A stretch of 64,000 nt of DNA from an uncultured Candidatus Saccharibacteria bacterium (GTDB lineage Bacteria; Patescibacteriota; Saccharimonadia; Saccharimonadales; JAGQNJ01): NCBI GenBank assembly GCA_964510945.1, contig CAZEED010000003.1:16222-80221 (forward strand). Direction: 5' to 3'. The position numbers and the translations under genes were made by a program. This document shows positions 1 through 64,000 of this stretch, one piece after another (within the stretch, counting starts at the first letter, position 1; the number at the start of each line of letters is the position of its first letter). The notes under the pieces are model-generated. The model had not been told where the DNA came from. It did no database searches and saw only the letters and a program-made list of their open reading frames with translations.

Positions 1-2
1 CG

Positions 3-599
3 ACCAATATGGTTATTATCGAAGATGGAGAAGTGCAGTACATTGGTGTAATTCCAGTCGGCGGCATACATCTTACTAATGATTTAGCTATTGGACTAAG
101 AGTTGATTTAGATATTGCCGAAAAAGTTAAAATTGAACATTCAAAATTATCTGGTGACCATAAATCTACAAAAGCAAAAATAACACATGATAAAAAACAT
201 TATGAATTTGATTCAGATGAAGTAGCCATGATAACTGAAGCACGTATGGAGGAGTTGTTTGAACTAATCGAAAAAGAACTAAAGCGAATCCAAAAGGCGG
301 GTAGGTTACCTGGTGGTGTTGTGTTGGTCGGTGGAGTTTCTAAAACTCCCGGTATTGCAGACTTTGCGAAAGATAAACTGCAACTTGCAGCACGACTGGG
401 CTCTCTACAATCAATTGGGGGTCTGGCAGATACGGTTAATGACCAAAGCTATAGAACGGCAGTTGGGCTTATGCTACTGGATATGTTTTTAATGCCATCA
501 GAAGGCTCCCATAGATCATACTCAGAGGGTGCTAATGATAAGGTATTTGGTGCAGTTGAAGGACTTTGGAAGAATCTGAAAAAAAGGGTAGTCAAATAA
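3..599 (+). CDS. ftsA: Cell division protein FtsA, C-terminal portion (5' end outside window)
   Basis: The frame is open to the window edge. It carries an actin-fold C-terminal motif (GGVVLVGGVSKTPGIADFAK) and lies immediately upstream of ftsZ. Confidence 0.85.
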   Translation, partial: TNMVIIEDGEVQYIGVIPVGGIHLTNDLAIGLRVDLDIAEKVKIEHSKLSGDHKSTKAKITHDKKHYEFDSDEVAMITEARMEELFELIEKELKRIQKAGRLPGGVVLVGGVSKTPGIADFAKDKLQLAARLGSLQSIGGLADTVNDQSYRTAVGLMLLDMFLMPSEGSHRSYSEGANDKVFGAVEGLWKNLKKRVVK

Positions 600-706
600 A
601 TTATTCGGTATACTAAATTAGTAGTTCTATGTGCACATTGAAGTTGTTCAAGAGCTAGAGTATACTTAGTAGTTAGATAAAAATGTTAGTTTAAGAGAGG
701 TAAAAC

Positions 707-2008
707 ATGCCACAAGTAGCTCCAGAAGTTGAAACATTCGCATCAATAAAAGTAGTCGGGGTTGGTGGTGCCGGATCAGCTGCGATTAATCGGATGGTTG
801 ACGCTGGCGTTGACGGGGTAGAGTTTATTGCGATTAATACTGATGCTCAAGCATTGCATCATTCTCGGGCAAAAAAGAAGATTCATATTGGTAAAGAAGC
901 GACTAGAGGTCTAGGTGCTGGGGCTGACCCGACTATGGGACAAACCGCAGCCGAAGAGTCAATCGAAGAAATTCGTGATGCACTTGCCGGCGCAGACATG
1001 GTTTTTGTAACTATCGGCGCAGGTGGAGGTACTGGAAGTGGTGCTGGGCATATTGTGGCAAAAGTTGCTAAGGATTCTGGAGCATTAGTTGTAGGATTTG
1101 CAACAAAACCATTTGCATTTGAGGGCGATAAACGTCGTCGAAACGCTGAAACAGCGATCGAGAAGCTCAAAGATTCTGTCGACACACTGATAACTATCCC
1201 GAATGATAGGTTATTGCAGACAATTGATCGTCAAACTCCACTGCTCGAAGCATTTAAGGTTGCTGATGATGTCCTAAGACAAGGAGTTCAAGGGATATCA
1301 GATTTAATTACTGTTCATGGCTTGATCAATCTAGACTTTGCTGACGTTAAGACAGTTATGAGTAATGCTGGCTCAGCGTTAATGGGAATTGGCCGAGCTA
1401 GCGGTGAAGACAGAGCGGTTAAGGCGGCTCAACAAGCAATCGAATCCCCGCTACTTGAAGTATCGATCGATGGCGCGAGAGGAATCTTGTTTAATGTAAT
1501 TGGTGGCAACGACATGAGCATGCATGAAATCAATGCTGCTGCAGAGTCGATTACTAAGGCCGCTGATCCAGACGCTAATATCATATTTGGGGCTACAATT
1601 AACCCAGAAATAGAAGGAGAGATGATCCTGACAGTAGTAGCTACTGGATTTGATGCATCTTACTTCGCGCCTTCAAAGAGCAAGACGAAGAAGACAAGCC
1701 AAGACGATGATAATTTGTCTGCATCATCTGATATCGAGGATATAGATATGGATCTAGATTCAAAGAATAATCTAGATCAATCAGATGATAGTCACGATTT
1801 TCATAGTGACCAACCAATGCCAAATATTTGGACAATGGATCATCCTGACGATGAAGATAGCCACGACACTAATGGTAGAGTAGATAACTCGGATGAAGAT
1901 GACGAAGATAAAAAGCGTGAAGTAGAATTAGAAAAACCATCTTTTTTGAGGCGACTAAAAAAGAAACGCTCCAAAGAAGTTGATGGTGACGAAAAAGACG
2001 ACAAATAG
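707..2008 (+). CDS. ftsZ: Cell division GTPase FtsZ with long acidic C-terminal linker
   Basis: 433 aa with the tubulin signature [11 protein letters not shown] and NTDAQAL. A C-terminal PSFLRR peptide is followed by a K/D-rich tail. RBS AGAGAGG lies upstream. Confidence 0.97.
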
Positions 2009-2042
2009 AGTAATCTGTCGAAAATAATACACCATTTATTTG

Positions 2043-2098
2043 TTGCAAAACGCTACCAGTGGAGTTAATGTGTATATCACAAGCACCATATATAGTGA
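2043..2098 (+). promoter_or_regulatory. Putative nrdR promoter (TTGCAA-17-TAATGT) with NrdR-box-like palindrome(s)
   Basis: CACCATATATAGTG (2084-2097) fits the AT-rich CAC..GTG NrdR-box palindrome. The adjacent GTGTATATCAC (2070-2080) is a related palindrome. Confidence 0.5.
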
Positions 2099-2146
2099 TT
2101 GAATACGGTTCTAGTACTTTAAATCTGAATAAAGGAGGTATGCAAA

Positions 2147-2617
2147 ATGAAGTGTAGTCAGTGCAAACACTCCGATACAAAAGTCATAGAATCTCGTGAT
2201 GTTGCTAGTGGAGATGCAATCAGAAGGCGTAGGAGTTGTCCTGAATGTAATCATCGCTTTACTACTTACGAAAGAATAGAACGACCGCAGTTGGTGGTGG
2301 TAAAGAATAACGGCGTTAGAGAATTGTTTGACAGAGAAAAGCTTCAAGCTGGACTATATCGGGCGTGCGAAAAAACTACCATCACAAATATGCAAATTGA
2401 GGATATCGTTGCCGAAATTGAGCAACAACTATATGCATGCGATGAACCAGAGGTTACTAGTAAAAAAATTGGTGATCTTGTGATGGAAAATCTTGCTAAA
2501 CTAAATGAAGTTGCATATGTTCGTTTTGCGAGTGTTTATAGGCGTTTCAAAGATATCGCAGGCTTTGAAAAGGAGCTGTCACAAATACGAAGCATGAAAG
2601 AAGGGAACACTAAGTGA
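2147..2617 (+). CDS. nrdR: Transcriptional repressor NrdR
   Basis: 156 aa with an N-terminal zinc ribbon (CSQC...CPEC) plus an ATP-cone region. RBS AAAGGAGG. Lies upstream of the RNR gene. Confidence 0.95.
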   Translation: MKCSQCKHSDTKVIESRDVASGDAIRRRRSCPECNHRFTTYERIERPQLVVVKNNGVRELFDREKLQAGLYRACEKTTITNMQIEDIVAEIEQQLYACDEPEVTSKKIGDLVMENLAKLNEVAYVRFASVYRRFKDIAGFEKELSQIRSMKEGNTK

Positions 2618-2625
2618 ATACTTAG

Positions 2626-2677
2626 CGGTTCTCTAGAATATTACTAAGCGTGAGGAGTATTCTAGAGAGCTGTTTTA
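2626..2677 (+). terminator. Strong hairpin plus T-run between nrdR and nrdJ (terminator or attenuator)
   Basis: About 15-bp stem (core CTCTAGAATA / TATTCTAGAG) with a 17-nt loop, running into TTTT at 2673-2676. Confidence 0.6.
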
Positions 2678-2771
2678 CATCAAATTTTGGGAGGTGTTAC
2701 TACCAGAGCGATGTGAAAGAACTCTAAACAAAAACTAAACAATATTAAAATATAAAAGTGAGGGTAAAAAT

Positions 2772-5549
2772 ATGAGTCAAGCAACCAGCTTAAGGGTTGA
2801 GAGGTTATTCACACAACCCAAAAAACGTGCGTATGATCAACTAAAATGGGTAAAAAGGGATTCTTTAATTGCAAATCCTTTTACTAAAGAACCTGTTTTT
2901 GAACAAAAAGGCGTGGATTTTCCAGACAGTTGGTCTCTCAATTCTATTAATATTGTGGCTCAGAAATATTTTACTGGGACTCCTGGGACTGATGAGCGAG
3001 AAAGCTCACTTCGCGACCTAATTGATCGAGTTGTTGATACTATCACGCGACATGGGCTTAGTGAAGACTATTTCGAATCAGATCAAGAGGCTGATATTTT
3101 TTCCGAAGAGCTAAAATACATACTGGCTACTCAACGCGCAGCCTTTAATTCGCCTGTTTGGTTTAATATTGGAGCTCCGAGTCGTTCTCAGCAGGCAAGC
3201 GCGTGTTTTATCTTGGGTATCGAAGACACTATGCCGGCAATACTGAATTGGTATAAAGAAGAAGGAATGATTTTTAAGGGCGGTTCTGGTTCAGGTATCA
3301 ATCTGAGTGGAATTAGATCATCAGTTGAAAAATTGGGAAAGAGCGCAGGTACAGCTAGCGGACCACTGAGCTTTATGAGGGGTGCTGACGCATCAGCAGG
3401 AGCAATAAAAAGTGGCGGAAAAACTCGTCGAGCCGCAAAGATGGTCATACTTAACATTGACCACCCAGATATTGAAGAGTTTATCTGGTGTAAGGCTATT
3501 GAAGAGCGTAAAGCTCGTGTTCTCGAAGAGAATGGTTTTGATATGAGTTTGGACGGGAAAGATTCTTTTTCTGTTCAGTACCAAAATGCCAATAATTCGG
3601 TGCGTGTGACAGATGAATTTATGCAAGCTGTAGAAAATGATGCCGACTGGGATCTTAAGGAAGTAAAAACCGGCAAAACGGTTAAAACACTAAAGGCCAG
3701 AGCGCTTTTCAGGCAATTAAATGAAGCTGCTTGGGAATGCGCCGACCCCGGAATGCAGTTTGATACCACAATTAATAAGTGGCACACCTGCCCGAATGCC
3801 GGAAGAATTAATGCCTCTAATCCGTGTAGTGAATACATGCATCTTGATAACTCGGCTTGTAATCTAGCGTCAATTAACTTGTTGAAGTATTTACGTGACG
3901 ATAATACTTTTGATGTGGAAGCTTTTAAACACACTGTAGAGCTAATCTTTACAGCTCAAGAGATATTGGTCGGTTATTCAGAGTATCCAACAGAGAGTAT
4001 TGGTAAGAATGCGCGTGCTTACAGAGAATTAGGCTTAGGCTACGCTAATTTAGGAGCGCTACTTATGGCTCAAGGCTTGCCTTATGACTCTGATGAAGGG
4101 CGCGCACAGGCGGCGGCGATAACTGCTTTAATGACTGGTCACGCTTATGCGACAAGCGCCAAGATTGCCCAGCGTGTTGGAACTTTCTCTGGTTTTCGAA
4201 AAGATAGAGAAGGAATGCTTAAAGTAATTGGAATGCATAGACAAGAGGTGTCAAAGATTGATCCAAGCCTAGTGTCTGAAGAGCTTTTAAGCGCTGCAGC
4301 GCATTCTTGGGACGAAGCAGTCCAATTATCCGAAATTCATGGTGTACGCAACTCACAAGCGAGCGTATTGGCTCCTACGGGCACAATTGGTTTGATGATG
4401 GATTGCGACACAACTGGTATTGAGCCAGACCTAGGACTTGTTAAGGTCAAGAAGCTAGTAGGTGGTGGAACGATGCACATCGTGAATCAGACAGTACCTC
4501 GCGCACTTAACGCTATGGGTTACTCAAAGCAACAGATTGACGATATCGTGGGCTACATAGATGTAGAAAAGACTATCATTGGCGCGCCACACCTAAAAGC
4601 TGAGCATGTAAATGTGTTTGCTTGTTCTATGGGTGATAACTCTATCCACTATATGGGGCACGTAAAGATGATGGGTGCTGTTCAGCCTTTCTTATCGGGT
4701 GCGATTAGTAAAACCGTTAATATGCCAGAAGAAGCAGATGTTGAAGCTATCGAACAACTTCATATTGAATCTTGGAAACTTGGGCTGAAGGCTGTGGCGG
4801 TTTATCGTGATAACTGTAAGGTTGGTCAACCTCTCGCGATGGCGAAAAAGGCTGGTTCAGAAGATAAAGATAAGACTACAGATGTAGCTACGACAATAAC
4901 TGCTTCAATCGAAGACAAGTTTATCCTTAAAGGTGGGGCTCTTCGTAGGAGTTTGCCAAAAACTAGGACAGCTAAGACTTTTTCTTTCAGAGTTGCAGAT
5001 AGTCATGGCTATATGACGGTTGGAGAATACGAAGATGGAACTGCCGGCGAGATATTCGTAAATGTGAGCAAACAAGGCTCAACTCTACGAGGTATAATGG
5101 ACGCTTTTGCGATTAGTGTAAGCCACGGACTACAGTTTGGCGTACCGCTAAAGGATTATGTTAAGTCATTTACTAGTATGTCCTTTGCTCCATCAGGTAT
5201 AACCGATGATCCAGAAATACGTACGGCAACTTCGCTGATAGATTACATTGCTAAGAAGTTGGCAAACGAATACCTATCATTCGACGATCGTCTAGAGCTG
5301 GGTCTGGCATCGATTGATGATATGCCTGAAGCCCAAACTTCACTAGAGGTGGACAGCCAATCAGCCGTTGTTGAACCAGCAGTTGAGCAAAATACAGAGA
5401 TAATCATCCAAGAAACAGAACAAGCCGTTGTTGAAAAGTCATCATCTGATGATACTGCGCCACTATGCTTTAACTGTGGTAACCAAACTCAACGCTCTGG
5501 CAGTTGTTATGTGTGCACATCTTGTGGCTCGACCACTGGCTGTAGCTAG
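2772..5549 (+). CDS. nrdJ: Class II (adenosylcobalamin-dependent) ribonucleotide reductase
   Basis: 925 aa with active-site region ASNPCSEYMHLDNSACNLASINL. C-terminal Cys cluster CFNC...CYVCTSC. RBS GTGAGGG. Confidence 0.9.
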   Translation: MSQATSLRVERLFTQPKKRAYDQLKWVKRDSLIANPFTKEPVFEQKGVDFPDSWSLNSINIVAQKYFTGTPGTDERESSLRDLIDRVVDTITRHGLSEDYFESDQEADIFSEELKYILATQRAAFNSPVWFNIGAPSRSQQASACFILGIEDTMPAILNWYKEEGMIFKGGSGSGINLSGIRSSVEKLGKSAGTASGPLSFMRGADASAGAIKSGGKTRRAAKMVILNIDHPDIEEFIWCKAIEERKARVLEENGFDMSLDGKDSFSVQYQNANNSVRVTDEFMQAVENDADWDLKEVKTGKTVKTLKARALFRQLNEAAWECADPGMQFDTTINKWHTCPNAGRINASNPCSEYMHLDNSACNLASINLLKYLRDDNTFDVEAFKHTVELIFTAQEILVGYSEYPTESIGKNARAYRELGLGYANLGALLMAQGLPYDSDEGRAQAAAITALMTGHAYATSAKIAQRVGTFSGFRKDREGMLKVIGMHRQEVSKIDPSLVSEELLSAAAHSWDEAVQLSEIHGVRNSQASVLAPTGTIGLMMDCDTTGIEPDLGLVKVKKLVGGGTMHIVNQTVPRALNAMGYSKQQIDDIVGYIDVEKTIIGAPHLKAEHVNVFACSMGDNSIHYMGHVKMMGAVQPFLSGAISKTVNMPEEADVEAIEQLHIESWKLGLKAVAVYRDNCKVGQPLAMAKKAGSEDKDKTTDVATTITASIEDKFILKGGALRRSLPKTRTAKTFSFRVADSHGYMTVGEYEDGTAGEIFVNVSKQGSTLRGIMDAFAISVSHGLQFGVPLKDYVKSFTSMSFAPSGITDDPEIRTATSLIDYIAKKLANEYLSFDDRLELGLASIDDMPEAQTSLEVDSQSAVVEPAVEQNTEIIIQETEQAVVEKSSSDDTAPLCFNCGNQTQRSGSCYVCTSCGSTTGCS

Positions 5550-5581
5550 ATAATAGTTTTCGGAGATGATATTCTGGGGTT

Positions 5582-5851
5582 ATGAAAGTGATTGTGCTTT
5601 ATAGACCCCAGTCAGAACACGGGACCATGGTAGAACAGTATGCGAGAGATTTTCTTCACAGGACTTCTCGGGCATTAGAATTACTTGATATTGATTCAAA
5701 AGAAGGCGTCAGATTGGCTGAACTCTACGATATAGTCAGTTATCCAACGGTTATCGCTTTGGATAACAGCGGTCAGCTGGTTAGCAGCTGGGTGGCTAGC
5801 GAAACTATGCCGTTAATCGACGAAGTGTCTGCGTATCTTGTTGAACGGTAG
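5582..5851 (+). CDS. Small thioredoxin-fold-like protein lacking the CxxC motif
   Basis: 89 aa. The pattern KVIVLY...YDIVSYPTVIALDNSG resembles thioredoxin beta1 and the cis-Pro loop. The protein contains no cysteine. Confidence 0.45.
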   Translation: MKVIVLYRPQSEHGTMVEQYARDFLHRTSRALELLDIDSKEGVRLAELYDIVSYPTVIALDNSGQLVSSWVASETMPLIDEVSAYLVER

Positions 5852-5875
5852 GTGTTTATAGGGTATATTTATGGC

Positions 5876-6090
5876 TAGTAAGAAATTACTACAATCCGTT
5901 ATTAGTAGCTATCAACTACAATCAGCTAAGAACTGAACGGATGCGAAAAGAAATTGCAAAAATGCAAGATTAGACTTCGCCGGGTTTGCCCGATATAGCA
6001 ATTAACTAAGTGCTTTTGAGATCACCTCAAAGGAATCTGGATGGTACCTCCGTCAGCTGGCGGATCCAGAGTAGCCTTTGAGGTATTTTT
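5876..6090 (+). promoter_or_regulatory. T-box-like riboswitch leader upstream of cupin-ileS
   Basis: AAUCUGGAUGGUACCUCCG (6034-6052) resembles the T-box consensus AAUUAGGGUGGUACCGCG. An antiterminator-like fold is present: CUGGA[UGGUACC]UCCG-loop-CGGAUCCAG. An upstream stem (5894-5900/5936-5942) carries an AGUA/GAA internal loop. A T-run follows at 6086-6090. Putative promoter TTGAAC-17-TATATT at 5841-5869. Confidence 0.65.
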
Positions 6091-6107
6091 AATTACAGAG
6101 GAAAAGT

Positions 6108-6461
6108 ATGAAAAAATGGTCAGACGAAGATGGCGTAGAGTTTCACAACAGTGATATCTGTTTTGGGCGAGAGTTTAAACCTGATACGGATAAGATTGAT
6201 ATCGCTAAGGTAATGATAAGAGGTGAGTTTCCGGACAAGAACCGGTGGGGATATTTGGAAGAATCTCATGAGATGGCCGTGGTTATAAAAGGCGAGGGTT
6301 ACATCATGACCAAGGAGGGTGAGCGTCAAAAGCTAAAAACTGGCGACGTGGTATACATTGAACCTTTTGAGCGATTTCGTTGGGGTGGCGATATGGATCT
6401 AATAGTGCCATGTGGACCAGCGTTTGATCCTAAAAAACACAAAATTGAGGAGTCTTTATGA
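6108..6461 (+). CDS. Cupin-fold small protein
   Basis: 117 aa. The pattern HEMAVVIKGEG...GDVVYIEP is typical of the cupin_2 barrel. Its stop overlaps the ileS start (ATGA). Confidence 0.6.
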   Translation: MKKWSDEDGVEFHNSDICFGREFKPDTDKIDIAKVMIRGEFPDKNRWGYLEESHEMAVVIKGEGYIMTKEGERQKLKTGDVVYIEPFERFRWGGDMDLIVPCGPAFDPKKHKIEESL

Positions 6462-9367
6462 GTGGTGAGCAAAAATCAAACTTAGCAAAAATCGAAGAAG
6501 CAGTTCTTGCCAAATGGCAAGCAGAAAAGACGTTCGAGAAGAGTATCGAGCAACGTCAAAGTAAGCCATACTTCAGTTTTTACGATGGTCCGCCGTTTGC
6601 TAATGGCTTGCCGCACTTCGGCCATAGTTTAGTTACTAGCATCAAAGACTCGGTTTTACGCTATAAAACAATGCAGGGCTATTACGTACCTAGGCGTAAC
6701 GGCTGGGATTGTCATGGTTTACCAGTAGAGTTTGCAATTGAAAAAGAATTTGGTGTTAGTGGTAAGAAGCAAATTCTAGAACTAGGTCTAGAGAAGTTTA
6801 ACAACGCTTGTAACGACTCAATCTTTAAGTACAAAGGCGAGTGGGAAGTATTGTTGCAACGTTTAGGGCGGTGGAGTGAGTACGACCATTACTATGCGAC
6901 TGTTGATAACAGCTACACCGAGAGTGTTTGGTGGGCTATGTCTCAGATTAACGATAAAGGTTTGCTATACCGTGGCTTCAAGAGTACGGCCTACTGCCCA
7001 CGATGCGAAACACCACTGTCAAACTTTGAGGTTAATGATGGTTATAAAGATAATGTGCCTGATCCAAGTTTATACGTGAAGTTCAAGTTGGTTGATGAAG
7101 ACGCTTATTTACTTGGTTGGACCACTACCCCATGGTCGTTACCTGGAAATGCGGCCATTGCGGTCAATTCAGAAGAGAAGTACGTGTATGTGCGTCTAAC
7201 AGGTGGCGACGGTAAAGAGGAAGTACTGGTGTTGGCTCAAAAACGCTTGGAAGTTCTAACGAGCGATGACTTCCATATAGAGAAAGAAGTTCATGGTCGT
7301 GATCTTGTTGGCCTAGCCTATAAACCTTTGTTTGAAGTCGACCAAGCACAGACTGCTGAAAGTAGAGAGAGTCTCTATAAAGTATGGGCGGCAGATTTTG
7401 TAAGTATTGATGATGGAAGCGGGGTGTTGCATGTGGCGCCGGCTTTTGGCGAGGACGATCTTAACCTTGGTCAAGCTAATAACATCCCTGTTCTGAAAAC
7501 GATTGATGCTAGCGGTAAAGTTGTTGCCGGTATTGGCTTTGATGATGTTAAGGGTAAGTTTTTTAAGTCAGCCGATAAGTATATCATCGAGCATTTAACA
7601 CAGCAGGGACAAGTGTATTCAGCCGAGACATTTACGCACACCTATCCGTTTTGCTGGCGGTGCGAGACACCTCTGATGTACTACGCAATCTCAAGTTGGT
7701 TTATAGGCGTCTCTTCTATTCGTGACCAACTCATAAAAACAGCTGAAGAAATTAACTGGGTGCCAGAGCACATTAAGACAGGGCGTTTTGGTAAATGGCT
7801 AGAAGGTGCTCGAGATTGGGCAGTTTCACGTAACCGTTACTGGGGAGCACCTATGCCAGTCTGGGTTAATGAAGATGATGAGGACGATTATTTGGTTATT
7901 GAAAGCTATGACCAACTTCGTGAGCTTGCCGGTCAACCAGAACTTGATCTCTCGGACGTTCATCGTCCAAAGGTCGACGATGTTGTGATTAAAAAAGATG
8001 GAAAAACCTATCGTCGTGTCGAAGAGGTGATTGACTGTTGGTTCGAATCAGGCTGTATGAGCATTGGCCAACAACACTATCCATTTGAGAATAAAGAAAC
8101 TTTTGAAAAGAGTTTCCCAGCTGATTTTATAATTGAAGGATTAGACCAAACTCGTCTTTGGTTTTATGTCCAGCATGTCGTTAATACGATTTTGTTTGAC
8201 CGACCCGCCTACAAGAATGTTGTTGTAAACGGTATGATTATGGCGGCCGATGGGCAGAAGTTATCAAAGCGACTCAAGAACTATCCGCCCGTCGAAGAAG
8301 TGTTTCAAGATGAAGGGGCCGATTCGTTGCGTCTGTTCTTGCTATCAAGTACACAGGCTACCCAGACAGCTGACTATATGCGTTTTGATCGCATGGCACT
8401 AAAAGATCTCAATCGTAATGTGCTAGGTACATTAATGAATTCTTACCGATTCTTTAAAATGTACGCAGATATTGATAATTGGAAGGCGGCACAACCTGGT
8501 AGGCAACCGCAAAGTACTAACGTACTTGATCAATGGATTATTGCGCGCTTGAACGAGACAATAACAGAGACAACACGGCAGGCCGATGATTACAAGATTG
8601 CCCACGCTATTCAGCCGATCTTTGCTTTGATCGATGATATGAGCAATTGGTATATCCGACGTTCACGTCGACGTTTTTGGAAAAGTGAAGATGATAGCGA
8701 TAAGGAGCAAGCTTACGAGACACTGTGGTATGTGCTTGTTCGTCTCTGTCAGCTTTTAGCACCATGGGCACCATTCTTGAGCGACCACCTGTGGCGAGAG
8801 CTGACTGCCGGTACAAAATTGCCGATTTCTGTTCATCTGAGCGATTGGCCAGAGGCTGAGATTCAATCTGACAGCAATCAAGTTATTGAGAAAATGCAGA
8901 GTACCCGACAGATTATTAACGACGCCCTATCTCAGCGCGGTGAAGCAAAAATAAAAGTTCGGCAACCACTCGGTAAAATTACTGTTAAAGGATTACAGGA
9001 TAGTGTAGATAAGGCATATCTCGACATTATCAAGGATGAAGTTAACGTACATGAAGTAGTTTTTGGTAAAGACACAAAACTCGACATCAAGATAACTCCA
9101 GCTTTGTACCGCGAAGGGTTGATGCGAGAGATTGTGCGACACGTACAAAATGCTCGTAAAAAGGCTGAGTTGAATGTTGATGACAGAATTGAGCTATCGC
9201 TTGAGACAAGCCATAAAGAAACGTTTCAGGCTATAAATGAACATAAAGCTACTATCGCAGCCGAAACACTAGCTACACAACTAAATACTGAATCAAAACC
9301 ACTAAAATATTCGGAAACTGTTAATGTAGAGGGCGCGGAGCTCAAGATAAGCCTACAAAAAGCCTGA
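6458..9367 (+). CDS. ileS: Isoleucine--tRNA ligase
   Basis: 969 aa with HIGH-type motif PHFGH, KMSKS-type KLSKRL and a CP1 editing region. Confidence 0.97.
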   Translation: MSGEQKSNLAKIEEAVLAKWQAEKTFEKSIEQRQSKPYFSFYDGPPFANGLPHFGHSLVTSIKDSVLRYKTMQGYYVPRRNGWDCHGLPVEFAIEKEFGVSGKKQILELGLEKFNNACNDSIFKYKGEWEVLLQRLGRWSEYDHYYATVDNSYTESVWWAMSQINDKGLLYRGFKSTAYCPRCETPLSNFEVNDGYKDNVPDPSLYVKFKLVDEDAYLLGWTTTPWSLPGNAAIAVNSEEKYVYVRLTGGDGKEEVLVLAQKRLEVLTSDDFHIEKEVHGRDLVGLAYKPLFEVDQAQTAESRESLYKVWAADFVSIDDGSGVLHVAPAFGEDDLNLGQANNIPVLKTIDASGKVVAGIGFDDVKGKFFKSADKYIIEHLTQQGQVYSAETFTHTYPFCWRCETPLMYYAISSWFIGVSSIRDQLIKTAEEINWVPEHIKTGRFGKWLEGARDWAVSRNRYWGAPMPVWVNEDDEDDYLVIESYDQLRELAGQPELDLSDVHRPKVDDVVIKKDGKTYRRVEEVIDCWFESGCMSIGQQHYPFENKETFEKSFPADFIIEGLDQTRLWFYVQHVVNTILFDRPAYKNVVVNGMIMAADGQKLSKRLKNYPPVEEVFQDEGADSLRLFLLSSTQATQTADYMRFDRMALKDLNRNVLGTLMNSYRFFKMYADIDNWKAAQPGRQPQSTNVLDQWIIARLNETITETTRQADDYKIAHAIQPIFALIDDMSNWYIRRSRRRFWKSEDDSDKEQAYETLWYVLVRLCQLLAPWAPFLSDHLWRELTAGTKLPISVHLSDWPEAEIQSDSNQVIEKMQSTRQIINDALSQRGEAKIKVRQPLGKITVKGLQDSVDKAYLDIIKDEVNVHEVVFGKDTKLDIKITPALYREGLMREIVRHVQNARKKAELNVDDRIELSLETSHKETFQAINEHKATIAAETLATQLNTESKPLKYSETVNVEGAELKISLQKA

Positions 9368-9442
9368 GTAGCTATGTGGGGTTTACAGAGAGGCACATCT
9401 CTGTTAGTATCATGTGAGTAAATTAACTATATAAACAGAGGA

Positions 9443-9754
9443 ATGATGAAAAAAGCAGTAATTAAAGCAGGCGGAAAACAGTATCTGGTTGTTGAGGGCG
9501 AAACGATCAATATCGATCATCTAAGCGAAGATAAAAAAACTCTAGAGTTTGTGCCGATTATGGTAATTGACGACAACAAGACTACTGTAGGTACACCAGA
9601 GGTAAAAGGGGCAAAAGTTACTGCTTCTGTCATTGAACAACTAGTCAAAGGTGATAAAGTAACAGCGATTCGATATAAGCCAAAAAAACGAGTTAGTAAA
9701 GTTCGTGGTCACCGACAACAGTACACTCAAATAAAGATTAACAAGATAGCCTAG
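9443..9754 (+). CDS. rplU: 50S ribosomal protein L21
   Basis: 103 aa. MKKAVIKAGGKQYLV... is a typical L21 N-terminus. RBS AGAGGA. Confidence 0.95.
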   Translation: MMKKAVIKAGGKQYLVVEGETINIDHLSEDKKTLEFVPIMVIDDNKTTVGTPEVKGAKVTASVIEQLVKGDKVTAIRYKPKKRVSKVRGHRQQYTQIKINKIA

Positions 9755-9814
9755 TAGTACTAGCATTATAGTGCTAGCCGTATAATACCAGTTAGTTCAG
9801 TTATATTGATTTGT

Positions 9815-9832
9815 TTTCACGTTGCCGTGAAA
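9815..9832. promoter_or_regulatory. parS-like split palindrome upstream of parAB
   Basis: TTTCACG-TTGC-CGTGAAA. The arms equal the canonical parS half-sites (TGTTTCAC|GTGAAACA) but are separated by extra central bases. It lies 46 nt upstream of the parA start. Confidence 0.35.
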
Positions 9833-9877
9833 TGCTTATAGTGGTAATCTTGAACTATAGAAGTGAGGGTAAACACG

Positions 9878-10639
9878 TTGACACACACAATCTCAGTCAT
9901 TAATCAAAAAGGCGGCGTAGGCAAGACTACTACTGCGATCAATGTAGCCTCGTATCTTCAAAAGCTAGGTAAGAGTGTTTTGATTGTTGATTTAGACCCT
10001 CAGGGTAATGCTACTAGCGGAGTTGGGCTTGATAAAAAATCAGGTAATACTGCGTACGAAGTAATCATGGGATCTGTAAAGTTAAGCGACGCGATCATTG
10101 AGATAAATAGGCTGGGCATTAGCATCGTACCGGCAAATGAAACACTAGCAGCGGCAGAGATTGATCTAGCTGGCGAAGAGCATCGAGAACATAAATTAAA
10201 AAAAGCTTTTACAGGAGTGGCTTATGATTTCGTTATTATTGACTGTCCGCCTGCTCTTAGCTTGTTAACGATAAATGCCTTAACAGCCTCGAATTGGGTG
10301 CTTATACCTGTTCAGGTTGAATATTATGCCTTAGAGGGCCTATCTCAGCTATTAGCGGTATTACAAAGAGTAAGACAGGGCCTGAATCCTGATGTCGAGT
10401 TGCTTGGAGTCGTAGCCACAATGTACGACGCACGAACTTCGTTGTCTGAGCAGGTATACAATGAGCTCAAGAAACATTTTGATGGAAAACTCTTTTCTAC
10501 AGTGGTGCCACGTAATGTTAGATTAGCTGAGGCACCGAGTCACGGCCGAACCATTCATGAGCACGACAAGTGGTCAAAGGGCGCCAGAAGCTATAAACAA
10601 TTAGCCAAAGAGATTGAAAAAAGAGTGGGTGAGAGGTAA
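9878..10639 (+). CDS. parA: Chromosome partitioning ATPase ParA/Soj
   Basis: Deviant Walker A KGGVGKTT. A TTG start at 9878 lies 7 nt after GAGGG. The ORF-track GTG at 9863 is also possible. Confidence 0.93.
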   Translation: MTHTISVINQKGGVGKTTTAINVASYLQKLGKSVLIVDLDPQGNATSGVGLDKKSGNTAYEVIMGSVKLSDAIIEINRLGISIVPANETLAAAEIDLAGEEHREHKLKKAFTGVAYDFVIIDCPPALSLLTINALTASNWVLIPVQVEYYALEGLSQLLAVLQRVRQGLNPDVELLGVVATMYDARTSLSEQVYNELKKHFDGKLFSTVVPRNVRLAEAPSHGRTIHEHDKWSKGARSYKQLAKEIEKRVGER

Positions 10640-10644
10640 TAATT

Positions 10645-11523
10645 ATGACGACTAACATCAAGAGCGGTCTAGGTAAGGGTTTTGAATCACTGATACCAAC
10701 TGATTTTGACAGCTCGATTGTTGAAGGGTCTGAAAGAATTCAGAAAATAGATATTGATAAAGTTGTCCCGAACCCCGATCAACCGCGACGAGAATTCGAC
10801 AAACACGCACTCGACGAATTAGCAGAATCAATAAAGCGCTACGGAATACTCCAACCACTAGTAGTGACGAAAAAGGGCGATACATATCATATCATCGCCG
10901 GAGAGAGGCGATGGCGAGCTTCCAAAATCGCCAAACTAGACAGGGTCCCAGTTATTGTTAGATCGCATGAAGAACTAGAACAGTTAGAGATTGCCATTAT
11001 AGAGAACGTTCAACGCGTAGACTTATCACCTTTAGAACAAGCCCAATCGATTTACAAACTTCACAATCAGTTCTCGATGAGTTATTCCGATATAGCTAGC
11101 CGTCTAGGTAAGGCGCCGACTACTGTTAATAATATAGTTAGATTGATGCAGTTACCCAATAATGCCAAAGAAGCCTTGAAAAATAATAAGATTAGTGAAG
11201 GCCATGCCAGGGCAATATTGGCGCTTAAAGGTATGGAAGACAAGCAAACTCTATTACTTGAAAATATTATTAATTATAACTGGTCAGTTCGGCAGGCTGA
11301 ACAGTTTGTGAATAGTACAAAAGAAGGGAATTCTACGGAGCAGACAGTCCGGAACAAAATGTCTACTGAGACACCCGATACCAAGAAGCTAAGCAAAATA
11401 CTTAATACTCCGATTTCGATTCGTCGAACGGCAAATGGCGGCAAATTAGAAATTCATTTTTCTGATGATAAAAAATTAGAAGAATTGATAGACAGGCTAA
11501 TACCTAAAAAGGATAAATCCTAA
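10645..11523 (+). CDS. parB: Chromosome partitioning protein ParB/Spo0J
   Basis: 292 aa with the ParB box IIAGERRWRASK and an HTH region. Confidence 0.95.
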   Translation: MTTNIKSGLGKGFESLIPTDFDSSIVEGSERIQKIDIDKVVPNPDQPRREFDKHALDELAESIKRYGILQPLVVTKKGDTYHIIAGERRWRASKIAKLDRVPVIVRSHEELEQLEIAIIENVQRVDLSPLEQAQSIYKLHNQFSMSYSDIASRLGKAPTTVNNIVRLMQLPNNAKEALKNNKISEGHARAILALKGMEDKQTLLLENIINYNWSVRQAEQFVNSTKEGNSTEQTVRNKMSTETPDTKKLSKILNTPISIRRTANGGKLEIHFSDDKKLEELIDRLIPKKDKS

Positions 11524-12124
11524 ACGCTAAAGTTCCGACTAGGGAATTGGCGTTTATTGGGCCAAACGCTCGAGAATCAAGAGAATTTCCTCTGTTATCA
11601 CCCATCACGAATATTTCATTATCGCCTAAAACGACATCGACATTGCCTGAAGTTGTGTCTATCCCAGAAGAATATTTTTGATTATTATCGGGGTTGAAGC
11701 CATTAGGATTCTCGCGGTTGTAAACTGTTACAGTGCCGTTTTTTACCACAACTCTCTCTCCTGGGAGTCCAATTACTCGTTTGATAAGTTGGATCTCGTC
11801 CAGATTCTTTAGACCAAAAGTTTCACTTTTTTTAAATACGACAATGTCGTATCTTGCAGGGATATAACTGTTGTGGGTAATTCTGGACCAAGTTTTGGCG
11901 ATTTTGGTGACTATTAAGCGATCGTTATTGCTAAGGGTTGTTTCCATGCTGGCCCCATCAACACGGTATGATTGAAAAATAAAGGCAACTAAAATAAGGG
12001 CAATTACAGGGGCGAGCAAAAACATCCCTATTGTAGTAGAGATTGTTTTAACAGAATCTTTATTTGATTTTTTTATATGATTTAATTCAGGTTTTTGATA
12101 CTGATTATGGGGCTCTTCATTCAT
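11504..12124 (-). CDS. lepB: Signal peptidase I
   Basis: 206 aa with an N-terminal TM segment, catalytic GASMETTL and the GDNRGNSLDSR box. Confidence 0.92.
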   Translation of the reverse strand: MNEEPHNQYQKPELNHIKKSNKDSVKTISTTIGMFLLAPVIALILVAFIFQSYRVDGASMETTLSNNDRLIVTKIAKTWSRITHNSYIPARYDIVVFKKSETFGLKNLDEIQLIKRVIGLPGERVVVKNGTVTVYNRENPNGFNPDNNQKYSSGIDTTSGNVDVVLGDNEIFVMGDNRGNSLDSRAFGPINANSLVGTLAFRIYPF

Positions 12125-12234
12125 CCTTGATACTATACGTTATCAATAAAGTGAATACCATCTTAGCCCTCAAAATATTAATAAAAAAATCGTTCTAAAT
12201 TCACTCAATTGTCGGTATACTATTATTTACGTTT

Positions 12235-13860
12235 ATGATTGATAAAAAACGGTCAAAAAAGACTCGACGCGCAGTTACAACAGATGGTTTCGTTCGTCGA
12301 AAGCCTGGTAATGATATTATATCTGGCCAACCACCCAAGAAGACTATATCTTCTTATGTTCCGTCTATCGGGTCTAAAGACCAGTTTAAACAAAAAGATG
12401 GGCTAAACATTGGTCCTATGAGTAGGTCTAATAAATTCCCGGACGGTACATCTACCGGAAGAAAGCCAGTACATATAGACGATTTAGATATGAATATCGA
12501 TACTAAAAAAGCAAATAAAAGAAGATTGTTCAGCAAACCGAAGGGTTTTAAGGGTTATGCAAAACGAGGGGCTTTAGGTGCCCTTGCTTTATTTATGCTC
12601 ATCAGCCTGTCTATCCTAGGGTTATTGTATTGGCGAGCTCGGCAAGTTTTTGAGGGGGGAGATAGTGCTTTGGCATTAAATTGTGATGTTGACCCATCAT
12701 TGCTTCAGAAAGAGGGTGATGGTCGCGTAAATGTCCTGCTGCTCGGTAAAGGTGGCCCGGGTCACGATGGCCCAGACTTAACAGATACAATATTGATTGC
12801 CAGTGTTGATTCATGTCAAAAGGAAGTAGGCCTGCTTAGCATTCCAAGAGATCTTTATGTGCAGCGGCCAGGTGACGGCTATACGAAGATTAATGCAGTT
12901 TATCCAGAAGCTAAAGAAGAGGCGTTGGCATCAGGTAAGTCTAAAAAAGAAGCCGAAAAAGTTGGAATTGAGGCAATAGAGAAGGTGGTTGAGCAAGTAA
13001 GCGGGATGCCGGTACATTACTATTCGATGGTTGATTTTCAGGCGTTTCAAAGGGCGATTGATACAGTTGGTGGAGTTGACGTGAACGTCAAAGAGCCTTT
13101 GTATGACGCTTCGGTGGCTTGGGAAAATAACTGGGATCCGTTAATTGCTGATAAAGGCGTCCAACATTTTAATGGAAAGAAAGCTTTGTTGTTCTCAAGG
13201 TCTCGATACGGTAGCGCTAGAGGTGACTTTGATAGAACAGAACGCCAACGTCAAGTAATGGTTGCATTAAAAGAAAAAGTTCTAAGTCTAGGAACTTTTA
13301 GCAACCCTGTAAAAATTACCGGTTTGCTTAACGCCTTTGGAAAGCATGTACATACTAATCTTAGTATTGATGATATCCGAAAATTATATGAGATTGCCAA
13401 AGACGTTGATTCGGGTAAGGTAGCGTCAGTAGGATTGGCTGATCCACCACACGAATTTGTCACGACAGATACGATTGATGGACTTTCTGTTGTTATACCC
13501 AAAGCAGGCATCAATAATTATGCAGAAATTCATAAATATGTTCGCACAAAACTCAGAGATGGCTTTTTAAAGAAAGAGAATGCTTCGATAGTGGTATTAA
13601 ATGGTTCTGGTGAGGCTGGACGCGCTAAGTCATATGCAAGTATGTTGAAATCATATGGCTATAAGGTGATAAATACAGGAGACGCGCCAAATAAAGGGGC
13701 AAGTGGCATCCAGTTAATTGACCTTCGTGGTGGAGATAAAAAATACACGAAACGTTATCTGGAGCTTCGAACAAAATCAACCGCTACGGATAAATTACCG
13801 GATGGGGTCACTGTAGACACCGAGAAAACAGATTTTGTTATAATTGTAGGTAAAGAATGA
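12235..13860 (+). CDS. LytR-CpsA-Psr (LCP) family cell-envelope phosphotransferase
   Basis: 541 aa. It has a basic N-terminus plus a TM segment. LCP core LLLGKGG...DLTDTILIASVD...LSIPRDLYV. C-terminal LytR_C-like region. Confidence 0.85.
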   Translation: MIDKKRSKKTRRAVTTDGFVRRKPGNDIISGQPPKKTISSYVPSIGSKDQFKQKDGLNIGPMSRSNKFPDGTSTGRKPVHIDDLDMNIDTKKANKRRLFSKPKGFKGYAKRGALGALALFMLISLSILGLLYWRARQVFEGGDSALALNCDVDPSLLQKEGDGRVNVLLLGKGGPGHDGPDLTDTILIASVDSCQKEVGLLSIPRDLYVQRPGDGYTKINAVYPEAKEEALASGKSKKEAEKVGIEAIEKVVEQVSGMPVHYYSMVDFQAFQRAIDTVGGVDVNVKEPLYDASVAWENNWDPLIADKGVQHFNGKKALLFSRSRYGSARGDFDRTERQRQVMVALKEKVLSLGTFSNPVKITGLLNAFGKHVHTNLSIDDIRKLYEIAKDVDSGKVASVGLADPPHEFVTTDTIDGLSVVIPKAGINNYAEIHKYVRTKLRDGFLKKENASIVVLNGSGEAGRAKSYASMLKSYGYKVINTGDAPNKGASGIQLIDLRGGDKKYTKRYLELRTKSTATDKLPDGVTVDTEKTDFVIIVGKE

Positions 13861-14606
13861 AGCAAAAATTTAAGAGAATAAGACCAGCTAGCGGATTCTC
13901 GGGCGTTTTCCATGCTATTTTTACAGTAGCTTTGCCTCTACTTGTTTATGTGTTTGTGAGAATAAATTTAGTACAGCTAGCTATTATCCTAGTCTTACTG
14001 AGTAAATGGCGGATGTTTGCGGTTAGGCCAAGGCATTGGCCTGCGTACATTAGAGCTAACGCAGTTGATATGATTGCAGGAATTTCTTTTGTGATTTTCA
14101 TGTCGCAAACTAGTTCGGTTATTTGGCAATTGATCTGGACGGCATCATATGCGATATGGCTTCTAGTGATAAAGCCAAGTAACACAATTTTTGGTATGAG
14201 TCTTCAAGCACTAATTGCCCAGTTGTTAGGTCTAATGGCGCTATATATAAAATGGGGAGGAGAACCTTTAATTGTTTTAGTCTTAGGTACGTGGGCTATT
14301 TGTTATTTTTGTGCCAGACACTTTTTTAGTAGCTTTGATGATTCGTACGGCAGATTCCTAGGTGATTATTGGGCATTTTTTGCCGGATCGCTTGCTTGGC
14401 TATTGGGGCATTGGCTAATTTATTATGGGATTGTTGCGCAAATTACACTGCTACTTACTGTGTTTAGCTTCGGAATGGGGACGATGTATTACTTAGTGCA
14501 AGATAATCGCTTAACAAAGTTAGTGTCACGACAGATTATATTTATTATGTTGGCTGTGGTAGTTGTAGTATTAGCGTTTTCTCAGTGGTCAGATAAAGTT
14601 ATTTAA
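13857..14606 (+). CDS. Polytopic membrane protein of unknown function, translationally coupled to LCP gene
   Basis: 249 aa with at least 6 hydrophobic segments. Its ATG overlaps the LCP stop (ATGA). Confidence 0.6.
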   Translation: MKQKFKRIRPASGFSGVFHAIFTVALPLLVYVFVRINLVQLAIILVLLSKWRMFAVRPRHWPAYIRANAVDMIAGISFVIFMSQTSSVIWQLIWTASYAIWLLVIKPSNTIFGMSLQALIAQLLGLMALYIKWGGEPLIVLVLGTWAICYFCARHFFSSFDDSYGRFLGDYWAFFAGSLAWLLGHWLIYYGIVAQITLLLTVFSFGMGTMYYLVQDNRLTKLVSRQIIFIMLAVVVVVLAFSQWSDKVI

Positions 14607-14640
14607 AAACAATCAAAATCATGAAGGGAGGGGTCAAAAA

Positions 14641-15828
14641 GTGCCAAAACCAGAATTATCGCAAAAACAATCGTTTAATTCTAATATAAATAAATCAATC
14701 ATCTATAAATTGGTTCTTGTTCTAATTGTAGGCTTTTTGGGTGGCTGGTTAGGAGCTAGATCATATGCAGATAACCCAAACTCTTTTAGTCCAAGGGCAA
14801 GTCAAGGAAAGCAAACTGTTTCAAGTCAAAGTGAATTAATAAGCTCCATTGCAAAAACGGTTGGTCCGAGTGTGGTTAGTGTTAATGTCACTAGTATAAG
14901 TGGGTCAGAAAGTAGCCTCTTTGGCGACAATCAAGCTCTAGAGCAACAAAGCGCCGGCACAGGATTCATTATTAGCGCCGATGGATATATCGTAACTAAT
15001 CGTCATGTTATCCCCGATGGAACATCAAAAGTGAGCGTTGTATTATCGGATGGAACAATTTATGACAATGTATCTGTTGTAGGAAAAACATCAAGCGGGG
15101 ATAGTTTAGATATTGCATTCTTAAAGATTGCTGATACCAAAGGAGTTAAATTAGAGCCGGTACAACTTGGTGATTCAGGTCAGATGCGAGTTGGGGATAT
15201 GTCCATAGCTATCGGTAATGCACTTGGACAGTTTCAAAACACAGTTACTTCTGGCATTATTTCTGGTTATGGCAGGTCGGTCCAGGCTGAAGGTGATAGT
15301 GGGGGTGTAGAAAGCTTGCAAAATCTCTTCCAAACCGACGCTGCAATTAATCAAGGTAACTCAGGAGGGCCTTTGGTAAACGCTGACGGAGAAGTTATTG
15401 GAATCAATACTGCGGTTGCGGGTGGAGGAGCAGAAAATATTGGTTTTGCGATACCGATAAATGACGTCAAAGGTTTGATAAAAAGTGTGCTTGAAAAAGG
15501 AAAATTGTTACGTCCATATCTAGGGGTCCGATACCTAGAGCTGGATAAGGAGATTCAAAAACAATTAAAATTAAGTCGTAGTGAGGGTGCGTATATTCAG
15601 GGCGAGAGTAATAACGGTGTAATCAGTGGCTCCCCAGCCGAAAAAGTTGGGCTGAAAAACGGAGATATTATTGTAGCGGTCAATGGACAAAAAATTGACT
15701 CTAAGAATAATTTGTCATCGATGATTAGCCGATATTCTGTTGGCGATACGGTAGAGATTACCTATGTTAGAGGTGGACAAGAGAAAACTGTAGAAGTAAA
15801 ACTAGAAGAGCTTTCTGAAGGTAGATGA
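14641..15828 (+). CDS. htrA: HtrA/DegP-family serine protease with PDZ domain
   Basis: 395 aa with TNRHV (His), GNSGGPL (Ser) and a C-terminal PDZ. GTG start after GGGAGGGG. Confidence 0.93.
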   Translation: MPKPELSQKQSFNSNINKSIIYKLVLVLIVGFLGGWLGARSYADNPNSFSPRASQGKQTVSSQSELISSIAKTVGPSVVSVNVTSISGSESSLFGDNQALEQQSAGTGFIISADGYIVTNRHVIPDGTSKVSVVLSDGTIYDNVSVVGKTSSGDSLDIAFLKIADTKGVKLEPVQLGDSGQMRVGDMSIAIGNALGQFQNTVTSGIISGYGRSVQAEGDSGGVESLQNLFQTDAAINQGNSGGPLVNADGEVIGINTAVAGGGAENIGFAIPINDVKGLIKSVLEKGKLLRPYLGVRYLELDKEIQKQLKLSRSEGAYIQGESNNGVISGSPAEKVGLKNGDIIVAVNGQKIDSKNNLSSMISRYSVGDTVEITYVRGGQEKTVEVKLEELSEGR

Positions 15829-15829
15829 A

Positions 15830-16699
15830 TTAGTTCTTTAATCTAAACGAGAGCGTGAAATCTGTTTGTTTTAGTAGGCTGTATTTATTTGAGCTAGCAA
15901 TCTTAATAACTTCAGTCTGCTGTTCTGTAAGTGATTCTATAAACAGATAAGTAGGTTTGGTTTTGGTATCTCCAAGCTGTTTAAATAAATCCCTATAAAC
16001 ATCTAGCCCGTCTTTTCCGGCAAATAAGGCTAATTTTGGTTCTTTAGCGATGTCAGGTTTGTCCACTAAATTTGTTGGTACATAAGGTAAGTTTGCGATT
16101 ACGACATCAAAATATAAATTTTTTGGAAGTAAGTTAGATTCGATGATCAAAATCTTAGTTGATAAATTAAACAACTCGATATTTTGTTTAGCGAGTTGAA
16201 TTGCATCCTTTGAAATATCTGATAATGTTATTTTCCATCTGGGGTTTTCCAAAAATATAGTAATACCTAAGATTCCAGAGCCACAACCGACATCAAGAAT
16301 TGACAGAGGTTTATTAGGTAATATTTCTAGGATATCTGATATTAGTTGCTCACTTTCAGGCCTTGGGACTAATGCTCTTTCATCGCAAAGGAAAATTCGG
16401 CGATAAAATTCCTTCTTTTTTAATAAATAGGCGATAGGGGTGTTGGATTGACGAAGTTTTGTTAGGGATTTTACTTGATCTATCTGCTTAGTGGAGAGAA
16501 CAAAATTACTATGGGACAATACCCAAGAACGAGGCTTTTTTATAACATGCGCTAGTATCAGCTGACTGTCTAGCCTAGCGGATTTGATCATTGAATTTTT
16601 TAATGCTAATTCAGTACCAGATAAGGCTGATTCAATAGTTGTCTGATAAGAGTTGTTGTTCATATGTTTGTAGCTCTGTGATAATGTCATCAATGTCAC
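15830..16699 (-). CDS. prmC: Release-factor glutamine N5-methyltransferase PrmC (start uncertain)
   Basis: SAM motif [10 protein letters not shown] and NLPYV (an NPPY variant). Lies downstream of prfA. The ORF overlaps the prfA 3' end, so the true start is probably an internal Met. Confidence 0.85.
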
Positions 16700-17690
16700 C
16701 TGTTAGGGCTCCTGGTATATTGCTTCTGGAATAATTTATTCGATGGTCAGTTATGCGGTCTTGTGGGAAGTTGTAGGTTCTAATTTTTTCACTTCTATCG
16801 CCAGAACCGATTAATGCCTTTCTTTTATCGCTTAACTCTGTTTGCTCTTTCTCAATTTGCATGGCTAGCAATCTTGATCTTAAGACACCCATCGCTTTAT
16901 CTTTATTCTTAATTTGTGACTTTTCGTCTTGGCAGGTCACGACTAAACCGGTTGGGATATGAGTAATTCTAACAGCTGAGTCAGTAGTGTTAACGCTTTG
17001 TCCGCCGTGTCCACTGGATCTGTAGACGTCTACTCGTAGATCGTTTTGATTGATTTGAATGTCTTGTTCTTCGGCTTCGGGTAATACGGCAACAGTAACG
17101 GTGCTGGTGTGGATTCGGCCTTGGCTTTCAGTTTCTGGCACTCTTTGAACACGGTGAACACCAGCTTCAAATTTTAGGTTTTTATAGGCATCTGGACCAA
17201 TGATTGCAAAAATTACTTCTTTGAATCCGCCAACTTCGTTGGGGCTTTCGCTTAATAATTCTATTTTATAATTGTGGTTTTCGGCCCAACGGCTATACAT
17301 TTTGAATAAATCACCAGCAAATAAACTTGATTCATCGCCTCCTGCTGCTCCTCTGATTTCGATGATGGCATCACGCGAATCATTTGGGTCTTTCGGGATT
17401 AGAGCTGCACGAAGTTGGTTATCAATTGATTCTAGCCGTGCATTTAGCTCACTATTTTCTTGATCAATAAGACTTGCCAGCTCTGGGTCGCCATTATCTG
17501 TCATATTTTTGGAATAAATTAATTGTTTAAGTATTTTGTCTTTTTGGTCGAATAGATCGAGAATCTGCTCGATATCACTTTGTCGTTTTGCAAGAGTTGG
17601 ATAATCCTTTGATTTATAAATGTCGGGATCTTCCAAACGCTTTTTGATGTTGTTTATTTCAGTCTGTAGCTCTTGTCGTTTTGTATCCAT
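16632..17690 (-). CDS. prfA: Peptide chain release factor 1
   Basis: 352 aa with the GGQ motif (SGHGGQSVN) and an RF1-type PxT tripeptide ([14 protein letters not shown]). Confidence 0.97.
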
Positions 17691-17770
17691 AATTTGTCTC
17701 TTTAGTTATTAGTATAAAAGAAAAACAGCTTCAACGTATAGCTAAAACTGTTTAAAAGTAATTTGTGGCG

Positions 17771-18136
17771 CTAGTTGTCAGGAGTTTTTGATTGAGTAGT
17801 AGTCTCAAGTTTTACTGGAGCTTCTTTTTTTACGGTAGTTTTTGGCTTTGATTTTTTTACGCTAGCTAGTTTTTCGGCTTTGGCTTTTTCGGCAGCATCT
17901 TTTCGGGCCTTAAAGCGGTCTACTCGACCTTCGACGTCCACAAGTTTTTCTTGTCCTGTAAAGAACGGGTGAGAAGCGCTACTAATATGCACTTTTACTA
18001 GAGGATACTCGTTGCCGTCTTCCCATTTGATTGTTTCTTCAGAATCAACGGTCGATCGGGTTAGCAAAGACCAGTTGTTATTGAGGTCTTGGAAAACCAC
18101 AGTTCGGTAATTTTTTGGGTGTAAATCTTTTTTCAT
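17771..18136 (-). CDS. rpmE: 50S ribosomal protein L31 (Cys-less type B) with Lys-rich C-terminal extension
   Basis: [10 protein letters not shown]...HPFFTG. It has no CxxC zinc motif. The start is taken at the internal ATG (18136) rather than the ORF-track 18157. Confidence 0.9.
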
Positions 18137-18324
18137 AATCAAACGGTTAGTATACACATCTGTTAGCTAACCGTCAACACAGATATAAGATATGGACAAA
18201 TATCATATAAATGATAAGATAGTAACATCATTAATTAAACAGGTAGTGTACATAGAATCCTCTTTAAACTAATCTCTCGTGGTTATCTTAAAGAAGCATT
18301 ACCGAAGAGAAAGGATTATATTAA

Positions 18325-19059
18325 ATGGCATCAAACGATGTAGATATGAAGAAGCTGTTAGAGGCTGGTGCGCACTTTGGGCACAAGACAAGTCGATGGC
18401 ATCCAAAAATGGCGCCGTATATTCACAGTAAACGTGGCGGGATTCATATTATTGATCTAGTACAGACGGCAGATAATTTAAGTTTGGCGTTAGAATTTGT
18501 AGAAAAAACGGTAGCAGAGAGCAAAACTATATTAATTGTTGGCACAAAAAAACAAGCTCAAGAGGCTGCACGTAAAACTGCAGATGAAACAAGCTCTCCT
18601 TATGTAGTTAACAGATGGATTGGCGGCATGCTGACCAACAGTAAGACTATTCAGGGTAGAATCAAGTACCTGAAGGATCTCGAAGAAAAAATGCAGTCAG
18701 GCCAATTTGCTGCTAGGTACAATAAGCTTGAGCTCCAAAGAGTACAAGAAGAGATCGATCACATGAATTGGATGTATGGTGGCATAAAAGCTATGCCAGC
18801 AAAACCTAACGCGGTTTTTGTTTTTGATGCGCTCCACGACGACAATGCTATAAAAGAAGCTCAGAAACTATCTATCCCTGTCGTGGCGATTGTGGACACT
18901 AATGTCGACCCATCGACTATTGATTGGCCTATCCCATGTAATGACGATTCAAAGAAAACTCACGATTTAATTGGAGAATTATTAACTACAGCGATAAATA
19001 GTGGAAAATCTAAACAAAAAACTGAAGTAAAAAAAGAAGGAAAGAAGGAGGACAAATAA
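18325..19059 (+). CDS. rpsB: 30S ribosomal protein S2
   Basis: 244 aa with LLEAGAHFGHKTSRWHPKM. Confidence 0.97.
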   Translation: MASNDVDMKKLLEAGAHFGHKTSRWHPKMAPYIHSKRGGIHIIDLVQTADNLSLALEFVEKTVAESKTILIVGTKKQAQEAARKTADETSSPYVVNRWIGGMLTNSKTIQGRIKYLKDLEEKMQSGQFAARYNKLELQRVQEEIDHMNWMYGGIKAMPAKPNAVFVFDALHDDNAIKEAQKLSIPVVAIVDTNVDPSTIDWPIPCNDDSKKTHDLIGELLTTAINSGKSKQKTEVKKEGKKEDK

Positions 19060-19061
19060 CA

Positions 19062-19652
19062 GTGGACATTAAAGAAATTAAGCGATTACGTGAATTAACT
19101 GGCGTTGGTATAACTGATGCAAAAAAAGCTTTAGTAGAAGCTAATGGTGACTTTGAAGTAGCACTTAAGGCAATGCGAAAAAAAGGTCTTACAAAGGCCG
19201 AAAAACGGGGTGAGAGAGAAGCTCGTGCTGGGGTCATCGGCACATATAATCACGATAGTCGAATCGGTGTATTAGTTGAACTTAATTGCGAAACTGATTT
19301 TGTAGCTAGAAACGAACTTTTCACGACACTAGTTAAGGATGTTTGTATGCATGTAGCGGCCTCTGCACCTATGTACGTATCAATGGATGACATCTCGAAA
19401 GACGAAATCGATAAACAAAAGTCAGAATTTAGTGAAAAAGCAAAAGCGGACGGTAAACCAGCTGATATGGTTGAAAAAATAGCTGATGGTATGGCGAAAA
19501 AATATTTTTCTGAGAAATGCTTGCTTGATCAACCATTTGTAAAAAATCCAGATATAACAGTCGGCGAATATGTAAAAGAACATGGTGCAAAGCTCGGCGA
19601 AAATCTAGTAGTGCGACGATTTTCTCGTATGCAATTAGGTGAAGTATCCTAA
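19062..19652 (+). CDS. tsf: Elongation factor Ts (short form)
   Basis: 196 aa with an N-terminal UBA-like LRELTGVGITDAKKALVEANGD. GTG start. Confidence 0.93.
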   Translation: MDIKEIKRLRELTGVGITDAKKALVEANGDFEVALKAMRKKGLTKAEKRGEREARAGVIGTYNHDSRIGVLVELNCETDFVARNELFTTLVKDVCMHVAASAPMYVSMDDISKDEIDKQKSEFSEKAKADGKPADMVEKIADGMAKKYFSEKCLLDQPFVKNPDITVGEYVKEHGAKLGENLVVRRFSRMQLGEVS

Positions 19653-19689
19653 AAACAAAATTTGCATTACAATACTTGTATAGACAGCT

Positions 19690-20253
19690 ATGAATATAAA
19701 CGATTTATCTGCGACTACTGAACAAAAATTCAAACAAGCGTTTGAACATCTTGAAGTTGAACTTAAGAAGATTAGAACCGGGCGAGCAAACGCGTCGATG
19801 TTAGATAGTGTAAAGGTTGAGGCTTATGGTACGCCTATGCCACTGAACCAATTAGCTACAATATCAGCACCAGAATCACAATTGCTTCAAATTTCGCCAT
19901 TTGACCCTAATAATATCCAATCGATAACGCAGGCAATTAGAGATAATCAGGCCTTGGGTTTTAATCCAACTGACGACGGAAGGATTATTAGGATTCCTAT
20001 CCCGCCTCTCAATGAAGAACGAAGGAGAGTAATTGTGAAACAATTGGGGGTAAAGGCCGAAGAAGCAATGATTAGAATGAGGAATATTCGTCATGAAGCT
20101 CGTGAGATTGCAGAAGGAGCAAAAAAAGATAAAGACATCGGAGAGGATGAATTTGTGAGATTTGAAAAGCAGATAGATGAAACTATGCAAAAATACAAAA
20201 ATCTATGTGAATCAGCTGTTAAAGCAAAAGAACAAGAAATAATGACAGTTTGA
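19690..20253 (+). CDS. frr: Ribosome recycling factor
   Basis: 187 aa. Typical Frr length, and the sequence LKKIRTGRANASMLD is typical of the family. Confidence 0.95.
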   Translation: MNINDLSATTEQKFKQAFEHLEVELKKIRTGRANASMLDSVKVEAYGTPMPLNQLATISAPESQLLQISPFDPNNIQSITQAIRDNQALGFNPTDDGRIIRIPIPPLNEERRRVIVKQLGVKAEEAMIRMRNIRHEAREIAEGAKKDKDIGEDEFVRFEKQIDETMQKYKNLCESAVKAKEQEIMTV

Positions 20254-20291
20254 TCAGTAAAGATGAGCATAGTCATTAGGGGGAACATTTA

Positions 20292-20987
20292 ATGGACGGA
20301 GATCAGACTGTAGAGATCAATCATTTAGGTCTGATATTGGATGGTAATCGTCGTTGGGCAAAAGCTAACGGTTTACCGACTTTTCAGGGGCACGCTAAGG
20401 GATACGAAAACCTTAAAACTATAATAAAAGAAGCTGTACATCAAGGTATCAAATACATCACAGCTTATGTGTTTTCTACTGAGAATTGGGAAAGAACAGA
20501 AAAAGAAGTCAACTATTTAATGAAATTGGCGCTAAAAATCGCCACGAAAGACATTGCCCAGTTACATAAGGATAATATAAAGGTAATATTTATCGGTTCA
20601 AGGGATAGGTTAAGCTCAAAATTAGCATTAGCTATAGCCAAAGCTGAGGAACTTACCAAAAAAAATACTGCAGCTACGGTAGGCTTATGTTTTAACTACG
20701 GTGGTCAGAGCGAGATTATAGACGCGGTGAATAAATCTTGCCAACAACGTGAAAGTCCAGAGATAAGTAAAAAAGATTTTGAACAACTATTGTATTCAAA
20801 AGACTTTCCAGACCTTGATATGATAATAAGAACTTCAGGTGAGATGAGATTAAGTGGATTCATGTTATATAAAGCAGCATATGCCGAGTTGTTTTTTAAT
20901 AATAAATACTGGCCTGATTTTGATAAAAAAGACCTCAATGATGCGATTAATGAATATAAAAACCGTATCAGGAGGTTTGGTAAATAA
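20292..20987 (+). CDS. uppS: Undecaprenyl diphosphate synthase (cis-prenyltransferase)
   Basis: 231 aa with LILDGNRRWA and IRTSGEMRLSGF motifs. Confidence 0.95.
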   Translation: MDGDQTVEINHLGLILDGNRRWAKANGLPTFQGHAKGYENLKTIIKEAVHQGIKYITAYVFSTENWERTEKEVNYLMKLALKIATKDIAQLHKDNIKVIFIGSRDRLSSKLALAIAKAEELTKKNTAATVGLCFNYGGQSEIIDAVNKSCQQRESPEISKKDFEQLLYSKDFPDLDMIIRTSGEMRLSGFMLYKAAYAELFFNNKYWPDFDKKDLNDAINEYKNRIRRFGK

Positions 20988-22105
20988 TGCTACTAATTAT
21001 TGGGCTATTTTTGTTCGTTTGTTTAGTGATTGTTCATGAGTTTGGGCATTATTATGCCGCGAAAAAAAGTGGCGTTGTTGTTGAAGAGTTCGGTATTGGT
21101 TTTCCGCCGAAGGTTTGGGGTAAAAAGCTAAAGAGCAAGATGTTACTTAGCATCAATTTGTTACCGCTGGGTGGTTTTGTGAGACTAAAAGGAGAAAACG
21201 ATTCCGCAACCGAAAAGGGTAGTTATGGATCAGCCACTCTTGGTAATAAAGTGAAAATTATGACTGCCGGTGTAGTGATGAATCTTTTGACCGCAATTCT
21301 AATATTTTTTGTATTAGCGTTAATTGGCACACCAAAATTATTCGACAATCAATTTAGCGTATCAAGCGATACGATAACTTCTAGTAAAGAGATTTTGGTG
21401 GCTAATGTGGAACAAAATTCACCAGCAGAGAAGGCAGGTCTTAAAACACAGGATCATATTATAGGACTAGGAAAAGCACCAAATGAGGTTGTGGAAGTAA
21501 AAAACATTGATCAGTTACCCGAAGAAACGCAAAAATTAGCCGGTGAAGTAGTGTTTATTAGTTACGAGCGTGCCGGCGAACAACAGATGTCGAGCACGAA
21601 ACTTCGATCAGAAAAAGAAGTAAAAGAGTCTAAGAATACAAATACTCCGAAAGGTTATTTGGGCATTACGCCAACAATTTATGAGCTAAGGCGTTCGACG
21701 TGGTCAGCACCTATTGTGGCGGTTGGTTCGGCAGGCCAGTTTACGTGGCTTACGTTACAAGGGTTAGGCTCGGCAATTGCTAGTATTTTTAGTGGGGAGG
21801 GGTCTCAAGCGGCAAAGCAGGTTGCTGGCCCAGTCGGTATATTTGTAATATTAAAAGACGGTAGCTTGTTAGGCACTAGGTTCATATTGATGATTATAGG
21901 TCTGATTTCGTTGACATTAGCGATAATGAATATACTGCCCATTCCGGCACTTGATGGCGGTAGGCTTTTCGTTACGTTAGCGTATAAAGCCATGAAGAGG
22001 CCGCTGACTAAAGAAAAAGAAGATTTAATCCACGGTATTGGTTTTGCTGTATTAATGCTTTTATTTGTCCTGATTACAGTAATTGATGTTAGAAGGTTTT
22101 TTTAA
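20987..22105 (+). CDS. rseP: Site-2 (M50) intramembrane zinc metalloprotease RseP
   Basis: 372 aa with HEFGH in TM1, an internal PDZ and a C-terminal LDGG-type motif (PALDGGRL). Confidence 0.92.
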   Translation: MLLIIGLFLFVCLVIVHEFGHYYAAKKSGVVVEEFGIGFPPKVWGKKLKSKMLLSINLLPLGGFVRLKGENDSATEKGSYGSATLGNKVKIMTAGVVMNLLTAILIFFVLALIGTPKLFDNQFSVSSDTITSSKEILVANVEQNSPAEKAGLKTQDHIIGLGKAPNEVVEVKNIDQLPEETQKLAGEVVFISYERAGEQQMSSTKLRSEKEVKESKNTNTPKGYLGITPTIYELRRSTWSAPIVAVGSAGQFTWLTLQGLGSAIASIFSGEGSQAAKQVAGPVGIFVILKDGSLLGTRFILMIIGLISLTLAIMNILPIPALDGGRLFVTLAYKAMKRPLTKEKEDLIHGIGFAVLMLLFVLITVIDVRRFF

Positions 22106-22900
22106 ATGAGTGATTCGGTAGCTGAAGGGCAAAATAACAATTTAGAACAACCTAAAACTGTTAAATTGTCGTTTTGGAAGCCAGTGCCAACGATCCTGCT
22201 GACAGTGGGTGTCTTTTTGACGTCTCAATTAGCAGGTGGCTTGTTAATAGTGATGATTCCATCTGTTTTAGGGTGGGATAGAGCTCGATCAGATGCATGG
22301 CTGGACACAGTTGGAGTAAAATTCGGGTTAATAATATTAATCGAACTCTTTGTTCTATTGATGCTCAAATACTTATTAAAGCTAAAAAAACGAAATTTTA
22401 AGTACCTTGGTTTAAGAATGCCTAAACCGACTGATTTTGCATATGCAATACTTGGTCTTGGTGTATATTTTTTATGTTTTATTGTGGTGTCGGCTGTTAT
22501 AAAAGCAGTTTTTCCAGCTGTGAATTTTGAACAAGAACAGCAAATTGGTTTCGACACTGCCCAACAGGGTGTATCCTTGGTACTAGTTTTTCTTAGCTTG
22601 GTGGTTGCAGCTCCGTTTGTCGAAGAAGTTTTGGCGCGAGGCTTTTTATACACTGGACTAAAGAATGGGTTTCCGAAATGGCTAGCAGTTATTGTAACTA
22701 GTCTGATGTTTGCTTCGGCACATTTGCAGTTTGGGAGCGGAAATCAGCTACTATGGGTCGCAGCAATCGATACCTTTTTGCTATCACTGGCTTTGATATA
22801 TCTGAGGGAGAAAACAGGAGGACTTGGCGCCCCGATAATGCTACATATGATGAAGAATAGCATCGCGTTCATTCTATTATTTGTGCTTCACGCGAGATAG
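22106..22900 (+). CDS. CPBP (CAAX-like) family intramembrane protease
   Basis: 264 aa, polytopic, with EEVLARGFLY and FASAHL motifs. Confidence 0.85.
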   Translation: MSDSVAEGQNNNLEQPKTVKLSFWKPVPTILLTVGVFLTSQLAGGLLIVMIPSVLGWDRARSDAWLDTVGVKFGLIILIELFVLLMLKYLLKLKKRNFKYLGLRMPKPTDFAYAILGLGVYFLCFIVVSAVIKAVFPAVNFEQEQQIGFDTAQQGVSLVLVFLSLVVAAPFVEEVLARGFLYTGLKNGFPKWLAVIVTSLMFASAHLQFGSGNQLLWVAAIDTFLLSLALIYLREKTGGLGAPIMLHMMKNSIAFILLFVLHAR

Positions 22901-23010
22901 GATATAATATCAAAATCATGGCTAGATATAATGTTTTGTTAATAAATATGCCGACACCACCCCTAGCGGGTGTAATTTAGTATTTTTTTGAAAATATATA
23001 AAAAATAGCG

Positions 23011-23036
23011 CCCCTCAGATAAAACGAGGGGTTTTT
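23011..23036 (+). terminator. Rho-independent terminator
   Basis: CCCCTC-agataaaac-GAGGGG followed by TTTTT. It is preceded by a second weaker hairpin, CACCC-ctagc-GGGTG. Confidence 0.8.
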
Positions 23037-23053
23037 AGTTGGAGAATTTTAAA

Positions 23054-23827
23054 ATGAAGAATTTAAGAGTAAGCAAACTCGGAACAAATTTAGTCACAAA
23101 AGACGGACTTGTTGATGCGGACGCGATTGGTGGGTATGCTAGGGGATTGATTGGATCGTACCCTAATGATCAGCATATTATAGTCACTTCGGGAGCAGCT
23201 GAAACAGGTAAACAGAAAGCAGAGCGCATGTACGGATCAGAACGCGCGGGAGATATGACTCTTCAGCAATGTGCTGCTCTAGGCATGACGGAGGTGTTCA
23301 GGATTTGGGAAAAAGAGCTGGAAGAGTTGGGTAGACTAGCAATTAGTCTAGATATTACGCATCGGCAGCTAAATGGCTATAGATGGTGGCATAAATATCG
23401 CAACAACGAAGAGCGAGATAATTTCTTTAACTTAATCGAAGACAATAGGGAGCGTGGAATAGACACAATTGTGAATGAATCTGCCCTTAGCCTTCGAGAG
23501 TTGATGAAAATATACGTTGGTGGGGAAAATGATGGAATGGGTTCTCATATTGCAGTAGCTACTGGGGCCACAATACTTCGGATATATAAAGAGGCTGGAG
23601 GAGTTTACGATGACGATGGTCAACTTATTGAAGTGGTTGACCAAAATAACATCGATAGTGTGCGTGCTATGGCAGAAGCTCGTTCAAAAAGTAACGTTGG
23701 CACGGGGGGATTATTGGCAGGCGTTAATGCTCTTTGGACGGCTGCACAAGCTGGTGTTGATGCTCGAATGTCTGCAGTAAGTGAAGACATGACTGGCCGT
23801 CTTGAAACACGCTTTGTGGTAGGATAA
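23054..23827 (+). CDS. Amino-acid-kinase-fold protein, divergent glutamate 5-kinase (ProB)-like, no PUA domain
   Basis: VSKLGTNLVT, IIVTSGAAETGK, GGENDGMGSHIAVATGA..GGVYDDDG and GTGGLLAGV are collinear with the E. coli ProB motifs VVKLGTSVLT, VTSGAIAAG, GDNDNLSA..LTDQKGLY and GTGGMSTK. The ATG at 23054 lies 9 nt after GGAG. Confidence 0.7.
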   Translation: MKNLRVSKLGTNLVTKDGLVDADAIGGYARGLIGSYPNDQHIIVTSGAAETGKQKAERMYGSERAGDMTLQQCAALGMTEVFRIWEKELEELGRLAISLDITHRQLNGYRWWHKYRNNEERDNFFNLIEDNRERGIDTIVNESALSLRELMKIYVGGENDGMGSHIAVATGATILRIYKEAGGVYDDDGQLIEVVDQNNIDSVRAMAEARSKSNVGTGGLLAGVNALWTAAQAGVDARMSAVSEDMTGRLETRFVVG

Positions 23828-23832
23828 AAGTA

Positions 23833-25527
23833 ATGAAATATTCACAATTATTTGGAAAAACCTCAAAAAACGAGGGCATAGACTACAAGATTGACTCGCA
23901 TCGTTTGCTAACCCAAGCAGGGTTTATCCGCGAGTCTACGGCTGGTAGGTATTACTTATTACCTTTAGGGCTCAAAGTCCATGACAAGATAATCAATATA
24001 GTACGGAATCGCATGAATAGGGCAAGTGCTCAGGAAATTGTTACTCCTGTACTTCATCCTCTGGAAATCTGGAAAGAGACCAACAGAACAGATACAACGG
24101 GCTTTGAGCTGATGAAAATAACCGACCGCCGCGGCGCTGATTTTGTGTTGGGTGGTACCGCTGAAGAAATGATTGTAGATTTGGTACGTAAATTCAATAT
24201 TAGCTATAAAGATTTGCCTTTCAACTTATATCAATTTTCGATGAAGTTTCGCGATGAAATGAGGGCGCGTGGTGGTTTATTGCGTGTTCGAGAGTTTATC
24301 ATGAAAGACGCTTATAGCTTTAGTACTGAAGAGCAGTTCAAAGAAATTTACCAACAGATGTGGGACGTTTATAAGGAAATATTCAATGAGCTAGGCTTAA
24401 AAACCGACGTTGTTGCAGCTGACAATGGATATATCGGTGGTGAATATTGTCACGAATTTGTAGCAGAAACAAAAGTTGGGGAGAGCACGTACTTTACGAC
24501 AGAAGATGGCAAATATGCTGCGCATGAGGACGTTGCAACCTTTAAATATGATATCCAAAAAAGCGATGAAGCCGAATTGCCAATGGAAGAAGTCGAGGGT
24601 AAAGGTATTGTTGGTGTCGATGAATTAGCGAGATTCTTGAAGATAACTCCTCGGCAAACAACAAAGACTATTTTGTTTGAGGACGAGCAGGACAGAGTGG
24701 TCGCTGCAGCTGTCCGTGGTGACTTTGATATTAACGAGACAAAATTACAATCGATAGTTCAGGGCTCACCACTATCGTTAGCATCAGCAGAAACTGTAAA
24801 ACGCGTTACTGGAGCAGAAGTTGGTTACGCGGGTTTGCTCAATTTGCCAAAAGACGTTGTCGTGATTATGGATGAGTCTATGCGGGATAGGAGAAACTTT
24901 GAAATGGGCGCCAATCGCACTAATTACCACTCTGTAAATGTTAATTTTGGTCGTGACTTGGAAGAACCAAAAAAATTCTATGACATTAAACTTGCAAAAG
25001 CAGGCTACATAGCACCAACAGGACAGAAAATGATAGAAAGAAAGGGGATAGAGGTAGGTAATATCTTTCAGTTAGGATATCACTACAGTAACCTAATGAA
25101 AGGAGCAGAGTATACTGATGAATCTGGGGCTCGACAGAAGTATTACATGGGTTGCTACGGGATTGGTATAGGGCGAACGATGGCAGCAATCGCCGAAATT
25201 CACAGCGATGACCGCGGGATTATTTGGCCAGAAAATGTTGCTCCATTTCGGGTATATTTAGCTTGTTTAGGGAACGAAAAGCAGGTTGTAGATACGGCTG
25301 ATGAGGTATATAAAACCCTTCAAGATGAGGGTATAGAAGTCCTCTATGATGATAGAGATGTGCGTCCTGGTGAGAAGTTTGCTGATGCTGATCTGATTGG
25401 TATCCCTCATCGGGTTGTTATTAGCGCAAAAACCGTGGAAGCAGGCAAGTACGAGTATAAAAAACGAACTGAAAAAGATACTGGATTACTTACTATTGAA
25501 CAACTATTAAAAAAACTAGCCAGCTAG
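23833..25527 (+). CDS. proS: Proline--tRNA ligase (bacterial type with insertion domain)
   Basis: 564 aa with class II motifs, an INS-like middle region and a C-terminal anticodon-binding domain. Confidence 0.96.
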   Translation: MKYSQLFGKTSKNEGIDYKIDSHRLLTQAGFIRESTAGRYYLLPLGLKVHDKIINIVRNRMNRASAQEIVTPVLHPLEIWKETNRTDTTGFELMKITDRRGADFVLGGTAEEMIVDLVRKFNISYKDLPFNLYQFSMKFRDEMRARGGLLRVREFIMKDAYSFSTEEQFKEIYQQMWDVYKEIFNELGLKTDVVAADNGYIGGEYCHEFVAETKVGESTYFTTEDGKYAAHEDVATFKYDIQKSDEAELPMEEVEGKGIVGVDELARFLKITPRQTTKTILFEDEQDRVVAAAVRGDFDINETKLQSIVQGSPLSLASAETVKRVTGAEVGYAGLLNLPKDVVVIMDESMRDRRNFEMGANRTNYHSVNVNFGRDLEEPKKFYDIKLAKAGYIAPTGQKMIERKGIEVGNIFQLGYHYSNLMKGAEYTDESGARQKYYMGCYGIGIGRTMAAIAEIHSDDRGIIWPENVAPFRVYLACLGNEKQVVDTADEVYKTLQDEGIEVLYDDRDVRPGEKFADADLIGIPHRVVISAKTVEAGKYEYKKRTEKDTGLLTIEQLLKKLAS

Positions 25528-25595
25528 GCTAAGGGTTGCTATAATACAGCGACTTTAGAGGTACAATAACGTAATTCAGCTAAAGAGGACTAAAG

Positions 25596-26057
25596 ATGAA
25601 AAAACAATTCCATTTGACTAAAGAGGGCGTTGCCGAGATAAAAAAAGAATTGGCAAAGTTAATTTCTGAGCGAGGCGAGGTTTCTGAGAGGATTAAATCA
25701 GCCAGAGAGTTCGGCGATCTTGCGGAGAATGCCGAGTATACTTCTGCCCGAGAAGAACAAGGAAAAGCTGAAACTAGAATATCCGAGATTGAGAATATTT
25801 TGAGAAGTGTAGAGATTATAAAAAAGCCAAAAACTGATGGAACAGTGAAGTTAGGCTCTAGAGTTGAGTTGAAAAGTTCAGCTGGTAAGAAAAAAGAGTT
25901 TTTAGTTGTCGGGACAGTTGAAGCAGATCCTCTAAATGGTAAGATTTCTGACGAATCTCCCATTGGAAAAACACTACTTGGGCGCAAAGTTGGCGATAAG
26001 GTAGAGATAGTTACGCCTGCGGAGACAACAGCTTACAAGATAGTCTCGATTAAGTAA
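25596..26057 (+). CDS. greA: Transcription elongation factor GreA
   Basis: 153 aa with a coiled-coil N-terminus carrying the acidic tip (DLAENAEY) and a C-terminal FKBP-like domain. Confidence 0.95.
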   Translation: MKKQFHLTKEGVAEIKKELAKLISERGEVSERIKSAREFGDLAENAEYTSAREEQGKAETRISEIENILRSVEIIKKPKTDGTVKLGSRVELKSSAGKKKEFLVVGTVEADPLNGKISDESPIGKTLLGRKVGDKVEIVTPAETTAYKIVSIK

Positions 26058-26108
26058 TACTCTATATAAGATTTGTTTAGATCAATTAGTCATCGTACAA
26101 TTTAATGT

Positions 26109-27617
26109 ATGGCAAATTTAAATGAGCTAAGGGCCGAAAGACTCCGGAAAATACAGGATTTAAAAAAACTTGGCGTAAATCCGTATCCAGCAAAAACAGC
26201 ACGAACACACAATAATATTGATATTTCCGAGAAGTTTTCTGAACTTGAGGATAAGACAGTTTCGGTTGTTGGACGAATTATCAGGATAAGGGATATTGGC
26301 AAACTTGCTTTTGTGGTGATTAAAGACGCTAGCGGCGAAATACAGCTGTTTAATAAGGATTGTGATAGTAACCAAGCGGATTATGCAAATAGTGAGCTGA
26401 ATTATGCAGACTTAAAATTGCTAGATCCTGGAGACTTTGTTGAAGCAACCGGTAAGGTTATTAAAACCAAAACTGGCGAAATTTCAGTGGCCGTGGAGAA
26501 GCTGCGAATATTGTCGAAGTCGCTCAGACCAATGCCGACAAAAGAAGATGGGTTTAGTAATAAAGAAGAGAGGCTAAGACGAAGATATATAGACACAAAC
26601 GTTAATAAAGATGTTTATGATCGATTTGTCAGGCGCAGTAAATTTTGGCAATCAACTAGGGATTTTTTATTGAAAAATGATTTTTTGGAAATAAATATTC
26701 CTGTATTAGAGCACACAACAGGTGGGGCTGACGCAACACCATTTGTTACTCATATGGATGCATTAGATCAGGATTTTTATTTACGAATATCGCACGAGTT
26801 GCCTCTAAAGCGTCTAATTGGTGGTGGTTATGAAAAAGTATTTGATATAGGGCCACGGTTTCGAAACGAAAATTATAGCGACGAACATCTACCCGAGCAT
26901 GTCGCCATGGAGTGGTACTGGGCTTATGCCGATTGGCAAGACGGCATGAAGTTAATGGAAGATATGTTCAAAAAAGTTCTACTTGATACTTTTGGAACTT
27001 TGGAGTTTGAGGTGAGGGGGATGAAGATTAACATGGGTGGCGAGTGGGAACGTTGGAAATATGCTGATGTAATCAAGAAAAACTACGGTATTGATGTTTT
27101 TGACTGTACGATTGACCAAATCAAGAGTGAGCTTAAAAAACACAATATTGAAGTCGAAAAGACCGAGAATAAAGCTAGAGGAATAGATAAATTGTGGAAG
27201 AAAGTTCGGGCAAGCGTTGCTGGCCCAGTATGGCTAATTGATACCCCAACGTTTATTTCTCCACTGTCAAAGACAGATGATGAGGATCCGAGGTTTGTGC
27301 AACGTTTTCAGGCAGTAATAGCTGGAAGTGAACTATGTAATGGTTGGAGTGAATTAAATGATCCAATAGACCAATTGAATAGGTTTGTGGAGCAGCAAAA
27401 AATGCGGGATGAAGGCGATGATGAAGCCCAAATGCTAGATATTGATTATGTAGAAATGCTGGAATACGGAATGCCACCGGCTTGTGGATTGGGTTATGCA
27501 GAACGAGTTTTTTGGATATTTGAAGGTGTATCAGCTAGAGAAGGTGTGCCATTTCCTCAGTTGCGTACAGAAATAGATCAAACAACAAAGTCTATATATC
27601 CCGATTTAAATTTGTAA
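26109..27617 (+). CDS. lysS: Lysine--tRNA ligase, class II
   Basis: 502 aa with an OB-fold N-terminus and class II motifs (FRNE..., GLGYAERV-type C-terminus). Confidence 0.96.
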   Translation: MANLNELRAERLRKIQDLKKLGVNPYPAKTARTHNNIDISEKFSELEDKTVSVVGRIIRIRDIGKLAFVVIKDASGEIQLFNKDCDSNQADYANSELNYADLKLLDPGDFVEATGKVIKTKTGEISVAVEKLRILSKSLRPMPTKEDGFSNKEERLRRRYIDTNVNKDVYDRFVRRSKFWQSTRDFLLKNDFLEINIPVLEHTTGGADATPFVTHMDALDQDFYLRISHELPLKRLIGGGYEKVFDIGPRFRNENYSDEHLPEHVAMEWYWAYADWQDGMKLMEDMFKKVLLDTFGTLEFEVRGMKINMGGEWERWKYADVIKKNYGIDVFDCTIDQIKSELKKHNIEVEKTENKARGIDKLWKKVRASVAGPVWLIDTPTFISPLSKTDDEDPRFVQRFQAVIAGSELCNGWSELNDPIDQLNRFVEQQKMRDEGDDEAQMLDIDYVEMLEYGMPPACGLGYAERVFWIFEGVSAREGVPFPQLRTEIDQTTKSIYPDLNL

Positions 27618-27618
27618 G

Positions 27619-27900
27619 ATGCTCATTTTGAAAAAAATTTATAGAAATATATTCTTTAGTAAAGAAGGAAAATTAGTAATTATTCAGTGGCCGAACCTTT
27701 CACTTTTTCTTTGGTTCATTACAATGATAATTTCAAACTTGTTAAAAGAAGGTGAGATAAAATCAATTGTTAGCTGGATCTCATTAGTAAGTATAATTAT
27801 TTGGTCGATACTTGAAATTATTTTTGGAGTTAATTATTTTCGAAGATGCTTGGGGTTATTGATTCTAGCTATGATCATTGTAACTAGATTAATCACATAA
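27619..27900 (+). CDS. Small 3-TM membrane protein of unknown function
   Basis: 93 aa, very hydrophobic. Its ATG lies 1 nt after the lysS stop. It lies directly upstream of the heliorhodopsin gene. Confidence 0.5.
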   Translation: MLILKKIYRNIFFSKEGKLVIIQWPNLSLFLWFITMIISNLLKEGEIKSIVSWISLVSIIIWSILEIIFGVNYFRRCLGLLILAMIIVTRLIT

Positions 27901-27940
27901 AAATTATTTGATGGGTGAATCAATATGTTAAAGTTAGGCT

Positions 27941-28750
27941 ATGAAAATATTTAAAAACAGAACAAGATCTAGTAAAGGGAATTTTGATAAGCTTCGTAGA
28001 TGGAATGTTGTATTGGCATTTCTTCACGCATTACAGGGTGTGTTAGTAGTAGTTTTAGCAAAAAATGTAGCTTTTCCAATAAACACTAGCTATTTAACTC
28101 TGGATACTATGACTACTGGTATGAACGGATCTCCAAGTTTGGTCCCAGCAATACATAATGTTGCAAATATTAATTTGGCGTATTTAGTGGCCGTGTTTTT
28201 CTTTATGTCGGCTATCGCACATGGATTGCTGGCAAGCTATTTGCGTGACTGGTATGAGAACAATCTGACCAATCATGTAAACAAAATGCGATGGATTGAA
28301 TACTCTTTAAGCGCTAGCACCATGATGATCGGAATCGCACTATTGAGCGGGATTTATGATTTATCTAGTCTTGTGATGATTTTTGGGCTAACGGCAGTCA
28401 TGAATCTTTGCGGTCTGGTTATGGAGCTTCACAATAAAAAATCTAAAACAGTATCATGGATTAGTTTTATAGTTGGATGTATCGCAGGGATACTACCTTG
28501 GGTAGTTATCGGAATATATTTTTGGGGAACTAATGTTTATGGGAGCGGTCAGGTTCCATCATTCGTGTACTGGATCTACGTTAGCCTATTCGTATTCTTT
28601 AACTGCTTTGCTATCAATATGTATCTACAGTACAAAAGAATTGGAAAATGGGCTGATTATCTATACGGAGAGCGTGTGTATATGATTCTGAGTCTAGTCG
28701 CAAAATCGCTTCTCGCTTGGCAGGTCTTTTTTGGCGCACTTCGACCGTAA
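27941..28750 (+). CDS. Heliorhodopsin
   Basis: 269 aa with 7 hydrophobic helices. It is collinear with the prototype heliorhodopsin as I recall it, through RWN..FLHALQG, RWIEYSLSAS, GCIAGILPWVV and YLQYKRIGKWADYLYGERVYMILSLVAKSLLAWQVF. The last block includes the Schiff-base Lys in SLVAKS. Confidence 0.88.
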   Translation: MKIFKNRTRSSKGNFDKLRRWNVVLAFLHALQGVLVVVLAKNVAFPINTSYLTLDTMTTGMNGSPSLVPAIHNVANINLAYLVAVFFFMSAIAHGLLASYLRDWYENNLTNHVNKMRWIEYSLSASTMMIGIALLSGIYDLSSLVMIFGLTAVMNLCGLVMELHNKKSKTVSWISFIVGCIAGILPWVVIGIYFWGTNVYGSGQVPSFVYWIYVSLFVFFNCFAINMYLQYKRIGKWADYLYGERVYMILSLVAKSLLAWQVFFGALRP

Positions 28751-28787
28751 TTATCGTTAACAGATACTTAAGTAGTATACTTGAGGC

Positions 28788-29408
28788 ATGAAGAGCGTTA
28801 TTTTTGATTTTGATGGCACTATTGCCGATACTCTCCCAATAGCTATTGAATGCGCGGAGAGTGTGCTTGGTGATCTAGGCCTAACTGATGAAAAAATTAA
28901 TGAATACAAGAATATGACGGTTAGGCAATTAATCAATGAGCTAGATGTGCCTTATCATCGGATCCCGAAGTACGTTGTCATCGCGCGGTCATTTATAAAA
29001 CAGAACATTCCAAAAATAACAGTTTTTCAGGGATTAACTGAGGTTATAAAACAGCTTCATGATAGTGGATATCGTTTGTATATCGTGAGTAGCAATAGCG
29101 TCGAGAATATCAACACTATATTAAGTAACAATGAATTAAATCAATACTTTGAAAGCATAGTTGGAGGAGTTGGTGTTTTTGGAAAAACCATAGCTCTTAA
29201 AAGTACTATTAAAAAATACAAGATTGATAAAAAAACCTGTATCTATATTGGTGATGAAGTGCGAGATATTAAAGCGTCTAATAAGGTGGGGCTGCCGATA
29301 ATCTCAGTAACTTGGGGCTTCAATGGCGAACAAATACTTAGCTCAAATAAACCAGATTTTATTGCTAAAGAACCGGCTGATATTGTTAGGATAATTGAGA
29401 ATTCATAA
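28788..29408 (+). CDS. HAD-superfamily phosphatase (PGP-like)
   Basis: 206 aa with DxDxT motif IFDFDGTIADT, IVSSNS and a late GDEVRD motif. Confidence 0.85.
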   Translation: MKSVIFDFDGTIADTLPIAIECAESVLGDLGLTDEKINEYKNMTVRQLINELDVPYHRIPKYVVIARSFIKQNIPKITVFQGLTEVIKQLHDSGYRLYIVSSNSVENINTILSNNELNQYFESIVGGVGVFGKTIALKSTIKKYKIDKKTCIYIGDEVRDIKASNKVGLPIISVTWGFNGEQILSSNKPDFIAKEPADIVRIIENS

Positions 29409-29444
29409 AATATATTATTCATCTCAATGCTACAATAGGACTAG

Positions 29445-30227
29445 ATGACAGCGAACTATTATAAAAGAGGCCAGGCCTACATACCTGGTCAGACTGAAGC
29501 ATTTAAAGTAAGTCGAAGTAAAATCGAATTGTTCACGCAGTGCCCAAGGTGTTTTTGGTTGGATGCCCGACTAAAATTAAAGAGACCAAATGGACCACCC
29601 TTTAGAATTAACAGCGCTGTAGATGAATTATTGAAAAAAGAATTTGATGAGTTTCGAAGTAAAAAACAACCTCATCCGATAATGACTGAATATGAGGTTG
29701 AAGCAGTGCCTTATGCTCACAAAGATTTAGATAAATGGCGAGAAAATTTTGTAGGAGTTCAATACCTGGATGATGCTTCTAATCTGTTTGTCACTGGTGC
29801 GGTAGATGATATTTGGGTCAATAATAATGATGAACTTATCGTGGTTGATTATAAAGCCACTGCAAAACAGTCGGACGTTAATATAGATGCCGATTGGCAA
29901 ATGTCATATAAACGGCAAATGGAAGTGTACCAATGGTTACTACGACAAAACGGCTTCAAGGTAAATGATACTGGATACTTTGTTTATGCAAATGGTCGGC
30001 TTGATATGGATGGATTTCACGATCGAATAGAATTTAGAACTATAGTCATTCCATATGTTGGCGATGATAGTTGGGTCGGAAAAACACTGCTGAACATGAA
30101 AAAATGTTTAGAGGGAGAGATGCCTGCGGTAGGCAAAGCAGCGATGGGTGGAGATTGTGATTATTGTGAGTATGCTAAAAAACGAACAGAATTAACAATA
30201 AAACACCTACAAAACAATAAGAAATAA
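29445..30227 (+). CDS. PD-(D/E)XK nuclease with Cas4/AddB-like Cys cluster
   Basis: 260 aa with an N-terminal CPRC, GAVDDIW...VVDYKAT (D..DxK), QMEVYQWLL (QxxxY) and a C-terminal C...CDYC. Confidence 0.7.
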   Translation: MTANYYKRGQAYIPGQTEAFKVSRSKIELFTQCPRCFWLDARLKLKRPNGPPFRINSAVDELLKKEFDEFRSKKQPHPIMTEYEVEAVPYAHKDLDKWRENFVGVQYLDDASNLFVTGAVDDIWVNNNDELIVVDYKATAKQSDVNIDADWQMSYKRQMEVYQWLLRQNGFKVNDTGYFVYANGRLDMDGFHDRIEFRTIVIPYVGDDSWVGKTLLNMKKCLEGEMPAVGKAAMGGDCDYCEYAKKRTELTIKHLQNNKK

Positions 30228-30245
30228 AGCTATAATAGAGACAGT

Positions 30246-31544
30246 ATGATAGATATCCAAATTGTGAGGGATAACCCTGAGTTAGTTAAGAAAAAAGCCC
30301 AACAAAAAGGCTATGAAGTTGATACTGGCAAATTACTTCAATTAGATGGACAAAAGAAAGATCTCCAACAACAAGTCGAATCACTAAGAGCAGAACGTAA
30401 TGATCTTGCTTCAAGTACAAAAGGGCAAAAACCAAGTGAGGCGATAGTACAAAAAGGTAAAGACCTAAAAGATCGATTGGCAGAATTAGAAGATGATCTG
30501 TCGAAAGTTGAAAAACTATATTCTGAGCTCATTAACAAATTCCCTAATTTGCCCTTAGGAGAGATTGTCCCAATTGGCTCTAGTGAAGATGAAAACAAAG
30601 TAATAAGAACCGTCGGCAAAAAACCAGATTTTGATTTCAAGCCCAAAAATCATTGGGAGATTGCCCATGAAAAAGGTTGGCTGGATAAAGAACGTGCCGT
30701 TAAAGTTGCTGGCAGTAGGTTTGTTTATATTAAAGGAGATTTGGCTAGATTAGAGTTTGCGTTGTGGCAATACGGCTTAGATATAATAACTAACACTGAG
30801 GTTATAAAGAATATCGTTGAGGATACCAAATTAAAGGTCAGCGCAAAGCCGTTTACCTTTGTTATACCGCCAGCAGTTGCCAAAACAGCAGTTTTTCAGG
30901 CGACTGGACGGCTAAATAAAGAAGAGCAGACTTACAAATTAGAAGATGAAGATCTCTGGCTTAACGCGAGTGCCGAGCATACTCTTGCGCCAATGTATAT
31001 GAACGAAATTTTGGATGAAAAAGATTTACCAATTCGATACACAGGATACACGACGGCATTTAGAAGAGAGGCTGGGACGTACGGAAAAGACACAGAAGGT
31101 ATTTTTCGTTTACATCAATTCAACAAGTTAGAAATGGAGAGTTTTTGTAATCCTGACGAATCCTTTGATGAGCATCTTTTTATGGTAGCCATTGAAGAAT
31201 ATCTAATGAAATCACTAAAGTTACCTTATCAAGTTATAGAGAAATGTACTGCAGACATTGGCTTTCCTAACGCAAAGGGTGTAGACATAAATACTTGGTT
31301 ACCGGGACAAGACAAGTATCGAGAAACTCACACGGCTGATTATATTACTGATTTTCAAGCCCGAAGTATGAAAACAAGATTCCGGCGAGAAGACGGTAAA
31401 GTAGAGTTTGTACACACCAATGATGCGACAGTATTTTCCGAGAGGCCCCTGGTAGCCATAATTGAAAATTATCAGACAAAAGATGGTGATGTGTTGATTC
31501 CGGAAGTGTTAAAAAAGTATATGAATGAAAGGGAGAAAATATAA
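30246..31544 (+). CDS. serS: Serine--tRNA ligase
   Basis: 432 aa with an N-terminal coiled-coil arm and class II motifs (TAFRREAG). Confidence 0.96.
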   Translation: MIDIQIVRDNPELVKKKAQQKGYEVDTGKLLQLDGQKKDLQQQVESLRAERNDLASSTKGQKPSEAIVQKGKDLKDRLAELEDDLSKVEKLYSELINKFPNLPLGEIVPIGSSEDENKVIRTVGKKPDFDFKPKNHWEIAHEKGWLDKERAVKVAGSRFVYIKGDLARLEFALWQYGLDIITNTEVIKNIVEDTKLKVSAKPFTFVIPPAVAKTAVFQATGRLNKEEQTYKLEDEDLWLNASAEHTLAPMYMNEILDEKDLPIRYTGYTTAFRREAGTYGKDTEGIFRLHQFNKLEMESFCNPDESFDEHLFMVAIEEYLMKSLKLPYQVIEKCTADIGFPNAKGVDINTWLPGQDKYRETHTADYITDFQARSMKTRFRREDGKVEFVHTNDATVFSERPLVAIIENYQTKDGDVLIPEVLKKYMNEREKI

Positions 31545-31910
31545 ATGATTCAAAAAATGGAAGTTCAGGGTGTTAATCTAAAGGTTGATAGTGATTTAGC
31601 GAAGTATGTTGATAAAAAATTAGGACGCCTAGACAAATATATGCCACGTCATTCTAGAGAGTCAGCGCATATGGTTGTTTATCTAAAAGAAAAAATTATA
31701 AAAACTAAAAAAGAATGCACTTGTGAGGTAGTTATAAAATTGCCTAAGGAAACTATCACTACAAAGGAAGCCACTATTAATATATACGCGGCTATAGATA
31801 TAGTAGAGACAAAATTGAAGAATCAATTAAAGAAATACAAAGATATAAATACTAATCACAAAGTCTCTAATAAAATTCTCGCAAAATTACGTTCGCGAAA
31901 GACTAGATAG
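31545..31910 (+). CDS. hpf: Ribosome hibernation factor (short HPF/RaiA family)
   Basis: 121 aa. The pattern YVDKKLGRLDKYMP is typical of the S30AE/HPF family. Its position upstream of secA matches Firmicutes. Confidence 0.8.
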   Translation: MIQKMEVQGVNLKVDSDLAKYVDKKLGRLDKYMPRHSRESAHMVVYLKEKIIKTKKECTCEVVIKLPKETITTKEATINIYAAIDIVETKLKNQLKKYKDINTNHKVSNKILAKLRSRKTR

Positions 31911-31965
31911 ATAAGTTACAATTAATAAAGCTAAAAAAACGAGTTTAGGGAAGAGACAATAAATA

Positions 31966-34596
31966 GTGAATAAGATAGCAAAAAAAATATTAGGTGATCC
32001 TCAAGCTAGGACCTTAAAACGATTAACAAAAAAAGTTAAGGATATTAATGTTTTAGCTCCAAAGTATCAAAAGATGTCCGATGCTCAGCTAAAAAAACAG
32101 ACCTCGTTACTTAAACAAAAATTGGAAACATCTAGTCTGGACAAAATACTTCCGGATGCTTTTGCACTAGTTAGAGAAACTGCAACTAGGGTAATTGGTC
32201 AACGGCATTTTGATGTGCAGTTAATTGGTGGAATGGTGCTGCATGAAGGCGCGGTCGCCGAGATGAAAACTGGGGAAGGAAAAACGCTGGTTGCTACTCT
32301 TCCTTTGTTTCTCAATGCACTAGAAGGTAAGGGTGCACATTTAATTACAGTTAACGACTATTTAGCTCGTTTGCACGGTGGTTGGATGGGTGAAATTTAT
32401 GATTTTCTTGGTTTAAGTGTTGGCGTGATTATGCCAGACGAGTCGTTTATATTTGATAAAAAGTTTAGTGATGATTCTCATGATGATGCGAGATTTAGAC
32501 ATTTAAAACCTTGTAGTAGACAAGAAGCCTATGCTGCCGATATTACTTACGGTACTAATAATGAATTTGGATTTGATTATCTTCGCGACAATATGGTTAG
32601 AGAAGTTGATCAACTGCGACAACGAGAGCTAAATTTTGCTATTGTTGACGAAGTCGACTCGATTTTGATAGATGAAGCTCGAACACCGCTAATTATCTCT
32701 GCCCCTGCGGCGGCGAGCGCAAATGCCTATGAACAATTTGCTCGCATCGTAAGTCGTTTAAATAGTGAAAATCACTACGAAAAAGATGAAAAGAGAAAGG
32801 CAGTAGTTCTTACTGATGAAGGTATTGAAGAAGTTGAAAAAATCTTAGGAATTGATAACCTTTACGCTACAGAAAATATCCGGACAATTTATCATCTAGA
32901 ACAAGCTTTACGTGCGAGAGCATTATTTGAAAGAGATAAAAACTATGTGGTTACTTCAGATGGCGAAGTAGTTATAGTCGACGAGTTTACTGGCCGATTA
33001 CTAAAGGGAAGAAGATATAACGAAGGGTTACACCAAGCTATAGAGGCCAAAGAAGGCGTTGCAGTACAAGAAGAGTCAATGACACTTGCAACCATCAGTT
33101 TTCAGAATTTGTTCCGACTATATAGCAAGTTATCCGGTATGACGGGTACCGCAGCTACAGAACAAGAAGAGTTCCATCAAATATATGAGCTTGATGTTAT
33201 AGAGATACCGCCGAATAAAAAAGTTATTCGTAACGATAGGCCAGATAAAATCTTTAAAACAGAGGCGGGAAAGTTCAGAGCGATTGTAAAAGAGCTAAAA
33301 AAACTACATGAAATTGGTCAACCGGTACTAATTGGAACGGTGTCTATTGAAAAAAACGAACTACTTTCAAAATTACTCAACGAAGCAAAGGTTCCTCATC
33401 AAGTACTGAATGCTAAAAATAATGAAAAAGAAGCTCATATCGTAGCAAACGCTGGGCAAAAAGGTGCTGTTACTCTGGCCACTAACATTGCTGGACGAGG
33501 TACAGACATTGTTTTGTCCGAAGAGGTTAAAGAGTTAGGAGGCTTGTTTGTCCTTGGAAGCGAAAGACACGAGTCGAGACGAATCGATAATCAACTGCGG
33601 GGTAGATCTGGTCGGCAAGGAGACCCTGGAGCTAGTCAGTTTTTTGTATCTTGTGAAGATGATCTGATGAGAATCTTTGGTGGTGAGAGGATTGCAGCAG
33701 TGATGGATAGGTTGGCTGCTGACGAAGAGACTCCGATAGAGAATCGATTTATTTCTAAAAGTCTGGAAGGGGCTCAGAAAAAAGTTGAAGGCTTCAACTT
33801 CGATCAACGCAAGAATCTTGTTCAATATGATGATGTTATGAACCGTCACAGAAAAGCAACATATATAATGCGACGTGAAATACTCAAGCAAAATGATATT
33901 AGTCCTAGGATAAAACAGCTGATTGATGCTGAAACTGAAATTATTGCAAATTCTGAAAAAATAACCAGTTATGATTATCAGGATATTGTTGTGGATGTGT
34001 TTCCGTTTAGCGAGAAAACTCTCGATAAATTATTCTCGGCTGACGTCAATAAGTTCCCGCAGCTATTAAAAAAACAGGCTCATTTATTATATGTAGAGCG
34101 AGAGAAATCGTTTACGCCAGAGATAATGAGAAAAGTTGAAAGTGATATATATTTGCAAGTACTCGATAATCTTTGGATGCAACATCTTGAAGAAATGGAT
34201 CACTTGAGAGAAGGGATTGGTTGGATAAGTGTTGGACAGCGCGATCCTTTGGTTGAATATCGCCGACAAGCACAGATTTTGTTCGAAACAATGCAGGGTA
34301 CACTTAGGCATGATGTACTTAAAGCCTTATTTAGTGCAGAGCCATTAGGCGAAGAAGATATAGATGCTCCGATCGAAACTGAGCTAACTAGAGCTGCGCG
34401 TCACTCTATTGAGAATGCCGACAAGATTATTGAGAGCGAAGAGTTTAAGACTAGTGACTTTAAACCGGTTAAATCAACGGCTACGCCAGTTGTTCGTCAA
34501 CGATCTAATATTAAGAAAATTAATACTAAAAAGAAATCAAAAGTAAAATCTCGAAAAGCCGAAAGAAAACGACGAGCAAAAGGTCGCCGAAAATAG
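31966..34596 (+). CDS. secA: Preprotein translocase ATPase SecA (basic tail instead of zinc finger)
   Basis: 876 aa with MKTGEGKTLV and DEVDSILIDEARTPLIIS. The C-terminus is a K/R-rich stretch. GTG start. Confidence 0.97.
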   Translation: MNKIAKKILGDPQARTLKRLTKKVKDINVLAPKYQKMSDAQLKKQTSLLKQKLETSSLDKILPDAFALVRETATRVIGQRHFDVQLIGGMVLHEGAVAEMKTGEGKTLVATLPLFLNALEGKGAHLITVNDYLARLHGGWMGEIYDFLGLSVGVIMPDESFIFDKKFSDDSHDDARFRHLKPCSRQEAYAADITYGTNNEFGFDYLRDNMVREVDQLRQRELNFAIVDEVDSILIDEARTPLIISAPAAASANAYEQFARIVSRLNSENHYEKDEKRKAVVLTDEGIEEVEKILGIDNLYATENIRTIYHLEQALRARALFERDKNYVVTSDGEVVIVDEFTGRLLKGRRYNEGLHQAIEAKEGVAVQEESMTLATISFQNLFRLYSKLSGMTGTAATEQEEFHQIYELDVIEIPPNKKVIRNDRPDKIFKTEAGKFRAIVKELKKLHEIGQPVLIGTVSIEKNELLSKLLNEAKVPHQVLNAKNNEKEAHIVANAGQKGAVTLATNIAGRGTDIVLSEEVKELGGLFVLGSERHESRRIDNQLRGRSGRQGDPGASQFFVSCEDDLMRIFGGERIAAVMDRLAADEETPIENRFISKSLEGAQKKVEGFNFDQRKNLVQYDDVMNRHRKATYIMRREILKQNDISPRIKQLIDAETEIIANSEKITSYDYQDIVVDVFPFSEKTLDKLFSADVNKFPQLLKKQAHLLYVEREKSFTPEIMRKVESDIYLQVLDNLWMQHLEEMDHLREGIGWISVGQRDPLVEYRRQAQILFETMQGTLRHDVLKALFSAEPLGEEDIDAPIETELTRAARHSIENADKIIESEEFKTSDFKPVKSTATPVVRQRSNIKKINTKKKSKVKSRKAERKRRAKGRRK

Positions 34597-34603
34597 CAAT
34601 AAA

Positions 34604-35908
34604 ATGAAACATACTGTATCTCAGGTATCGTTAAAAAATGGAGTAAAAGGATTATTTATTAACGTGCCCGATGCTTCGGTAATGACTTATGAGATTAACT
34701 TTCGTGCTGGTGAGTTTTTATCAACCAGCGAAAAATACGAAACAGCTCATCTAGTAGAACATATATTATTAGGCGCCAATGATCGGTTTCCTAAAAGCAG
34801 ACTATTTCAGGCTGAAGTTGAAAAAAATGGAGCATATTCAAACGCTTCAACTGGGGTGTACGACATTACCTACGAATTCGAGTGCGCTGATTTTGAGTGG
34901 CAGAGGATCTTAGATCTAGCAATCTTATCAATTACCAAACCTTTATTTTTAGAGGATGAGTACAAGGCAGAACTTGGTAACGTAAAAGAAGAGTTGATAT
35001 CTCGATCAAATAATAATTTTAGACATCTAGGTTTAGCCCTGAGGCAAGCCAATGGTCTGATTGCCATGACCGACCAAGAGCGGTTAGAGTATCTGAATAA
35101 TGTAACGATCGACGATATTCGAAAACATTATATCGATACTCACACTACGGGAAACATGCGTTTTGTATTTGCTGGGAATATAACAAAATCTAAGCAGGAA
35201 CAAATGATTGCTCTACTAGAAAACATAGAATTATCAAAGTCGAAGAAAAGAATTGCTTTGCCAATAGAATCCCCTAAAAGGATAAAAAAACCGCTATATA
35301 TTCCGAAATCATCGGTTGAGAATATCTATTTTTATATAGATACCTTTATGGATAGATGGATGAACAATGAAGAAAGCGATGCTCTATCGCTTGCCAACAA
35401 TTTACTAACAGAAACTTTTCATTCTAGAATTTTAGGTGCAGCACGAGAACAGGGGATTGTGTACGATGTTAGTTCTTCTCATGCACGCTGGAACGGAGGA
35501 AGCAACTGGTGGTTTGCGGCTCAAGTCCACCCCGATAACATCAGGACATTGTTTGAATTAATTGTAAAAGAAATACTAAATACGCGGACTGGACTACTTA
35601 GTGAGCAAGATATCCTAAGCTCTAAACAATATGCTTTGGGTCGATATCAGCGTAGCGCCCAGACCGTTTCAGGCACCGCGGCCGGTTATAGTACAAATTA
35701 TTTCTTTAATGATAGTGTCGAGGATTATTATCATATTCCGAAACGGATTGAGGCAGTAACTCTGGGGCAAATTGTCGATATTACCAATAAAATGTTCGAG
35801 AAGAAGATTGGTGGGTTTGGACTGCTCGGAAAAGCAGACGATGGCTTGATAAAAGATCTTTCAAATATCGTAGAACCACTGTGGTCTAAATCATCATTAT
35901 CTAGATAA
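34604..35908 (+). CDS. M16 (pitrilysin/insulinase) family peptidase
   Basis: 434 aa with the inverted zinc motif HLVEH near the N-terminus. Confidence 0.8.
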   Translation: MKHTVSQVSLKNGVKGLFINVPDASVMTYEINFRAGEFLSTSEKYETAHLVEHILLGANDRFPKSRLFQAEVEKNGAYSNASTGVYDITYEFECADFEWQRILDLAILSITKPLFLEDEYKAELGNVKEELISRSNNNFRHLGLALRQANGLIAMTDQERLEYLNNVTIDDIRKHYIDTHTTGNMRFVFAGNITKSKQEQMIALLENIELSKSKKRIALPIESPKRIKKPLYIPKSSVENIYFYIDTFMDRWMNNEESDALSLANNLLTETFHSRILGAAREQGIVYDVSSSHARWNGGSNWWFAAQVHPDNIRTLFELIVKEILNTRTGLLSEQDILSSKQYALGRYQRSAQTVSGTAAGYSTNYFFNDSVEDYYHIPKRIEAVTLGQIVDITNKMFEKKIGGFGLLGKADDGLIKDLSNIVEPLWSKSSLSR

Positions 35909-35954
35909 CGAAGTAGTTTTTAAACTAAAATATCCGACTAGGCTATAATTTAGT

Positions 35955-37049
35955 ATGAATATGCAGGAATTACAGAATAAAATTGACCAGTTAAAGAAAG
36001 AAATACTTGCAGCTTCACAGCAAATTAATCTAGAGGCGTTAAAAGAACGTTTGAAAGATTTAGAATTGCTAGCCAAAGATGAAAAATTTTGGACAGATTC
36101 AAAAAAAGCTCAAAGTATTATGCAGGAGATTGGATCTATAAAACAAAGAATTAAAGTATGGGATGATGGCTTATCGGCCGTTGAAGAATTGCAGGAACTG
36201 TCGAGTTTGAGCGATCAAAAGATGGAGCTAGAGCTTAATCAGCAATACGAAAAACTAGCCAGTGACTTTGAGATGCTAAAAGGTGAACTTAAATTTTCTG
36301 GAGAACATGATAACAATGACGCAATCCTGTCGATTTTTGCGGGAGCAGGTGGTACCGATGCGCAAGATTGGGCCTTGATGCTTCAAAGAATGTATCTAAG
36401 GTACTGTGAAAATCATCATTTTAAAACCGAGATTATCGATCAATCTGCTGGTGAGGAGGCGGGGATCAAAAGCGCAACAATTGCGATTAGTGGCGAATTT
36501 GCCTATGGCATGCTGAAGGGAGAGCACGGGGTTCATCGTCTAGTTAGGCTTAGCCCATTCAATTCTGATAATCTGCGGCAAACAAGTTTTGCGAAAGTTG
36601 ATGTCTTGCCAAAAATCGAGTCGACAACAGAGTTAGAAATTGACGAAAAAGATCTAAAGATTGATGTCTATCGCGCTGGCGGGCATGGTGGACAAAGTGT
36701 TAATACCACAGACTCCGCGGTTCGTATTACTCATATACCGACAGGAGTGGTTGTTAGTATTCAAAACGAACGATCACAACTTCAGAATAAAGAAACCGCA
36801 CTAACTATTTTGCGTTCTAAGCTAGTCCAACTAAAGATTGAACAACATCAAGATACGGTCCAGTCGTTGAAGGGTCCAAATACCTCGGCGGAATGGGGTA
36901 ATCAGATAAGGTCTTATGTGCTTCATCCTTATAAGATGGTCAAAGATCTAAGGACAAAACATGAAACTACTGATGTCACTGCCGTTTTAGATGGAAAGAT
37001 TGATGATTTTATCGATAGCTATCTAAATCAAAATTTAAAAGAAAAATAA
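35955..37049 (+). CDS. prfB: Peptide chain release factor 2, uninterrupted ORF (no programmed frameshift)
   Basis: 364 aa with the SPF tripeptide (RLSPFNS) and GGQ (GGHGGQSVN). The frame is continuous from the N-terminus. Confidence 0.96.
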   Translation: MNMQELQNKIDQLKKEILAASQQINLEALKERLKDLELLAKDEKFWTDSKKAQSIMQEIGSIKQRIKVWDDGLSAVEELQELSSLSDQKMELELNQQYEKLASDFEMLKGELKFSGEHDNNDAILSIFAGAGGTDAQDWALMLQRMYLRYCENHHFKTEIIDQSAGEEAGIKSATIAISGEFAYGMLKGEHGVHRLVRLSPFNSDNLRQTSFAKVDVLPKIESTTELEIDEKDLKIDVYRAGGHGGQSVNTTDSAVRITHIPTGVVVSIQNERSQLQNKETALTILRSKLVQLKIEQHQDTVQSLKGPNTSAEWGNQIRSYVLHPYKMVKDLRTKHETTDVTAVLDGKIDDFIDSYLNQNLKEK

Positions 37050-37096
37050 TCAGTTTGCCCTATGGAAGTCATAGTGCTTTTGCTATAATGTAACCC

Positions 37097-37777
37097 GTGA
37101 TTTTATTAGATCGAGTAACGAGAGTGTATAACAAAACTAACGTAGCTTTAGATCGAGTAAGCCTGCATGTTGAACCTAAAGAGTTTGTGATAATAGTCGG
37201 ACCGAGTGGTGCGGGGAAGTCAACATTCTTAAAGCTACTCACAAGAGAAGAACGCCCGAATAGTGGCAAGATTGTGGTTGGCGGCATTGATTATGAACAC
37301 TTGAAAGATAAAAGGATCCCACTGATACGACGAAAGATTGGAGTAGTTTTTCAGGATTTTAAACTATTGCCCAATAAAACGACTTACGAGAATGTTGCAT
37401 TTGCCCTAGAGATAGTTGGGGCTAGCAATAGCGAAATTAAGCATACGGTTCCACGTGTTTTAGCGATAGTCGGTCTAAAAGGTAAAGAAAAGCAGTACCC
37501 GTGGCAACTTTCTGGAGGAGAAAGACAACGGGCTGCGATTGCGCGTGCCATAGCTAGGCAACCAAAAATTTTAATCGCAGATGAGCCCACCGGAAATCTT
37601 GACCCAGCACACGCTTGGGATGTCATAAAAGTGCTCGAAAAAATTAATAAATACGGCACAACGGTCCTGTTGACGACGCACAACCAAGATATTGTTAACA
37701 AACTTAAACGTAGAGTTATAACAATCGAAAAAGGGAAAATTGTTAGCGATAAAGCTAGAGGAAACTACACGGCATAG
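37097..37777 (+). CDS. ftsE: Cell division ABC ATPase FtsE
   Basis: 226 aa with Walker A GPSGAGKST, signature LSGGERQR and Walker B ILIADEP. GTG start. Confidence 0.95.
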   Translation: MILLDRVTRVYNKTNVALDRVSLHVEPKEFVIIVGPSGAGKSTFLKLLTREERPNSGKIVVGGIDYEHLKDKRIPLIRRKIGVVFQDFKLLPNKTTYENVAFALEIVGASNSEIKHTVPRVLAIVGLKGKEKQYPWQLSGGERQRAAIARAIARQPKILIADEPTGNLDPAHAWDVIKVLEKINKYGTTVLLTTHNQDIVNKLKRRVITIEKGKIVSDKARGNYTA

Positions 37778-37778
37778 T

Positions 37779-38729
37779 ATGAAAAGAGGGCTAATACAAT
37801 TCGAAAGAATACTAAAAAGCGGTGTAATCAATTTCGTTAGGAATGCTTGGTTAGCTGTGGCGGCAATAGCGGTAATGGTGATTACGCTATCAATTTTATT
37901 ATTTTCGGTTATCGCCAACGCGACGTTTGCTAATACGATCGCTCAAATTACAGATAAAATTGATATATCTGTCTATCTTACGGATGAGGTAGCGAATAAT
38001 CAGGATCAACGCGATCAGTTAGTAACCAGCATAAAGTCACTGGATAACGTTAAATCTGTTGAATACGTATCTAAAGACGATGCTTTAGCCTCCTATAAGG
38101 AACAAAATAAAGACAATCTTGACCTACTTGTGGCGATTTCGCAGACGGACAATCCGTTGCCTGCCAGTTTACTTATAAAACCGATCAATACTGATAATAT
38201 TCAGCCGATTAAAGAGTTCTTGGAAAGTCCCGATATCAAAAAACTTCAGTCGGAAGAAACTTCATATTCTGGCGACAGAAAAGAAGCGATTGATAAAATC
38301 GCTTCGGCAACTACCTTTATCCGCAGAGCAGGGGTAATTAGTGTAATTATCTTTGCCATGATATCTATGCTAATAATCTTTAATACTATTCGAATGGCAA
38401 TCTTTAATCGTAGAGAAGAATTGGCAATTATGAGATTGCTCGGGGCAAGTACCTCATATATTAGGGGACCATTTGTGGTAGAGACAATAATGTATGGGGT
38501 AATCTCGGCAATTATTTCCGTTTCGTTATGTAGTGCCGTGTTTGCCGTCCAGACTAACGCCTTTAGTGCCAGCACACTAGGATTACTTGATATCCAGTAT
38601 GCTAGTGATTATTTTGCCAAATACTTCTGGCATATTCTGCTAATCCAGTTATTAATTGGTGTACTTATCGGGGGAGCGTCTTCGATAATTGCAACGCGTC
38701 GATATCTGAAATTTAAAAGTTCAAAATAA
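37779..38729 (+). CDS. ftsX: Cell division ABC permease-like protein FtsX
   Basis: 4 TM segments with a large extracellular loop. The ATG lies 1 nt after the ftsE stop. The ORF-track start 37740 overlaps ftsE. Confidence 0.93.
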   Translation: MKRGLIQFERILKSGVINFVRNAWLAVAAIAVMVITLSILLFSVIANATFANTIAQITDKIDISVYLTDEVANNQDQRDQLVTSIKSLDNVKSVEYVSKDDALASYKEQNKDNLDLLVAISQTDNPLPASLLIKPINTDNIQPIKEFLESPDIKKLQSEETSYSGDRKEAIDKIASATTFIRRAGVISVIIFAMISMLIIFNTIRMAIFNRREELAIMRLLGASTSYIRGPFVVETIMYGVISAIISVSLCSAVFAVQTNAFSASTLGLLDIQYASDYFAKYFWHILLIQLLIGVLIGGASSIIATRRYLKFKSSK

Positions 38730-38772
38730 TTTATAAAGATTGTCAAATTATGAAGGCTATGCTATAATACTT

Positions 38773-39945
38773 ATGCTAAATATGCTACAAAAAACACAAA
38801 AACATATGAAACATAAACACAGGAATCCAAAAACTAGTTCTTTCATAAGGCTAAGCAAATATATTGCGTTATTTGTAGTTATTGTTGTAATGGCTGTAAG
38901 TTCCAGCCGGATAACTACAGTTTTCGCTGATCAATTTGATGAGAAAATCGAAAAGTTAAGCGAACAAAACGATAAAGCTAGCTCTAATCTTGCACAACTA
39001 GGTTCTGAAGCAAGTGATCTACAGGATGCAATAGCCAAACTTCAAAAACAAATTAATACCCTGCAGGCTCAGATTACTGATACGCAGTCAAAGATAGACA
39101 ATCTAGAAAAGGATATACGGCAGGCCCAAAAAGAGTTAGATAAGCAGAGAGATTTGCTGGGTCAAAATATTAGGGCGATGTATGTAGAAGGCGAAATTTC
39201 AACTATAGAGATGTTAGCATCAAGTAAGGATCTAAGTGAATTTGTCGATAAACAACAATACCGTAATTCTGTTCAAAGCAAAATAAAAGAAACGCTAGAC
39301 AAGGTAAATGAGTTAAAGAATAAGCTTAAAGATAAAAAAGACTTGCTTGCGGCAAATGTTAAAGATCTACAAACTCGTCAGGCTAGTATTAGTGAGAGTA
39401 AATCAGAGCAAGATTCACTCCTAGGTTTGAATGAAAATCAACAGAACCAGTTAAATTCGAAGATTAAAAAGACAAATGCTGAAATTTCAAAATTAAGAGC
39501 TCAGCAGGCTGCTGCAAATGCAGTTTTGTTTGGCGGTAATGTACCTACAGGTTCGGCGGCAAATTGTGGCGGATATCCTAGGGCTTGGTGTCATGCTCCA
39601 CAGGATTCTATTATTGATACATGGGGAATGTATAATCGTGAATGTGTTAGCTATACCGCGTGGAAGGTTTGGAGTGTCGGAAAACATATGCCTTATTGGG
39701 GAGGGGTCGGAAACGCTAATCAGTGGGATGAGAATGCTAGAGCAGCTGGATTGCCAGTTAATAGTAACCCTAATGGAATCGGAGTCGTAGCCATTAGTAA
39801 CTCAGGCTACTACGGTCATGCAATGTATGTAGAGCATGTGTATGGGGACGGAACTATATTTGTTAGCCAATATAACGCCGGCCTAAACGGTTACTATTCA
39901 ACAGCTAGAATCAGCACCGCCGGTCTTGTATTTATACATTTCTAA
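38773..39945 (+). CDS. PcsB-like secreted coiled-coil + CHAP peptidoglycan hydrolase (start uncertain)
   Basis: It has a signal-anchor and a roughly 200-aa coiled coil. The C-terminal CHAP domain has Cys in NRECVSYTAWK and His in GHAMYVEHV. A possible internal promoter TTGTCA-17-TATAAT at 38740-38768 argues for a start at 38782 or 38806. Confidence 0.8.
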   Translation: MLNMLQKTQKHMKHKHRNPKTSSFIRLSKYIALFVVIVVMAVSSSRITTVFADQFDEKIEKLSEQNDKASSNLAQLGSEASDLQDAIAKLQKQINTLQAQITDTQSKIDNLEKDIRQAQKELDKQRDLLGQNIRAMYVEGEISTIEMLASSKDLSEFVDKQQYRNSVQSKIKETLDKVNELKNKLKDKKDLLAANVKDLQTRQASISESKSEQDSLLGLNENQQNQLNSKIKKTNAEISKLRAQQAAANAVLFGGNVPTGSAANCGGYPRAWCHAPQDSIIDTWGMYNRECVSYTAWKVWSVGKHMPYWGGVGNANQWDENARAAGLPVNSNPNGIGVVAISNSGYYGHAMYVEHVYGDGTIFVSQYNAGLNGYYSTARISTAGLVFIHF

Positions 39946-40025
39946 GAATTCACTAAGTTCTAAGGCAAACATAAGTGATATAGTTAGATATACATAAAAA
40001 GCCATAAAATAACGTCAGGAGTAAT

Positions 40026-41255
40026 TTGGAACAAAAAAATACTAAATTCGGCGAAAATACGCAAACTAAACCAAAGGGTTCGTTCCTCTCTGTATTTATT
40101 ATTAGTCTAGTGTTTTTTATTCTTGGCTGGTCTTTGGGCTCGAACAAATTCAACGTATCTTTCTTGAACAATAATCGTATCCAAACAGAGAACGCCAGTT
40201 TGCCAAGTTCACTAGATTATAAATCAGTAAATGATGTATATGATATTCTGCGCAAAAATTATGATGGAGAATTAAAACTTGACGACGTCATGAATGGTTT
40301 GAAGAATGGCTTAGCGGGCTCAACGGGCGATCCTTACACAGAGTATATGAGTGAAAAAGAAGCTAAAGATTTTGACAGCGAACTTAACGGTACTTTTAGT
40401 GGAATTGGTGCAGAATTGTCTAAAGAGAATGATTTATTGATTGTAGTATCGCCAATTAGTGGATATCCGGCTGATAAGGCGGGTATCAGGCCAAAAGATG
40501 TAATATCAGAAATAGACGGGGAAAAAACATACGGTATGTCATTGTCGAAGGCTGTCGAGAAAATCAGGGGGCAGTCTGGTAGTACGGTAGAGCTAACAGT
40601 TCTTAGGGCAGATAGTGACAAACAAGTAATAAAGATTAAAAGAGAAAACATCACTATTCCGAGTGTTGAATGGTCAGTTAAAAAAGGCAATGTTGGCTAC
40701 ATAAAGATTTCTAGATTTGCTGAGGATACGGCTGATCTAACTAAAAAAGCGGCTACTGATCTAAAGTCTAAGGGTGTCAAATCGGTTGTTCTTGATCTAA
40801 GAGGTAACCCGGGTGGGCTTCTAGAGTCAGCGGTCGACATATCCAGTATTTGGTTAGATAAAGGTCAATTAGTGGTTGAAGAAAAACGCGATAAAATTAC
40901 GATTAATACCCACCGAGCATCTGGAGACAATATACTAGGTGGTCTTCCGACGATTGTGTTAATTGACGAAGGCAGTGCTAGCGCCAGCGAAATTGTGGCG
41001 GGTGCACTCAAAGATAATAATAAAGCCGATTTAGTTGGCGAAGATAGTTATGGTAAGGGCAGTGTACAACAACTGACACCGGTCTCAAGTGGTGGTTTGC
41101 TAAAAATAACGGTGGCTAGATGGTATACACCTAATGGTCGTAATATCGATAAAGAAGGCATTTCACCTGACAAGAAAGTGGCTCGCACAATCAAGGACGT
41201 AAAGGCTAACAAAGACCCGCAATTAAGCTACGCAACTTCGCGACTACAAAAGTAA
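40026..41255 (+). CDS. ctp: C-terminal processing (S41) peptidase with PDZ
   Basis: 409 aa with DLRGNPGG and GSASASEI (catalytic Ser). TTG start. Confidence 0.92.
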   Translation: MEQKNTKFGENTQTKPKGSFLSVFIISLVFFILGWSLGSNKFNVSFLNNNRIQTENASLPSSLDYKSVNDVYDILRKNYDGELKLDDVMNGLKNGLAGSTGDPYTEYMSEKEAKDFDSELNGTFSGIGAELSKENDLLIVVSPISGYPADKAGIRPKDVISEIDGEKTYGMSLSKAVEKIRGQSGSTVELTVLRADSDKQVIKIKRENITIPSVEWSVKKGNVGYIKISRFAEDTADLTKKAATDLKSKGVKSVVLDLRGNPGGLLESAVDISSIWLDKGQLVVEEKRDKITINTHRASGDNILGGLPTIVLIDEGSASASEIVAGALKDNNKADLVGEDSYGKGSVQQLTPVSSGGLLKITVARWYTPNGRNIDKEGISPDKKVARTIKDVKANKDPQLSYATSRLQK

Positions 41256-41325
41256 AATCTTAATATTATTGTTATTGTTAGCTCGAATATGGTAATATTT
41301 GGATTGATAAATCAGGGGAGAATAG

Positions 41326-42945
41326 GTGACAAAAAGACCTACTAAATATATTTTTGTAACAGGCGGAGTGCTATCGGGGCTCGGTAAGGGTATAACAGCC
41401 GCTTCAATCGGAAATATTTTAAAAAGTAGGGGTCTATCAGTCAATATTCAAAAACTTGATCCATATTTGAATGTCGATGCCGGCACTTTAAACCCAGCCG
41501 AGCACGGAGAGTGTTTTGTTACGAAAGATGGTGCCGAGACGGATTTGGATCTCGGTCATTATGAGAGATTCTTGGACGTAGAACTCACATCGTCAAGCTC
41601 AGTTATGAGTGGTAGAGTGCTACGTAAGCTAATTCAGGATGAACGTGACGGTAAATACTTGGGAAAAACTGTCCAAGTAGTTCCACATTTTACAGATGCA
41701 ATTCAAACTTATATAGATCAAGCTAGTAATGGGTTTGATGTTCATATTGTCGAGATTGGTGGTACGGTGGGCGATTACGAAAGCCCAGCGTTTTTTGAAG
41801 CGATTAGAGAGTATAGGACTAGAGCGGGTCAAGAAAACTGTATTAACGTACAGGTTGTTTACTTGCCTTATTTGGGTGCAAGTAAAGAGATTAAGACCAA
41901 ACCGGCGCAGAATGCAACCAGGGAGCTCCGTAGTATGGGGATTATGCCAGATCTACTTGTTGCTCGTTGTGAGGAAGGACCAAAAAGCACTCGGGTAAAG
42001 CAAAAGTTGAGTACATTTTGTGGTGTGCCGGAAGAGGGTATAGCACTACTACCCAACGCTAAAAGCGTTTATCAAGTACCTCTGACTTTAGAGGAGCAGG
42101 GTATTGGTGATTATGTAGTGCAAAAATTAGGGCTTAAACACAAACGATCAAATATGAAACAGTGGCGGAATATGGTTGATACAATAATGGAAAAACCAAA
42201 TCGCAAAGTTAAAGTTGGGCTAATAGCCAAATATTTAGATAACGAAGATACTTATATATGTGTAATTGAAGCCTTAAAGAGCGCCTGTTGGCACAGTAAA
42301 TTGGGGCTAGAGTATGTTTGGATAGATGCCGAAAAATGTGAATTGATGACTGAGTCTCAGCTGGCTAGAACATTTAGCAAAGTTGATGGGGTGATTGTGC
42401 CTGGGGGTTTTGGTGAAAGAGCCCTAAATGGCAAGATAAAATCAGCTCAGTATGCCTTGAAGCACAAGATACCTTATTTAGGACTATGTTTAGGATTACA
42501 AATGGCGGTTGTAGCTGCTGCCAGAAATGCTGGGGTTAAAGACGCTACCACAACCGAGCTAGACCCAAATAGTGATTTTCAGGTAGTCTCGACAATGGAT
42601 TCACAAAAAGGGCTTGAAAACACTGGCGGAACGATGCGCCTAGGTAACTATCCATGTGAACTTGAAAAAGGTTCAATTAGCGCTAAGTACTACAAGAGCA
42701 AAACAATCATAGGCAGACATAGGCATCGCTACGAGTGCAATAACGACTATCGGGATAGCTACGAGCAGTGGGGAATAAAAGCCGTAGGCTTGTCGCCAGA
42801 CAAAAATCTAGTTGAGGTAATTGAAGGCATTGATCATCCGTTTTTTGTCGCATCACAGTTTCATCCAGAATTCAACTCGCGACCGAATAAACCGCAACCA
42901 CTATTTAAAGGATTTGTAGAGAGTTTACTTGCTAAAAAGTCATAA
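41326..42945 (+). CDS. pyrG: CTP synthase
   Basis: 539 aa with N-terminal VTGGVLSGLGKG and the GATase Cys in GLCLGLQ. GTG start after AGGGGAG. Confidence 0.97.
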   Translation: MTKRPTKYIFVTGGVLSGLGKGITAASIGNILKSRGLSVNIQKLDPYLNVDAGTLNPAEHGECFVTKDGAETDLDLGHYERFLDVELTSSSSVMSGRVLRKLIQDERDGKYLGKTVQVVPHFTDAIQTYIDQASNGFDVHIVEIGGTVGDYESPAFFEAIREYRTRAGQENCINVQVVYLPYLGASKEIKTKPAQNATRELRSMGIMPDLLVARCEEGPKSTRVKQKLSTFCGVPEEGIALLPNAKSVYQVPLTLEEQGIGDYVVQKLGLKHKRSNMKQWRNMVDTIMEKPNRKVKVGLIAKYLDNEDTYICVIEALKSACWHSKLGLEYVWIDAEKCELMTESQLARTFSKVDGVIVPGGFGERALNGKIKSAQYALKHKIPYLGLCLGLQMAVVAAARNAGVKDATTTELDPNSDFQVVSTMDSQKGLENTGGTMRLGNYPCELEKGSISAKYYKSKTIIGRHRHRYECNNDYRDSYEQWGIKAVGLSPDKNLVEVIEGIDHPFFVASQFHPEFNSRPNKPQPLFKGFVESLLAKKS

Positions 42946-42966
42946 ATAATTTAGCATAATCAATAT

Positions 42967-43344
42967 ATGAGCAATCAAAAAAAGATATTACTAGTTGAGG
43001 ACGATGATGGTTTAGCCAATGTTTATCGGATGCGTCTTGAAGCTGAAGGCTTTAGTGTCCACCGTGTACCAAATGGAGAAGATGCGCTTGCGGCTGCAGT
43101 TGAATTTCGTCCAGACCTAATATTGCTTGACGTTATGATGCCCAAAGTTAGCGGTTTTGATGTGCTTGATATACTGCGAAATACCCCTGAGACAGCCAAT
43201 ATGAAGGTAGTTATGTTGACGGCGTTAAGCCAAGACAGCGACAAAGAAAAAGCTGAAAAATTAGGCGCAGATGACTACATGGTTAAATCACAAGTCGTAA
43301 TTGCTGATGTTGTCGAGAGAGTAAAACACCATCTCGGTGTCTAA
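42967..43344 (+). CDS. Stand-alone response-regulator receiver (CheY-like), canonical
   Basis: 125 aa with LLVEDDD, DLILLDVMMP, MLTA and YMVKS all present. Confidence 0.9.
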   Translation: MSNQKKILLVEDDDGLANVYRMRLEAEGFSVHRVPNGEDALAAAVEFRPDLILLDVMMPKVSGFDVLDILRNTPETANMKVVMLTALSQDSDKEKAEKLGADDYMVKSQVVIADVVERVKHHLGV

Positions 43345-43369
43345 AAGATAACTATAATCCGAAAACAAA

Positions 43370-43398
43370 TTGACAAAAGCACAAGCATGATGTATACT
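43370..43398 (+). promoter_or_regulatory. Near-consensus sigma-70-type promoter
   Basis: TTGACA (43370-43375), a 17-nt spacer, then TATACT (43393-43398). Confidence 0.7.
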
Positions 43399-43428
43399 GT
43401 ATATATTCCTTAAGAACGGAAAATAAAC

Positions 43429-43533
43429 ATGAATCAAAAACAAACTAACCAAGATAATTTACCCATAAACGGCTTTGATACATTTAACGACGCCATTTTG
43501 AGTACCGCCATAACGAAGTCAATTGATTTTTAG
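43429..43533 (+). CDS. Possible 34-aa small ORF (MNQKQTNQDNLPINGFDTFNDAILSTAITKSIDF)
   Basis: It is the first ATG after the strong promoter. The SD is weak and I recognise no homology. Confidence 0.25.
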   Translation: MNQKQTNQDNLPINGFDTFNDAILSTAITKSIDF

Positions 43534-43547
43534 GAAGAGGATTATAT

Positions 43548-43790
43548 ATGGGTGAACAAAGACGAATTATAGATCACGTTCCAACGAATGATGAGCTTGC
43601 ACAAAGAGTATTACCTATCGCGCCAATTGGGCGTCAATTAACTGAGGGAGAAATAGCAACAGCGGCCGCTGAAGCAGCTGCGGTAAGAACTCCTAAGAAA
43701 GAATTAACACCAGGCGACAAAGTCAGGATAAAAACAATTCAACAAATGGGTATTGATGCAGCCGGTAGGGCATTTGAAGACGAGAAATAG
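43548..43790 (+). CDS. Hypothetical 80-aa protein
   Basis: Strong RBS GGAAGAGG 7 nt upstream. No recognisable domain. Confidence 0.55.
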   Translation: MGEQRRIIDHVPTNDELAQRVLPIAPIGRQLTEGEIATAAAEAAAVRTPKKELTPGDKVRIKTIQQMGIDAAGRAFEDEK

Positions 43791-43818
43791 CGTCCGCGTA
43801 CGGCAAATTTTACTTGAT

Positions 43819-44091
43819 TTATTCGACGGTTACTTCGGTTCGTCTGGCAGTTTTGCCAGTAAAACGTTTTACTTTTCGTGATTTAAAGCCAACCACACCG
43901 TCTTTTGCGGCGTGAATAGTGAAGTTTCGACTCATGAAAGTACCGTTACCAGGGCGTTTAGTCATCCCGATTTGTCTGACGATTACTTGTCCGGTTTTTA
44001 CTGGTTGACCACCGAATAACTTAACTCCGAGTCGTTGACCTTGGGAATCTCTGTTGTTTTTACTAGTACCGCCCGCTTTAACGTGTGACAT
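43819..44091 (-). CDS. rpmA: 50S ribosomal protein L27
   Basis: 90 aa with MSHVKAGGTSKNNRDSQGQRLGVK. Confidence 0.96.
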   Translation of the reverse strand: MSHVKAGGTSKNNRDSQGQRLGVKLFGGQPVKTGQVIVRQIGMTKRPGNGTFMSRNFTIHAAKDGVVGFKSRKVKRFTGKTARRTEVTVE

Positions 44092-44096
44092 ATCTG

Positions 44097-45314
44097 CTAC
44101 TTTCTGATTAGTGTTATTAGTTCACGACCAACGATTTGACCTTCACGGTGATAGATCAAATCTTTATCATTAGCGTGAGCAAACTTCATACGAGTATAGC
44201 CTAATCTCTCGAGATGGTCAAGGAGTGGGAGGTGCAAAAAGTCGGTACGCGTTTTCCAGGCAGGGACGGCTATGCACAGACGAAATCCGGGGCTTGTTTG
44301 TCCGGCAAGATTTCTTAGAAATTTTTTCAAAATAGTATCAACATCTCTAATTATTTTATCAAGTATAGCCATGTTTGGAAGAGTGCTAAGTGGCCTGCCT
44401 AGATAAGCTTCACAGGCAATTGTGTCAAAGTTAAAATTTAGTTTATCTTTCCAGGTTGTTGAGGTGGCGTCGGCTGGGCTTAACTTTGCTCTGTCTTTCA
44501 CGCCCGGATGCTTATTCTCTAACCAAACCTCGATATTCTCATGTGTGTATTCAATCATTCGTGACTCAATATCTGTTCCTAGCACATTAAAGCCCATTAG
44601 CAGGGCTTCTTGAAGTATTACACCTGTACCACAAAAAGGGTCTAGAATAGTGTCTCCAGACATTGGATTTGCCAGATTAATTATTGTTTGGGCTAGTTTT
44701 GGCGACAACATACCGACGCGGGCATCGCGTTTTGGTCGCGCTTGGTCTCTGGCCGAATAGGCGTCAATATCTTGGACATCTACAGTCTGGGCCATATAAA
44801 TTTTATCTCCGGATCCAATAAAACATAATTCTAGTGAACCTAATTTAGTTAGTTTATTGTGATAGACTTGGGCACTTGATAATGCTGGTTCATTATTGGG
44901 TACCAATCTGAACGACACGCCTTGTTTTTTTATTAACTTTTTTAGTTTGAGGCCGGTTTTTAATAATTGTTTTGGATTGACTCTTACGTTATAGGCACTT
45001 AGCCCTAGTGTTAACTTTTTTTGTTCGTTAATGTGGTCAAGAATTTTATCCTCTAAATAGGTTTCGACTTTCGACCAATTATTGTCATCAAAGATATGTA
45101 GCAATTGACACATTTTTACTGTTCCGCCTAGACGAGAGTAGTTGATATCTTTTGGGTCGAGATCGATAATAACCGACTCGTTTGAAAGTTTTTGAATTTT
45201 ATCTCCGCCATACAAGCTTTCTAGCTCTGCGGTGGCGATGGCAGGAAGCCTACCAAGGATACAAATCGTTTTTGTGTGCATAGTTAAAGTATAGACGGTA
45301 TAATGAATAAACAT
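44097..45314 (-). CDS. SAM-dependent (RNA/DNA) methyltransferase, UPF0020-like catalytic domain (start uncertain)
   Basis: The DPFCGTGVILQEALLMG SAM motif lies in the C-terminal half. The N-terminal half has an unknown fold. An internal Met at 45281 is a plausible start. Confidence 0.6.
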   Translation of the reverse strand: MFIHYTVYTLTMHTKTICILGRLPAIATAELESLYGGDKIQKLSNESVIIDLDPKDINYSRLGGTVKMCQLLHIFDDNNWSKVETYLEDKILDHINEQKKLTLGLSAYNVRVNPKQLLKTGLKLKKLIKKQGVSFRLVPNNEPALSSAQVYHNKLTKLGSLELCFIGSGDKIYMAQTVDVQDIDAYSARDQARPKRDARVGMLSPKLAQTIINLANPMSGDTILDPFCGTGVILQEALLMGFNVLGTDIESRMIEYTHENIEVWLENKHPGVKDRAKLSPADATSTTWKDKLNFNFDTIACEAYLGRPLSTLPNMAILDKIIRDVDTILKKFLRNLAGQTSPGFRLCIAVPAWKTRTDFLHLPLLDHLERLGYTRMKFAHANDKDLIYHREGQIVGRELITLIRK

Positions 45315-45321
45315 AATACTT

Positions 45322-46365
45322 ATGTCTGAAGAATTAAAGAAAAAAATCCCTTGGAAGTTATTAATAAATGCTATAACCGTGTTAGCTCTGGCAGGTTTAG
45401 TCTATTTGGCGCGCGATCAAATAGTAGAGACTGTCTCAAACGTTGGCAATTTGAAAAAATTTGCTCTGTTCTTGATGTTGCCAGCGCAAGTACTTAACTA
45501 CCATGCTTACTCACAGATGTATCAAGATTTGTTCTATATTCTCGATAAACGCGTTCGGTATCTAAAGATGTTTAGGCTACAGCTAGAGCTCAATTTTGTA
45601 AATACCGTCTTTCCGAGTGGAGGCGTTACTGGTGTTTCATATTTCGGTGTTCGCATGAGGAGTATGGGCGTGAGCGGTGGCCAGTCAACACTGGTGCAGT
45701 TTATGAAATACGTATTAGTATTTATCTCGTTTCAGATATTGCTTGCAGTCGGACTATTAATCCTTGCTTTGGGAGGGCAGGCTAGCAATTTGGCAGTTTT
45801 AGTAGCAGGGTCTCTAGCGACGTTACTTTTTGTTGGTACGTTTGTTTGTGCTTACATTATCGGTAGCAAACAAAGAATCAATTCATTTTTTACGTTCATT
45901 ACAAGAGTCATAAATCGAGCAATTCATGTATTCCGTCGAAGCCATCCAGAGACAATCAATGTCCAAACTGTCCAAGATTTGTTCACCGATTTGCACGATA
46001 ATTATATGTTAATTAGAAAGAACCCTAAAGTGCTAAAACGACCGCTCGTATCAGCCTTACTTGCAAATATTGCTGAGATTATTACGATCTATATCGTATA
46101 TATTGCCTTTGGACAATGGGTTAACCCGGGCGCGGTTATTATCGCCTATGCCGTTGCAAACTTTGCGGGAGTAATATCAGTTTTTCCGGGTGGGGTAGGG
46201 ATCTACGAGTTTCTGATGACTGGAGTGTTGGCATCAGCTGGTGTGCCACCGGGTGTTAGTTTGCCAATAACCATAACTTACCGAATAATTAATATGACTA
46301 TTCAATTACCTCCAGGTTATTACTATTATCACAAAGCCATTCATGACAAGAATTACAATCAATGA
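45322..46365 (+). CDS. Polytopic membrane protein, flippase-like / lysyl-PG-synthase TM-region family (UPF0104-like)
   Basis: 347 aa with about 8 TM segments. The overall pattern resembles the TIGR00374-type family. This is a memory-based assignment. Confidence 0.5.
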   Translation: MSEELKKKIPWKLLINAITVLALAGLVYLARDQIVETVSNVGNLKKFALFLMLPAQVLNYHAYSQMYQDLFYILDKRVRYLKMFRLQLELNFVNTVFPSGGVTGVSYFGVRMRSMGVSGGQSTLVQFMKYVLVFISFQILLAVGLLILALGGQASNLAVLVAGSLATLLFVGTFVCAYIIGSKQRINSFFTFITRVINRAIHVFRRSHPETINVQTVQDLFTDLHDNYMLIRKNPKVLKRPLVSALLANIAEIITIYIVYIAFGQWVNPGAVIIAYAVANFAGVISVFPGGVGIYEFLMTGVLASAGVPPGVSLPITITYRIINMTIQLPPGYYYYHKAIHDKNYNQ

Positions 46366-47489
46366 ACCTCGATACTAGATTAGAGTTTAGTGTAAGTGAT
46401 TTCGTCGCAGTTTTTAATCAGACAATTAACTATGCATATCCAAGTGTTACTATCTTGGGTGAAGTAAGTAATTTTAGAATTAGCAGGAATACTTGGCTGT
46501 ATTTTAGTTTGAAAGATGATAATTCAAGTATAAATTTCTTTGGTTCGATTTTAAAATTACCGGCACCGATTGAAAATGGGATGATGCTTCGCGTCACTTC
46601 TGTACCGATGCTACATCCAAAATTTGGGTTTAGTCTTCAGATCCAGTCGATAGAACTTTCTGGAAAAGGCACCATTAATCGAGCTAATGAGTTGTTACGT
46701 GCAAAACTGGAGCGAGAGGGTCTGTTTGACCTACAAAGAAAACGTGCGCTTCCAAAAATCCCAGAAAAAATTGGTTTAATAACTTCGTCCGAATCTGCTG
46801 CCTATAGTGATTTTATTAAAGTAATTAATGCGAGATGGTCGGGGGTTGAAATCGTGCATCAAGAAGTATTGGTCCAAGGTAAAGATTCGCCATCGCAAAT
46901 TATAAATGCTATCTCAAAGTTAAATTCAACAAACCCTGATCTAGGAGTGCTGGTAATTACAAGGGGTGGCGGAAGTGCAGATGATTTAGAAGCGTTTAAT
47001 GACGAGAAATTAACAAGGGCTATCGCTAGTAGTCGAATCCCAACTATAGTAGCAATTGGTCACGAGCGTGACCTGACATTTGCTGAGTTAGTAGCGGACG
47101 TGCGTGCTAGTACGCCAAGTAATGCCGCTGAGCTAGTTGTGCCTGATAAAACCGAAGAACTAGAAAGGTTAGATCGAGATCAAACTAATCTGGATAATTA
47201 CATAAAATCCATCTTGCTGGATTTGCAGAATTTGATCGATCAAAAAACAGTAGATATTTTTGATCTATCTAATCATCTTATTGACCAAGAGATATCCCGA
47301 GTTGAATTAAAAAAACAGCTACTAGCTAGTTTTAATCCTCAAGCTGTTCTCGATCGGGGCTATTCGATCGTGGCAAAAAAGGGGCAATCAATTCGATCAG
47401 CATCTCAACTTCAGGCTGGCGACATGGTAAGTATTAGATTATCAAAAGGCAATGCGCTAGCTGAAATAGATAAAGTAAAGGTAGAATAA
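46362..47489 (+). CDS. xseA: Exodeoxyribonuclease VII large subunit
   Basis: 375 aa with an OB-fold N-terminus (GEVSNFRISRNTWLYFSLKD) and ITRGGGSADDL. Followed by xseB. Confidence 0.92.
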   Translation: MNLDTRLEFSVSDFVAVFNQTINYAYPSVTILGEVSNFRISRNTWLYFSLKDDNSSINFFGSILKLPAPIENGMMLRVTSVPMLHPKFGFSLQIQSIELSGKGTINRANELLRAKLEREGLFDLQRKRALPKIPEKIGLITSSESAAYSDFIKVINARWSGVEIVHQEVLVQGKDSPSQIINAISKLNSTNPDLGVLVITRGGGSADDLEAFNDEKLTRAIASSRIPTIVAIGHERDLTFAELVADVRASTPSNAAELVVPDKTEELERLDRDQTNLDNYIKSILLDLQNLIDQKTVDIFDLSNHLIDQEISRVELKKQLLASFNPQAVLDRGYSIVAKKGQSIRSASQLQAGDMVSIRLSKGNALAEIDKVKVE

Positions 47490-47493
47490 AGTT

Positions 47494-47682
47494 ATGGCAA
47501 ATAAAACTAGGAAATATATGCAGATTAGGGAAGAGCTTGATCAGGTATTAGAACAAATACAAAATTCTGATACGGATGTTGATAAAGCACTAGATTTACA
47601 TAAAAAAGGTTCAGCGTTAATTAGTGAATTAAGCGAGTATCTAAAAAACGCCAAGAATGAATTAAAAAAGACAAAAAAATAA
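47494..47682 (+). CDS. xseB: Exodeoxyribonuclease VII small subunit
   Basis: 62 aa and helical. Its position directly after xseA supports the call. Confidence 0.8.
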   Translation: MANKTRKYMQIREELDQVLEQIQNSDTDVDKALDLHKKGSALISELSEYLKNAKNELKKTKK

Positions 47683-48170
47683 TGAATTGGTTAATTTTGA
47701 TTCTTGCGTGTTTAGTTGTATGTTTTGGGTTTGTAGTGCTATTTGGCGCTCCATATTTACCGACAAAGAAAGTTCAAGTAGCGACGGCTTTTGAATTGCT
47801 CGATCTGAAGAAGGGCCAATCTTTTATCGAGCTGGGTTGTGGTGACGGGCGGGTTTTGTTATATGGGGCAAAACAGGGTTTATATGCTACCGGATACGAA
47901 CTTAATCCAATACTCGTTGTTATAGCAAAGATTTTAACTTATCGATATCGTAGTCAAGTTATTGTAGTGTGGGGAAATTATTGGAATAAAGACTGGCCGA
48001 AATCTGACGGGATTTTTTGTTTTTTACTAGATAAATATATGCCACGGTTAGATAAAAAAATTGCTTCTGAGGTAAAGATGCCTATAAAACTTGTTAGTTA
48101 CGCGTTTAAAATCCCGAATAAAAAGTACGTTAGAGTAAAACAGGGAGTCTTTTTGTATCAATATAAATAG
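47682..48170 (+). CDS. Small membrane-anchored class I SAM-methyltransferase-like protein
   Basis: 162 aa with an N-terminal TM segment and motif I ELGCGDGRVLL. Its start overlaps the xseB stop (TAATG). Confidence 0.6.
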   Translation: MNWLILILACLVVCFGFVVLFGAPYLPTKKVQVATAFELLDLKKGQSFIELGCGDGRVLLYGAKQGLYATGYELNPILVVIAKILTYRYRSQVIVVWGNYWNKDWPKSDGIFCFLLDKYMPRLDKKIASEVKMPIKLVSYAFKIPNKKYVRVKQGVFLYQYK

Positions 48171-48237
48171 CAGGTTTGGAAGGTTAACTGCAATCTGGAC
48201 TTGTCAGGTATAAGCAATTTGGTATAACATTAGCGTA

Positions 48238-48903
48238 ATGAATTCTTTAGATAAAAACGAATATGGGGCGGTTAACTTTTTATTGATTGCTCTTATCTTT
48301 GTAATGTTGATGTTTTTTGGGGCGTTAGGCTTTGGGTATTGGGCTTATGCACAAAGAACAGATTATAAAGAAAATGTTGACGAAAAAGTAAATACCGCCG
48401 TAGAAGTTGCTAAGAAAGAAACGGCTACTGAGAAAGATAACGAATTTATTCAGCGAGAAAAACAGCCCCTAAAAGAGTATGCTGGTCCGGCATCTTTTGG
48501 AAGCATCTCACTTAAATATCCCAAAACATGGAGTGCTTTTGTAGATGAGGAGGGGTCAAGTGCCCCGATTGATGGTTACTTTCATCCAAATTTCGTGCCA
48601 AATATCAAAGGGGATACTACATTTGCTCTGAGATTAGAGGTTACTAACTCAACTTATGCAGAAGAAATTAAACAATTTGATTCATCAGTAAAAAATGGTC
48701 AAGCAAAAGCCAAACCTTATAAACCTGTTAATGCGGATAATATTATAGGTACACGAATTACGGGTAAAATAAGTTCTGATAAAACCGGAGTAATGATTTT
48801 GTTGCCACTTCGAGATAAAACCATAAAGATTTGGACGGAATCTGATCAATTTGTTCCTGATTTTGAAAATAATATTTTGAAAAACTTAAAATTCTCACCA
48901 TAG
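48238..48903 (+). CDS. Membrane-anchored extracytoplasmic protein of unknown function
   Basis: 221 aa with a single N-terminal TM segment and no recognisable domain. Confidence 0.55.
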   Translation: MNSLDKNEYGAVNFLLIALIFVMLMFFGALGFGYWAYAQRTDYKENVDEKVNTAVEVAKKETATEKDNEFIQREKQPLKEYAGPASFGSISLKYPKTWSAFVDEEGSSAPIDGYFHPNFVPNIKGDTTFALRLEVTNSTYAEEIKQFDSSVKNGQAKAKPYKPVNADNIIGTRITGKISSDKTGVMILLPLRDKTIKIWTESDQFVPDFENNILKNLKFSP

Positions 48904-48975
48904 ATAATCACAGCGCATAGACTTGAGCGCGTGATATACTTTTCTTAGGCATTAAGAGAGGGAGAGTATACAGGC

Positions 48976-49683
48976 GTGAGCACCAATCGAATTCAAGTGG
49001 ACCCAAATATTCGACTTCTATATGCGCTTGTTGAAGAGTTAAAAATGCCATTTATGCAGGTGGCACGAAGTGCAGAATTTGGTCGATTAATGAACGACCG
49101 TGATCAGTATCGACGGATTGAGATTACCGCAGAAGCTGCAATTAAGTTGCTTGATAGCTATGTGCTGAGCTCGCAAACCCTAATAAATCAACTACCGCTC
49201 GAGTTAAATTCTATATCCTTAACGTCGACAATGTATGATAGTGCTCAAAATCTAAGTCGACTAACAAAACTTTACAATACCGAAATCAATATTCAGGTTG
49301 AAGGTAAGTGTGGGCTTGTCATGGCCAACAAAAATGCTCTAGAAGCGGCACTTACTAGCTTGGCCTATACATTTATTAGCGCTAATGATTTTTCGACTAA
49401 AAAGTTAGTGACGTTTTTTGCCCAAAAAGACCATGGGTTTGTTAGGGCCGGAATATACAGCTCCAACAGTCAAATTAGCAAAAAAACTTTAGATAGTGCT
49501 AGAAAATTATACGGTACGGCTAGACAACCGGCATCAACTATTACACACAAGAGTGGGGCAGGACTTTATGTTGCTGATTCATTATTCTACGCAATGAATA
49601 GTGAGTTGCAATTTTCGCGTCACAATAAAAAATCTGGCCTAATTGCAAATCTTCTCCCTAGTGCTCAATTGTCTCTTCTATAG
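48976..49683 (+). CDS. Degenerate histidine-kinase-like protein (H-box His replaced by Glu)
   Basis: 235 aa and soluble. The DHp-like LVEELKMPF aligns with the SHELRTPL consensus (H to E). It has a G2-like SGAGLYVADS and no clear N or G1 boxes. GTG start after GAGGGAGAG. Confidence 0.55.
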   Translation: MSTNRIQVDPNIRLLYALVEELKMPFMQVARSAEFGRLMNDRDQYRRIEITAEAAIKLLDSYVLSSQTLINQLPLELNSISLTSTMYDSAQNLSRLTKLYNTEINIQVEGKCGLVMANKNALEAALTSLAYTFISANDFSTKKLVTFFAQKDHGFVRAGIYSSNSQISKKTLDSARKLYGTARQPASTITHKSGAGLYVADSLFYAMNSELQFSRHNKKSGLIANLLPSAQLSLL

Positions 49684-49692
49684 TACCGTTCT

Positions 49693-50112
49693 ATGTATTC
49701 GGACTATAATATCGATATGACAGATATCTTGTTGATCGAGCCGGACACAATTCTTGGGGCCATGTACAAAAAAACTTTGCAAAGGGCAGGCTATAGGGTA
49801 GGGCTTCAAACTAACGCGCAGACTGCAATTCACGCGTTAGACCGGGATATACCTAAGCTAATTATTTTAGAAATTCAGTTGGGCGAACATAATGGAATCG
49901 AATTTTTATACGAACTTCATTCGTACCCAGATTGGCAAAATATTCCGATTATTATAAATTCATTAATTCCGGCTGATGTATTGGGAATCAATTCTGATGT
50001 TGCTAAAGAACTCGGTATTGTAGAGATCCTATACAAACCAAAAGTTACTCTCGATATTTTGTTATCTAAGTCGTCAGATTATGTGAAGGTAGAAGATGCC
50101 AGCTCCAAATAG
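49693..50112 (+). CDS. Receiver-domain-like protein with Glu at the phospho-Asp position
   Basis: 139 aa. ILLIEPD...KLIILEIQLGEHNG...IIINSL...LYKP is collinear with the receiver consensus, but DD is replaced by EPD and the acceptor D by E. Confidence 0.6.
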   Translation: MYSDYNIDMTDILLIEPDTILGAMYKKTLQRAGYRVGLQTNAQTAIHALDRDIPKLIILEIQLGEHNGIEFLYELHSYPDWQNIPIIINSLIPADVLGINSDVAKELGIVEILYKPKVTLDILLSKSSDYVKVEDASSK

Positions 50113-50788
50113 CAAATCAACCAGTGGGATTGTACTGAAGAGAATTAATTTCGGCGAGGCTGATCGGATTTTGACAATAATTACACCAGATTACGGCAAG
50201 CTGACATTAATCGCAAAAGGTGTTCGTAAAGAAAAGAGTAAATTGGCAGGTGGTATTGAACTGTTTAGTGTTAGTAGTATTAGTTTTATCCCAGCAAAAA
50301 AGGAGATTGGGACGCTAACTTCATCCAGACTCGTAACGCATTACGGCGAGATAGTAAAAGATATTAACAGGACAAATACAGCATATACAGTTCTAACTAC
50401 AATTGATTCGGTAACGCAAGAAAACTGTGATATTGATTACTATAATTTGTTACTCCGTTCGATATCGGCATTAGATAATCTTGAATATGATTTGAGCTTA
50501 GTGGAGGCATGGTTTTATATGAATCTGATAAAGATAATGGGTCACGAACCGAATCTGACAACAGATAGGGAGGGCTATAGTCTGGCAGAAGCTAGTAATT
50601 ATGCTTTTGATCAAGAGGATATGTGTTTTGTGCGCAAAGTTGATGGTTCGTATTCTAGTCGACATATAAAGCTACTGCGCTTGCTGGTAGACGAGAGTAT
50701 TGAGCGCATTAATGTGGTGGGTGGAGTTCAGGCTGAGGTTGGTGTTTGCTTGCAACTATTGCAACATATTATGCAAACCGTTAGTTAA
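50096..50788 (+). CDS. recO: DNA repair protein RecO
   Basis: 230 aa with GIVLKRINFGEADRILTIITPDYGKLTLIAKGVRK, a typical RecO OB-fold N-terminus. It overlaps the upstream ORF by 17 nt. Confidence 0.9.
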   Translation: MPAPNSKSTSGIVLKRINFGEADRILTIITPDYGKLTLIAKGVRKEKSKLAGGIELFSVSSISFIPAKKEIGTLTSSRLVTHYGEIVKDINRTNTAYTVLTTIDSVTQENCDIDYYNLLLRSISALDNLEYDLSLVEAWFYMNLIKIMGHEPNLTTDREGYSLAEASNYAFDQEDMCFVRKVDGSYSSRHIKLLRLLVDESIERINVVGGVQAEVGVCLQLLQHIMQTVS

Positions 50789-50813
50789 TACATCTGATAC
50801 AATAGATGATAAT

Positions 50814-52190
50814 ATGAGCAATAAAGTTAGTCTAGAAGATATTGTTAGTTTGTGTAAACGCCGGGGGTTTGTTTATCCTGGAAGCGAGATATATGGTGGT
50901 GAAGCGGGATTATATGACTATGGTCCTTACGGCGTTGAACTACTGAATAATCTCAAATCTGCTTGGTGGCGAGCTAACGTAACAACTCGTACAGATTTTG
51001 TTGGTTTGGATTCAGCTATCTTTAAAAATCCGAAGGTTTGGGAAGCATCTGGTCACACAACGGGATTCTCGGATCCATTAGCAGAGTGTAAGAATTGTCA
51101 TAATCGAATTCGTGTTGATAAAGAGCTTGAAGCAGTGGGCGTTACTGCTGACGAAAAAATGTCTGAGCAAGAATTAAATAAACTGTTCGACGAAAATCGC
51201 AAAGAGATTAAATGTCCTAAGTGCGGAAAGAAGAATTTTTCATCAGTTAAAGCTTTCAATCTTTTAGTAAAATCAAATTTGGGCGATTTTGCTGGCGAAG
51301 AAGAAAGGGTAGTATACCTTCCAGGTGAGGCATGCCAAGGGATTTATCTCAATTTTAAAAACGTGGTCGATACGACCCGCATGAAAGTCCCTTTTGGTAT
51401 TGCTCAAATAGGTAAGGCCTTTCGGAACGAAATTAGTCCACGCAACTTTCTATTCAGAACTCGCGAACTGGAGCAAGCCGACACGCAATATTTTATCAAA
51501 CCAAACGAAAATAAAGTCGTTTACGAACAGGTTAAAAAGAATCGTTGGAAGTGGTATCAGGATATAGGTATCAAAGAGGATAACTTACGTTGGAAAAAGC
51601 ATGATAACTTGGTCTTTTACTGTAAGGAAGCTTGGGATATTGAATACAATTTCCCGTCAATGGGCTTTGACGAGTTGGAAGGAATACATGACAGAACTGA
51701 TTACGATCTGAGCCAGCACACCAAGTTTTCTGGAACAGACTTAAGTTATCAAGACCCATCTTCTAACGAAAAATATATACCTTGGGTTGTCGAAACATCA
51801 GTTGGTCTAGGACGAATGTTCTTGGCAGTGGTATGCGATGCATACGAGCAAGAAGAAATAGATGGCGAAATACGCACTGTCTTAAAACTGCACAAATCTC
51901 TCGCTCCAGTCAAAGTTGCGGTCTTTCCGTTATTAAAAAACAAGCCCGAATTAGTCAAAAAGGCTAAAGCAGTTTTTGAAACTCTTAACCAAACCATGAC
52001 TTGTGAGTTTGATGATAATGGGAATATTGGAAAACGCTATCGTCGGCAGGACGAAATCGGAACGCCGTATTGTGTAACAATTGATTTTGAAACGTTAGAC
52101 GATGACACCGTTACGGTGCGGGATCGTGACACGACAAAACAAGAGCGAGTCAAGATTGATGAACTCGAGGGCAAGCTAAAGCTTGCATGA
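50814..52190 (+). CDS. glyQS: Glycine--tRNA ligase (dimeric GlyQS type)
   Basis: MSNKVSLEDIVSLCKRRGFVYPGSEIYGG is a typical N-terminus. It has a Zn-ribbon-like insertion CKNC...CPKC. The ORF-track start 50700 overlaps recO and is rejected. Confidence 0.95.
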   Translation: MSNKVSLEDIVSLCKRRGFVYPGSEIYGGEAGLYDYGPYGVELLNNLKSAWWRANVTTRTDFVGLDSAIFKNPKVWEASGHTTGFSDPLAECKNCHNRIRVDKELEAVGVTADEKMSEQELNKLFDENRKEIKCPKCGKKNFSSVKAFNLLVKSNLGDFAGEEERVVYLPGEACQGIYLNFKNVVDTTRMKVPFGIAQIGKAFRNEISPRNFLFRTRELEQADTQYFIKPNENKVVYEQVKKNRWKWYQDIGIKEDNLRWKKHDNLVFYCKEAWDIEYNFPSMGFDELEGIHDRTDYDLSQHTKFSGTDLSYQDPSSNEKYIPWVVETSVGLGRMFLAVVCDAYEQEEIDGEIRTVLKLHKSLAPVKVAVFPLLKNKPELVKKAKAVFETLNQTMTCEFDDNGNIGKRYRRQDEIGTPYCVTIDFETLDDDTVTVRDRDTTKQERVKIDELEGKLKLA

Positions 52191-52262
52191 GTCTCATACT
52201 TTTGACCGCCAAAACGGGGTCCCCAAAAAACCTGTTTTTAGGGGTGTAGAAGTATGCAAAAG

Positions 52263-52392
52263 CTCGGGCTTAACGTTTTTTCTTGATAGACTCACTAGTC
52301 AAGACAAACAACAGGCTGTGGAGCTCCCTACGGTCAAACAGTCCTCGCCTGATAGTTGTTTGTTTGACGTGAGTCATCAGGAAAAAGCCGAG
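52263..52392. other. About 130-nt rod-like imperfect palindrome (candidate structured RNA or MITE-like element)
   Basis: The arms CTCGGGCTT..TTTTTCTTGATAGACTCAC..GTCAAGACAAACAACAGGC and GCCT..GTTGTTTGTTTGAC.GTGAGTCATCAGGAAAAAGCCGAG pair over about 40 bp, with a few bulges and a 30-nt apex. Confidence 0.5.
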
Positions 52393-52527
52393 GCCCAACA
52401 AAACTGCACGGTAAGGGAAATTATTTTTATGATTGGGATGGTAAGGATGAAGTTAGGTTCGTGATTGACATAAAACTGCTGTAAAAATAATTTGCTAAAC
52501 TATATTTTTTCAACTTACTGATACAAT

Positions 52528-53076
52528 ATGAGAGACATGAGAGAGATTGAGGTTAAGGCACGCATAAGAGATCTAGAGAAACTAGAGAAAGTATTAGTCG
52601 AGAAGGGGATAACACTTGGCGAGAAACTAACACAACATGATGTTGTGTATGGAGAGCCTGGCAATAAAGATAATGAGTCTGGGGCAAATTGGCTAAGAAT
52701 CAGGACTGAAAATAACAAGAAGGTCTACTTTACCTTAAAAAGATCTGTTGTAGGACACTTAGATAGTATCGAGCACGAAACGATTGTTGATGACGCTAAA
52801 GAATTAGAAGAGATCATTAAGCTGTTGGGATATGAATTATATTCAGATATTACAAAGATACGTCGGAAGGCAAAGATTGGAGAGATAGAGATTTGCATTG
52901 ATAGCGTGCCGAGCTTAGGTGATTTTATCGAAGCTGAATTGATGATGGATCATCAAAGTGATCACGATATTGTGGCCGCCGAGTTATGGAAATTATTAGA
53001 ATCGTTTGGGCTTAATAGGGTAGATGAGGTGCATGAAGGATATGATGTATTAGAGCGAAAACAACGCGGATTATAA
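52528..53076 (+). CDS. CYTH-domain protein (class IV adenylate cyclase / triphosphatase family)
   Basis: 182 aa with the N-terminal ExExK signature EIEVKARI. Size and pattern match CyaB/ThTPase-like proteins. Confidence 0.85.
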   Translation: MRDMREIEVKARIRDLEKLEKVLVEKGITLGEKLTQHDVVYGEPGNKDNESGANWLRIRTENNKKVYFTLKRSVVGHLDSIEHETIVDDAKELEEIIKLLGYELYSDITKIRRKAKIGEIEICIDSVPSLGDFIEAELMMDHQSDHDIVAAELWKLLESFGLNRVDEVHEGYDVLERKQRGL

Positions 53077-53146
53077 AAATAGGGTAGACTGAAATAAAAA
53101 AAAGTAGTATAATATGTGTAATAGTTATTAAATTGTGAGGAGTTTT

Positions 53147-53518
53147 ATGAATAAAATTGTTCAGAAAATTAGTGCATTTGTGATGGTAGCAATATCAATA
53201 GTTAGTGTTGGGGCAGTAATGGTACCAGCAGCATCAGCGAAGGCAAAACCAGTATCTTGGAACTATTCTTTATGTTTAAGTAGACAGCCAATGTTAAGCA
53301 TGACAACCAACTCAACTCATCCTTGTGTTAGTATCTTGCAGAGAAAACTAAATAATGTTTATCATGTTGAACCGCGACTAGTTGTTAACGGTGTTTTTGG
53401 ACAGCAAACTAAGAAAGCTGTGAAGAAATTCCAAACACTAAAAAGCATAACTGTTGACGGTATCGTAGGCCCGCAAACTTGGAATGCTTTACTTGCAGAC
53501 TATAATCCTGGCGACTAA
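53147..53518 (+). CDS. Secreted protein with peptidoglycan-binding (PG_binding_1) domain
   Basis: Signal peptide ...VPAASA. It carries VNGVFGQQTKKAVKKFQ...VDGIVGPQTWNALL. ATG after GAGGAG. Confidence 0.8.
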   Translation: MNKIVQKISAFVMVAISIVSVGAVMVPAASAKAKPVSWNYSLCLSRQPMLSMTTNSTHPCVSILQRKLNNVYHVEPRLVVNGVFGQQTKKAVKKFQTLKSITVDGIVGPQTWNALLADYNPGD

Positions 53519-53519
53519 A

Positions 53520-53969
53520 TTAAAAATAGCTGAAAAATTTTGTTGGGTGTTCGCCTAGGTCATGAAATGACTCAGTGGTTAAAAATTTTGGCAAAACGAA
53601 GTTCTTACTGGGGTCGATAAACGCAAATTCTGCAACTTCAGCCATACCATGGCTAGTATTGCCTAGATCTATGTTCAAGTAGTCTTTGCCGTTAATGATA
53701 TGGAAGAAAAATTCCATTTGTTCTTTATGCTCGAATTGCTTGTCGAAAAATTGTTGCACGTATAGAAGGTTGCCAATCTCCGGCTTAACACCTGTTTCTT
53801 CGATCATCTCTCGTTCTAACGCCTCTAATAACGGCTCTCCCACGTCGACACCACCTCCAGGTACGCACCAGTATTTTGTGATATCATCTCCGTGCTTTGA
53901 CCTCAGTTTGAAGCATAGTAATTTTCCGTCAACAACAATAATGCCGCGTACAGCTACTCTTCTTTTCAT
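53520..53969 (-). CDS. NUDIX hydrolase
   Basis: 149 aa with Nudix box GGGVDVGEPLLEALEREMIEETG. Confidence 0.92.
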   Translation of the reverse strand: MKRRVAVRGIIVVDGKLLCFKLRSKHGDDITKYWCVPGGGVDVGEPLLEALEREMIEETGVKPEIGNLLYVQQFFDKQFEHKEQMEFFFHIINGKDYLNIDLGNTSHGMAEVAEFAFIDPSKNFVLPKFLTTESFHDLGEHPTKFFSYF

Positions 53970-54032
53970 TTATTAATAATAACATTTGTTGGTGCGCAGA
54001 ATTACACAAGTCAGCTATACTTATATGACGAT

Positions 54033-55553
54033 ATGGATCAAGCGTTAGCATTAGAGATTATGGAAGAGGGCGAGAGTGTTCTATTGACTGGACCGGCGGG
54101 TTCGGGTAAAACCTATGTGTTGAATGAATTTATTCGACGCGCCAAAAAAATGCACAAGACTGTAGCGGTCACAGCAACGACCGGCCTCGCCGCAACTCAT
54201 CTTGGTGGTAATACGATTCATTCTTGGAGCGGGATAGGGGTTCTGGAGGAATTGCCAAAACAATTTTTGGCAGGTCTGACAAAATCAAAAATTGATAATT
54301 TAACAAAAACTGACATTCTAATAATTGACGAGATCTCTATGCTACATGATTATCGACTGGATATGATTGATACTTTGCTACGCGGGGCAAGAAAAAATGA
54401 CATACCCTTCGGCGGAGTTCAAGTAATTTTGTGTGGAGATTTTTTTCAACTACCACCAGTTAATCTGCGAGATGCTAGGGATGGGTCATTTGTAGTGAAC
54501 TCCTCGTCATGGCGAGATCTAGGACCGGTAATTTGTTACTTAGACGAACAACACCGACAAGATGATAAGTTATTTTTAGATATTTTAAACGCAATTCGAG
54601 GTAATGATATTCGCAGGCGTCATGTCACGGCTCTCCAGGACAGGAAGAACAAACTGCTTGAGTCATCTGATGTCGTAACTGAACTCCACACGACAAATGT
54701 TGACGTAGATAGTTTAAATGCTCAGCAACTTTCTGGACTAAAGGGTAGTGAGCATACCTATAATATGCAGTCGACGGGGAAGGAATATTATAAAGACTCT
54801 CTTAAACGATCGTGCCTAGCACAAGAAAGACTAGTTCTAAAAAAAGGTGCGTTGGTGATTTGCATCAAAAATAATGCCGAGAAAAAATTCGTCAACGGAT
54901 CACTTGGTGAAGTTATTGGGTTTGACAAAACTACTGATTATCCCATCGTGAAGCTGAATAACGGCAAGAAGGTTACTATATTGCCAGACACATGGGAACT
55001 ACGGGATGGCGATAAAAAGCGGGCTTCACTTACTCAGCTACCACTACGATTGGCATGGGCTATTACGGTCCACAAAAGTCAAGGAATGACGTTAGACGCT
55101 GCTAGGATTAATTTAGAGAAAGCATTCGTTGAGGGAATGGGTTACGTTGCGTTATCACGAGTCCGTAGCCTAGATACGCTCAGTCTGCTAGGGTTAAACG
55201 CCATGGCGCTTCGGGTTAGTCCTGAGGCCTTAGAAATTGATCAGCAATTACGATCTCAATCAGATAAAGCAAGCAAAAAATTTGAAAAACTTCGGGAAAG
55301 GGCAAAGACAAGGAAACCCGAAATTGAAACAAAAGGTCAGGGCTCAACGTGGAGTGAAAAGCTATTAAAAATGCGACAAAAATACCCAAATGCCTATAAG
55401 CCCTGGAAAAAAACAGATGATCAAGAATTGAAAGAATGGTTTAAACAAGGTAAAGGCATTGAGGAATTGTCTGAAAGGTTTGGTCGGCATCCGGGCTCGA
55501 TAAAGAGTCGACTAGAAAAACATTTCGGCGAAGACGTGAAAATCCCTAAGTAG
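54033..55553 (+). CDS. Pif1/RecD-like SF1 DNA helicase with C-terminal helix-turn-helix-like tail
   Basis: 506 aa with Walker A GPAGSGKT, IIDEISML, ILCGDFFQLPPV and ITVHKSQGMTLD. Confidence 0.88.
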   Translation: MDQALALEIMEEGESVLLTGPAGSGKTYVLNEFIRRAKKMHKTVAVTATTGLAATHLGGNTIHSWSGIGVLEELPKQFLAGLTKSKIDNLTKTDILIIDEISMLHDYRLDMIDTLLRGARKNDIPFGGVQVILCGDFFQLPPVNLRDARDGSFVVNSSSWRDLGPVICYLDEQHRQDDKLFLDILNAIRGNDIRRRHVTALQDRKNKLLESSDVVTELHTTNVDVDSLNAQQLSGLKGSEHTYNMQSTGKEYYKDSLKRSCLAQERLVLKKGALVICIKNNAEKKFVNGSLGEVIGFDKTTDYPIVKLNNGKKVTILPDTWELRDGDKKRASLTQLPLRLAWAITVHKSQGMTLDAARINLEKAFVEGMGYVALSRVRSLDTLSLLGLNAMALRVSPEALEIDQQLRSQSDKASKKFEKLRERAKTRKPEIETKGQGSTWSEKLLKMRQKYPNAYKPWKKTDDQELKEWFKQGKGIEELSERFGRHPGSIKSRLEKHFGEDVKIPK

Positions 55554-55610
55554 CTTAGGCGCGGGAATAATTCTGTTAATCAAGTCCAGAATGATAAAAT
55601 ATAAGTAAAT

Positions 55611-56213
55611 ATGGCAAAATTCTTATTTAGACGTCCGAAATCGACTGGCAATTTTGCTTTTATTGATAGTCAAAACCTTAACCTCGGCACTCAAAAAGCT
55701 GGTTTTAAATTAGACTGGCACAAATTTCGTGAGTTATTAAAAGATAAGTACGGCGTAACTAGGGCCTATCTTTTTATTGGATATATGCAAGAACACGAAG
55801 AAATGTACAAACAACTTCACGAACAAGGCTATCTAGTGGTGCTAAAGCCTACAATTACAATTAACATGACGCCAGAAGAAGTACAGTCACACAAGTTAAA
55901 TGAAGAGCACCTAGTTAAGGGCAATGTTGATGCTGAGTTGGTGCTGTATGCCATGAAAGAACTATCAAATTATAAAAAAGCCATAATTGTGTCTGGGGAT
56001 GGTGACTTCTACTGCTTAGCAGAATACCTTGAAAAGAAAGAAAGATTAGAATGCATCATGACCCCAAACTGGCAATATTCATCACTGTTAAAGCCTTACG
56101 AAAAATACATCACAAGAATAGATCAGATGCGCAGACAACTAGAGTATAAAAATTATTCGCGAAATTCCAAAAACAATAATAATCGTAACAACAAACAAAA
56201 ATCTCGTAGATAA
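55611..56213 (+). CDS. NYN/LabA-like (PIN-fold) domain protein with N/K-rich tail
   Basis: 200 aa with FIDSQNLNLG...GNVDAELV...VSGDGDFYCL, a typical NYN acidic-residue pattern. Confidence 0.75.
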   Translation: MAKFLFRRPKSTGNFAFIDSQNLNLGTQKAGFKLDWHKFRELLKDKYGVTRAYLFIGYMQEHEEMYKQLHEQGYLVVLKPTITINMTPEEVQSHKLNEEHLVKGNVDAELVLYAMKELSNYKKAIIVSGDGDFYCLAEYLEKKERLECIMTPNWQYSSLLKPYEKYITRIDQMRRQLEYKNYSRNSKNNNNRNNKQKSRR

Positions 56214-56310
56214 CACAAACTATAATACTACTTGCAAATATGTAAAGCTTATGCTAATATAGTATTGTTAAGTTATAAAATAGTAAAAAAACAAAAAAGG
56301 TTATAAGAAA

Positions 56311-57516
56311 ATGTCAGAAGGAATGCCGCGAAAAGTAATTGGCCCATCAGCAGAAGATATTGCACGAGTGCAAAGTGATTATATTGATCCGATGACTATG
56401 GGCGTACTAAAACTGTCATCATCTGAAAAACATGGATCGCCGACTTTACGACGAGCTCTTGGTGCGGGGGTAGTAGCTGGTGCTTTATCGCAAAACGGTG
56501 CAGCATCATCAGCTATTGCGCCCGTAGGGATAACAGAAGAGTTACCGAATGTTCATGCAGCACCTACTGGAGAATGGCTGGCGCAAGACGCAGAGTTTTC
56601 TACAAACCCTGAAGATATGCAAGTACAAGACGGAGAGCTAAAGCTTAGAATAAATAACGACTATCAAAGAAGGTTTGAAACTGATGGTGAAGACGCTGTT
56701 GATTCAACTGATCAAATAGAAGAATTCATTGATCAAAACCGAGATAGCCTGTCTAATCCTGATTTGATTGAAGATGTTGATGTCACAGGATTAGTATCGG
56801 CTAACGATAACCGTGAAAACCTTGGCGAAGAAGGTGTTATGGAATTACAAACACCTGGTCCCGATCTAGATGGTAATGGAGAAACTGAACAGGTAAAATT
56901 GGCCCGTGAGCGATACGAAAAAGCCAAAGATTCGTTGGTAGATTGTGTCCAGGATGAGTTCGGCTATGATATTAGTGACAAGATAAAACCTTTTGACCCT
57001 GTACGTGACACTCACGAAGACTCATTTACTGATGATGAGGTAGCCAAAGCAGAAGAGTTCAAAGATCGTTTTGGATATGACAGTGTAGAGCAGATGATTG
57101 ATTATTATGAGGGTAACTTCGGCACATCAAGAGATGTACCTCCAGCCGTTGCCCAATTTTTAGATCATGCTATCGCAAGAGAACAAGGCGCTAAAATCGT
57201 GATCACATTAAAGCAAGAAAAACCCGATATTCCTCCTATCGGTAAAGAAGCTCCAGTCACACCTGTTATGGCCCAAATGGTACCCGGATTTATACCAGCT
57301 GATTCTGGAATAGACAGAAGAGGTTGGGATAGAAAAGTTGAAGATAAAAAAGGTGGAAAATTACCATCAGGTCATTTCAGAAGAGCGCATCACCAAATTC
57401 AGCCACGAGAATTCAATATGGGTAAGAGATCACACAGTTTAATGGGTGGCCCAAGACGTGGAAAGATAGGAAGAAGTCACGGCGGAAACCGAAGTTTTAA
57501 AAGAGGACGAAAATAG
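56311..57516 (+). CDS. Hypothetical acidic protein with Arg/Gly/Lys-rich C-terminal tail
   Basis: 401 aa with no recognisable domain. Upstream promoter TTGCAA-17-TAATAT lies at 56232-56260. The last 60 or so aa are strongly basic. Confidence 0.6.
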   Translation: MSEGMPRKVIGPSAEDIARVQSDYIDPMTMGVLKLSSSEKHGSPTLRRALGAGVVAGALSQNGAASSAIAPVGITEELPNVHAAPTGEWLAQDAEFSTNPEDMQVQDGELKLRINNDYQRRFETDGEDAVDSTDQIEEFIDQNRDSLSNPDLIEDVDVTGLVSANDNRENLGEEGVMELQTPGPDLDGNGETEQVKLARERYEKAKDSLVDCVQDEFGYDISDKIKPFDPVRDTHEDSFTDDEVAKAEEFKDRFGYDSVEQMIDYYEGNFGTSRDVPPAVAQFLDHAIAREQGAKIVITLKQEKPDIPPIGKEAPVTPVMAQMVPGFIPADSGIDRRGWDRKVEDKKGGKLPSGHFRRAHHQIQPREFNMGKRSHSLMGGPRRGKIGRSHGGNRSFKRGRK

Positions 57517-57556
57517 CCAACCAATTTAATCACGCGATTTGATGATATTCTGTTAG

Positions 57557-57985
57557 TTGATGATAGATGATTTTAAACCAGAGTTAACGCCTAAAGAAAT
57601 GTTGGAATTAGGTGTTTTTGGTGGTAATTATTTTGATGGAGATTACGAAGAATTCCCTAAAGACTGGTTTAGTAATGCCCGATTAACAGACGGCAAACCC
57701 GACCCGAAATTGAACTTTTTTGAAGTAAGTGCTAGCCAGCCATTGAGCGTTTGGCAAGAAAAAGGCTGGATAAATCCACAAGATCCACTAGGGTGGTTTC
57801 AATGGTATTGCCGATATTATCAGGGCAGAAGAAGTAAAGATGATGATCGCCAAATAAAACGTTGGAAGGCTATGAAGCGTCACATAGCGCAGATTAAAAA
57901 GGGGTGTAGCCCCGGAGATTTGACTTGTCGTCGCAAACAGCGTCAGGCGCTACTACATTGGGCCTATGATAGTCGAAAGATTTGA
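57557..57985 (+). CDS. Hypothetical conserved-looking 142-aa protein (GWFQWYCRYYQGRR motif)
   Basis: Trp/Tyr-rich motifs. I cannot assign a family. Confidence 0.55.
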   Translation: MMIDDFKPELTPKEMLELGVFGGNYFDGDYEEFPKDWFSNARLTDGKPDPKLNFFEVSASQPLSVWQEKGWINPQDPLGWFQWYCRYYQGRRSKDDDRQIKRWKAMKRHIAQIKKGCSPGDLTCRRKQRQALLHWAYDSRKI

Positions 57986-57990
57986 GTTGT

Positions 57991-58707
57991 ATGACAGCTA
58001 AACAATTAATTAATGAATTAAATAGCTATGAAGACCCAGCGCGGGCAGTTCATTCGCAGAGGTTTTTTAAGACAGGCAAAGGGCAGTATGGAGAAGGCGA
58101 TGTTTTTATTGGCCTAACTGTGCCACAAACTAGACTAGTCTGTAAAAAGTACAAAGATTTGTCAATTGATGAGCTAGAAAAGCTACTGGAAAGTCCGATA
58201 CATGAGCATCGTTTGGCTGCAGTAATAATAATGAGACAACAGTCAGAGCGTGCAAATTCTGTACTCAGAAAATCACTGTATGATTTGTATTTATGCAGGA
58301 CGGATAGAATCAACAATTGGGACATAATTGATATTAGTTGCCATAAAATTGTTGGCGTATACCTAGCAGACAAAGATAGAACGATTTTGTACAAATTAGC
58401 ACGTTCAAAACAGATGTGGGAGCGTCGAATCGCTATAATAAGTACTGCATATTTTATCGACAAGAATGATTTAGAAGATACATTTAAAATTACGAAAATA
58501 TTGTTAAATGATGAGCAAGATTTAATACATAAAGCTACGGGCTGGATGCTGCGCGAAGCAGGTAAAAAAGACGAGACGAGATTGAAAGAATTCCTAGATA
58601 AATACGCATCAATGATGCCTCGAACCATGCTGCGCTACAGCCTCGAGAAGCTTCAAGACACTGATCGCAAACACTACATGCAAACGAAAAGTGTTAAAAT
58701 TGAATAA
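57991..58707 (+). CDS. DNA alkylation repair protein (AlkD/AlkC-like HEAT-repeat glycosylase family)
   Basis: FFKTGKGQYGEGDVFIGLTVPQTR and WERRIAIIST...ATGWMLRE are typical of the DNA_alkylation family. The ATG lies 6 nt after the upstream stop. Confidence 0.8.
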   Translation: MTAKQLINELNSYEDPARAVHSQRFFKTGKGQYGEGDVFIGLTVPQTRLVCKKYKDLSIDELEKLLESPIHEHRLAAVIIMRQQSERANSVLRKSLYDLYLCRTDRINNWDIIDISCHKIVGVYLADKDRTILYKLARSKQMWERRIAIISTAYFIDKNDLEDTFKITKILLNDEQDLIHKATGWMLREAGKKDETRLKEFLDKYASMMPRTMLRYSLEKLQDTDRKHYMQTKSVKIE

Positions 58708-58708
58708 T

Positions 58709-59338
58709 ATGAAAACTTTAGATTTGCCAAAGATTAGAATAAAAGACGCTTGGTTGCTGCGGATGAATGCGTCGGCGCATATACATAAATTATATGCAAA
58801 AAAAGGTGAACCGCTTGCGGATGATGAGTGGATGGCTAGAAAAGTTAAGTCTTACCAAAAGGCGTGGAAGCCGTTCGAAGAAAAAATTCTAACTTCGATC
58901 TGTGATGTACTTGATTTGCGGTTTAACCAAAACATAATAAATGTATATATTGCTCCATGGTTTTTTGCTTTTAGCGAACCCTTAGTAATCGGTGTCACAA
59001 GAGGTTCAGATGAGTTCATTGATACCTTAACCCATGAACTAATACATAGACTATTAACAGATAGCAACAAAACACCAGAGGATCTTACGAGAATAAGTGA
59101 TGAATGGAAAAATTTATTTGGTAAAAACCATTCTTTTAATACATTGGTGCACATTCCAGTCCATGCCGTTCACAAATATATTTATCTTGACGTTTTAAAA
59201 GACCCATCTCGACTAAAGCGAGATTACGAAAAAGACAGAAATGGCCCCGATGATTACATAAAATCCTGGGATTATGTTAATAGAATCGGTTATAGAAAAA
59301 TAATAAAACAACTAAAGGATAACTACGATAGTCTTTAG
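58709..59338 (+). CDS. Hypothetical protein with HExxH motif (possible zinc metallopeptidase-like)
   Basis: LTHELIHRL is the only recognisable motif. The ATG lies 2 nt after the upstream stop. Confidence 0.45.
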   Translation: MKTLDLPKIRIKDAWLLRMNASAHIHKLYAKKGEPLADDEWMARKVKSYQKAWKPFEEKILTSICDVLDLRFNQNIINVYIAPWFFAFSEPLVIGVTRGSDEFIDTLTHELIHRLLTDSNKTPEDLTRISDEWKNLFGKNHSFNTLVHIPVHAVHKYIYLDVLKDPSRLKRDYEKDRNGPDDYIKSWDYVNRIGYRKIIKQLKDNYDSL

Positions 59339-59431
59339 CAAAAAGCAGAAGCGACTCTATTCGTAATGTGTTCTGATTGAACCCTTCAATATCGACGTTT
59401 CGCGAATGCGAGATGGTACAATTGCAATTAT

Positions 59432-59776
59432 ATGGAAGCTATGGAGACAGCTAGGTTTTATTTCGAACTTTCTAATAAGAGCGATTTTGATAATATTGAA
59501 AAACTATTTACGGATAAAACAGTTTATATTTCTCAGACAACAGGGGAGTACGTTGGTAAAAAAGACATTATTGCCATGCAAAGGAATTTTCATGGTCAGT
59601 TTTCGTCTCTGAACTGGCGAGTTACTTCTGTAAAAGAAGTAAAACCCGGCGTGATTTTATTCGATTTCGATTTTGTGGGTGAAATGCTAGATGGGGAAGT
59701 CATGAAAACCTCCGGCCAAGAAACCGTATCGGTCAGCCATAATAAAATTATAAAAATAGTAATCACAAAAAAATAA
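59432..59776 (+). CDS. SnoaL/NTF2-like fold small protein
   Basis: 114 aa. The pattern (ARFYFELSNKSDFDNIEKLF...) is typical of SnoaL-like proteins. Weak assignment. Confidence 0.5.
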   Translation: MEAMETARFYFELSNKSDFDNIEKLFTDKTVYISQTTGEYVGKKDIIAMQRNFHGQFSSLNWRVTSVKEVKPGVILFDFDFVGEMLDGEVMKTSGQETVSVSHNKIIKIVITKK

Positions 59777-59848
59777 CTGCGAGTTCAGTATAAGATAATC
59801 TTGTTTTTGTTTGGGTCTCGTCGTTCACGGGCATCGGCAGAAACCGAT

Positions 59849-59963
59849 GAATTGTAGTATGCAAGAACCGAATCAAGCTGAAAACCAGTCGAGAATCCTA
59901 TACTAAAAACAATATTCGAGACCGCTTGCGTTTTTTCGGCGCGGTTCTTGCATACTACAATTC
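59849..59963. repeat. Perfect 22-bp inverted repeat separated by 71 nt
   Basis: GAATTGTAGTATGCAAGAACCG (59849-59870) and its exact reverse complement CGGTTCTTGCATACTACAATTC (59942-59963). Confidence 0.9.
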
Positions 59964-60073
59964 AATAGTGTTTATGACTCAGCCCAGAGTTTTATATTAC
60001 TTTGGCGATACAAAGTAATGAGACGCTGAGCTTAGGCTCACAATGAATAGATTGTGCTAAAGTTAAAGTACTT

Positions 60074-61327
60074 ATGAAGAATCCTAATTCTCAATTTCCG
60101 CCGAATTTTTTATGGGGAGCGAGTACATCATCACACCAGGTGGAAGGCGGTAACCACAACCAATGGTCAGTGTGGGAACTAGCCAATGCCAAAAGCTTGG
60201 CAAGGTCGGCGCATAGTAGACTGGAGTGGCTACCTAACTGGTCAGAGATAAAACAGCAGGCCGAGGACCCGAACAACTATATATCTGGACGAGCGATTGA
60301 TCATTACCGACGCTACATAGAGGATTTTACTATTGCCAGAAGCTTGAACTTAAATTCGTTTAGATTTGGGATTGAGTGGGCCAGAATTGAGCCGAAAGAG
60401 GGAAGATGGGACAATGCGGAAATTGAGCATTATCGAAAGTATATTAAGGAGCTTCGAAAGCATGGGCTGGAGCCAATTTTGAATATTTGGCATTGGACTA
60501 ATCCGGTTTGGTTTGAAGAAAAAGGGGCATTCAAAAAGCGGGCAAATCTAAAATACTTTGATAGATATGTGCAAAAAATTTCTTCAGAATTCGGCAGTGA
60601 GCTTACTTATATAATTACCATCAATGAACCAAATGTGTATATGAGCAATAGTTACGGAATGGGGTGGTGGCCACCTCAGGAAAAGAATTGGATTAGCGCA
60701 TTAAAGGTGTATTTTAACCTCGTATCTGCACACAAAAGATCTTATAGAATACTTAAACATGATAATAAGCATTTGATGGTCGGAACGGCGCCGCAACTTT
60801 CCAATATACAGCCCAAGCGCGCTCAGAATATTATTGATAGAATGAGCGTGAGGTTAATGGAATATTTTTGGAATTGGTGGTTTTTAAACCGGATTCGTCG
60901 GTGTCAAGATTTTGTAGGTCTTAATTATTATTTTTCAGACTATTATCGAAATGCGAAAATGGATAACCCCGAGACTCCGAAAAACGATTTAGGATGGTAC
61001 ATGGAACCAGAAGGATTACATCCTTTACTGAAAAGAGTTTGGGCTAGGTATCGTAAACCGATAATCATTACCGAAAGTGGCGTTGCAGATAGTCAAGATC
61101 AGTACAGAAAGTGGTGGTTCGAACAATCAGTGATAGCAATGGAAAGGGCGTTAAGTGAAGGGGTGCAGGTAGTCGGGTATCTGCATTGGAGCTTGCTTGA
61201 TAACTTTGAATGGGCGTATGGTTGGTGGCCCAAATTTGGACTAGTTAGCGTAGATCAAAAAACTATGAAGCGCGAGATTAGACCAAGTGCTAAATATTTG
61301 GCAAAAATAATAAAGCAACTTAGCTAA
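60074..61327 (+). CDS. Glycoside hydrolase family 1 beta-glucosidase
   Basis: 417 aa with the acid/base TINEPN and nucleophile ITESG motifs. Confidence 0.92.
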   Translation: MKNPNSQFPPNFLWGASTSSHQVEGGNHNQWSVWELANAKSLARSAHSRLEWLPNWSEIKQQAEDPNNYISGRAIDHYRRYIEDFTIARSLNLNSFRFGIEWARIEPKEGRWDNAEIEHYRKYIKELRKHGLEPILNIWHWTNPVWFEEKGAFKKRANLKYFDRYVQKISSEFGSELTYIITINEPNVYMSNSYGMGWWPPQEKNWISALKVYFNLVSAHKRSYRILKHDNKHLMVGTAPQLSNIQPKRAQNIIDRMSVRLMEYFWNWWFLNRIRRCQDFVGLNYYFSDYYRNAKMDNPETPKNDLGWYMEPEGLHPLLKRVWARYRKPIIITESGVADSQDQYRKWWFEQSVIAMERALSEGVQVVGYLHWSLLDNFEWAYGWWPKFGLVSVDQKTMKREIRPSAKYLAKIIKQLS

Positions 61328-61361
61328 GTTAATTCGTTAGTGCATAGACCAATGTATAAAA

Positions 61362-61390
61362 CCCCACATGTAGTGTAGGGGTTTTTCTTT
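61362..61390 (+). terminator. Rho-independent terminator after GH1 gene
   Basis: CCCCACA-tgtag-TGT(A)GGGG followed by TTTTTCTTTTT, with an A-tract 5' of the stem. Confidence 0.8.
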
Positions 61391-61434
61391 TTGTCAAAAC
61401 TGTGGATAAGTATGTGAGAAACAGATAAAAACCC

Positions 61435-61489
61435 TTGCATGTGGGTAGTAGTGGGTAGTATATTGATAGCCAGTGGGTAAACGTGGGTT
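61435..61489 (+). promoter_or_regulatory. Putative dcw promoter (TTGCAT-18-TATATT) overlapped by four MraZ-box-like direct repeats
   Basis: GTGGGTA occurs at 61441, 61451 and 61473, and GTGGGTT at 61483. These form two pairs with a 10-bp period, about 100 nt upstream of mraZ. Confidence 0.65.
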
Positions 61490-61590
61490 AGCCCATAACC
61501 AACGAATCCTTAACTGCTAGCCAAAATAGCTTGCAATAAGGGCAAAAAATAAAAACCACGAGTAACAATTAAAAAAGGACTGACCAAACA

Positions 61591-61950
61591 ATGGCAACGG
61601 TGGATTATTTCGAAAGGAGACTTGACGACAAGCATCGGTTAACAATACCGACTGAGCTTCGAGCTGAGTTTGCGAGCGGAGTAGTCGTAACCAGAGGATT
61701 CAAACAATATTTGCACTTGTATCCAAGAGCTGTTTGGGACGAACTGGTTGAACCGCAACTCGCAGGGAATATCTTGGACGAGAAAACTGCGGATCTAAAT
61801 GTACAGTTTCGTAGCGGTAAAAGTGAAGCAGCCCTAGATCAAAAACAGGGCAGGGTTCTATTAGAACAACATTTGCTTGATTTTGCCGGTATAACACGAG
61901 ACGTTGTGGCAGTTCGGGCCGGAAAATACTGGCGACTAATAGCGAAATAG
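61591..61950 (+). CDS. mraZ: Transcriptional regulator MraZ (short form)
   Basis: 119 aa with the DDKHRLTIP motif and a second DQKQGRVLL repeat. Confidence 0.88.
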   Translation: MATVDYFERRLDDKHRLTIPTELRAEFASGVVVTRGFKQYLHLYPRAVWDELVEPQLAGNILDEKTADLNVQFRSGKSEAALDQKQGRVLLEQHLLDFAGITRDVVAVRAGKYWRLIAK

Positions 61951-62282
61951 TCGTGCACAGTTAGCACATTAACATTTTATAGATCGAATAGAACAACCAA
62001 ATAAACGAGGTTAGCTATTCGGCAATCAACAGGTGGAAGAAGGTAACCACCTCATAAAAACCTTAGTACCTTACACTAAAACACCTCCCAAAACTCCACC
62101 TCACACAAAGTCTCTCAAATGAATTAGTTAGAATGTTTTGAAATGAAGTCTTTATTGGTTTTTAAAACGAATATATATTCTTTCAATGATCAACAGGCTA
62201 ATTAGTTCTTAACAAAATCAAAAACAAAAACGTACAAAACAAAAAGTTGATTGCTGAATAGGTGACCTTTCAAAATAAAAAT

Positions 62283-63203
62283 ATGAAAACAAAAATCACC
62301 AAAGATCACCAAATACATACTCCAGTTCTTCTTCGCGAAGTGCTGTCGTATCTTCAGCCGAGTCAAGGCCAGAGTTTGCTTGATTTGACCGCAGGATATG
62401 GTGGCCACTGTTGCGAGATACTGAAGCGCACCTTATCATACGAGGACACTATACTTGTCGACAAAGATCAAACAGCAATTGATTATTTGACGAATAAGTT
62501 TGGCGACAAAAACGTAAAGATCATAAAAGATGATTTTTTATCGGCAAGCACAAAATTATTTCAAGCTCAAAAAAAGTTTGACTTGATACTTGCAGATCTG
62601 GGCGTTTCTTCGGAACATTTTGACAATAAAGAGAGGGGTTTTTCATTCATGGAAGATGCACCTCTAGATATGCGCATGGATCAATCCGCTGACCTGACTG
62701 CTAACGATATAGTTAATAGCTATGAGGAAGTAGAAATTGTAAAGATTCTAAAGGAATATGGGGAAGAGAAGTACGCAAAGCGAATTGCCAATAGGATTGT
62801 AAAAAGCCGACCAATAAAGTCAACTCTAGAGTTAGCGGGATTGATTGAATCGGCTGTGCCTAGCCGGGGACGAAAAAAAATAAACCCCGCAACAAAGACT
62901 TTTCAAGCACTGAGAATTGCAGTTAACGACGAAGTTGAAAGCTTGAAAAAATCCCTACCTATCTGGCTAGAGCTATTAAATCCTGAGGGAAGAATAGTCG
63001 TAATATCTTTTCATAGTATTGAAGATCGCATTGTCAAAAAGTTTTTTAATGTCGAAGGCAAGTCGGGTTACGAGAGTAGGCTAGAGATATTAACGAAAAA
63101 GCCAATAACCGCTAGTCCTCATGAATTAGATTTAAATCCACGTGCTCGAAGTGCAAAACTCCGAGCCGCAGTAAAAATAAAAAAACAGGAAGGAGCAAGT
63201 TGA
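62283..63203 (+). CDS. rsmH: 16S rRNA (cytosine1402-N4)-methyltransferase RsmH
   Basis: HTPVLLREV, DLTAGYGGH and SFHSIEDR motifs. The ORF-track GTG at 62262 is an alternative start. Confidence 0.93.
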   Translation: MKTKITKDHQIHTPVLLREVLSYLQPSQGQSLLDLTAGYGGHCCEILKRTLSYEDTILVDKDQTAIDYLTNKFGDKNVKIIKDDFLSASTKLFQAQKKFDLILADLGVSSEHFDNKERGFSFMEDAPLDMRMDQSADLTANDIVNSYEEVEIVKILKEYGEEKYAKRIANRIVKSRPIKSTLELAGLIESAVPSRGRKKINPATKTFQALRIAVNDEVESLKKSLPIWLELLNPEGRIVVISFHSIEDRIVKKFFNVEGKSGYESRLEILTKKPITASPHELDLNPRARSAKLRAAVKIKKQEGAS

Positions 63204-63292
63204 ATGCCAATTCAGGTACGAAGCAGCTCCCGAGCATACAAAGTTCGGGTGAAAGTTCTTTAAATAAAGGATACTGCACCCAAAGTAGTAAT

Positions 63293-63321
63293 GGTGAGCA
63301 CGACAAAATAACGTGCTCACC
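63293..63321 (+). other. Perfect 10-bp stem hairpin in rsmH-ftsL spacer
   Basis: GGTGAGCACG-acaaaataa-CGTGCTCACC with no T-run after it. Confidence 0.6.
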
Positions 63322-63363
63322 GCAGTGAACAAACACAAAAATAAAAACTTAAACGAGATAAAT

Positions 63364-63714
63364 ATGACATATTCGAGTTCGCTATCAATGACTAGACAAC
63401 AGAGATTTGGTCAAAGAAATCAAAATACAACTAGCCTTCGTTCAGAACAAAAAGGTATAGGACCGATAAGTAATTCGATAATTCTAATTGTTTTAGCATG
63501 TATTTTGGGACTATTATATTTAGCCCAGATTACTAAAACTAACGCTTATGGATATAAAATAAATTCACTAAACGAAAAGCACTCACAGCTTAGACAAGAA
63601 CATTCAGAACTTGAAGTAGCTTCAGCTAGATTGCAGGCTCTTGATCGCGTTCAGAACAGTGAAGTTGCGAAGAGCTTAACTCCTGTTGCACCGTCCGGCA
63701 CTATCGCTAATTAA
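63364..63714 (+). CDS. ftsL: FtsL-like cell division protein (TM + coiled coil)
   Basis: A single TM segment (IILIVLACILGLLYLAQI) is followed by a coiled coil. It lies between rsmH and ftsI. The ORF-track GTG 63313 falls inside the hairpin. Confidence 0.7.
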   Translation: MTYSSSLSMTRQQRFGQRNQNTTSLRSEQKGIGPISNSIILIVLACILGLLYLAQITKTNAYGYKINSLNEKHSQLRQEHSELEVASARLQALDRVQNSEVAKSLTPVAPSGTIAN

Positions 63715-63719
63715 CAACC

Positions 63720-64000
63720 ATGAGGCCAGATTACAGCCAAAAAACCCCAAATACTTTAATGCGTGTACGTACTTGGTACATTGTTCTTGTGGGGATATTC
63801 GGCTTGATAATCCTTCGCCTTTTTTATTTACAGATAATTCGACATGATTATTATAGAAATACGGCACTACTTGGACAGTATAAAGAATACGAAATAGCTC
63901 CTGAACGCGGAGTCATAGAAGCACACGATGGTGATCGAGTTGTGCCAATAGTACTTAATGAAAAAAAGTTTACGCTGTTTGTTGATCCAAAATACGTCAA
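63720..64000 (+). CDS. ftsI: Penicillin-binding protein FtsI/PBP2-type transpeptidase, N-terminal fragment (3' end outside window)
   Basis: My own translation is MRPDYSQKTPNTLMRVRTWYIVLVGIFGLIILRLFYLQIIRHDYYRNTALLGQYKEYEIAPERGVIEAHDG... This gives a TM anchor plus a typical PBP dimerisation-domain start. The frame stays open to the window end. Confidence 0.8.
   Translation, partial: MRPDYSQKTPNTLMRVRTWYIVLVGIFGLIILRLFYLQIIRHDYYRNTALLGQYKEYEIAPERGVIEAHDGDRVVPIVLNEKKFTLFVDPKYV

Follow-up and report, generated by a model that had tools for sequence, protein, structure and literature searches.

A predicted isoleucine-specific T-box leader with an ultrashort Stem I and a nested terminator upstream of cupin-ileS in a Saccharibacteria genome

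The leader RNA that precedes the cupin-ileS operon in this Saccharibacteria genome has the identity of a T-box, with an isoleucine specifier and an ultrashort Stem I. Its helices are conserved and covary in related leaders, its terminator-like helix is nested around the intact antiterminator, and the fold containing that helix has the lower predicted energy of the two alternatives. We consider it probable that this isoleucine-specific T-box controls cupin-ileS by transcription attenuation, in which Stem III and the terminator compete; the binding of tRNA, termination at the U-run and strand exchange at Stem III are predicted steps of this model. It is a more tentative suggestion, held with clearly less confidence, that the leader represents a distinct platform, combining a permanent antiterminator, a readout by Stem III docking and a wrap-around terminator without an elbow platform, and that it is the first conserved riboswitch-type regulator to be described for the Candidate Phyla Radiation (CPR)/Patescibacteria.

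The leader and its locus

The following features were found in the window, that is, the whole 64-kb stretch of DNA that was analysed.

5841..5869, + strand: promoter-like site, with a -35 box TTGAAC (5841-5846), a 17-nt spacer and a -10 box TATATT (5864-5869)
about 5876-6090, + strand: T-box leader RNA, preceding cupin-ileS
5876..5891, + strand: hairpin UAGUAA-GAAA-UUACUA at the 5' end of the leader, from the MFE fold and the leader sequences
5894..5942, + strand: Stem I, with its lower helix at 5894-5899/5937-5942
5905..5919, + strand: specifier hairpin, composed of GUAG (5905-5908), the 7-nt loop CUAUCAA (5909-5915) and CUAC (5916-5919)
5922..5936, + strand: inserted hairpin UCAG-CUAAGAA-CUGA, in which UCAG (5922-5925) pairs with CUGA (5933-5936)
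5943..5980, + strand: Stem II, with the lower helix GCGAA (5943-5947) / UUCGC (5976-5980)
5981..6007, + strand: Stem IIA hairpin and linker, with CGGG (5981-5984) / CCCG (5989-5992), in agreement with the Rfam alignment
6008..6035, + strand: Stem III module, with the purine string AAGUG (6008-6012), a loop (6021-6025) and an AA linker (6034-6035)
6024..6090, + strand: nested terminator, with an outer helix around the intact antiterminator, then A and UUUUU (6086-6090)
6036..6070, + strand: antiterminator element, with helix A1, the bulge UGGUACC, helix A2 and the loop AGCU, from the Rfam alignment and covariation
6098..6101, + strand: Shine-Dalgarno (SD) sequence GAGG for the cupin gene, whose ATG at 6108 follows after 6 nt
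6108..6461, + strand: cupin-fold ORF of 117 aa, first in the operon (Pfam Cupin_2 and Cupin_3)
6458..9367, + strand: ileS, isoleucine--tRNA ligase of 969 aa (NCBIfam TIGR00392 and Pfam)

The promoter function of the site at 5841..5869 is predicted from its sequence, with a transcript start near 5876. Its -35 box overlaps the stop codon of the upstream ORF (5582-5851), and the same layout (TTGAAC-17-TATAYT/TACAAT) was also seen in leaders L001, L002, L004 and L010. The 5' hairpin is clade-specific, being present in L030 and absent from L001.

As a preliminary description of this DNA had stated, the first gene after the leader is a cupin ORF and not the aminoacyl-tRNA synthetase gene, which follows it. 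The cupin product scored 27.0 bits against Cupin_2 (cut-off 27.2) and 23.9 bits against Cupin_3 (cut-off 23.5); its homologues fall into 68 clusters with 61-100% identity, and the gene lies between the T-box and ileS in all contexts examined. The cupin stop and the ileS start overlap in the sequence ATGA. The ileS product reached 883.5 bits with TIGR00392 (cut-off 621) and contains the Pfam domains tRNA-synt_1 and Anticodon_1. No tRNA genes were found by a tRNA scan of the window and of 45 related loci; the cognate tRNA-Ile(GAU) is presumed here to carry A73.

Judged by its sequence and conservation, the leader is a genuine T-box. The Rfam T-box model RF00230 matched it end to end (model positions 1-219), with 38.1 bits and an E-value of 3.6e-7 for 351 nt searched, a score far below the curated gathering score of 93. 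At gathering thresholds Rfam gave no match in the whole window, T-box included, and the T-box was found only in E-value mode. The leaders of relatives scored 34-40 bits against the same model. A canonical clostridial ileS T-box, L080, scored 76 bits and also fails the 93-bit cut-off, which is therefore stricter than membership of the family. A covariance-model score below threshold had been named beforehand as grounds for rejecting the T-box; the score is indeed below it, the match is full-length, and the threshold is unusable for this purpose since L080 fails it likewise.

Folding of the leader was more stable than that of shuffled sequences (z = -3.2), and the canonical RRRxG-Stem III-AA motif, the UGGUACC bulge and the A1 and A2 helices are all present. 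The same leader was located upstream of ileS in 42 of 45 Saccharibacteria-type loci. The doubt, voiced earlier, that T-boxes should be assumed for CPR genomes is answered by this distribution, the leader being the rule before ileS in Saccharibacteria. Its elements recur with compensatory changes in the 42 related loci, and among loci whose IleRS identities range from 54% to 84% every helix is conserved, as are the purine string, the bulge and the specifier loop. The complete set comprises 43 leaders, 30 of class 1 and 13 of class 2.

Covariation was counted in an anchor-based, N-padded block alignment in which the 3' strands were placed by complementarity. There, 96.6% of the cells were paired, double changes occurred at 22 of the 24 pairs, and the covariation score was 0.617, against at most 0.137 when the partners were slid. 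Plain MAFFT with RNAalifold did not recover the helices apart from a part of A2, with register slips in the 3' strand of A1 and in the Z strand. Support that does not depend on the alignment came from single-sequence folds and from an alignment-free test of own versus foreign duplexes.

Overall, the preliminary description had proposed a T-box-like leader before cupin-ileS, and all the elements that it listed were found where it had placed them. Its interpretation stands for the T-box itself, the antiterminator, the short Stem I, the odd read-out and the cupin gene; its CUG specifier and its reservation about the CPR do not. The comparative alignment it had proposed, in which loss of the bulge or of covariation in A1 and A2 would have spoken against a T-box, gave a bulge invariant in 43/43 leaders and A1/A2 helices that covary in the relatives. 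A second TGGTACC with T-box-like flanks, at 24153, was dismissed as it lies inside a 564-aa ORF. No literature match was found for a T-box in Saccharibacteria, Patescibacteria or the candidate phyla radiation, an earlier description being possible, and the leader is apparently a T-box of a known kind in a new variant form, undescribed in CPR bacteria.

Antiterminator, Stem III and the nested terminator

The T-box sequence AAUCUGGAUGGUACCUCCG (6034-6052) contributes to an antiterminator in which helix A1 pairs CUGGA (6037-6041) with UCCAG (6065-6069) and is extended to 6 bp by U6036-A6070. The bulge UGGUACC (6042-6048) is invariant in all 43 leaders. Helix A2 pairs UCCG (6049-6052) with CGGA (6061-6064) and reaches 6 bp with U6053.G6060 and C6054-G6059. 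Pairing was complete in A1 (100%, double changes at 5/6 pairs) and nearly so in A2 (98.8%, 4/4); the earlier reading of this element is supported, including the bulge UGGU as partner of the tRNA ACCA end and the covarying A2. The pair that closes A2 is U-A in the window clade, replacing the G.U pair that has been published as the steric sensor of the aminoacyl group.

Stem III is formed by the X strand CUUUUGAG (6013-6020), which includes UUUGAG at 6015-6020, and the Y strand CUCAAAGG (6026-6033). In the window clade and in 16/30 class-1 leaders, X paired better with its own Y strand than with all foreign ones. In about 14 of the 30 class-1 leaders (L012 type, L008/L009 and L025/L029/L035) Stem III has at most 2-3 bp, the vestige being CC/GG or CCA/UGG, and these leaders keep the outer helix and the U-run. 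The RRRxG-Stem III-AA motif has been defined in known T-boxes, where Stem III is indispensable for binding of the tRNA 3' end (PMC7583486). In a single-molecule study from 2025, it was Stem III that shifted on tRNA charging: a charged-tRNA mimic made it move off the antisequestrator of the M. tuberculosis ileS T-box (PMC12647780).

The outer helix of the nested terminator consists of 10 bp between ACCUCAAAGG (6024-6033) and CCUUUGAGGU (6075-6084), and its 5' strand is also the 3' strand of Stem III. The predicted energy of the outer helix with the antiterminator was -32.2 kcal/mol, compared with -23.2 kcal/mol for Stem III with the antiterminator, and the nascent RNA up to 6074 folds into Stem III and the antiterminator. 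Single folds showed the Y-Z helix (at least 6 bp) with A1 intact in 30/30 class-1 leaders, and double changes were found at all 10 pairs of the outer helix. In the alignment-free test, the own Y-Z duplex had -12.7 kcal/mol versus -4.6 for foreign ones, and the own partner was the best in 29/30. A U-run directly follows the outer helix in nearly all leaders. The 13 class-2 leaders have instead a separate hairpin, a terminator that abuts A1 with an overlap of no more than 3 nt.

The full-length fold breaks A1 in 26/26 control T-boxes but preserves it in the window and in 30/30 class-1 leaders. The controls were taken from a metagenome scan with the Stem II motifs, which had no Saccharibacteria among the matches listed. 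A canonical terminator formed from the 3' half of the antiterminator was rejected, the downstream pairing amounting to only -6.8 kcal/mol in the window. The odd read-out noticed in the preliminary description, an outer helix with a U-run for which an upstream UUUGAG competes, is a topology that recurs in 30 leaders.

A consensus terminator scan of the window did not list the nested site because its loop limit of 3-8 nt excludes nested hairpins. In 40 kb of the window the same scan showed no enrichment of terminator-like sites over shuffles. It thus gives terminator use no independent support, and the model presupposes that this organism employs intrinsic terminators.

In the model that we favour, the anticodon of tRNA-Ile(GAU) would pair with AUC 5911-5913 in the 7-nt terminal loop, the display of AUC being supported by the Stem II S-turn and Stem IIA/B as in the crystallised actinobacterial ileS T-boxes, and the free 3' ACCA end would pair with UGGU 6042-6045 of the bulge. 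The A1/A2 helix would be stable and kept in both states, with the Stem III module as the switching part. By order of transcription, Stem III (6013-6020/6026-6033) and the antiterminator would form first. With uncharged tRNA bound, Stem III would stay stacked on A1, latched by the purines AAGUG and AA; 6075-6084 could then not capture 6024-6033, and the polymerase would read through into cupin-ileS. With charged tRNA or none, Stem III would be loose and 6075-6084 would displace its 5' strand, the 10-bp outer helix would close directly before the U-run, and transcription would stop near 6090. Strand exchange cannot fully account for the family, since Stem III has 2-3 bp or fewer in roughly half of class 1.

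A nested terminator that is real, but in which bound tRNA blocks the outer helix sterically or by stacking and Stem III is dispensable, is an alternative that we regard as rather unlikely. The bulky T-box-tRNA complex would sit on A1, 2-4 nt above the outer helix, and hinder its closing in the RNA exit channel. The roughly 14 class-1 leaders with a vestigial Stem III fit this picture, as they retain the outer helix and U-run, and the class-2 terminator, abutting A1, suggests competition for the position below A1 more than any far-reaching change of pairing. Against it, X, Y and Z change together in the window clade, so that both pairings appear to be selected, and the 5' strand of the outer helix is always within the Stem III region. 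In published structures, moreover, the tRNA sits on A1 at its inner end, whereas the terminator closes at the opposite, outer end (PMC7583486).

Translational control, in which an alternative fold covers the first gene's ribosome-binding site and the U-run is incidental, appears improbable. Precedent favours it, as all described ultrashort-Stem-I T-boxes are translational (bioRxiv 10.1101/2023.02.28.530422) and a short Stem I is thought ill suited to kinetic, transcriptional control (PMC7583486); CCUC 6025-6028 in the Y strand is also complementary to an SD. However, the GAGG at 6098-6101 lies 8 nt past the U-run and outside the conserved helices, nothing near it is complementary to the antiterminator 3' strand, and the canonical re-pairing of the A1 3' strand with downstream sequence seen in high-GC controls does not occur here. 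Sequestration of the SD was rejected on the same grounds, the SD being outside every conserved helix and downstream of the U-run; across the 43 leaders the order is helix, then U-run, with the SD 10-25 nt further on.

Stem I, the specifier and the decoding domain

The very short Stem I, of the kind seen in actinobacterial ileS T-boxes and already recognised in the preliminary description, ends in the specifier heptaloop. Its lower helix, earlier given as 5894-5900 with 5936-5942, is present; with the specifier hairpin and an additional, clade-specific hairpin inside it, it makes up a three-way junction that replaces the simple K-turn stem. In the distal part, 41 positions of RF00230 are replaced by 7 nt, and there is no elbow platform of interdigitated T-loops. 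Reviews hold that rapid capture of tRNA by transcriptional T-boxes generally depends on a long Stem I (PMC7583486). A long Stem I is absent here, which counts against a transcriptional reading.

A 4-bp stem with a YNAUCRN loop was found in 43/43 leaders, with AUC invariant and eight covarying versions of the stem; the specifier helix was 100% paired, with double changes at 3/4 pairs. The hairpin is homologous to CCGG-CCAUCAC-CCGG of the N. farcinica T-box T99. As AUC is invariant in all 43 leaders and is matched directly in the N. farcinica T-box, the comparison identifies AUC 5911-5913 (Ile), followed by the purine A5914, as the specifier, and not CUG. This codon in Stem I (AUC-A 5911-5914) matches the amino acid of the regulated gene, ileS, from a loop that is terminal and not internal. 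TBDB likewise places the specifier loop of actinobacterial Ile T-boxes in the hairpin loop of Stem I. The preliminary description had noted AUC-A at 5911 and 5921, both of which are present, and had set aside 5911-5913, which is the specifier.

The hairpin at 5922..5936 is shared by the window and L001 and by no other leader; the L001 loop is UUCAAUAA, and the insert position there reads AAUAACUGA, without GAA. L030 carries a different, unrelated insert at this position, and about 38 leaders have none. Below the specifier hairpin, most relatives have UGA-hairpin-GA(A), and the window and L001 have UUA-hairpin-AA plus the inserted hairpin. The tandem G.A pairs of the K-turn are kept in the family and lost in the window clade (UA/AA versus GA/GA).

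In Stem II, which the Rfam alignment also puts at 5943..5980, the internal loop AAGAAA (5948-5953) opposite GAUUAGAC (5968-5975) constitutes the S-turn region, capped by an upper hairpin UUGCA (5954-5958) / UGCAA (5963-5967). The motif pair AAGAA ... A(G/U/C)UAGA(A/C), with covarying flanking helices, recurs across the leaders, and the Stem II motifs GGAAGAAC ... AGUAGAACC are also present in N. farcinica T99. A candidate IIB pseudoknot, UUGC (5986-5989) with GCAA (5998-6001), was read from the sequence only. The stretch CGGGU(A/G)AGCCCGUCACAGC is common to relatives L002 and L010 and to N. farcinica T99.

The divergence of the window clade bears on the possibility of a decayed or non-switching leader, a T-box-like relic whose hairpin and U-run would be a constitutive attenuator or merely a stable structure. 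This clade has lost the GA/GA pairs of the K-turn and the closing G.U of A2, and its decoding domain is the most divergent from that of N. farcinica (38% identity). Nevertheless, all helices, the bulge, the specifier loop and the purine string are kept with compensatory changes, and a constitutive terminator before an essential single-copy ileS would harm the cell, making a relic highly improbable.

The initial reading of an internal Specifier Loop, AGUA ... GAA-CUG-A, for tRNA-Leu(CAG) or with ambiguous specificity, deserves hardly any credence and was rejected: GAA-CUG-A (5930-5936) before a stem does resemble a glyQS-type specifier loop, and the Rfam alignment places the GAA there, but the segment belongs to the clade-specific insert that most relatives lack, the invariant AUC heptaloop is homologous to the crystallised Ile specifier loop, and the regulated gene is ileS.

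Relation to known T-boxes and significance

The closest known systems are the ultrashort T-boxes of Actinobacteria (M. tuberculosis/smegmatis and Nocardia farcinica; Sherwood et al. 2015). They also regulate ileS, display AUC and a purine in a 7-nt terminal loop capping a 4-bp stem, do without a distal Stem I platform for the tRNA elbow, and carry RRRxG-Stem III-AA and the UGGUACC bulge. N. farcinica T99 shares the Stem II S-turn motifs and the Stem IIA/B sequence with the Saccharibacteria leaders; its decoding domain, GA/CCGG-CCAUCAC-CCGG/GGA followed by GGAAGAAC, AGUAGAACC and CGGGUGAGCCCCGUCACAGC, is collinear with theirs, and relatives of the window leader are 48-62% identical to it. By definition, T-boxes of the ultrashort class carry the specifier in their terminal loop and regulate ileS, and the elbow platform is absent from the accepted members too (bioRxiv 10.1101/2023.02.28.530422). 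Structures of actinobacterial ultrashort ileS T-boxes (PDB 6UFM and 6UFG) are cited in PMC10651847 and PMC12647780.

A difference lies in the read-out, which is by SD sequestration in Actinobacteria and by a hairpin and U-run, with predicted transcription attenuation, in the leaders described here. In actinobacterial-like controls A1 is broken, whereas here the Stem III 3' strand goes into the alternative helix and A1/A2 remain intact. The window clade also differs in its additional Stem I hairpin, the absence of the GA/GA K-turn pairs and the U-A pair that closes A2; the host is a member of the CPR/Saccharibacteria, and accessory genes (here the cupin gene) lie between leader and ileS.

Canonical transcriptional T-boxes (RF00230; Bacillus subtilis tyrS and glyQS) are, like this one, leaders of aminoacyl-tRNA synthetase genes with Stem I, II, IIA/B (IIB being a candidate here), III and antiterminator in the same order, a UGGN bulge, and an OFF state with a terminator-like hairpin and U-run that is more stable than the ON state. 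They have a long Stem I with an internal specifier, in contrast to the truncated Stem I and terminal-loop specifier found here, and their terminator uses the 3' strands of A1/A2 (PMC7583486), while the terminator of this leader encloses A1/A2.

These results place T-box regulation in the CPR, where gene regulation is virtually unknown according to a recent review (PMC11665869). On the transcriptional reading, the leader contradicts the generalisation that T-boxes with an ultrashort Stem I are translational and transcriptional ones have a long Stem I (PMC7583486), and the family provides natural sequences for testing fast tRNA capture without elbow contact. If the model holds, the switch is built directly on Stem III movement. 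Annotation at the Rfam cut-off misses all these leaders, which a dedicated model would annotate. The emerging genetics of Saccharibacteria has in the leader a compact, native regulatory part.

Actinobacteria are the usual hosts of Saccharibacteria. The decoding domain resembles the actinobacterial one so closely that ileS may, together with its leader, have been passed between an actinobacterial host and its Saccharibacteria epibiont. Saccharibacteria appear to draw building blocks from their host (PMC11665869), and a sensor of tRNA-Ile charging in front of ileS would therefore report, inside the epibiont, its intake of host-derived isoleucine.

The leader as a T-box and its distribution

The leader lies upstream of a cupin-ileS operon. 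Every element listed in the preliminary description was found in the window sequence where it had been placed; these and further elements, all on the forward strand, are as follows.

Features of the leader and operon (window coordinates)
5841-5869, forward: predicted sigma-70-like promoter, TTGAAC-17-TATATT, upstream of the leader
5894-5900/5936-5942, forward: Stem I lower helix, read from sequence
5905-5919, forward: specifier hairpin GUAG-CUAUCAA-CUAC, AUC at 5911-5913
5911 and 5921, forward: two copies of AUCA, read from sequence
5930-5936, forward: GAA-CUG-A, read from sequence
6008-6012, forward: purine string AAGUG, fits the published discriminator definition
6013-6033, forward: Stem III, fits the published definition
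6015-6020, forward: UUUGAG, read from sequence
6034-6035, forward: AA linker, fits the published definition
6034-6052, forward: T-box-like 19-mer, read from sequence
Within 6036-6070, forward: helix A1, CUGGA/UCCAG, 6 bp once U6036-A6070 is added, read from sequence
6042-6048, forward: bulge UGGUACC, read from sequence
6049-6054/6059-6064, forward: helix A2, read from sequence
6024-6033/6075-6084, forward: outer helix of 10 bp, then A and UUUUU, read from sequence
6098-6101, forward: Shine-Dalgarno GAGG of the first gene, beyond the U-run
6108-6461, forward: cupin ORF, 117 aa, borderline cupin matches, stop overlapping the ileS start
6458-9367, forward: ileS, isoleucine--tRNA ligase, 969 aa (TIGR00392, 883 bits against a cut-off of 621)

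The earlier proposal of a T-box is borne out by a full-length match to RF00230, a canonical discriminator half and a conserved leader in relatives. Rfam at gathering thresholds gave zero matches across the whole 64-kb window, the leader scoring under the 93-bit cut-off, yet in E-value mode (351 nt searched) RF00230 matched 5880-6071 over its full length (model 1-219; 38.1 bits, E 3.6e-7). The sole large deletion affects distal Stem I: 7 nt stand in for 41 model positions. The cut-off is a poor judge of membership here, since L080, a clostridial ileS T-box whose terminator is of textbook form, scores just 76 bits and the related Saccharibacteria leaders 34-40 bits. The discriminator half contains AAGUG, Stem III, AA, A1, bulge and A2 in order, matching the published definition (purine string, Stem III, AA, A1, bulge, A2; PMC7583486). 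A second T-box candidate at 24140-24165, UUGGGUGGUACCGCUG, is near consensus and was rejected: it lies inside a 564-aa ORF (23833-25527) and encodes Gly-Gly-Thr by coincidence.

A search with the window IleRS retrieved loci of uncultured Candidatus Saccharibacteria/Saccharimonadia at 54-84% identity, which places the window in a CPR genome; a UGGUACC element was found upstream of ileS in 42 of 45 Saccharibacteria-type loci, mostly 70-120 nt from the ileS start and farther where genes intervene. No T-box was found upstream of ileS in the Saccharibacteria-labelled loci L011, L014 and L047, and the IleRS of L047 is far more divergent (40% identity). The T-box leader is widespread, not universal, among Saccharibacteria ileS loci. 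Loci labelled Candidatus Woesebacteria (L041) and Candidatus Limnocylindria, Chloroflexota (L076) carry the same leader, with IleRS 64-66% identical to that of the window; either these contigs are mis-binned or the leader also occurs outside Saccharibacteria.

The preliminary description had tied its reading to conservation in orthologous leaders, and this was observed: A1 occurs in 12 distinct complementary versions, and A2 is likewise variable and covaries across relatives. With the bulge and specifier loop as anchors for a block alignment, four named helices were 96.6% paired, a percentage biased towards structure because the 3' strands of A1 and the outer helix were aligned by complementarity, and 22 of 24 pairs changed on both sides. 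The covariation score was 0.617 against 0.220 for shuffled alignments (0/500 reached 0.617), and at most 0.137 with the 3' partners slid by 1-3 columns. In a plain MAFFT alignment the register slipped, and RNAalifold on it recovered almost no helices. Two alignment-independent tests were used, namely single-sequence folds and own versus foreign duplex energies. In the latter, the 12 nt before A1 gave -12.7 +/- 3.0 kcal/mol with their own downstream 24 nt and -4.6 +/- 2.0 kcal/mol with foreign segments, taken from leaders with five or more differences in the upstream strand; the own segment was the best duplex partner in 29 of 30 leaders.

Specifier and decoding domain

A 4-bp hairpin with the 7-nt loop YNAUCRN was present in 43/43 leaders, with AUC invariant and followed by a purine, on a stem found in eight complementary versions (GUAG/CUAC, GCGG/CCGC, GCAG/CUGC, GUGG/CCAC, CUGG/CCAG, UCGG/CCGA, UUGG/CCAA and ACGG/CCGU). 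A CUG (Leu) codon had been read earlier from GAA-CUG-A. This segment falls in a second small hairpin (UCAG 5922-5925/CUGA 5933-5936) present only in the window and its relative L001, whose version has a loop without GAA. CUG is therefore rejected, a Leu specifier being unlikely, and the specifier is the Ile codon AUC at 5911-5913. At the second-hairpin position an unrelated insert occurs in L030, and the remaining leaders have none.

A K-turn signature, UGA...GA(A), surrounds the specifier hairpin in most leaders. Set against L030 and L031, the window (5900-5904 and 5920-5921) and L001 have UUA...AA plus the extra hairpin (5922-5936), so that a three-way junction seems to stand in for the K-turn. 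In the first ~40 nt of the extracted leaders L024, L032 and L038 the specifier hairpin is partly duplicated in tandem, as in CGAUUGGUUAUCAA-CGAUUGGUUAUCAACCAA, with two consecutive AUC-bearing copies.

The actinobacterial "ultrashort" ileS T-boxes are characterised by a Stem I that is very short and carries the specifier in its terminal loop (bioRxiv 10.1101/2023.02.28.530422; TBDB preprint). The Saccharibacteria leaders are collinear with the crystallised aptamer T99 of Nocardia farcinica, whose sequence is given in PMC10651847 (Supplementary Table 2): its GA-CCGG-CCAUCAC-CCGG-GGA is the counterpart of their UGA-GYGG-CUAUCAA-CCRC-GA. The Stem II motifs GGAAGAAC and AGUAGAACC are common to both and, with a covarying flanking helix, occur throughout the leader family; in Stem IIA/B, CGGGUGAGCCCCGUCACAGC of T99 is almost identical to CGGGUAAGCCCGUCACAGC of L002 and L010. 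Most relatives share 48-62% identity with T99, and the window leader, which has diverged further, shares 38%. By its decoding domain the window leader groups with the ultrashort class of ileS T-boxes. Given the near-identical Stem IIA/B and the growth of cultivated Saccharibacteria on Actinobacteria, ileS and its leader may have passed between actinobacterial host and epibiont.

The bulge UGGU implies a tRNA with discriminator A73, which presumably suits tRNA-Ile(GAU); no tRNA genes were found in the window or fetched loci. In published work the pair closing A2 beside the bulge is a conserved G.U wobble that acts as the principal steric sensor for the aminoacyl group. Of 41 leaders, just 18 have G.U at this pair (window 6049/6064; alignment A2 columns 51/62); 14 have G-C, and the 7 leaders of the window clade have U-A.

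Read-out and proposed mechanism

In the published mechanism the A1 and A2 3' strands make up the terminator (PMC7583486). In the window, the 6024-6033/6075-6084 pairing wraps the intact antiterminator and abuts the U-run, and no good downstream partner was found for the antiterminator 3' half (best -6.8 kcal/mol). This outer-helix topology (class 1) was found in 30 of 43 leaders. Folded singly, each of the 30 paired the strand before A1 with the strand after it by 6 bp or more and kept A1 whole (6 bp), and in 27 a stretch of four or more U begins about 2 nt or less from the helix end; the stretch is interrupted in L005, L006 and L030. Controls were 26 T-boxes with Stem II motifs among the metagenome matches listed (17 high-GC/actinobacterial-like, 9 low-GC): A1 was lost in the full-length fold of 26/26, and its 3' strand re-paired downstream, the canonical mechanism, in 23.

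In the window clade and 16 of the 30 class-1 leaders the strand before A1 also pairs specifically with a strand just 3' of the purine string (6013-6020 in the window), and the two make a true Stem III; the Stem III 5' strand and the strand after A1 are thus two alternative partners of the same sequence. All three strands change together between species. In the other class-1 leaders Stem III has just 2-3 bp (CC/GG or CCA/UGG). The energies favour outer helix plus antiterminator (-32.2 kcal/mol) over Stem III plus antiterminator (-23.2 kcal/mol); RNA cut at 6074, with the last strand not yet made, folds as the latter.

A second type of expression platform marks the 13 class-2 leaders (L019-L022, L024, L026, L027, L032, L033, L038, L040, L042 and L043): a hairpin of its own, (G)ACACCGC...GCGGUGU(U), with a U-run, directly 3' of A1 and overlapping it by at most 3 nt. 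GUGUC in their purine-string region is complementary to GACAC.

On the observed architecture, conservation and relative energies we base a proposal in which Stem III and the antiterminator would fold first. The tRNA-Ile anticodon would then pair with the heptaloop AUC, with the S-turn of Stem II lending support as it does in actinobacterial structures. Stem III is indispensable to tRNA 3' end binding (PMC7583486), and in the M. tuberculosis ileS T-box a charged-tRNA mimic makes Stem III shift off the antisequestrator (PMC12647780). From tRNA binding that holds Stem III, we infer an ON state in which 6075-6084 could not take 6024-6033, no hairpin would form at the U-run, and polymerase would enter cupin-ileS. 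With no tRNA or charged tRNA, the last strand would displace the Stem III 5' strand, the outer helix, 9 kcal/mol more stable, would close, and transcription would stop at the U-run, near 6090.

The main rival, which we consider rather improbable, keeps the nested terminator and has bound tRNA block it sterically; it would also account for leaders with vestigial Stem III. Translational control, the mode described for the ultrashort class (bioRxiv 10.1101/2023.02.28.530422), is unlikely; the GAGG lies in no conserved helix. A decayed relic is likewise unlikely for a leader with covarying helices.

Operon context and significance

As described earlier, the first gene after the leader is not ileS; the 117-aa ORF lies between them. 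This cupin is a genuine small protein under conservation, its homologues forming 68 clusters (61-100% identity, 114-139 aa), and it lies just upstream of ileS in all contexts examined. The syntenic block is RNR, small ORF, T-box, (variable genes), cupin, (RibD_C), ileS, L21 and ParA. Small genes between leader and ileS were seen in the window, L081, L084, L087, L009 and L028; the cupin is recurrent among them, and RibD_C also occurs. Other lineages have a HAD hydrolase, a NUDIX and a SnoaL-like gene, or a 121-aa ORF between leader and ileS; L009 has an SGNH-like hydrolase (2251-2847) and L028 a P-loop protein (2469-2999). The closest relatives (L001, L002, L003, L010 and L030) have no gene there. 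Since intervening genes differ by lineage and are absent in the closest relatives, the T-box operon has repeatedly gained and lost passenger genes, which would be co-regulated by tRNA-Ile charging.

A class II ribonucleotide reductase and a small conserved ORF always lie upstream of the T-box (window 2772-5851; L081, L084, L087). The small ORF (86-126 aa; 5582-5851 in the window) has no Pfam match, and its stop codon overlaps the leader promoter -35 box. In L087 the reductase was called as two ORFs, with NrdR upstream.

In read-out type the window leader is like the transcriptional T-boxes of Firmicutes; according to reviews, transcriptional T-boxes generally need a long Stem I (PMC7583486). 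Ultrashort decoding combined with transcriptional read-out was not described in the literature reached. A non-exhaustive search found no mention of T-boxes in Saccharibacteria, Patescibacteria or CPR, and an earlier description is possible. The leader is still a T-box before a synthetase gene, and its mechanism is a proposal; a T-box specialist would nevertheless find it surprising, and for CPR biology it is a first conserved RNA sensor.

Follow-up and report, generated by a model that had tools for sequence, protein, structure and literature searches.

What is the long hairpin that lies between glyQS and a CYTH-domain gene in this Saccharibacteria genome, and by what route did it come to be there? 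The stretch of DNA that we analysed (64,000 nucleotides, referred to as the window throughout) has a G+C content of ~39%, and the gene order past the CYTH-domain gene continues with a gene for a PG-binding protein, a NUDIX gene on the minus strand and a gene for a PIF1-type helicase. The longest glyQS reading frame begins from a TTG at 50700, while homologues begin from MSNKV (50814), and the protein collection holds a 458-aa sequence, P0002, that is 100% identical to the window's glyQS product. With the glyQS stop codon at 52188-52190 and the CYTH reading frame running from 52528, the non-coding gap between the two genes measures 337 nt, as the initial annotation of this DNA had reported. That annotation had also drawn attention to a rod-like hairpin within the gap. 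We find that the rod is real and lineage-specific, and that it consists of an old hairpin together with 77 added nt, the 5' part of which copies the neighbouring sequence in inverted orientation (Table 1). In our judgement it is probably a young quasi-palindrome, specific to its lineage and generated by inverted duplication or template switching, rather than a conserved RNA gene.

Table 1. Coordinates of the glyQS-CYTH spacer, its two hairpins and the neighbouring genes.
Feature	Position	Strand	Remarks
recO	50096-50788		Gene preceding glyQS
glyQS (glycine--tRNA ligase, 458 aa)	50814-52190	+	Upstream neighbour; Pfam tRNA-synt_2b and HGTP_anticodon
93-aa ORF	52183-52464	+	Judged spurious
First compound hairpin	52195-52256	+	Older 10-bp hairpin split by 37-nt block
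Older hairpin	52195-52204 (CATACTTTTG); loop ACCGC; 52210-14 (CAAAA) and 52252-56 (GTATG)	+	10 bp
Block 1, 37-nt indel, CGGGGTCCCC...GTAGAA	52215-52251	+	Contains the CCCCAAAAAAC/GTTTTTAGGGG hairpin
Basal stem, 5' half, GGGCTT..GTTTTTTCTTG	52266-52285	+	Common to relatives (alignments with L001, L097, L098, L099)
77-nt block	52286-52362	+	Specific to the window lineage; inserted in the loop of the short hairpin
77-nt block, 5' arm (27 nt)	52286-52312	+	
77-nt block, apex (~42 nt)	52313-52354	+	
77-nt block, 8 nt of 3' arm (GTTGTTTG)	52355-52362	+	
Former loop of the short hairpin, TTTGACGTGAGTCAT	52363-52377	+	Now outer 3' arm; pairs with block positions 52286-52304
Basal stem, 3' half, CAGGAAAAAGCCGAGGCCC	52378-52396	+	Relatives' alignments, pair table
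Conserved CAACAAAACTGC	52397-52408	+	Alignment with relatives
AT-rich remainder of the gap	52409-52527	+	Gene-loss scar; only short patches of the relatives align
CYTH-domain gene	52528-53076	+	Downstream neighbour; Pfam CYTH

When the + strand of 52255-52400 was folded, it formed one long imperfect hairpin, a rod of ~130 nt with G52266-C52396 as its outermost pair. The hairpin had been placed at 52263-52392, which is a few bases off, and the accompanying description was otherwise accurate: the main stem comprises ~42 bp (about 40 had been counted) with bulges at 52288, 52296-97 and 52302, and the apex of ~30-40 nt contains the palindrome GGAGCTCC. Its minimum free energy (MFE) of -62.1 kcal/mol compares with -35.7 +/- 3.7 for dinucleotide shuffles (z = -7.2, 0/200 shuffles reaching it), while the - strand yields -56.7 (z = -5.3) and a fold with DNA parameters -31.3 (z = -5.7). 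Among 2555 overlapping 146-nt segments covering the whole 64 kb, the rod is the most stable fold on both strands, lying ~5 SD below the + strand mean of -28.5 +/- 6.5. The + strand fold is thus 5.4 kcal/mol the more stable of the two, and all wobble pairs in the main stem on that strand are G-U, with no A-C (n = 4), a bias that gives a weak hint of tolerance or selection at the RNA level.

A rod-like hairpin of 100-180 nt is also the form taken by the bacterial small SRP RNA (4.5S) and by 6S RNA, and an RNA rod of the 4.5S, 6S or sRNA type had been among the identities initially suggested for this one. A cmscan of the whole 64-kb window against Rfam 15 returned 0 matches at the gathering score. 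When the threshold was relaxed to E <= 10 for positions 52100-52600, four chance matches appeared (E = 0.7-7.7; snoRNAs, cow-rumen-2 and a Na+ aptamer at 12.8 bits), none of them to SRP RNA (RF00169), 6S RNA (RF00013), RNase P or tmRNA and none covering the rod, and ARAGORN identified no tRNA or tmRNA. Unlike SRP and 6S RNAs, the rod has neither helix 8 motifs nor a central bubble and is not conserved even between species whose glyQS genes share 93-94% nucleotide identity. Because no housekeeping RNA could be without its core in a sister species, a reading of the SRP or 6S type is excluded, and we regard it as exceedingly improbable that the rod is a divergent member of any known structured class (SRP/4.5S, 6S, RNase P, tmRNA, or a riboswitch or leader for CYTH), for which only its rod-like shape and length speak. 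A leader or riboswitch for CYTH was likewise considered in its own right and rejected.

On the sense strand the hairpin directly follows a stop codon, as Rho-independent terminators do; it differs from them in a stem that is four to five times longer than usual, in an A/U-rich base and in having no U-tract (GGCCCAACAAAACUGC). The sequence 3' of the rod stem is CCCAACAAAACTGC, and a scan of 52000-52700 found neither a U-tract terminator nor a sigma-70-like promoter on the + strand, in keeping with the earlier view that this is no simple terminator; what the scan did yield was two weak promoter-like sites and one unrelated terminator-like site, all on the minus strand. We also looked at other classes of structured DNA. 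An integron attC site was rejected since the GCTTAAC at the 5' base of the rod has no GTTRRRY partner at the 3' base and no integrase is found among the neighbours (glyQS, CYTH, PG-binding protein, NUDIX, PIF1), and a replication origin or terminus was rejected since GC skew is uniformly positive over the 64-kb window. Comparable rods after glyQS in other Saccharibacteria were sought as well: the low-energy segments at such loci (L029, L040 and others) proved to be GC-rich (50-63%), branched and mostly coding, and Rfam recognised in them only a SAM riboswitch, in L040.

Comparison with relatives provided the clearest information on the origin of the rod. The best 80 syntenic glyQS loci in the GTDB genome set all belong to MAGs of Saccharibacteria/Patescibacteria; those discussed here are L099 (ENA k141_522714), L098 (GCA_041908465.1), L001, L097 and L002, whose glyQS genes are 94.3% (L099), 93.4% (L098), 84% (L001/L097) and 74% (L002) identical to that of the window at the nucleotide level. 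All five lack the 77-nt block at the syntenic site, where its flanks can still be aligned, so that the core of the rod is missing in the nearest relatives. L099, L098, L001 and L097 align well on both sides of the missing block and read ...GTTTTTTCTTG followed directly by TTTGACGT(G/A)A(G/A)CT(C/T)ATCAGGAAAAAGCCGATGCCC.... At the site of the rod these four loci have only a short hairpin of ~55 nt, composed of an 11-bp A/U-rich stem, a 4-6-bp GC clamp and a 16-nt loop. L002 retains the 3' half only, followed by a CAACAAAACTGC-TACAAT promoter-like box, and shows no trace of the inner arms. The short basal hairpin has a z of -2.7 in L099 and L098, -0.4 in L001 and +0.5 in L002, and the other 78 syntenic Saccharibacteria loci contain no similarity to the rod.

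An identical 77-nt block is present in seven contigs of the same species (L081, L082, L088, L091, L092, L094 and L096), three of which (L081, L082 and L088) match the window exactly across the whole gap. A further locus, L087, is identical with the window for 190 nt within the gap plus another 1358 nt downstream, and carries five differences in 52285-52337 (G52285T, A52288T, an additional A near 52301, G52323A and A52337G), four of them inside the 77-nt block and G52285T just outside it; in addition it has G52256A and lacks the 37-nt block 1. None of the five changes is compensatory, one of them breaks the pair G52285-C52378, and the fold weakens to an MFE of -55.5, which argues against strong structural selection. 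This pattern of variation fits a recombinant or chimeric left end of L087, or a mutational hot spot at a quasi-palindrome. Many Logan contigs stop within the hairpin (two each at 52285, 52339 and 52343, and one each at 52362, 52363, 52367 and 52382). Read as a sign that alleles with and without the block occur together, the breaks at the left junction fit exactly and those on the right do not; taken together, the breaks are compatible with strain heterogeneity.

The composition of the block accounts for the shape of the rod. Its 5' arm, the 27-nt sequence AT[A]GACTCAC[TA]GTCAA[G]ACAAACAAC, matches the reverse complement of the 3' arm GTTGTTTGTTTGACGTGAGTCAT (23 nt, 52355-52377) exactly, save for three insertions of 1-2 nt and with no substitution, and the score of this arm-to-arm reverse-complement alignment was unmatched by shuffles (0/2000). 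Of the 23 nt in the 3' arm, 15 are pre-existing loop sequence that is also present in the block-free relatives. The pairs of the MFE structure divide into 19 that join flank to flank, forming the old basal stem, 19 within the block and 15 between block and flank. If the real flanks are kept and the block is shuffled, the MFE averages -41.6 +/- 3.3 with a minimum of -54.0, and 0/1000 shuffles reach the observed value. Folded alone, the block has an MFE of -20.0 against -14.7 +/- 3.0 (z about -1.7 to -1.8), which is not unusual. The extra stability of the rod therefore comes from the complementarity of the block to its flank and not from a block that folds well by itself. Two small changes outside the block also improve pairing in the window: a T-to-G change at 52392, where all relatives have T, adds one pair, and one C has been lost from GAGCTCAT in the old 3' half. 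The junction of the block carries a 3-nt TTG microhomology, so that its placement is ambiguous. The ~42-nt apex has no clear source, its likeness to a neighbouring motif being marginal (p about 0.03-0.07); at this level of support we did not adopt a description of the block as one inverted motif repeated about 2.3 times in tandem, and Tandem Repeats Finder reported no array.

The same spacer contains a second indel with the same signature, namely stability gained by pairing with the flank. The initial annotation had noted a second hairpin at 52220-52243, ahead of the rod, and we find it with arms CCCCAAAAAAC and GTTTTTAGGGG at 52221-52231 and 52234-52244. It lies in the 37-nt block 1, which is present in the window, L001, L097 and L099 and absent from L087, L098 and L100. 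Directly after the glyQS stop codon, the three loci without it have a plain 10-bp hairpin, CATACTTTTG-ACCGC-CAAAAGTATG, at the base of which L100 shows a compensatory change from C-G to G-C. In loci that have block 1, the old 5' arm and loop are paired with the 3' part of the block, which gives a longer stem of about 23 bp. The compound hairpin has an MFE of -23.1, compared with -14.9 +/- 2.6 when block 1 alone is shuffled (5/1000), and block 1 folded by itself is unremarkable. Since the 37-nt block carries the same signature as the 77-nt block, the spacer appears to have grown hairpins at least twice. When the two indels are considered together (block 1/77-nt block), the window is +/+, L087 -/+, L099 +/- and L098 -/-; all four combinations thus exist, which implies recombination among lineages or recurrent change.

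These comparisons suggest the following course of events. It would have begun with a modest hairpin situated between the glyQS stop codon and the promoter of the next gene, into the loop of which 77 nt appear to have been added in the lineage leading to the window strain. The 5' part of the added DNA repeats, in inverted orientation, what lies immediately downstream of where it was inserted, and this copy would have turned the old loop into stem, roughly doubling the length of the stem. The most likely process is a template switch during replication or repair, in which the nascent strand would copy the complementary strand or the nascent strand itself for a stretch before returning by way of the TTG microhomology.

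Template switching has been documented to create and extend RNA stems, including by insertion on one stem half (PMC8794818), and the documented cases are mostly short changes in the stems of rRNAs and miRNAs (Monttinen & Loytynoja 2022, PMC8794818). The rod resembles template-switch mutations, and quasi-palindrome templated mutagenesis, in that the DNA inserted in one half of the stem is reverse-complementary to its neighbouring sequence and converts loop into stem, in the small nearby changes that raise complementarity (T-to-G at 52392 and the lost C) and in its junction microhomology. Fifteen of the pairs are to sequence that the block-free relatives also have, and outgroups place the block-free state as ancestral, on one gene and few taxa. 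The event differs from those documented in being large (77 nt, of which only 27 nt are clearly templated), in its three bulges, in the ~42-nt apex that has no identified source and in its location, the intergenic spacer of a CPR bacterium. Nor is the insert as a whole one uninterrupted copy, given the bulges and an apex that is only marginally similar to its surroundings, and because of both features a single clean switch is insufficient to explain the whole block.

We also considered whether the long rod might instead be ancestral, the relatives having independently deleted 52286-52362. Long palindromes are unstable and prone to deletion, the junction has its TTG microhomology, and the complementarity between block and flank is equally well explained if the flank is what is left of an old 3' arm. 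For this history to hold, however, three lineages or more (L099, L098 and L001/L097) would each have had to lose exactly the same 77 nt, from one end point to the other. Moreover, hairpin-promoted deletions usually remove a structure symmetrically, but the end points here, 52285/86 and 52362/63, do not face one another across the stem, and L002 has no trace of inner arms. By glyQS identity (one gene, five relatives) the block-free relatives are paraphyletic with respect to the window, and because every sampled relative is block-free, a single gain is more parsimonious than at least three identical deletions, so that we rate an ancestral rod as very unlikely. With a one-gene phylogeny, five relatives and four indel combinations, the gain polarity indicated by these sequences is parsimonious, short of proof. 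It is also unlikely, if less so, that the rod is a newly evolved functional RNA of the + strand, serving as a stabiliser of the glyQS 3'-UTR, as a U-tract-independent terminator or insulator between glyQS and CYTH, or as a young sRNA, and kept by selection in this lineage after loss of a GNAT gene and its promoter. The stronger + strand fold (-62.1 versus -56.7), the main-stem wobbles being G-U, the T-to-G change at 52392 and the C loss in GAGCTCAT, which both improve pairing, an identical sequence over seven contigs from different samples and a basal hairpin with z = -2.7 in L099 and L098 are all in its favour. Yet templated mutation would be equally expected to improve pairing, in L001 and L002 the basal hairpin falls short of significance, the + strand has no promoter-like site or U-tract, and the non-compensatory changes in L087 also count against this view.

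The remaining alternative is mobility, as an ERIC- or MITE-type palindromic element had been proposed at the outset. An imperfect intergenic palindrome of ~130 nt downstream of a gene does recall REP/BIME, ERIC, Correia and RUP-type repeats and MITEs, and like REP/ERIC-type repeats the rod would be co-transcribed and could protect an mRNA 3' end or insulate genes. Those families are defined by many dispersed copies, however, whereas the apex and the whole 77-nt block each occur once in the 64-kb window and at no other position in 737 kb of related loci (100 loci). Exact-pattern scans for the apex (ACAGGCTGTGGARCTCCCTACGG) gave 0 matches in IMG/VR and in JGI metagenomes; a conserved flank pattern also gave 0 in the JGI metagenomes, so that the species is apparently missing there and the result for the apex is a weak negative. 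The block 1 pattern had 0 matches in IMG/VR, and BLAST against phage and plasmid collections found no match. A more specific proposal sees in the 77-nt block, and perhaps in the 37-nt block as well, a mobile element, small and non-autonomous (MITE, PATE or REP-like), that targets the loops or arms of hairpins. It would explain two discrete, sharp-ended indels within 150 nt, all four combinations of presence and absence among close relatives, the Logan contigs broken off within the hairpin (at the left junction itself in two cases), and an insertion adjoining TTGAT/TTG, which we take to be reminiscent of target use by IS200/IS605. Against it, no second copy came to light in any of the sequence searched, no transposase is nearby, and the block folds no better than its shuffles and has no terminal inverted repeats of its own, the long stem being made of block plus flank. 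Likewise, the junction offers only the ambiguous 3-nt TTG in place of a target-site duplication, and the block's 5' 19 nt complement the target's own flank, which is unexpected for transposed sequence. Within the sequence searched, which takes in about 10% of this genome if it is of the size usual for Saccharibacteria, together with the related loci, the repeat-element proposal finds no support, and we consider a mobile origin quite unlikely.

Under the template-switch reading that we favour, any activity of the rod would be a by-product, with no dedicated function. If transcribed, the rod would lie in the 3' untranslated tail of glyQS or in read-through RNA. REP-like hairpins impede 3' exonucleases or read-through, and by analogy a stable stem-loop at this position could impede 3' exonucleases or read-through towards CYTH. 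A bolder account would see here a long RNA or DNA hairpin coming into being in a reduced CPR genome through two successive inverted duplications, of 37 nt and 77 nt, maybe kept as a U-tract-independent 3' end or insulator for glyQS, or else would see the two blocks as the first of an undescribed type of tiny loop-targeting element; we hold either version to be rather improbable. In kind the rod is ordinary, a young quasi-palindrome in a rapidly rearranging spacer, and for annotation purposes it should not be called an SRP-, 6S- or sRNA-like gene. It nevertheless provides a natural example, with both alleles in close relatives, of a near-perfect long stem acquired in one or a few templated steps and not through many point mutations, and within a single spacer of 200 nt, in a streamlined Saccharibacteria genome, such stem growth happened twice. 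The rod also calls for caution: however exceptional its folding energy (z = -7), that by itself does not make a hairpin a functional RNA.

The 93-aa ORF that overlies the hairpin should likewise be dropped from the annotation. It had been suspected of being an artefact of the palindrome, and this is borne out: it belongs to no Pfam family, its sole match among 5.8 billion protein clusters is itself, and its reading frame is destroyed in relatives without the 77-nt block. The same protein search doubled as a hunt for variants of the hairpin sequence and returned the identical sequence alone.

The rest of the gap has a different history. In relatives, CAACAAAACTGC runs into TATAAT or TACAAT, an extended -10 (TGnTAnAAT), with the next gene following at once; the window no longer has the -10 hexamer after CAACAAAACTGC, which has been replaced there. 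That next gene in relatives encodes a 137-aa GNAT acetyltransferase (L001 5532-5945; Pfam PF00583), and L098 additionally has an SDR gene before CYTH. The gap is therefore unusually large in part because deletion of the GNAT gene left a scar. Within the remainder, a second copy of AAAACTGC is found at 52472-52479, and a -10-like box, TGATACAAT (52519-52527), abuts the CYTH ATG. ATGAGAGAC duplicates 9 nt of the start region, and the true CYTH start, judged from these sequences, is therefore probably 52537 and not 52528; in relatives, the gene starts at ATGAGAGAGATTGA and encodes 179 aa.

Relatives of the window carry a gene for a 137-aa GNAT acetyltransferase (5532-5945 in L001, a locus whose glyQS is 84% identical to the window's) that separates the hairpin downstream of glyQS (roughly 130 nt long in the window) from the CYTH gene, and in the closer relative L098 (1807-2953) an SDR gene is present between hairpin and CYTH in addition to GNAT. 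These genes have been lost from the window, leaving a remnant of ~120 nt at 52409-52527. The motif AAAACTGC is duplicated in the window, at 52400-52407 and 52472-52479. The start of the CYTH gene also contains a duplication, of 9 nt (ATGAGAGAC and ATGAGAGAG, within 52519-52545), which probably places the real start at 52537. An extended -10-like box, TGATACAAT, directly abuts the CYTH ATG, and comparable TGnTAnAAT boxes lie 6-12 nt upstream of the GNAT and GH1 start codons in relatives; this spacing suggests that mRNAs in the window's lineage may be leaderless or near-leaderless.

The near-identical haplotype L087 (SRR33215309) matches the window identically over ~1.5 kb and lacks the 37-nt indel at 52215-52251, in the smaller hairpin just 3' of glyQS. 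When its positions 1-125 are compared with window 52204-52340, five differences fall within 52 nt, in the 5' arm and apex of the larger hairpin. Two readings would account for this haplotype: the end of the contig is recombinant or chimeric, or the quasi-palindrome contains a hot spot of mutation.

A further inverted repeat, its arms formed by TGAATTGTAGTATGCAAGAACCG and the complement, lies upstream of the GH1 gene and ranks second in the window for fold stability. It is kept in L101, from the same species as L001, where one change is compensatory, altering both arms, and another two preserve pairing, as G-U, on the minus strand only. The repeat is identical in loci L102 and L104 and missing from L105, which belongs to the species of L002 (74% glyQS identity), and Rfam returned no match for 59848-59964. 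Possible identities are a structured RNA encoded on the minus strand and a switch flanked by inverted repeats.

Coordinates of the GH1-upstream repeat, its neighbouring gene and the riboswitch of a distant relative
Feature	Position	Location	Details
Inverted repeat	59848-59870 / 59942-59964	within gap 59777-60073	perfect 23-nt arms, 71-nt spacer
GH1 beta-glucosidase gene	60074-61327	downstream of gap 59777-60073	
SAM riboswitch (RF00162)	6974-7077	L040	70 bits, Rfam

Across the 64 kb, no Rfam family reached gathering score, and no tRNA or tmRNA was found at 1-64000. The sole Rfam match among 14 related loci was the SAM riboswitch of L040, a distant Saccharibacteria MAG, where it lies ~2.3 kb past glyQS on the downstream side. 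In the part of the window inspected for gene orientation (49000-55500), almost every gene lies on the plus strand, and GC skew is steadily positive over the whole window.

Follow-up and report, generated by a model that had tools for sequence, protein, structure and literature searches.

The locus examined here raises the question of what a long and perfect inverted repeat is doing in the gap (59777-60073) between a SnoaL-like ORF (59432-59776) and a GH1 gene (60074-61327) of a Saccharibacteria genome. All coordinates refer to the stretch of 64,000 nt (64 kb) that was analysed as a whole, hereafter called the window, which its GH1 homologues assign to Candidatus Saccharibacteria (TM7). A sequence-only reading had reported a perfect repeat of 22 bp, or 23 bp with one flanking pair, between these two genes, and both the repeat and the identity of its neighbours held up: the arms, at 59848-59870 and 59942-59964, are 23 nt each, 100% complementary (23/23) and spaced by 71 nt. 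Our answer, which we hold with high confidence, is that the repeat is the central helix of a rod-shaped structured element of ~210 nt, which exists in multiple copies, belongs to a family absent from Rfam and is not a riboswitch of the GH1 gene.

In the 64-kb window, the arm 22-mer was found at its own two sites only, even when 3 mismatches were allowed, and it was matched in 0 of 100 dinucleotide shuffles. Just five inverted repeats reach 16 nt with a 12-nt seed across the 64 kb, and comparable long inverted repeats are otherwise rare in ~707 kb of Saccharibacteria DNA. Folding of the gap gave -95.4 kcal/mol on the + strand (z -6.1 vs shuffles) and -82.1 kcal/mol on the - strand (z -4.2), the + strand thus being better by 13 kcal/mol. 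As had been suspected, the structure is real, non-random and beyond an ordinary RNA helix.

A chance palindrome was rejected, as the expectation is 0 and the same architecture is found in other species. The sequence-only reading had proposed that unconserved helices together with a lack of additional copies would point to chance; we found both conservation and further copies. Perfect arms around a short asymmetric segment also resemble an inverton, that is, a phase-variable 71-bp segment that is invertible between 23-bp recombinase sites. However, in nine independent assemblies of the window's strain the gap is 100% identical and its interior stands in a single orientation, and the orientation of the interior relative to the neighbouring hairpin H1 is fixed in all family members. 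An interior of 71 bp is, in addition, very short for synapsis. Both chance and inversion are hardly credible explanations of the repeat.

An exact search for the arm 20-mer in 185,579 GTDB representative genomes gave 0 matches; the set does contain a relative whose GH1 is 96% identical, and this relative is missed because its arms differ. Arm 20-mers of three members had no match in IMG/VR, which leaves the notion of spacer-like, phage-derived arms unsupported. ARAGORN found no tRNA or tmRNA.

The element spans approximately 59812-60019, and comprises a long rod (P1-P2-P3-P4-P6; ~59812-59986), a U-rich linker and the hairpin H1. Its parts, its relatives within the window and the neighbouring signals are as follows.

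52192-52408, + strand: second family member, in the orientation opposite to the first, with H1 at ~52195-52256, the rod at ~52262-52400 and the motif CAAACAGTCCTCG
59338-59353, + strand: remnant of a third copy, GCAAAAAG plus CAGAAGCG, directly after a 215-aa ORF, recognised by comparing window 59300-59440 with 3030-3370 of the homologous locus L010
59432-59776, + strand: SnoaL-like gene (Pfam SnoaL_2), whose 3' end faces the rod; likely the upstream transcription unit
59812-59847, + strand: outer 5' half of the rod, pairing with 59966-59986
59812-59815 and 59820-59822, + strand: 5' strand of P1
59841-59847, + strand: 5' strand of P2, AAAC plus CGA
59848-59870, + strand: left arm of P3, TGAATTGTAGTATGCAAGAACCG, 23/23 complementary to 59942-59964
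59871-59941, + strand: interior of 71 nt, structure drawn by hand
59877-59886 with 59930-59940, + strand: P4, covarying AAA/TTT vs GGA/TCC
59888-59896 with 59914-59922, + strand: P6, the inner hairpin
59924-59932, + strand: conserved motif CGCTTGCGT
59942-59964, + strand: right arm of P3, CGGTTCTTGCATACTACAATTCA
59965-59986, + strand: outer 3' half of the rod, partners of P2 and P1
59987-59995, + strand: U-rich linker GAGTTTTAT, read as the A-rich ATAAAACTC on the other strand, which matches the family's conserved GCAAAA
59996-60019, + strand: hairpin H1, ATTACTTTG-gcgata-CAAAGTAAT, a divergent form of the widespread module CATACTTTT..AAAAGTATG
60055-60063, + strand: probable GH1 promoter, an extended -10 (TGCTAAAGT) lying 10 nt before the ATG at 60074 and outside the element

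Several of these parts recur as motifs in other members, which are denoted here by the L numbers of their loci. The motif CGCTTGCG is common to the window, L010, L012, L037, L104 and L130. P2 covaries between members (TGA/TCA, CAA/TTG and CGA/TCG) and carries conserved one-sided bulges beside AAAC/GTTT. When the strand that begins with H1 is read (the - strand for the window copy), AAAC-N-NNN-T precedes the 5' arm and NNN-GTTT follows the 3' arm, while the interior is closed by GGAAC and GGTCCTC-type strands; CGCAAGCG is present in part of the members. The small hairpins that had been pointed out earlier in the gap are all present in the sequence, but their conservation, judged by eye on alignments, is uneven: the ATTACTTTG/CAAAGTAAT hairpin is kept throughout the family, CATCGG/CCGATG is restricted to the window and L010, and CACAAT/ATTGTG overlaps the GH1 promoter and is not retained in L010.

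When the 297-nt gap was used as query, plain nhmmer and blastn recovered L010 only, and the orthologue in L012, a different Saccharibacteria species, surfaced by an inverted-repeat search alone. L012 carries a perfect 23-bp helix at the same position between SnoaL and GH1, with an interior of 72 nt, and its arms are unrelated in sequence to those of the window (7/23 identities). The arm length of 23 nt recurs in seven members, in which the inner end is always CG and the start is mostly TGAA. Helices of the same length and different sequence are found in L012, L037a, L038a, L082 and L135, and arm identity between members is 4-14/23, with just the close relative L010 at 22/23. The four substitutions in the L010 arms amount to one compensated pair (A-T to G-C) and two single transitions. 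Perfection is not universal. L037 has two rods upstream of GH1, one with 23-nt arms (22 Watson-Crick pairs and one G·U) and another that is imperfect; in L038 the 23-nt arms have a single U·U mismatch and enclose an interior of 132 nt; other members show 1-5 mismatches within their 23-nt arms. As judged from these alignments, the arms are free in sequence and fixed in pairing and in length.

MAFFT misaligned the arms, and we therefore built a covariance model (R1) from the window and L010 copies with a hand-drawn structure (H1, P1, P2, P3, P4 and P6). R1 finds nine homologues: L012b (93 bits), L104 (73 bits), L135 (66 bits), L037a (59 bits), L130 (48 bits), L037b (44 bits), L038a (33-35 bits), L082 (26 bits) and the second copy in the window, 52192-52408 (19.7 bits and E = 0.0086 in an alignment that covers the whole model, obtained with filters off). 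The latter was also recovered by nhmmer with the L010 paralogue as query (E = 4e-9). In five members, with the window and L010 left out, 92.5% of cells are paired vs 64% in shuffles, and 43 of 61 pairs are changed on both sides, while controls in which the partner strand was slid paired at only 30-46%; the alignments were fitted to the model structure, which favours that structure, and the effect is judged to be far larger than this bias. Copies also accumulate locally, with two and one remnant in the 64-kb window and two each within 9 kb in L010, L012 and L037. Hence the repeat does have relatives, as the sequence-only reading had wondered, in the sense that the covariance model and nhmmer reveal further members of the family; the arm sequence itself has no other copy in the window. 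Primary-sequence likeness between copies is confined to H1, the linker and internal-loop motifs, the helices being wholly different.

A search of Rfam 15, as had been proposed, identified no matching family. Over the 64-kb window there was no match at gathering score; for 59300-60500 at E <= 10 only hairpin-type noise appeared, the best being a plant miRNA model (29.8 bits vs a cut-off of 90); and on the homologous loci no family overlapped the element. No description of the element was found in the literature, whether searched by topic or by sequence string.

In every relative, H1 and the linker adjoin the rods; read on the other strand, they follow the consensus CATACTTTT-loop-AAAAGTATG-CAAAA. 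This consensus was found in at least 120 metagenome contigs of 25-67% GC, against ~10-20 matches expected by chance from its 21 specified bases, according to our own estimate. The H1-bearing contigs that were listed come from gut, marine, groundwater and soil samples. The stems extend over 10-15 bp, though the pattern imposes just 7 pairs, and the free part of the stem comprises 190 Watson-Crick pairs, 2 G·U and 5 others (n = 197). The H1 loop tends to be complementary to the sequence directly past the linker, with a mean best match of 3.33 vs 2.49 +/- 0.17 after permutation, a value exceeded in 0 of 500 permutations; this complementarity suggests that the loop may pair downstream as a pseudoknot or an alternative hairpin. 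Searches around the module were otherwise negative. No protein family recurs within 3 kb of the 120 H1 sites, no Rfam family overlaps them, and a gut-metagenome H1 locus compared by BLAST to plasmids and phages retrieved just an unrelated Oscillospiraceae repeat and unannotated contigs. A strict pattern for the AACTC...TCAAACAG core was matched in only 10 of 112 metagenome copies, indicating that this core is not universal. Some metagenome contigs carry inverted copies ~1.3 kb apart, or three co-oriented copies.

The position of the element invites a regulatory interpretation, and the sequence-only reading had indeed proposed that mutually exclusive helices form a riboswitch or an attenuator in the 5' leader of GH1. 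The element immediately precedes GH1 on the same strand and is rich in structure, and its sequence in the window allows alternative pairings; in these respects it is like riboswitches and the BglG/LicT-type RAT antiterminator leaders of beta-glucoside genes. The predicted promoter, however, lies between the element and the ATG. Of 76 orthologous loci, 33 carry the motif TGnTAnnnT ahead of GH1, compared with 11 of 380 controls; its distance to the ATG, counted from its end, is 6-11 nt in 32 of these 33 loci. It is found ahead of SnoaL and neighbouring genes too, again a few bases before the ATG. In the window, the promoter starts 36 nt past H1. This position of the extended -10 implies that GH1 is essentially leaderless, with a leader of ~0-4 nt, and that the element is upstream of its predicted promoter.

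The association with GH1 is itself loose. The element is missing upstream of most GH1 orthologues, and in those at 71-72% identity the preceding gene is ~20 nt away, without the element. In L082 and L093 the element upstream of GH1 is inverted, and copies occur at unrelated loci, such as window 52192-52408, which follows a class II aminoacyl-tRNA synthetase (ProRS-like) gene. The competing helices that had been proposed, GGTCTCG/CGAGACC and ACCGC/GCGGT, are present in the window but have no counterpart in L012 or L037, and no terminator-like site was found between the element and GH1. Taken with the lack of an Rfam match, these differences from riboswitch and RAT leaders leave the leader interpretation unsupported, and we consider it very unlikely.

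The repeat had also been seen as a possible border of an acquired GH1 cassette. The order GH1-mraZ-rsmH holds in most of 80 representative loci, indicating that GH1 is ancestral and not an acquired cassette, so that this suggestion was wrong as regards GH1. The comparison of synteny locates the variation elsewhere, between the upstream gene and GH1. In many relatives a DNA-alkylation-repair or other gene abuts GH1 with a gap of ~20 nt. The variable segment consists of the 215-aa ORF, SnoaL and the gap in the window, of SnoaL in L010 (GH1 96% identical), and of a 210-aa ORF and SnoaL in L012 (GH1 70% identical). A modified cassette reading fits better, in which the variable part is the SnoaL side, bracketed in relatives by two inverted copies of the element: these flank SnoaL in L010, and SnoaL with the 210-aa ORF in L012. 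The two copies of L037 lie side by side and enclose no cargo. The window has its 215-aa ORF at the site of the first L010 copy; L010 has a full copy there, and the window retains the remnant at 59338-59353. In L090-L092, L094 and L095 the upstream gene abuts GH1, and L090 and L095 also lack a copy after the ProRS-like gene. The bracketing copies, the cargo-free pair, the remnant and the missing copies are together consistent with elements being gained and lost, or with recombination at them. Orthologous copies persist between species whose GH1 proteins are 61-70% identical.

Such a history is among the arguments for an alternative in which the element acts as DNA, whether through a structure-specific hairpin or cruciform, as a mobile or repeat palindrome, or as an attC-like recombination site edging small gene cassettes between the DNA-alkylation-repair gene and GH1. 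It would account for copies in both orientations among Saccharibacteria, for the sporadic presence in the loci just listed, for the inverted copies around cargo in L010 and L012 with the cargo-free pair of L037 and the window remnant, and for the metagenome contigs with inverted or co-oriented copies. The near-perfect Watson-Crick pairing, without G·U excess on either strand, speaks in the same direction, and the one-sided P2 bulges by AAAC/GTTT bear a loose resemblance to attC, with its extrahelical bases and AAC/GTT core. On the other hand, a scan of 29 window ORFs, among them those near the window copies, found no integrase (IntI included), transposase, HUH or other recombinase gene, and the absence of a protein family recurring within 3 kb of the 120 H1 sites weighs in the same sense. 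No target-site duplication is visible beside the 23-nt arms. Copies differ in their arm sequences, a point against recent transposition. The interior, a three-way structure bearing small tetraloop hairpins (UUCG in L052 and L135), looks RNA-like, and the bias in orientation relative to the neighbouring gene, described below, is more easily explained by transcription. We therefore regard a role as DNA as a serious possibility, though an unlikely one.

The element can also be compared to known DNA elements. Like attC sites, the element keeps its structure while its sequence varies, has one-sided bulges near a basal helix that contains AAC/GTT, is variable in its apical part and is associated with small promoter-bearing cassettes. 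Nonetheless, attC sites measure 57-141 nt, whereas the element measures ~190 nt and its stems can be perfect, and attC arrays run head to tail, whereas copies around cargo here are inverted. The basal helix reads ..CATAAAC / GTTTCTG.. (CAGAAAC / GTTTATG on the other strand); of this, AAAC/GTTT alone is conserved, and the attC core sites R'' (RYYYAAC) and R' (GTTRRRY) are absent from it. Likeness to MITEs, and to a young MITE in particular as had been proposed, is partial. The element is short and non-coding, has inverted repeats, occurs in several copies per genome and shows presence/absence polymorphism; but its inverted repeats are not shared between copies (4-14/23, with L010 at 22/23), no cognate transposase was found, and orthologous copies are old, persisting across species. 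No direct repeat lies beside the 23-nt arms (CCGA | ... | ATAG), and the outer ends of the whole element are not sharply defined.

If the element functions as RNA, the strand that carries it becomes the central issue. When each cluster of the metagenome set was represented by a single copy, the rod-side gene was directed towards the element 31 times and away from it 12 times (p = 0.005), and no bias was seen for the H1-side gene. The window copy has the majority layout, SnoaL followed by the rod and H1. This orientation, gene-rod-linker-H1, also folds better in 9 of 12 members, and read in this sense the rods contain 15 G·U vs 8 A·C mismatches. Fold, G·U/A·C balance and gene orientation all weakly point to the + strand for the window copy. 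Among Saccharibacteria, no fewer than six copies (window 52192-52408, L010a, L012a, L037a, L038a and L082) have the opposite orientation to their upstream gene, and an orientation-specific 3'-UTR role is accordingly not valid for all. Tetraloops are contradictory on strand, with CUUG on the + strand in the window and UUCG in the other orientation in L052 and L135.

G·U pairs are rare on either strand, with 8 or 15 of ~440 rod pairs, depending on the strand read, and 2 of the 197 pairs in the free part of the H1 stem. This scarcity suggests either selection for an uninterrupted duplex or a constraint at the DNA level, such as hairpin or cruciform pairing or template-switch correction. A near absence of G·U is unusual for RNA under structural selection, and points towards pairing at the DNA level.

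The opposite strand would be used if the element were a stand-alone small RNA gene on the - strand, divergent from GH1 and convergent with SnoaL, with H1 as a 5' hairpin or pseudoknot followed by the rod. On this strand the conserved single-stranded linker right after H1 is A-rich (GCAAAA), and the pairing of the H1 loop past it has the geometry of an H-type pseudoknot; where the 23-bp helices of L010 and L037a depart from Watson-Crick pairing, they have G·U on this strand; a C(UUCG)G tetraloop appears in this orientation in L052 and L135; and an RNA convergent on its neighbouring gene would fit the orientation bias of the metagenome set equally well. Against this, the sequences inspected upstream of H1 contain neither a conserved promoter nor TGnTAnnnT, and no terminator lies past the rod. 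The H1-first orientation folds worse in 9 of 12 members, A·C exceed G·U mismatches (15 vs 8), and the inner hairpin of the window would contain tandem U·C/C·U mismatches, which are G·A/A·G on the + strand. An independent small RNA is an improbable explanation of the element.

We tentatively favour, with somewhat less than even confidence, a gene-end RNA structure transcribed on the + strand after the SnoaL-like gene, which would act as a processing, termination or insulation hairpin. In this scheme the element would be the tail of the SnoaL-like transcript. A perfect helix of 23 bp, about two turns of dsRNA, would be a plausible substrate of RNase III and a block to exonucleases; ~20 bp or more of uninterrupted duplex is taken as the mark of an RNase III substrate, and the helix has this length and perfection in sequence (23/23). 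The rod followed by the U-rich tract may end or process the upstream transcript, and together they may shield the adjacent leaderless GH1 promoter from read-through. Strong selection for an uninterrupted duplex could keep the arms perfect, as could their homogenisation if template switching within the DNA palindrome corrects one arm against the other, and the two may act together. There is no canonical terminator after the rod, the U-tract being interrupted and H1 AU-rich, and none of the 29 ORFs scanned in the window was identified as an RNase III gene.

Among known kinds, the closest is that of the dispersed intergenic palindromic repeats (Correia, ERIC, REP). Like Correia/NEMIS of Neisseria, ERIC/IRU, RPE, BOX/RUP and bcr1, which are intergenic, of 100-200 nt, multi-copy and present in both orientations, the element is sporadic between relatives and, if transcribed together with its neighbours, would fold as one long hairpin. 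RNase III cleaves Correia hairpins, and these change how stable the adjacent mRNAs are; we infer that the gene-end structure favoured above may work by the same mechanism. The element is intergenic, multi-copy, present in both orientations, sporadic and built on a long palindrome; the similarity in primary sequence over the whole length that marks copies of such repeats was not found. Indeed, copies within each of those families share their arm sequence, whereas here the arms are unrelated (4-14/23) and it is helix length, internal loops and H1 that are conserved. Correia elements also duplicate a TA target, of which none was seen here, and in contrast to such repeats the H1 module is spread over contigs of 25-67% GC rather than one genus. 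REP/BIME sequences are similar in being extragenic palindromes at gene ends, often as inverted pairs, with a conserved hairpin beside a short single-stranded motif (H1 and GCAAAA in the present case). REPs, however, are 20-40 nt long, species-specific and RAYT-linked, while the element is a multi-helix rod of ~190 nt with a hairpin, and no RAYT gene was found near its copies.

A more far-reaching proposal, which we regard as speculative and rather improbable, is that H1, the linker and a variable perfect helix define an uncatalogued class of structured elements across phyla, in which the 23-bp helix is functional in itself. It might serve as a duplex measured by a Dicer-like RNase III, yielding small RNAs of ~23 nt with programmable sequence, or as an attC-like single-strand recombination site, offering a gene-cassette platform to the reduced genomes of episymbionts.

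Saccharibacteria genomes are tiny and tightly packed, and an element of ~210 nt has been kept at the same site across GH1 identities of 61-70%; such retention in tight genomes makes it unlikely to be junk. The element displays an unusual mix, with loops and helix length conserved and a free helix sequence that is often perfectly Watson-Crick, and its H1 stem is near-invariant in metagenomic contigs of 25-67% GC in a family absent from Rfam 15. If it acts as RNA, it would be a candidate for a new class of gene-end or processing elements in bacteria that are not easily studied genetically. If it acts as DNA, it would point to a recombination or repeat system that is specific for structure and influences which genes lie beside the cell-division (dcw) cluster. 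Either way, it provides a testable target and a covariance model for annotation.

A second copy of the element family is present in the window and is inverted relative to the one at 59812-60019; its surroundings are as follows (window coordinates):

50700-52190, class II aminoacyl-tRNA synthetase (ProRS-like) gene, on one flank
52192-52408, second copy of the element
52528-53076, CYTH-domain gene, on the other flank

In this second copy H1, the flanking hairpin module of the element, begins 5 nt past the stop codon, and the H1 loop carries a large insertion. In two related Saccharibacteria loci, L090 and L095, the orthologous junction is without this copy. In L010, the closest relative, an element copy occupies the position of a 215-aa ORF of the window (58709-59338). 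This ORF starts 2 nt past the stop of a DNA-alkylation-repair gene; Pfam gave no match for it, and tblastn found none in any of 80 related loci.

When window positions 59325-63994 were compared to L010, the identity was mosaic, with approximately 95% across 59475-62320 and 58-85% on either flank. The tract of high identity covers the 3' part of the SnoaL-like gene, the 297-nt gap that follows it, the GH1 beta-glucosidase gene, mraZ and the mraZ-rsmH spacer, a pattern that suggests recent recombination over approximately 2.8 kb. The spacer itself (61951-62261, 311 nt) may be a second structured element. Positions 62021-62319 are 98-100% identical to L010, and the spacers of three distant relatives carry inverted repeats of 24-25 nt with arms 169-197 nt apart (L084, 8005-8249; L087, 5878-6096; L089, 2275-2493). 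Rfam gave no match.

The H1 module, elements bearing it and a repeat unrelated to them were also found at the following sites:

L113, 508-540, and also L138 and L179, H1 module by 23S rRNA
L165, 6038, 7395 and 10700, H1-bearing elements, all three on one strand
L131, 1865-1920, and L216 (Vescimonas fastidiosa NZ_AP023416.1), 2501-2554, unrelated repeat GGATTCCCACGACCAGTCTGCGGACTGGTCTCGGAATGACA

In one gut-metagenome lineage (L113, L138 and L179), the module lies between the 3' end of the 23S rRNA and a tRNA gene, with the tRNA gene beginning directly after H1; the operon order at this site is 23S, tRNA, tRNA, 5S. Some metagenome contigs (L165, L188, L196 and L209) carry two or three H1-bearing elements inside a few kb; in L165, each is located at the 3' end of an ORF block called on the opposite strand, and an additional conserved hairpin, GACAGT..ACTGTC, precedes each of the three. 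The unrelated repeat adjoins H1-bearing elements in gut Oscillospiraceae-like contigs, and is present at 11 places in one Vescimonas replicon.

Elsewhere in the window, a 35-nt inverted repeat (83% complementary, arms 1149 nt apart) has one arm, 17821-17855, inside the gene for ribosomal protein L31 (17771-18157, - strand), whereas its second arm, 19005-19039, falls within the 3'-terminal part of the S2 gene (18325-19059). A heliorhodopsin gene is encoded at 27941-28750 (Pfam PF18761, E = 4e-94).

Genes of these Saccharibacteria have an extended -10 motif (TGnTAnnnT, often TGnTACAAT) ahead of them; for GH1 it was found in 33 of 76 loci, and in the window it is located at 60055-60063 and 59415-59423. 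The distance from the end of this motif to the ATG is only 6-11 nt, which implies that leaderless or near-leaderless mRNAs would be widespread in this lineage.
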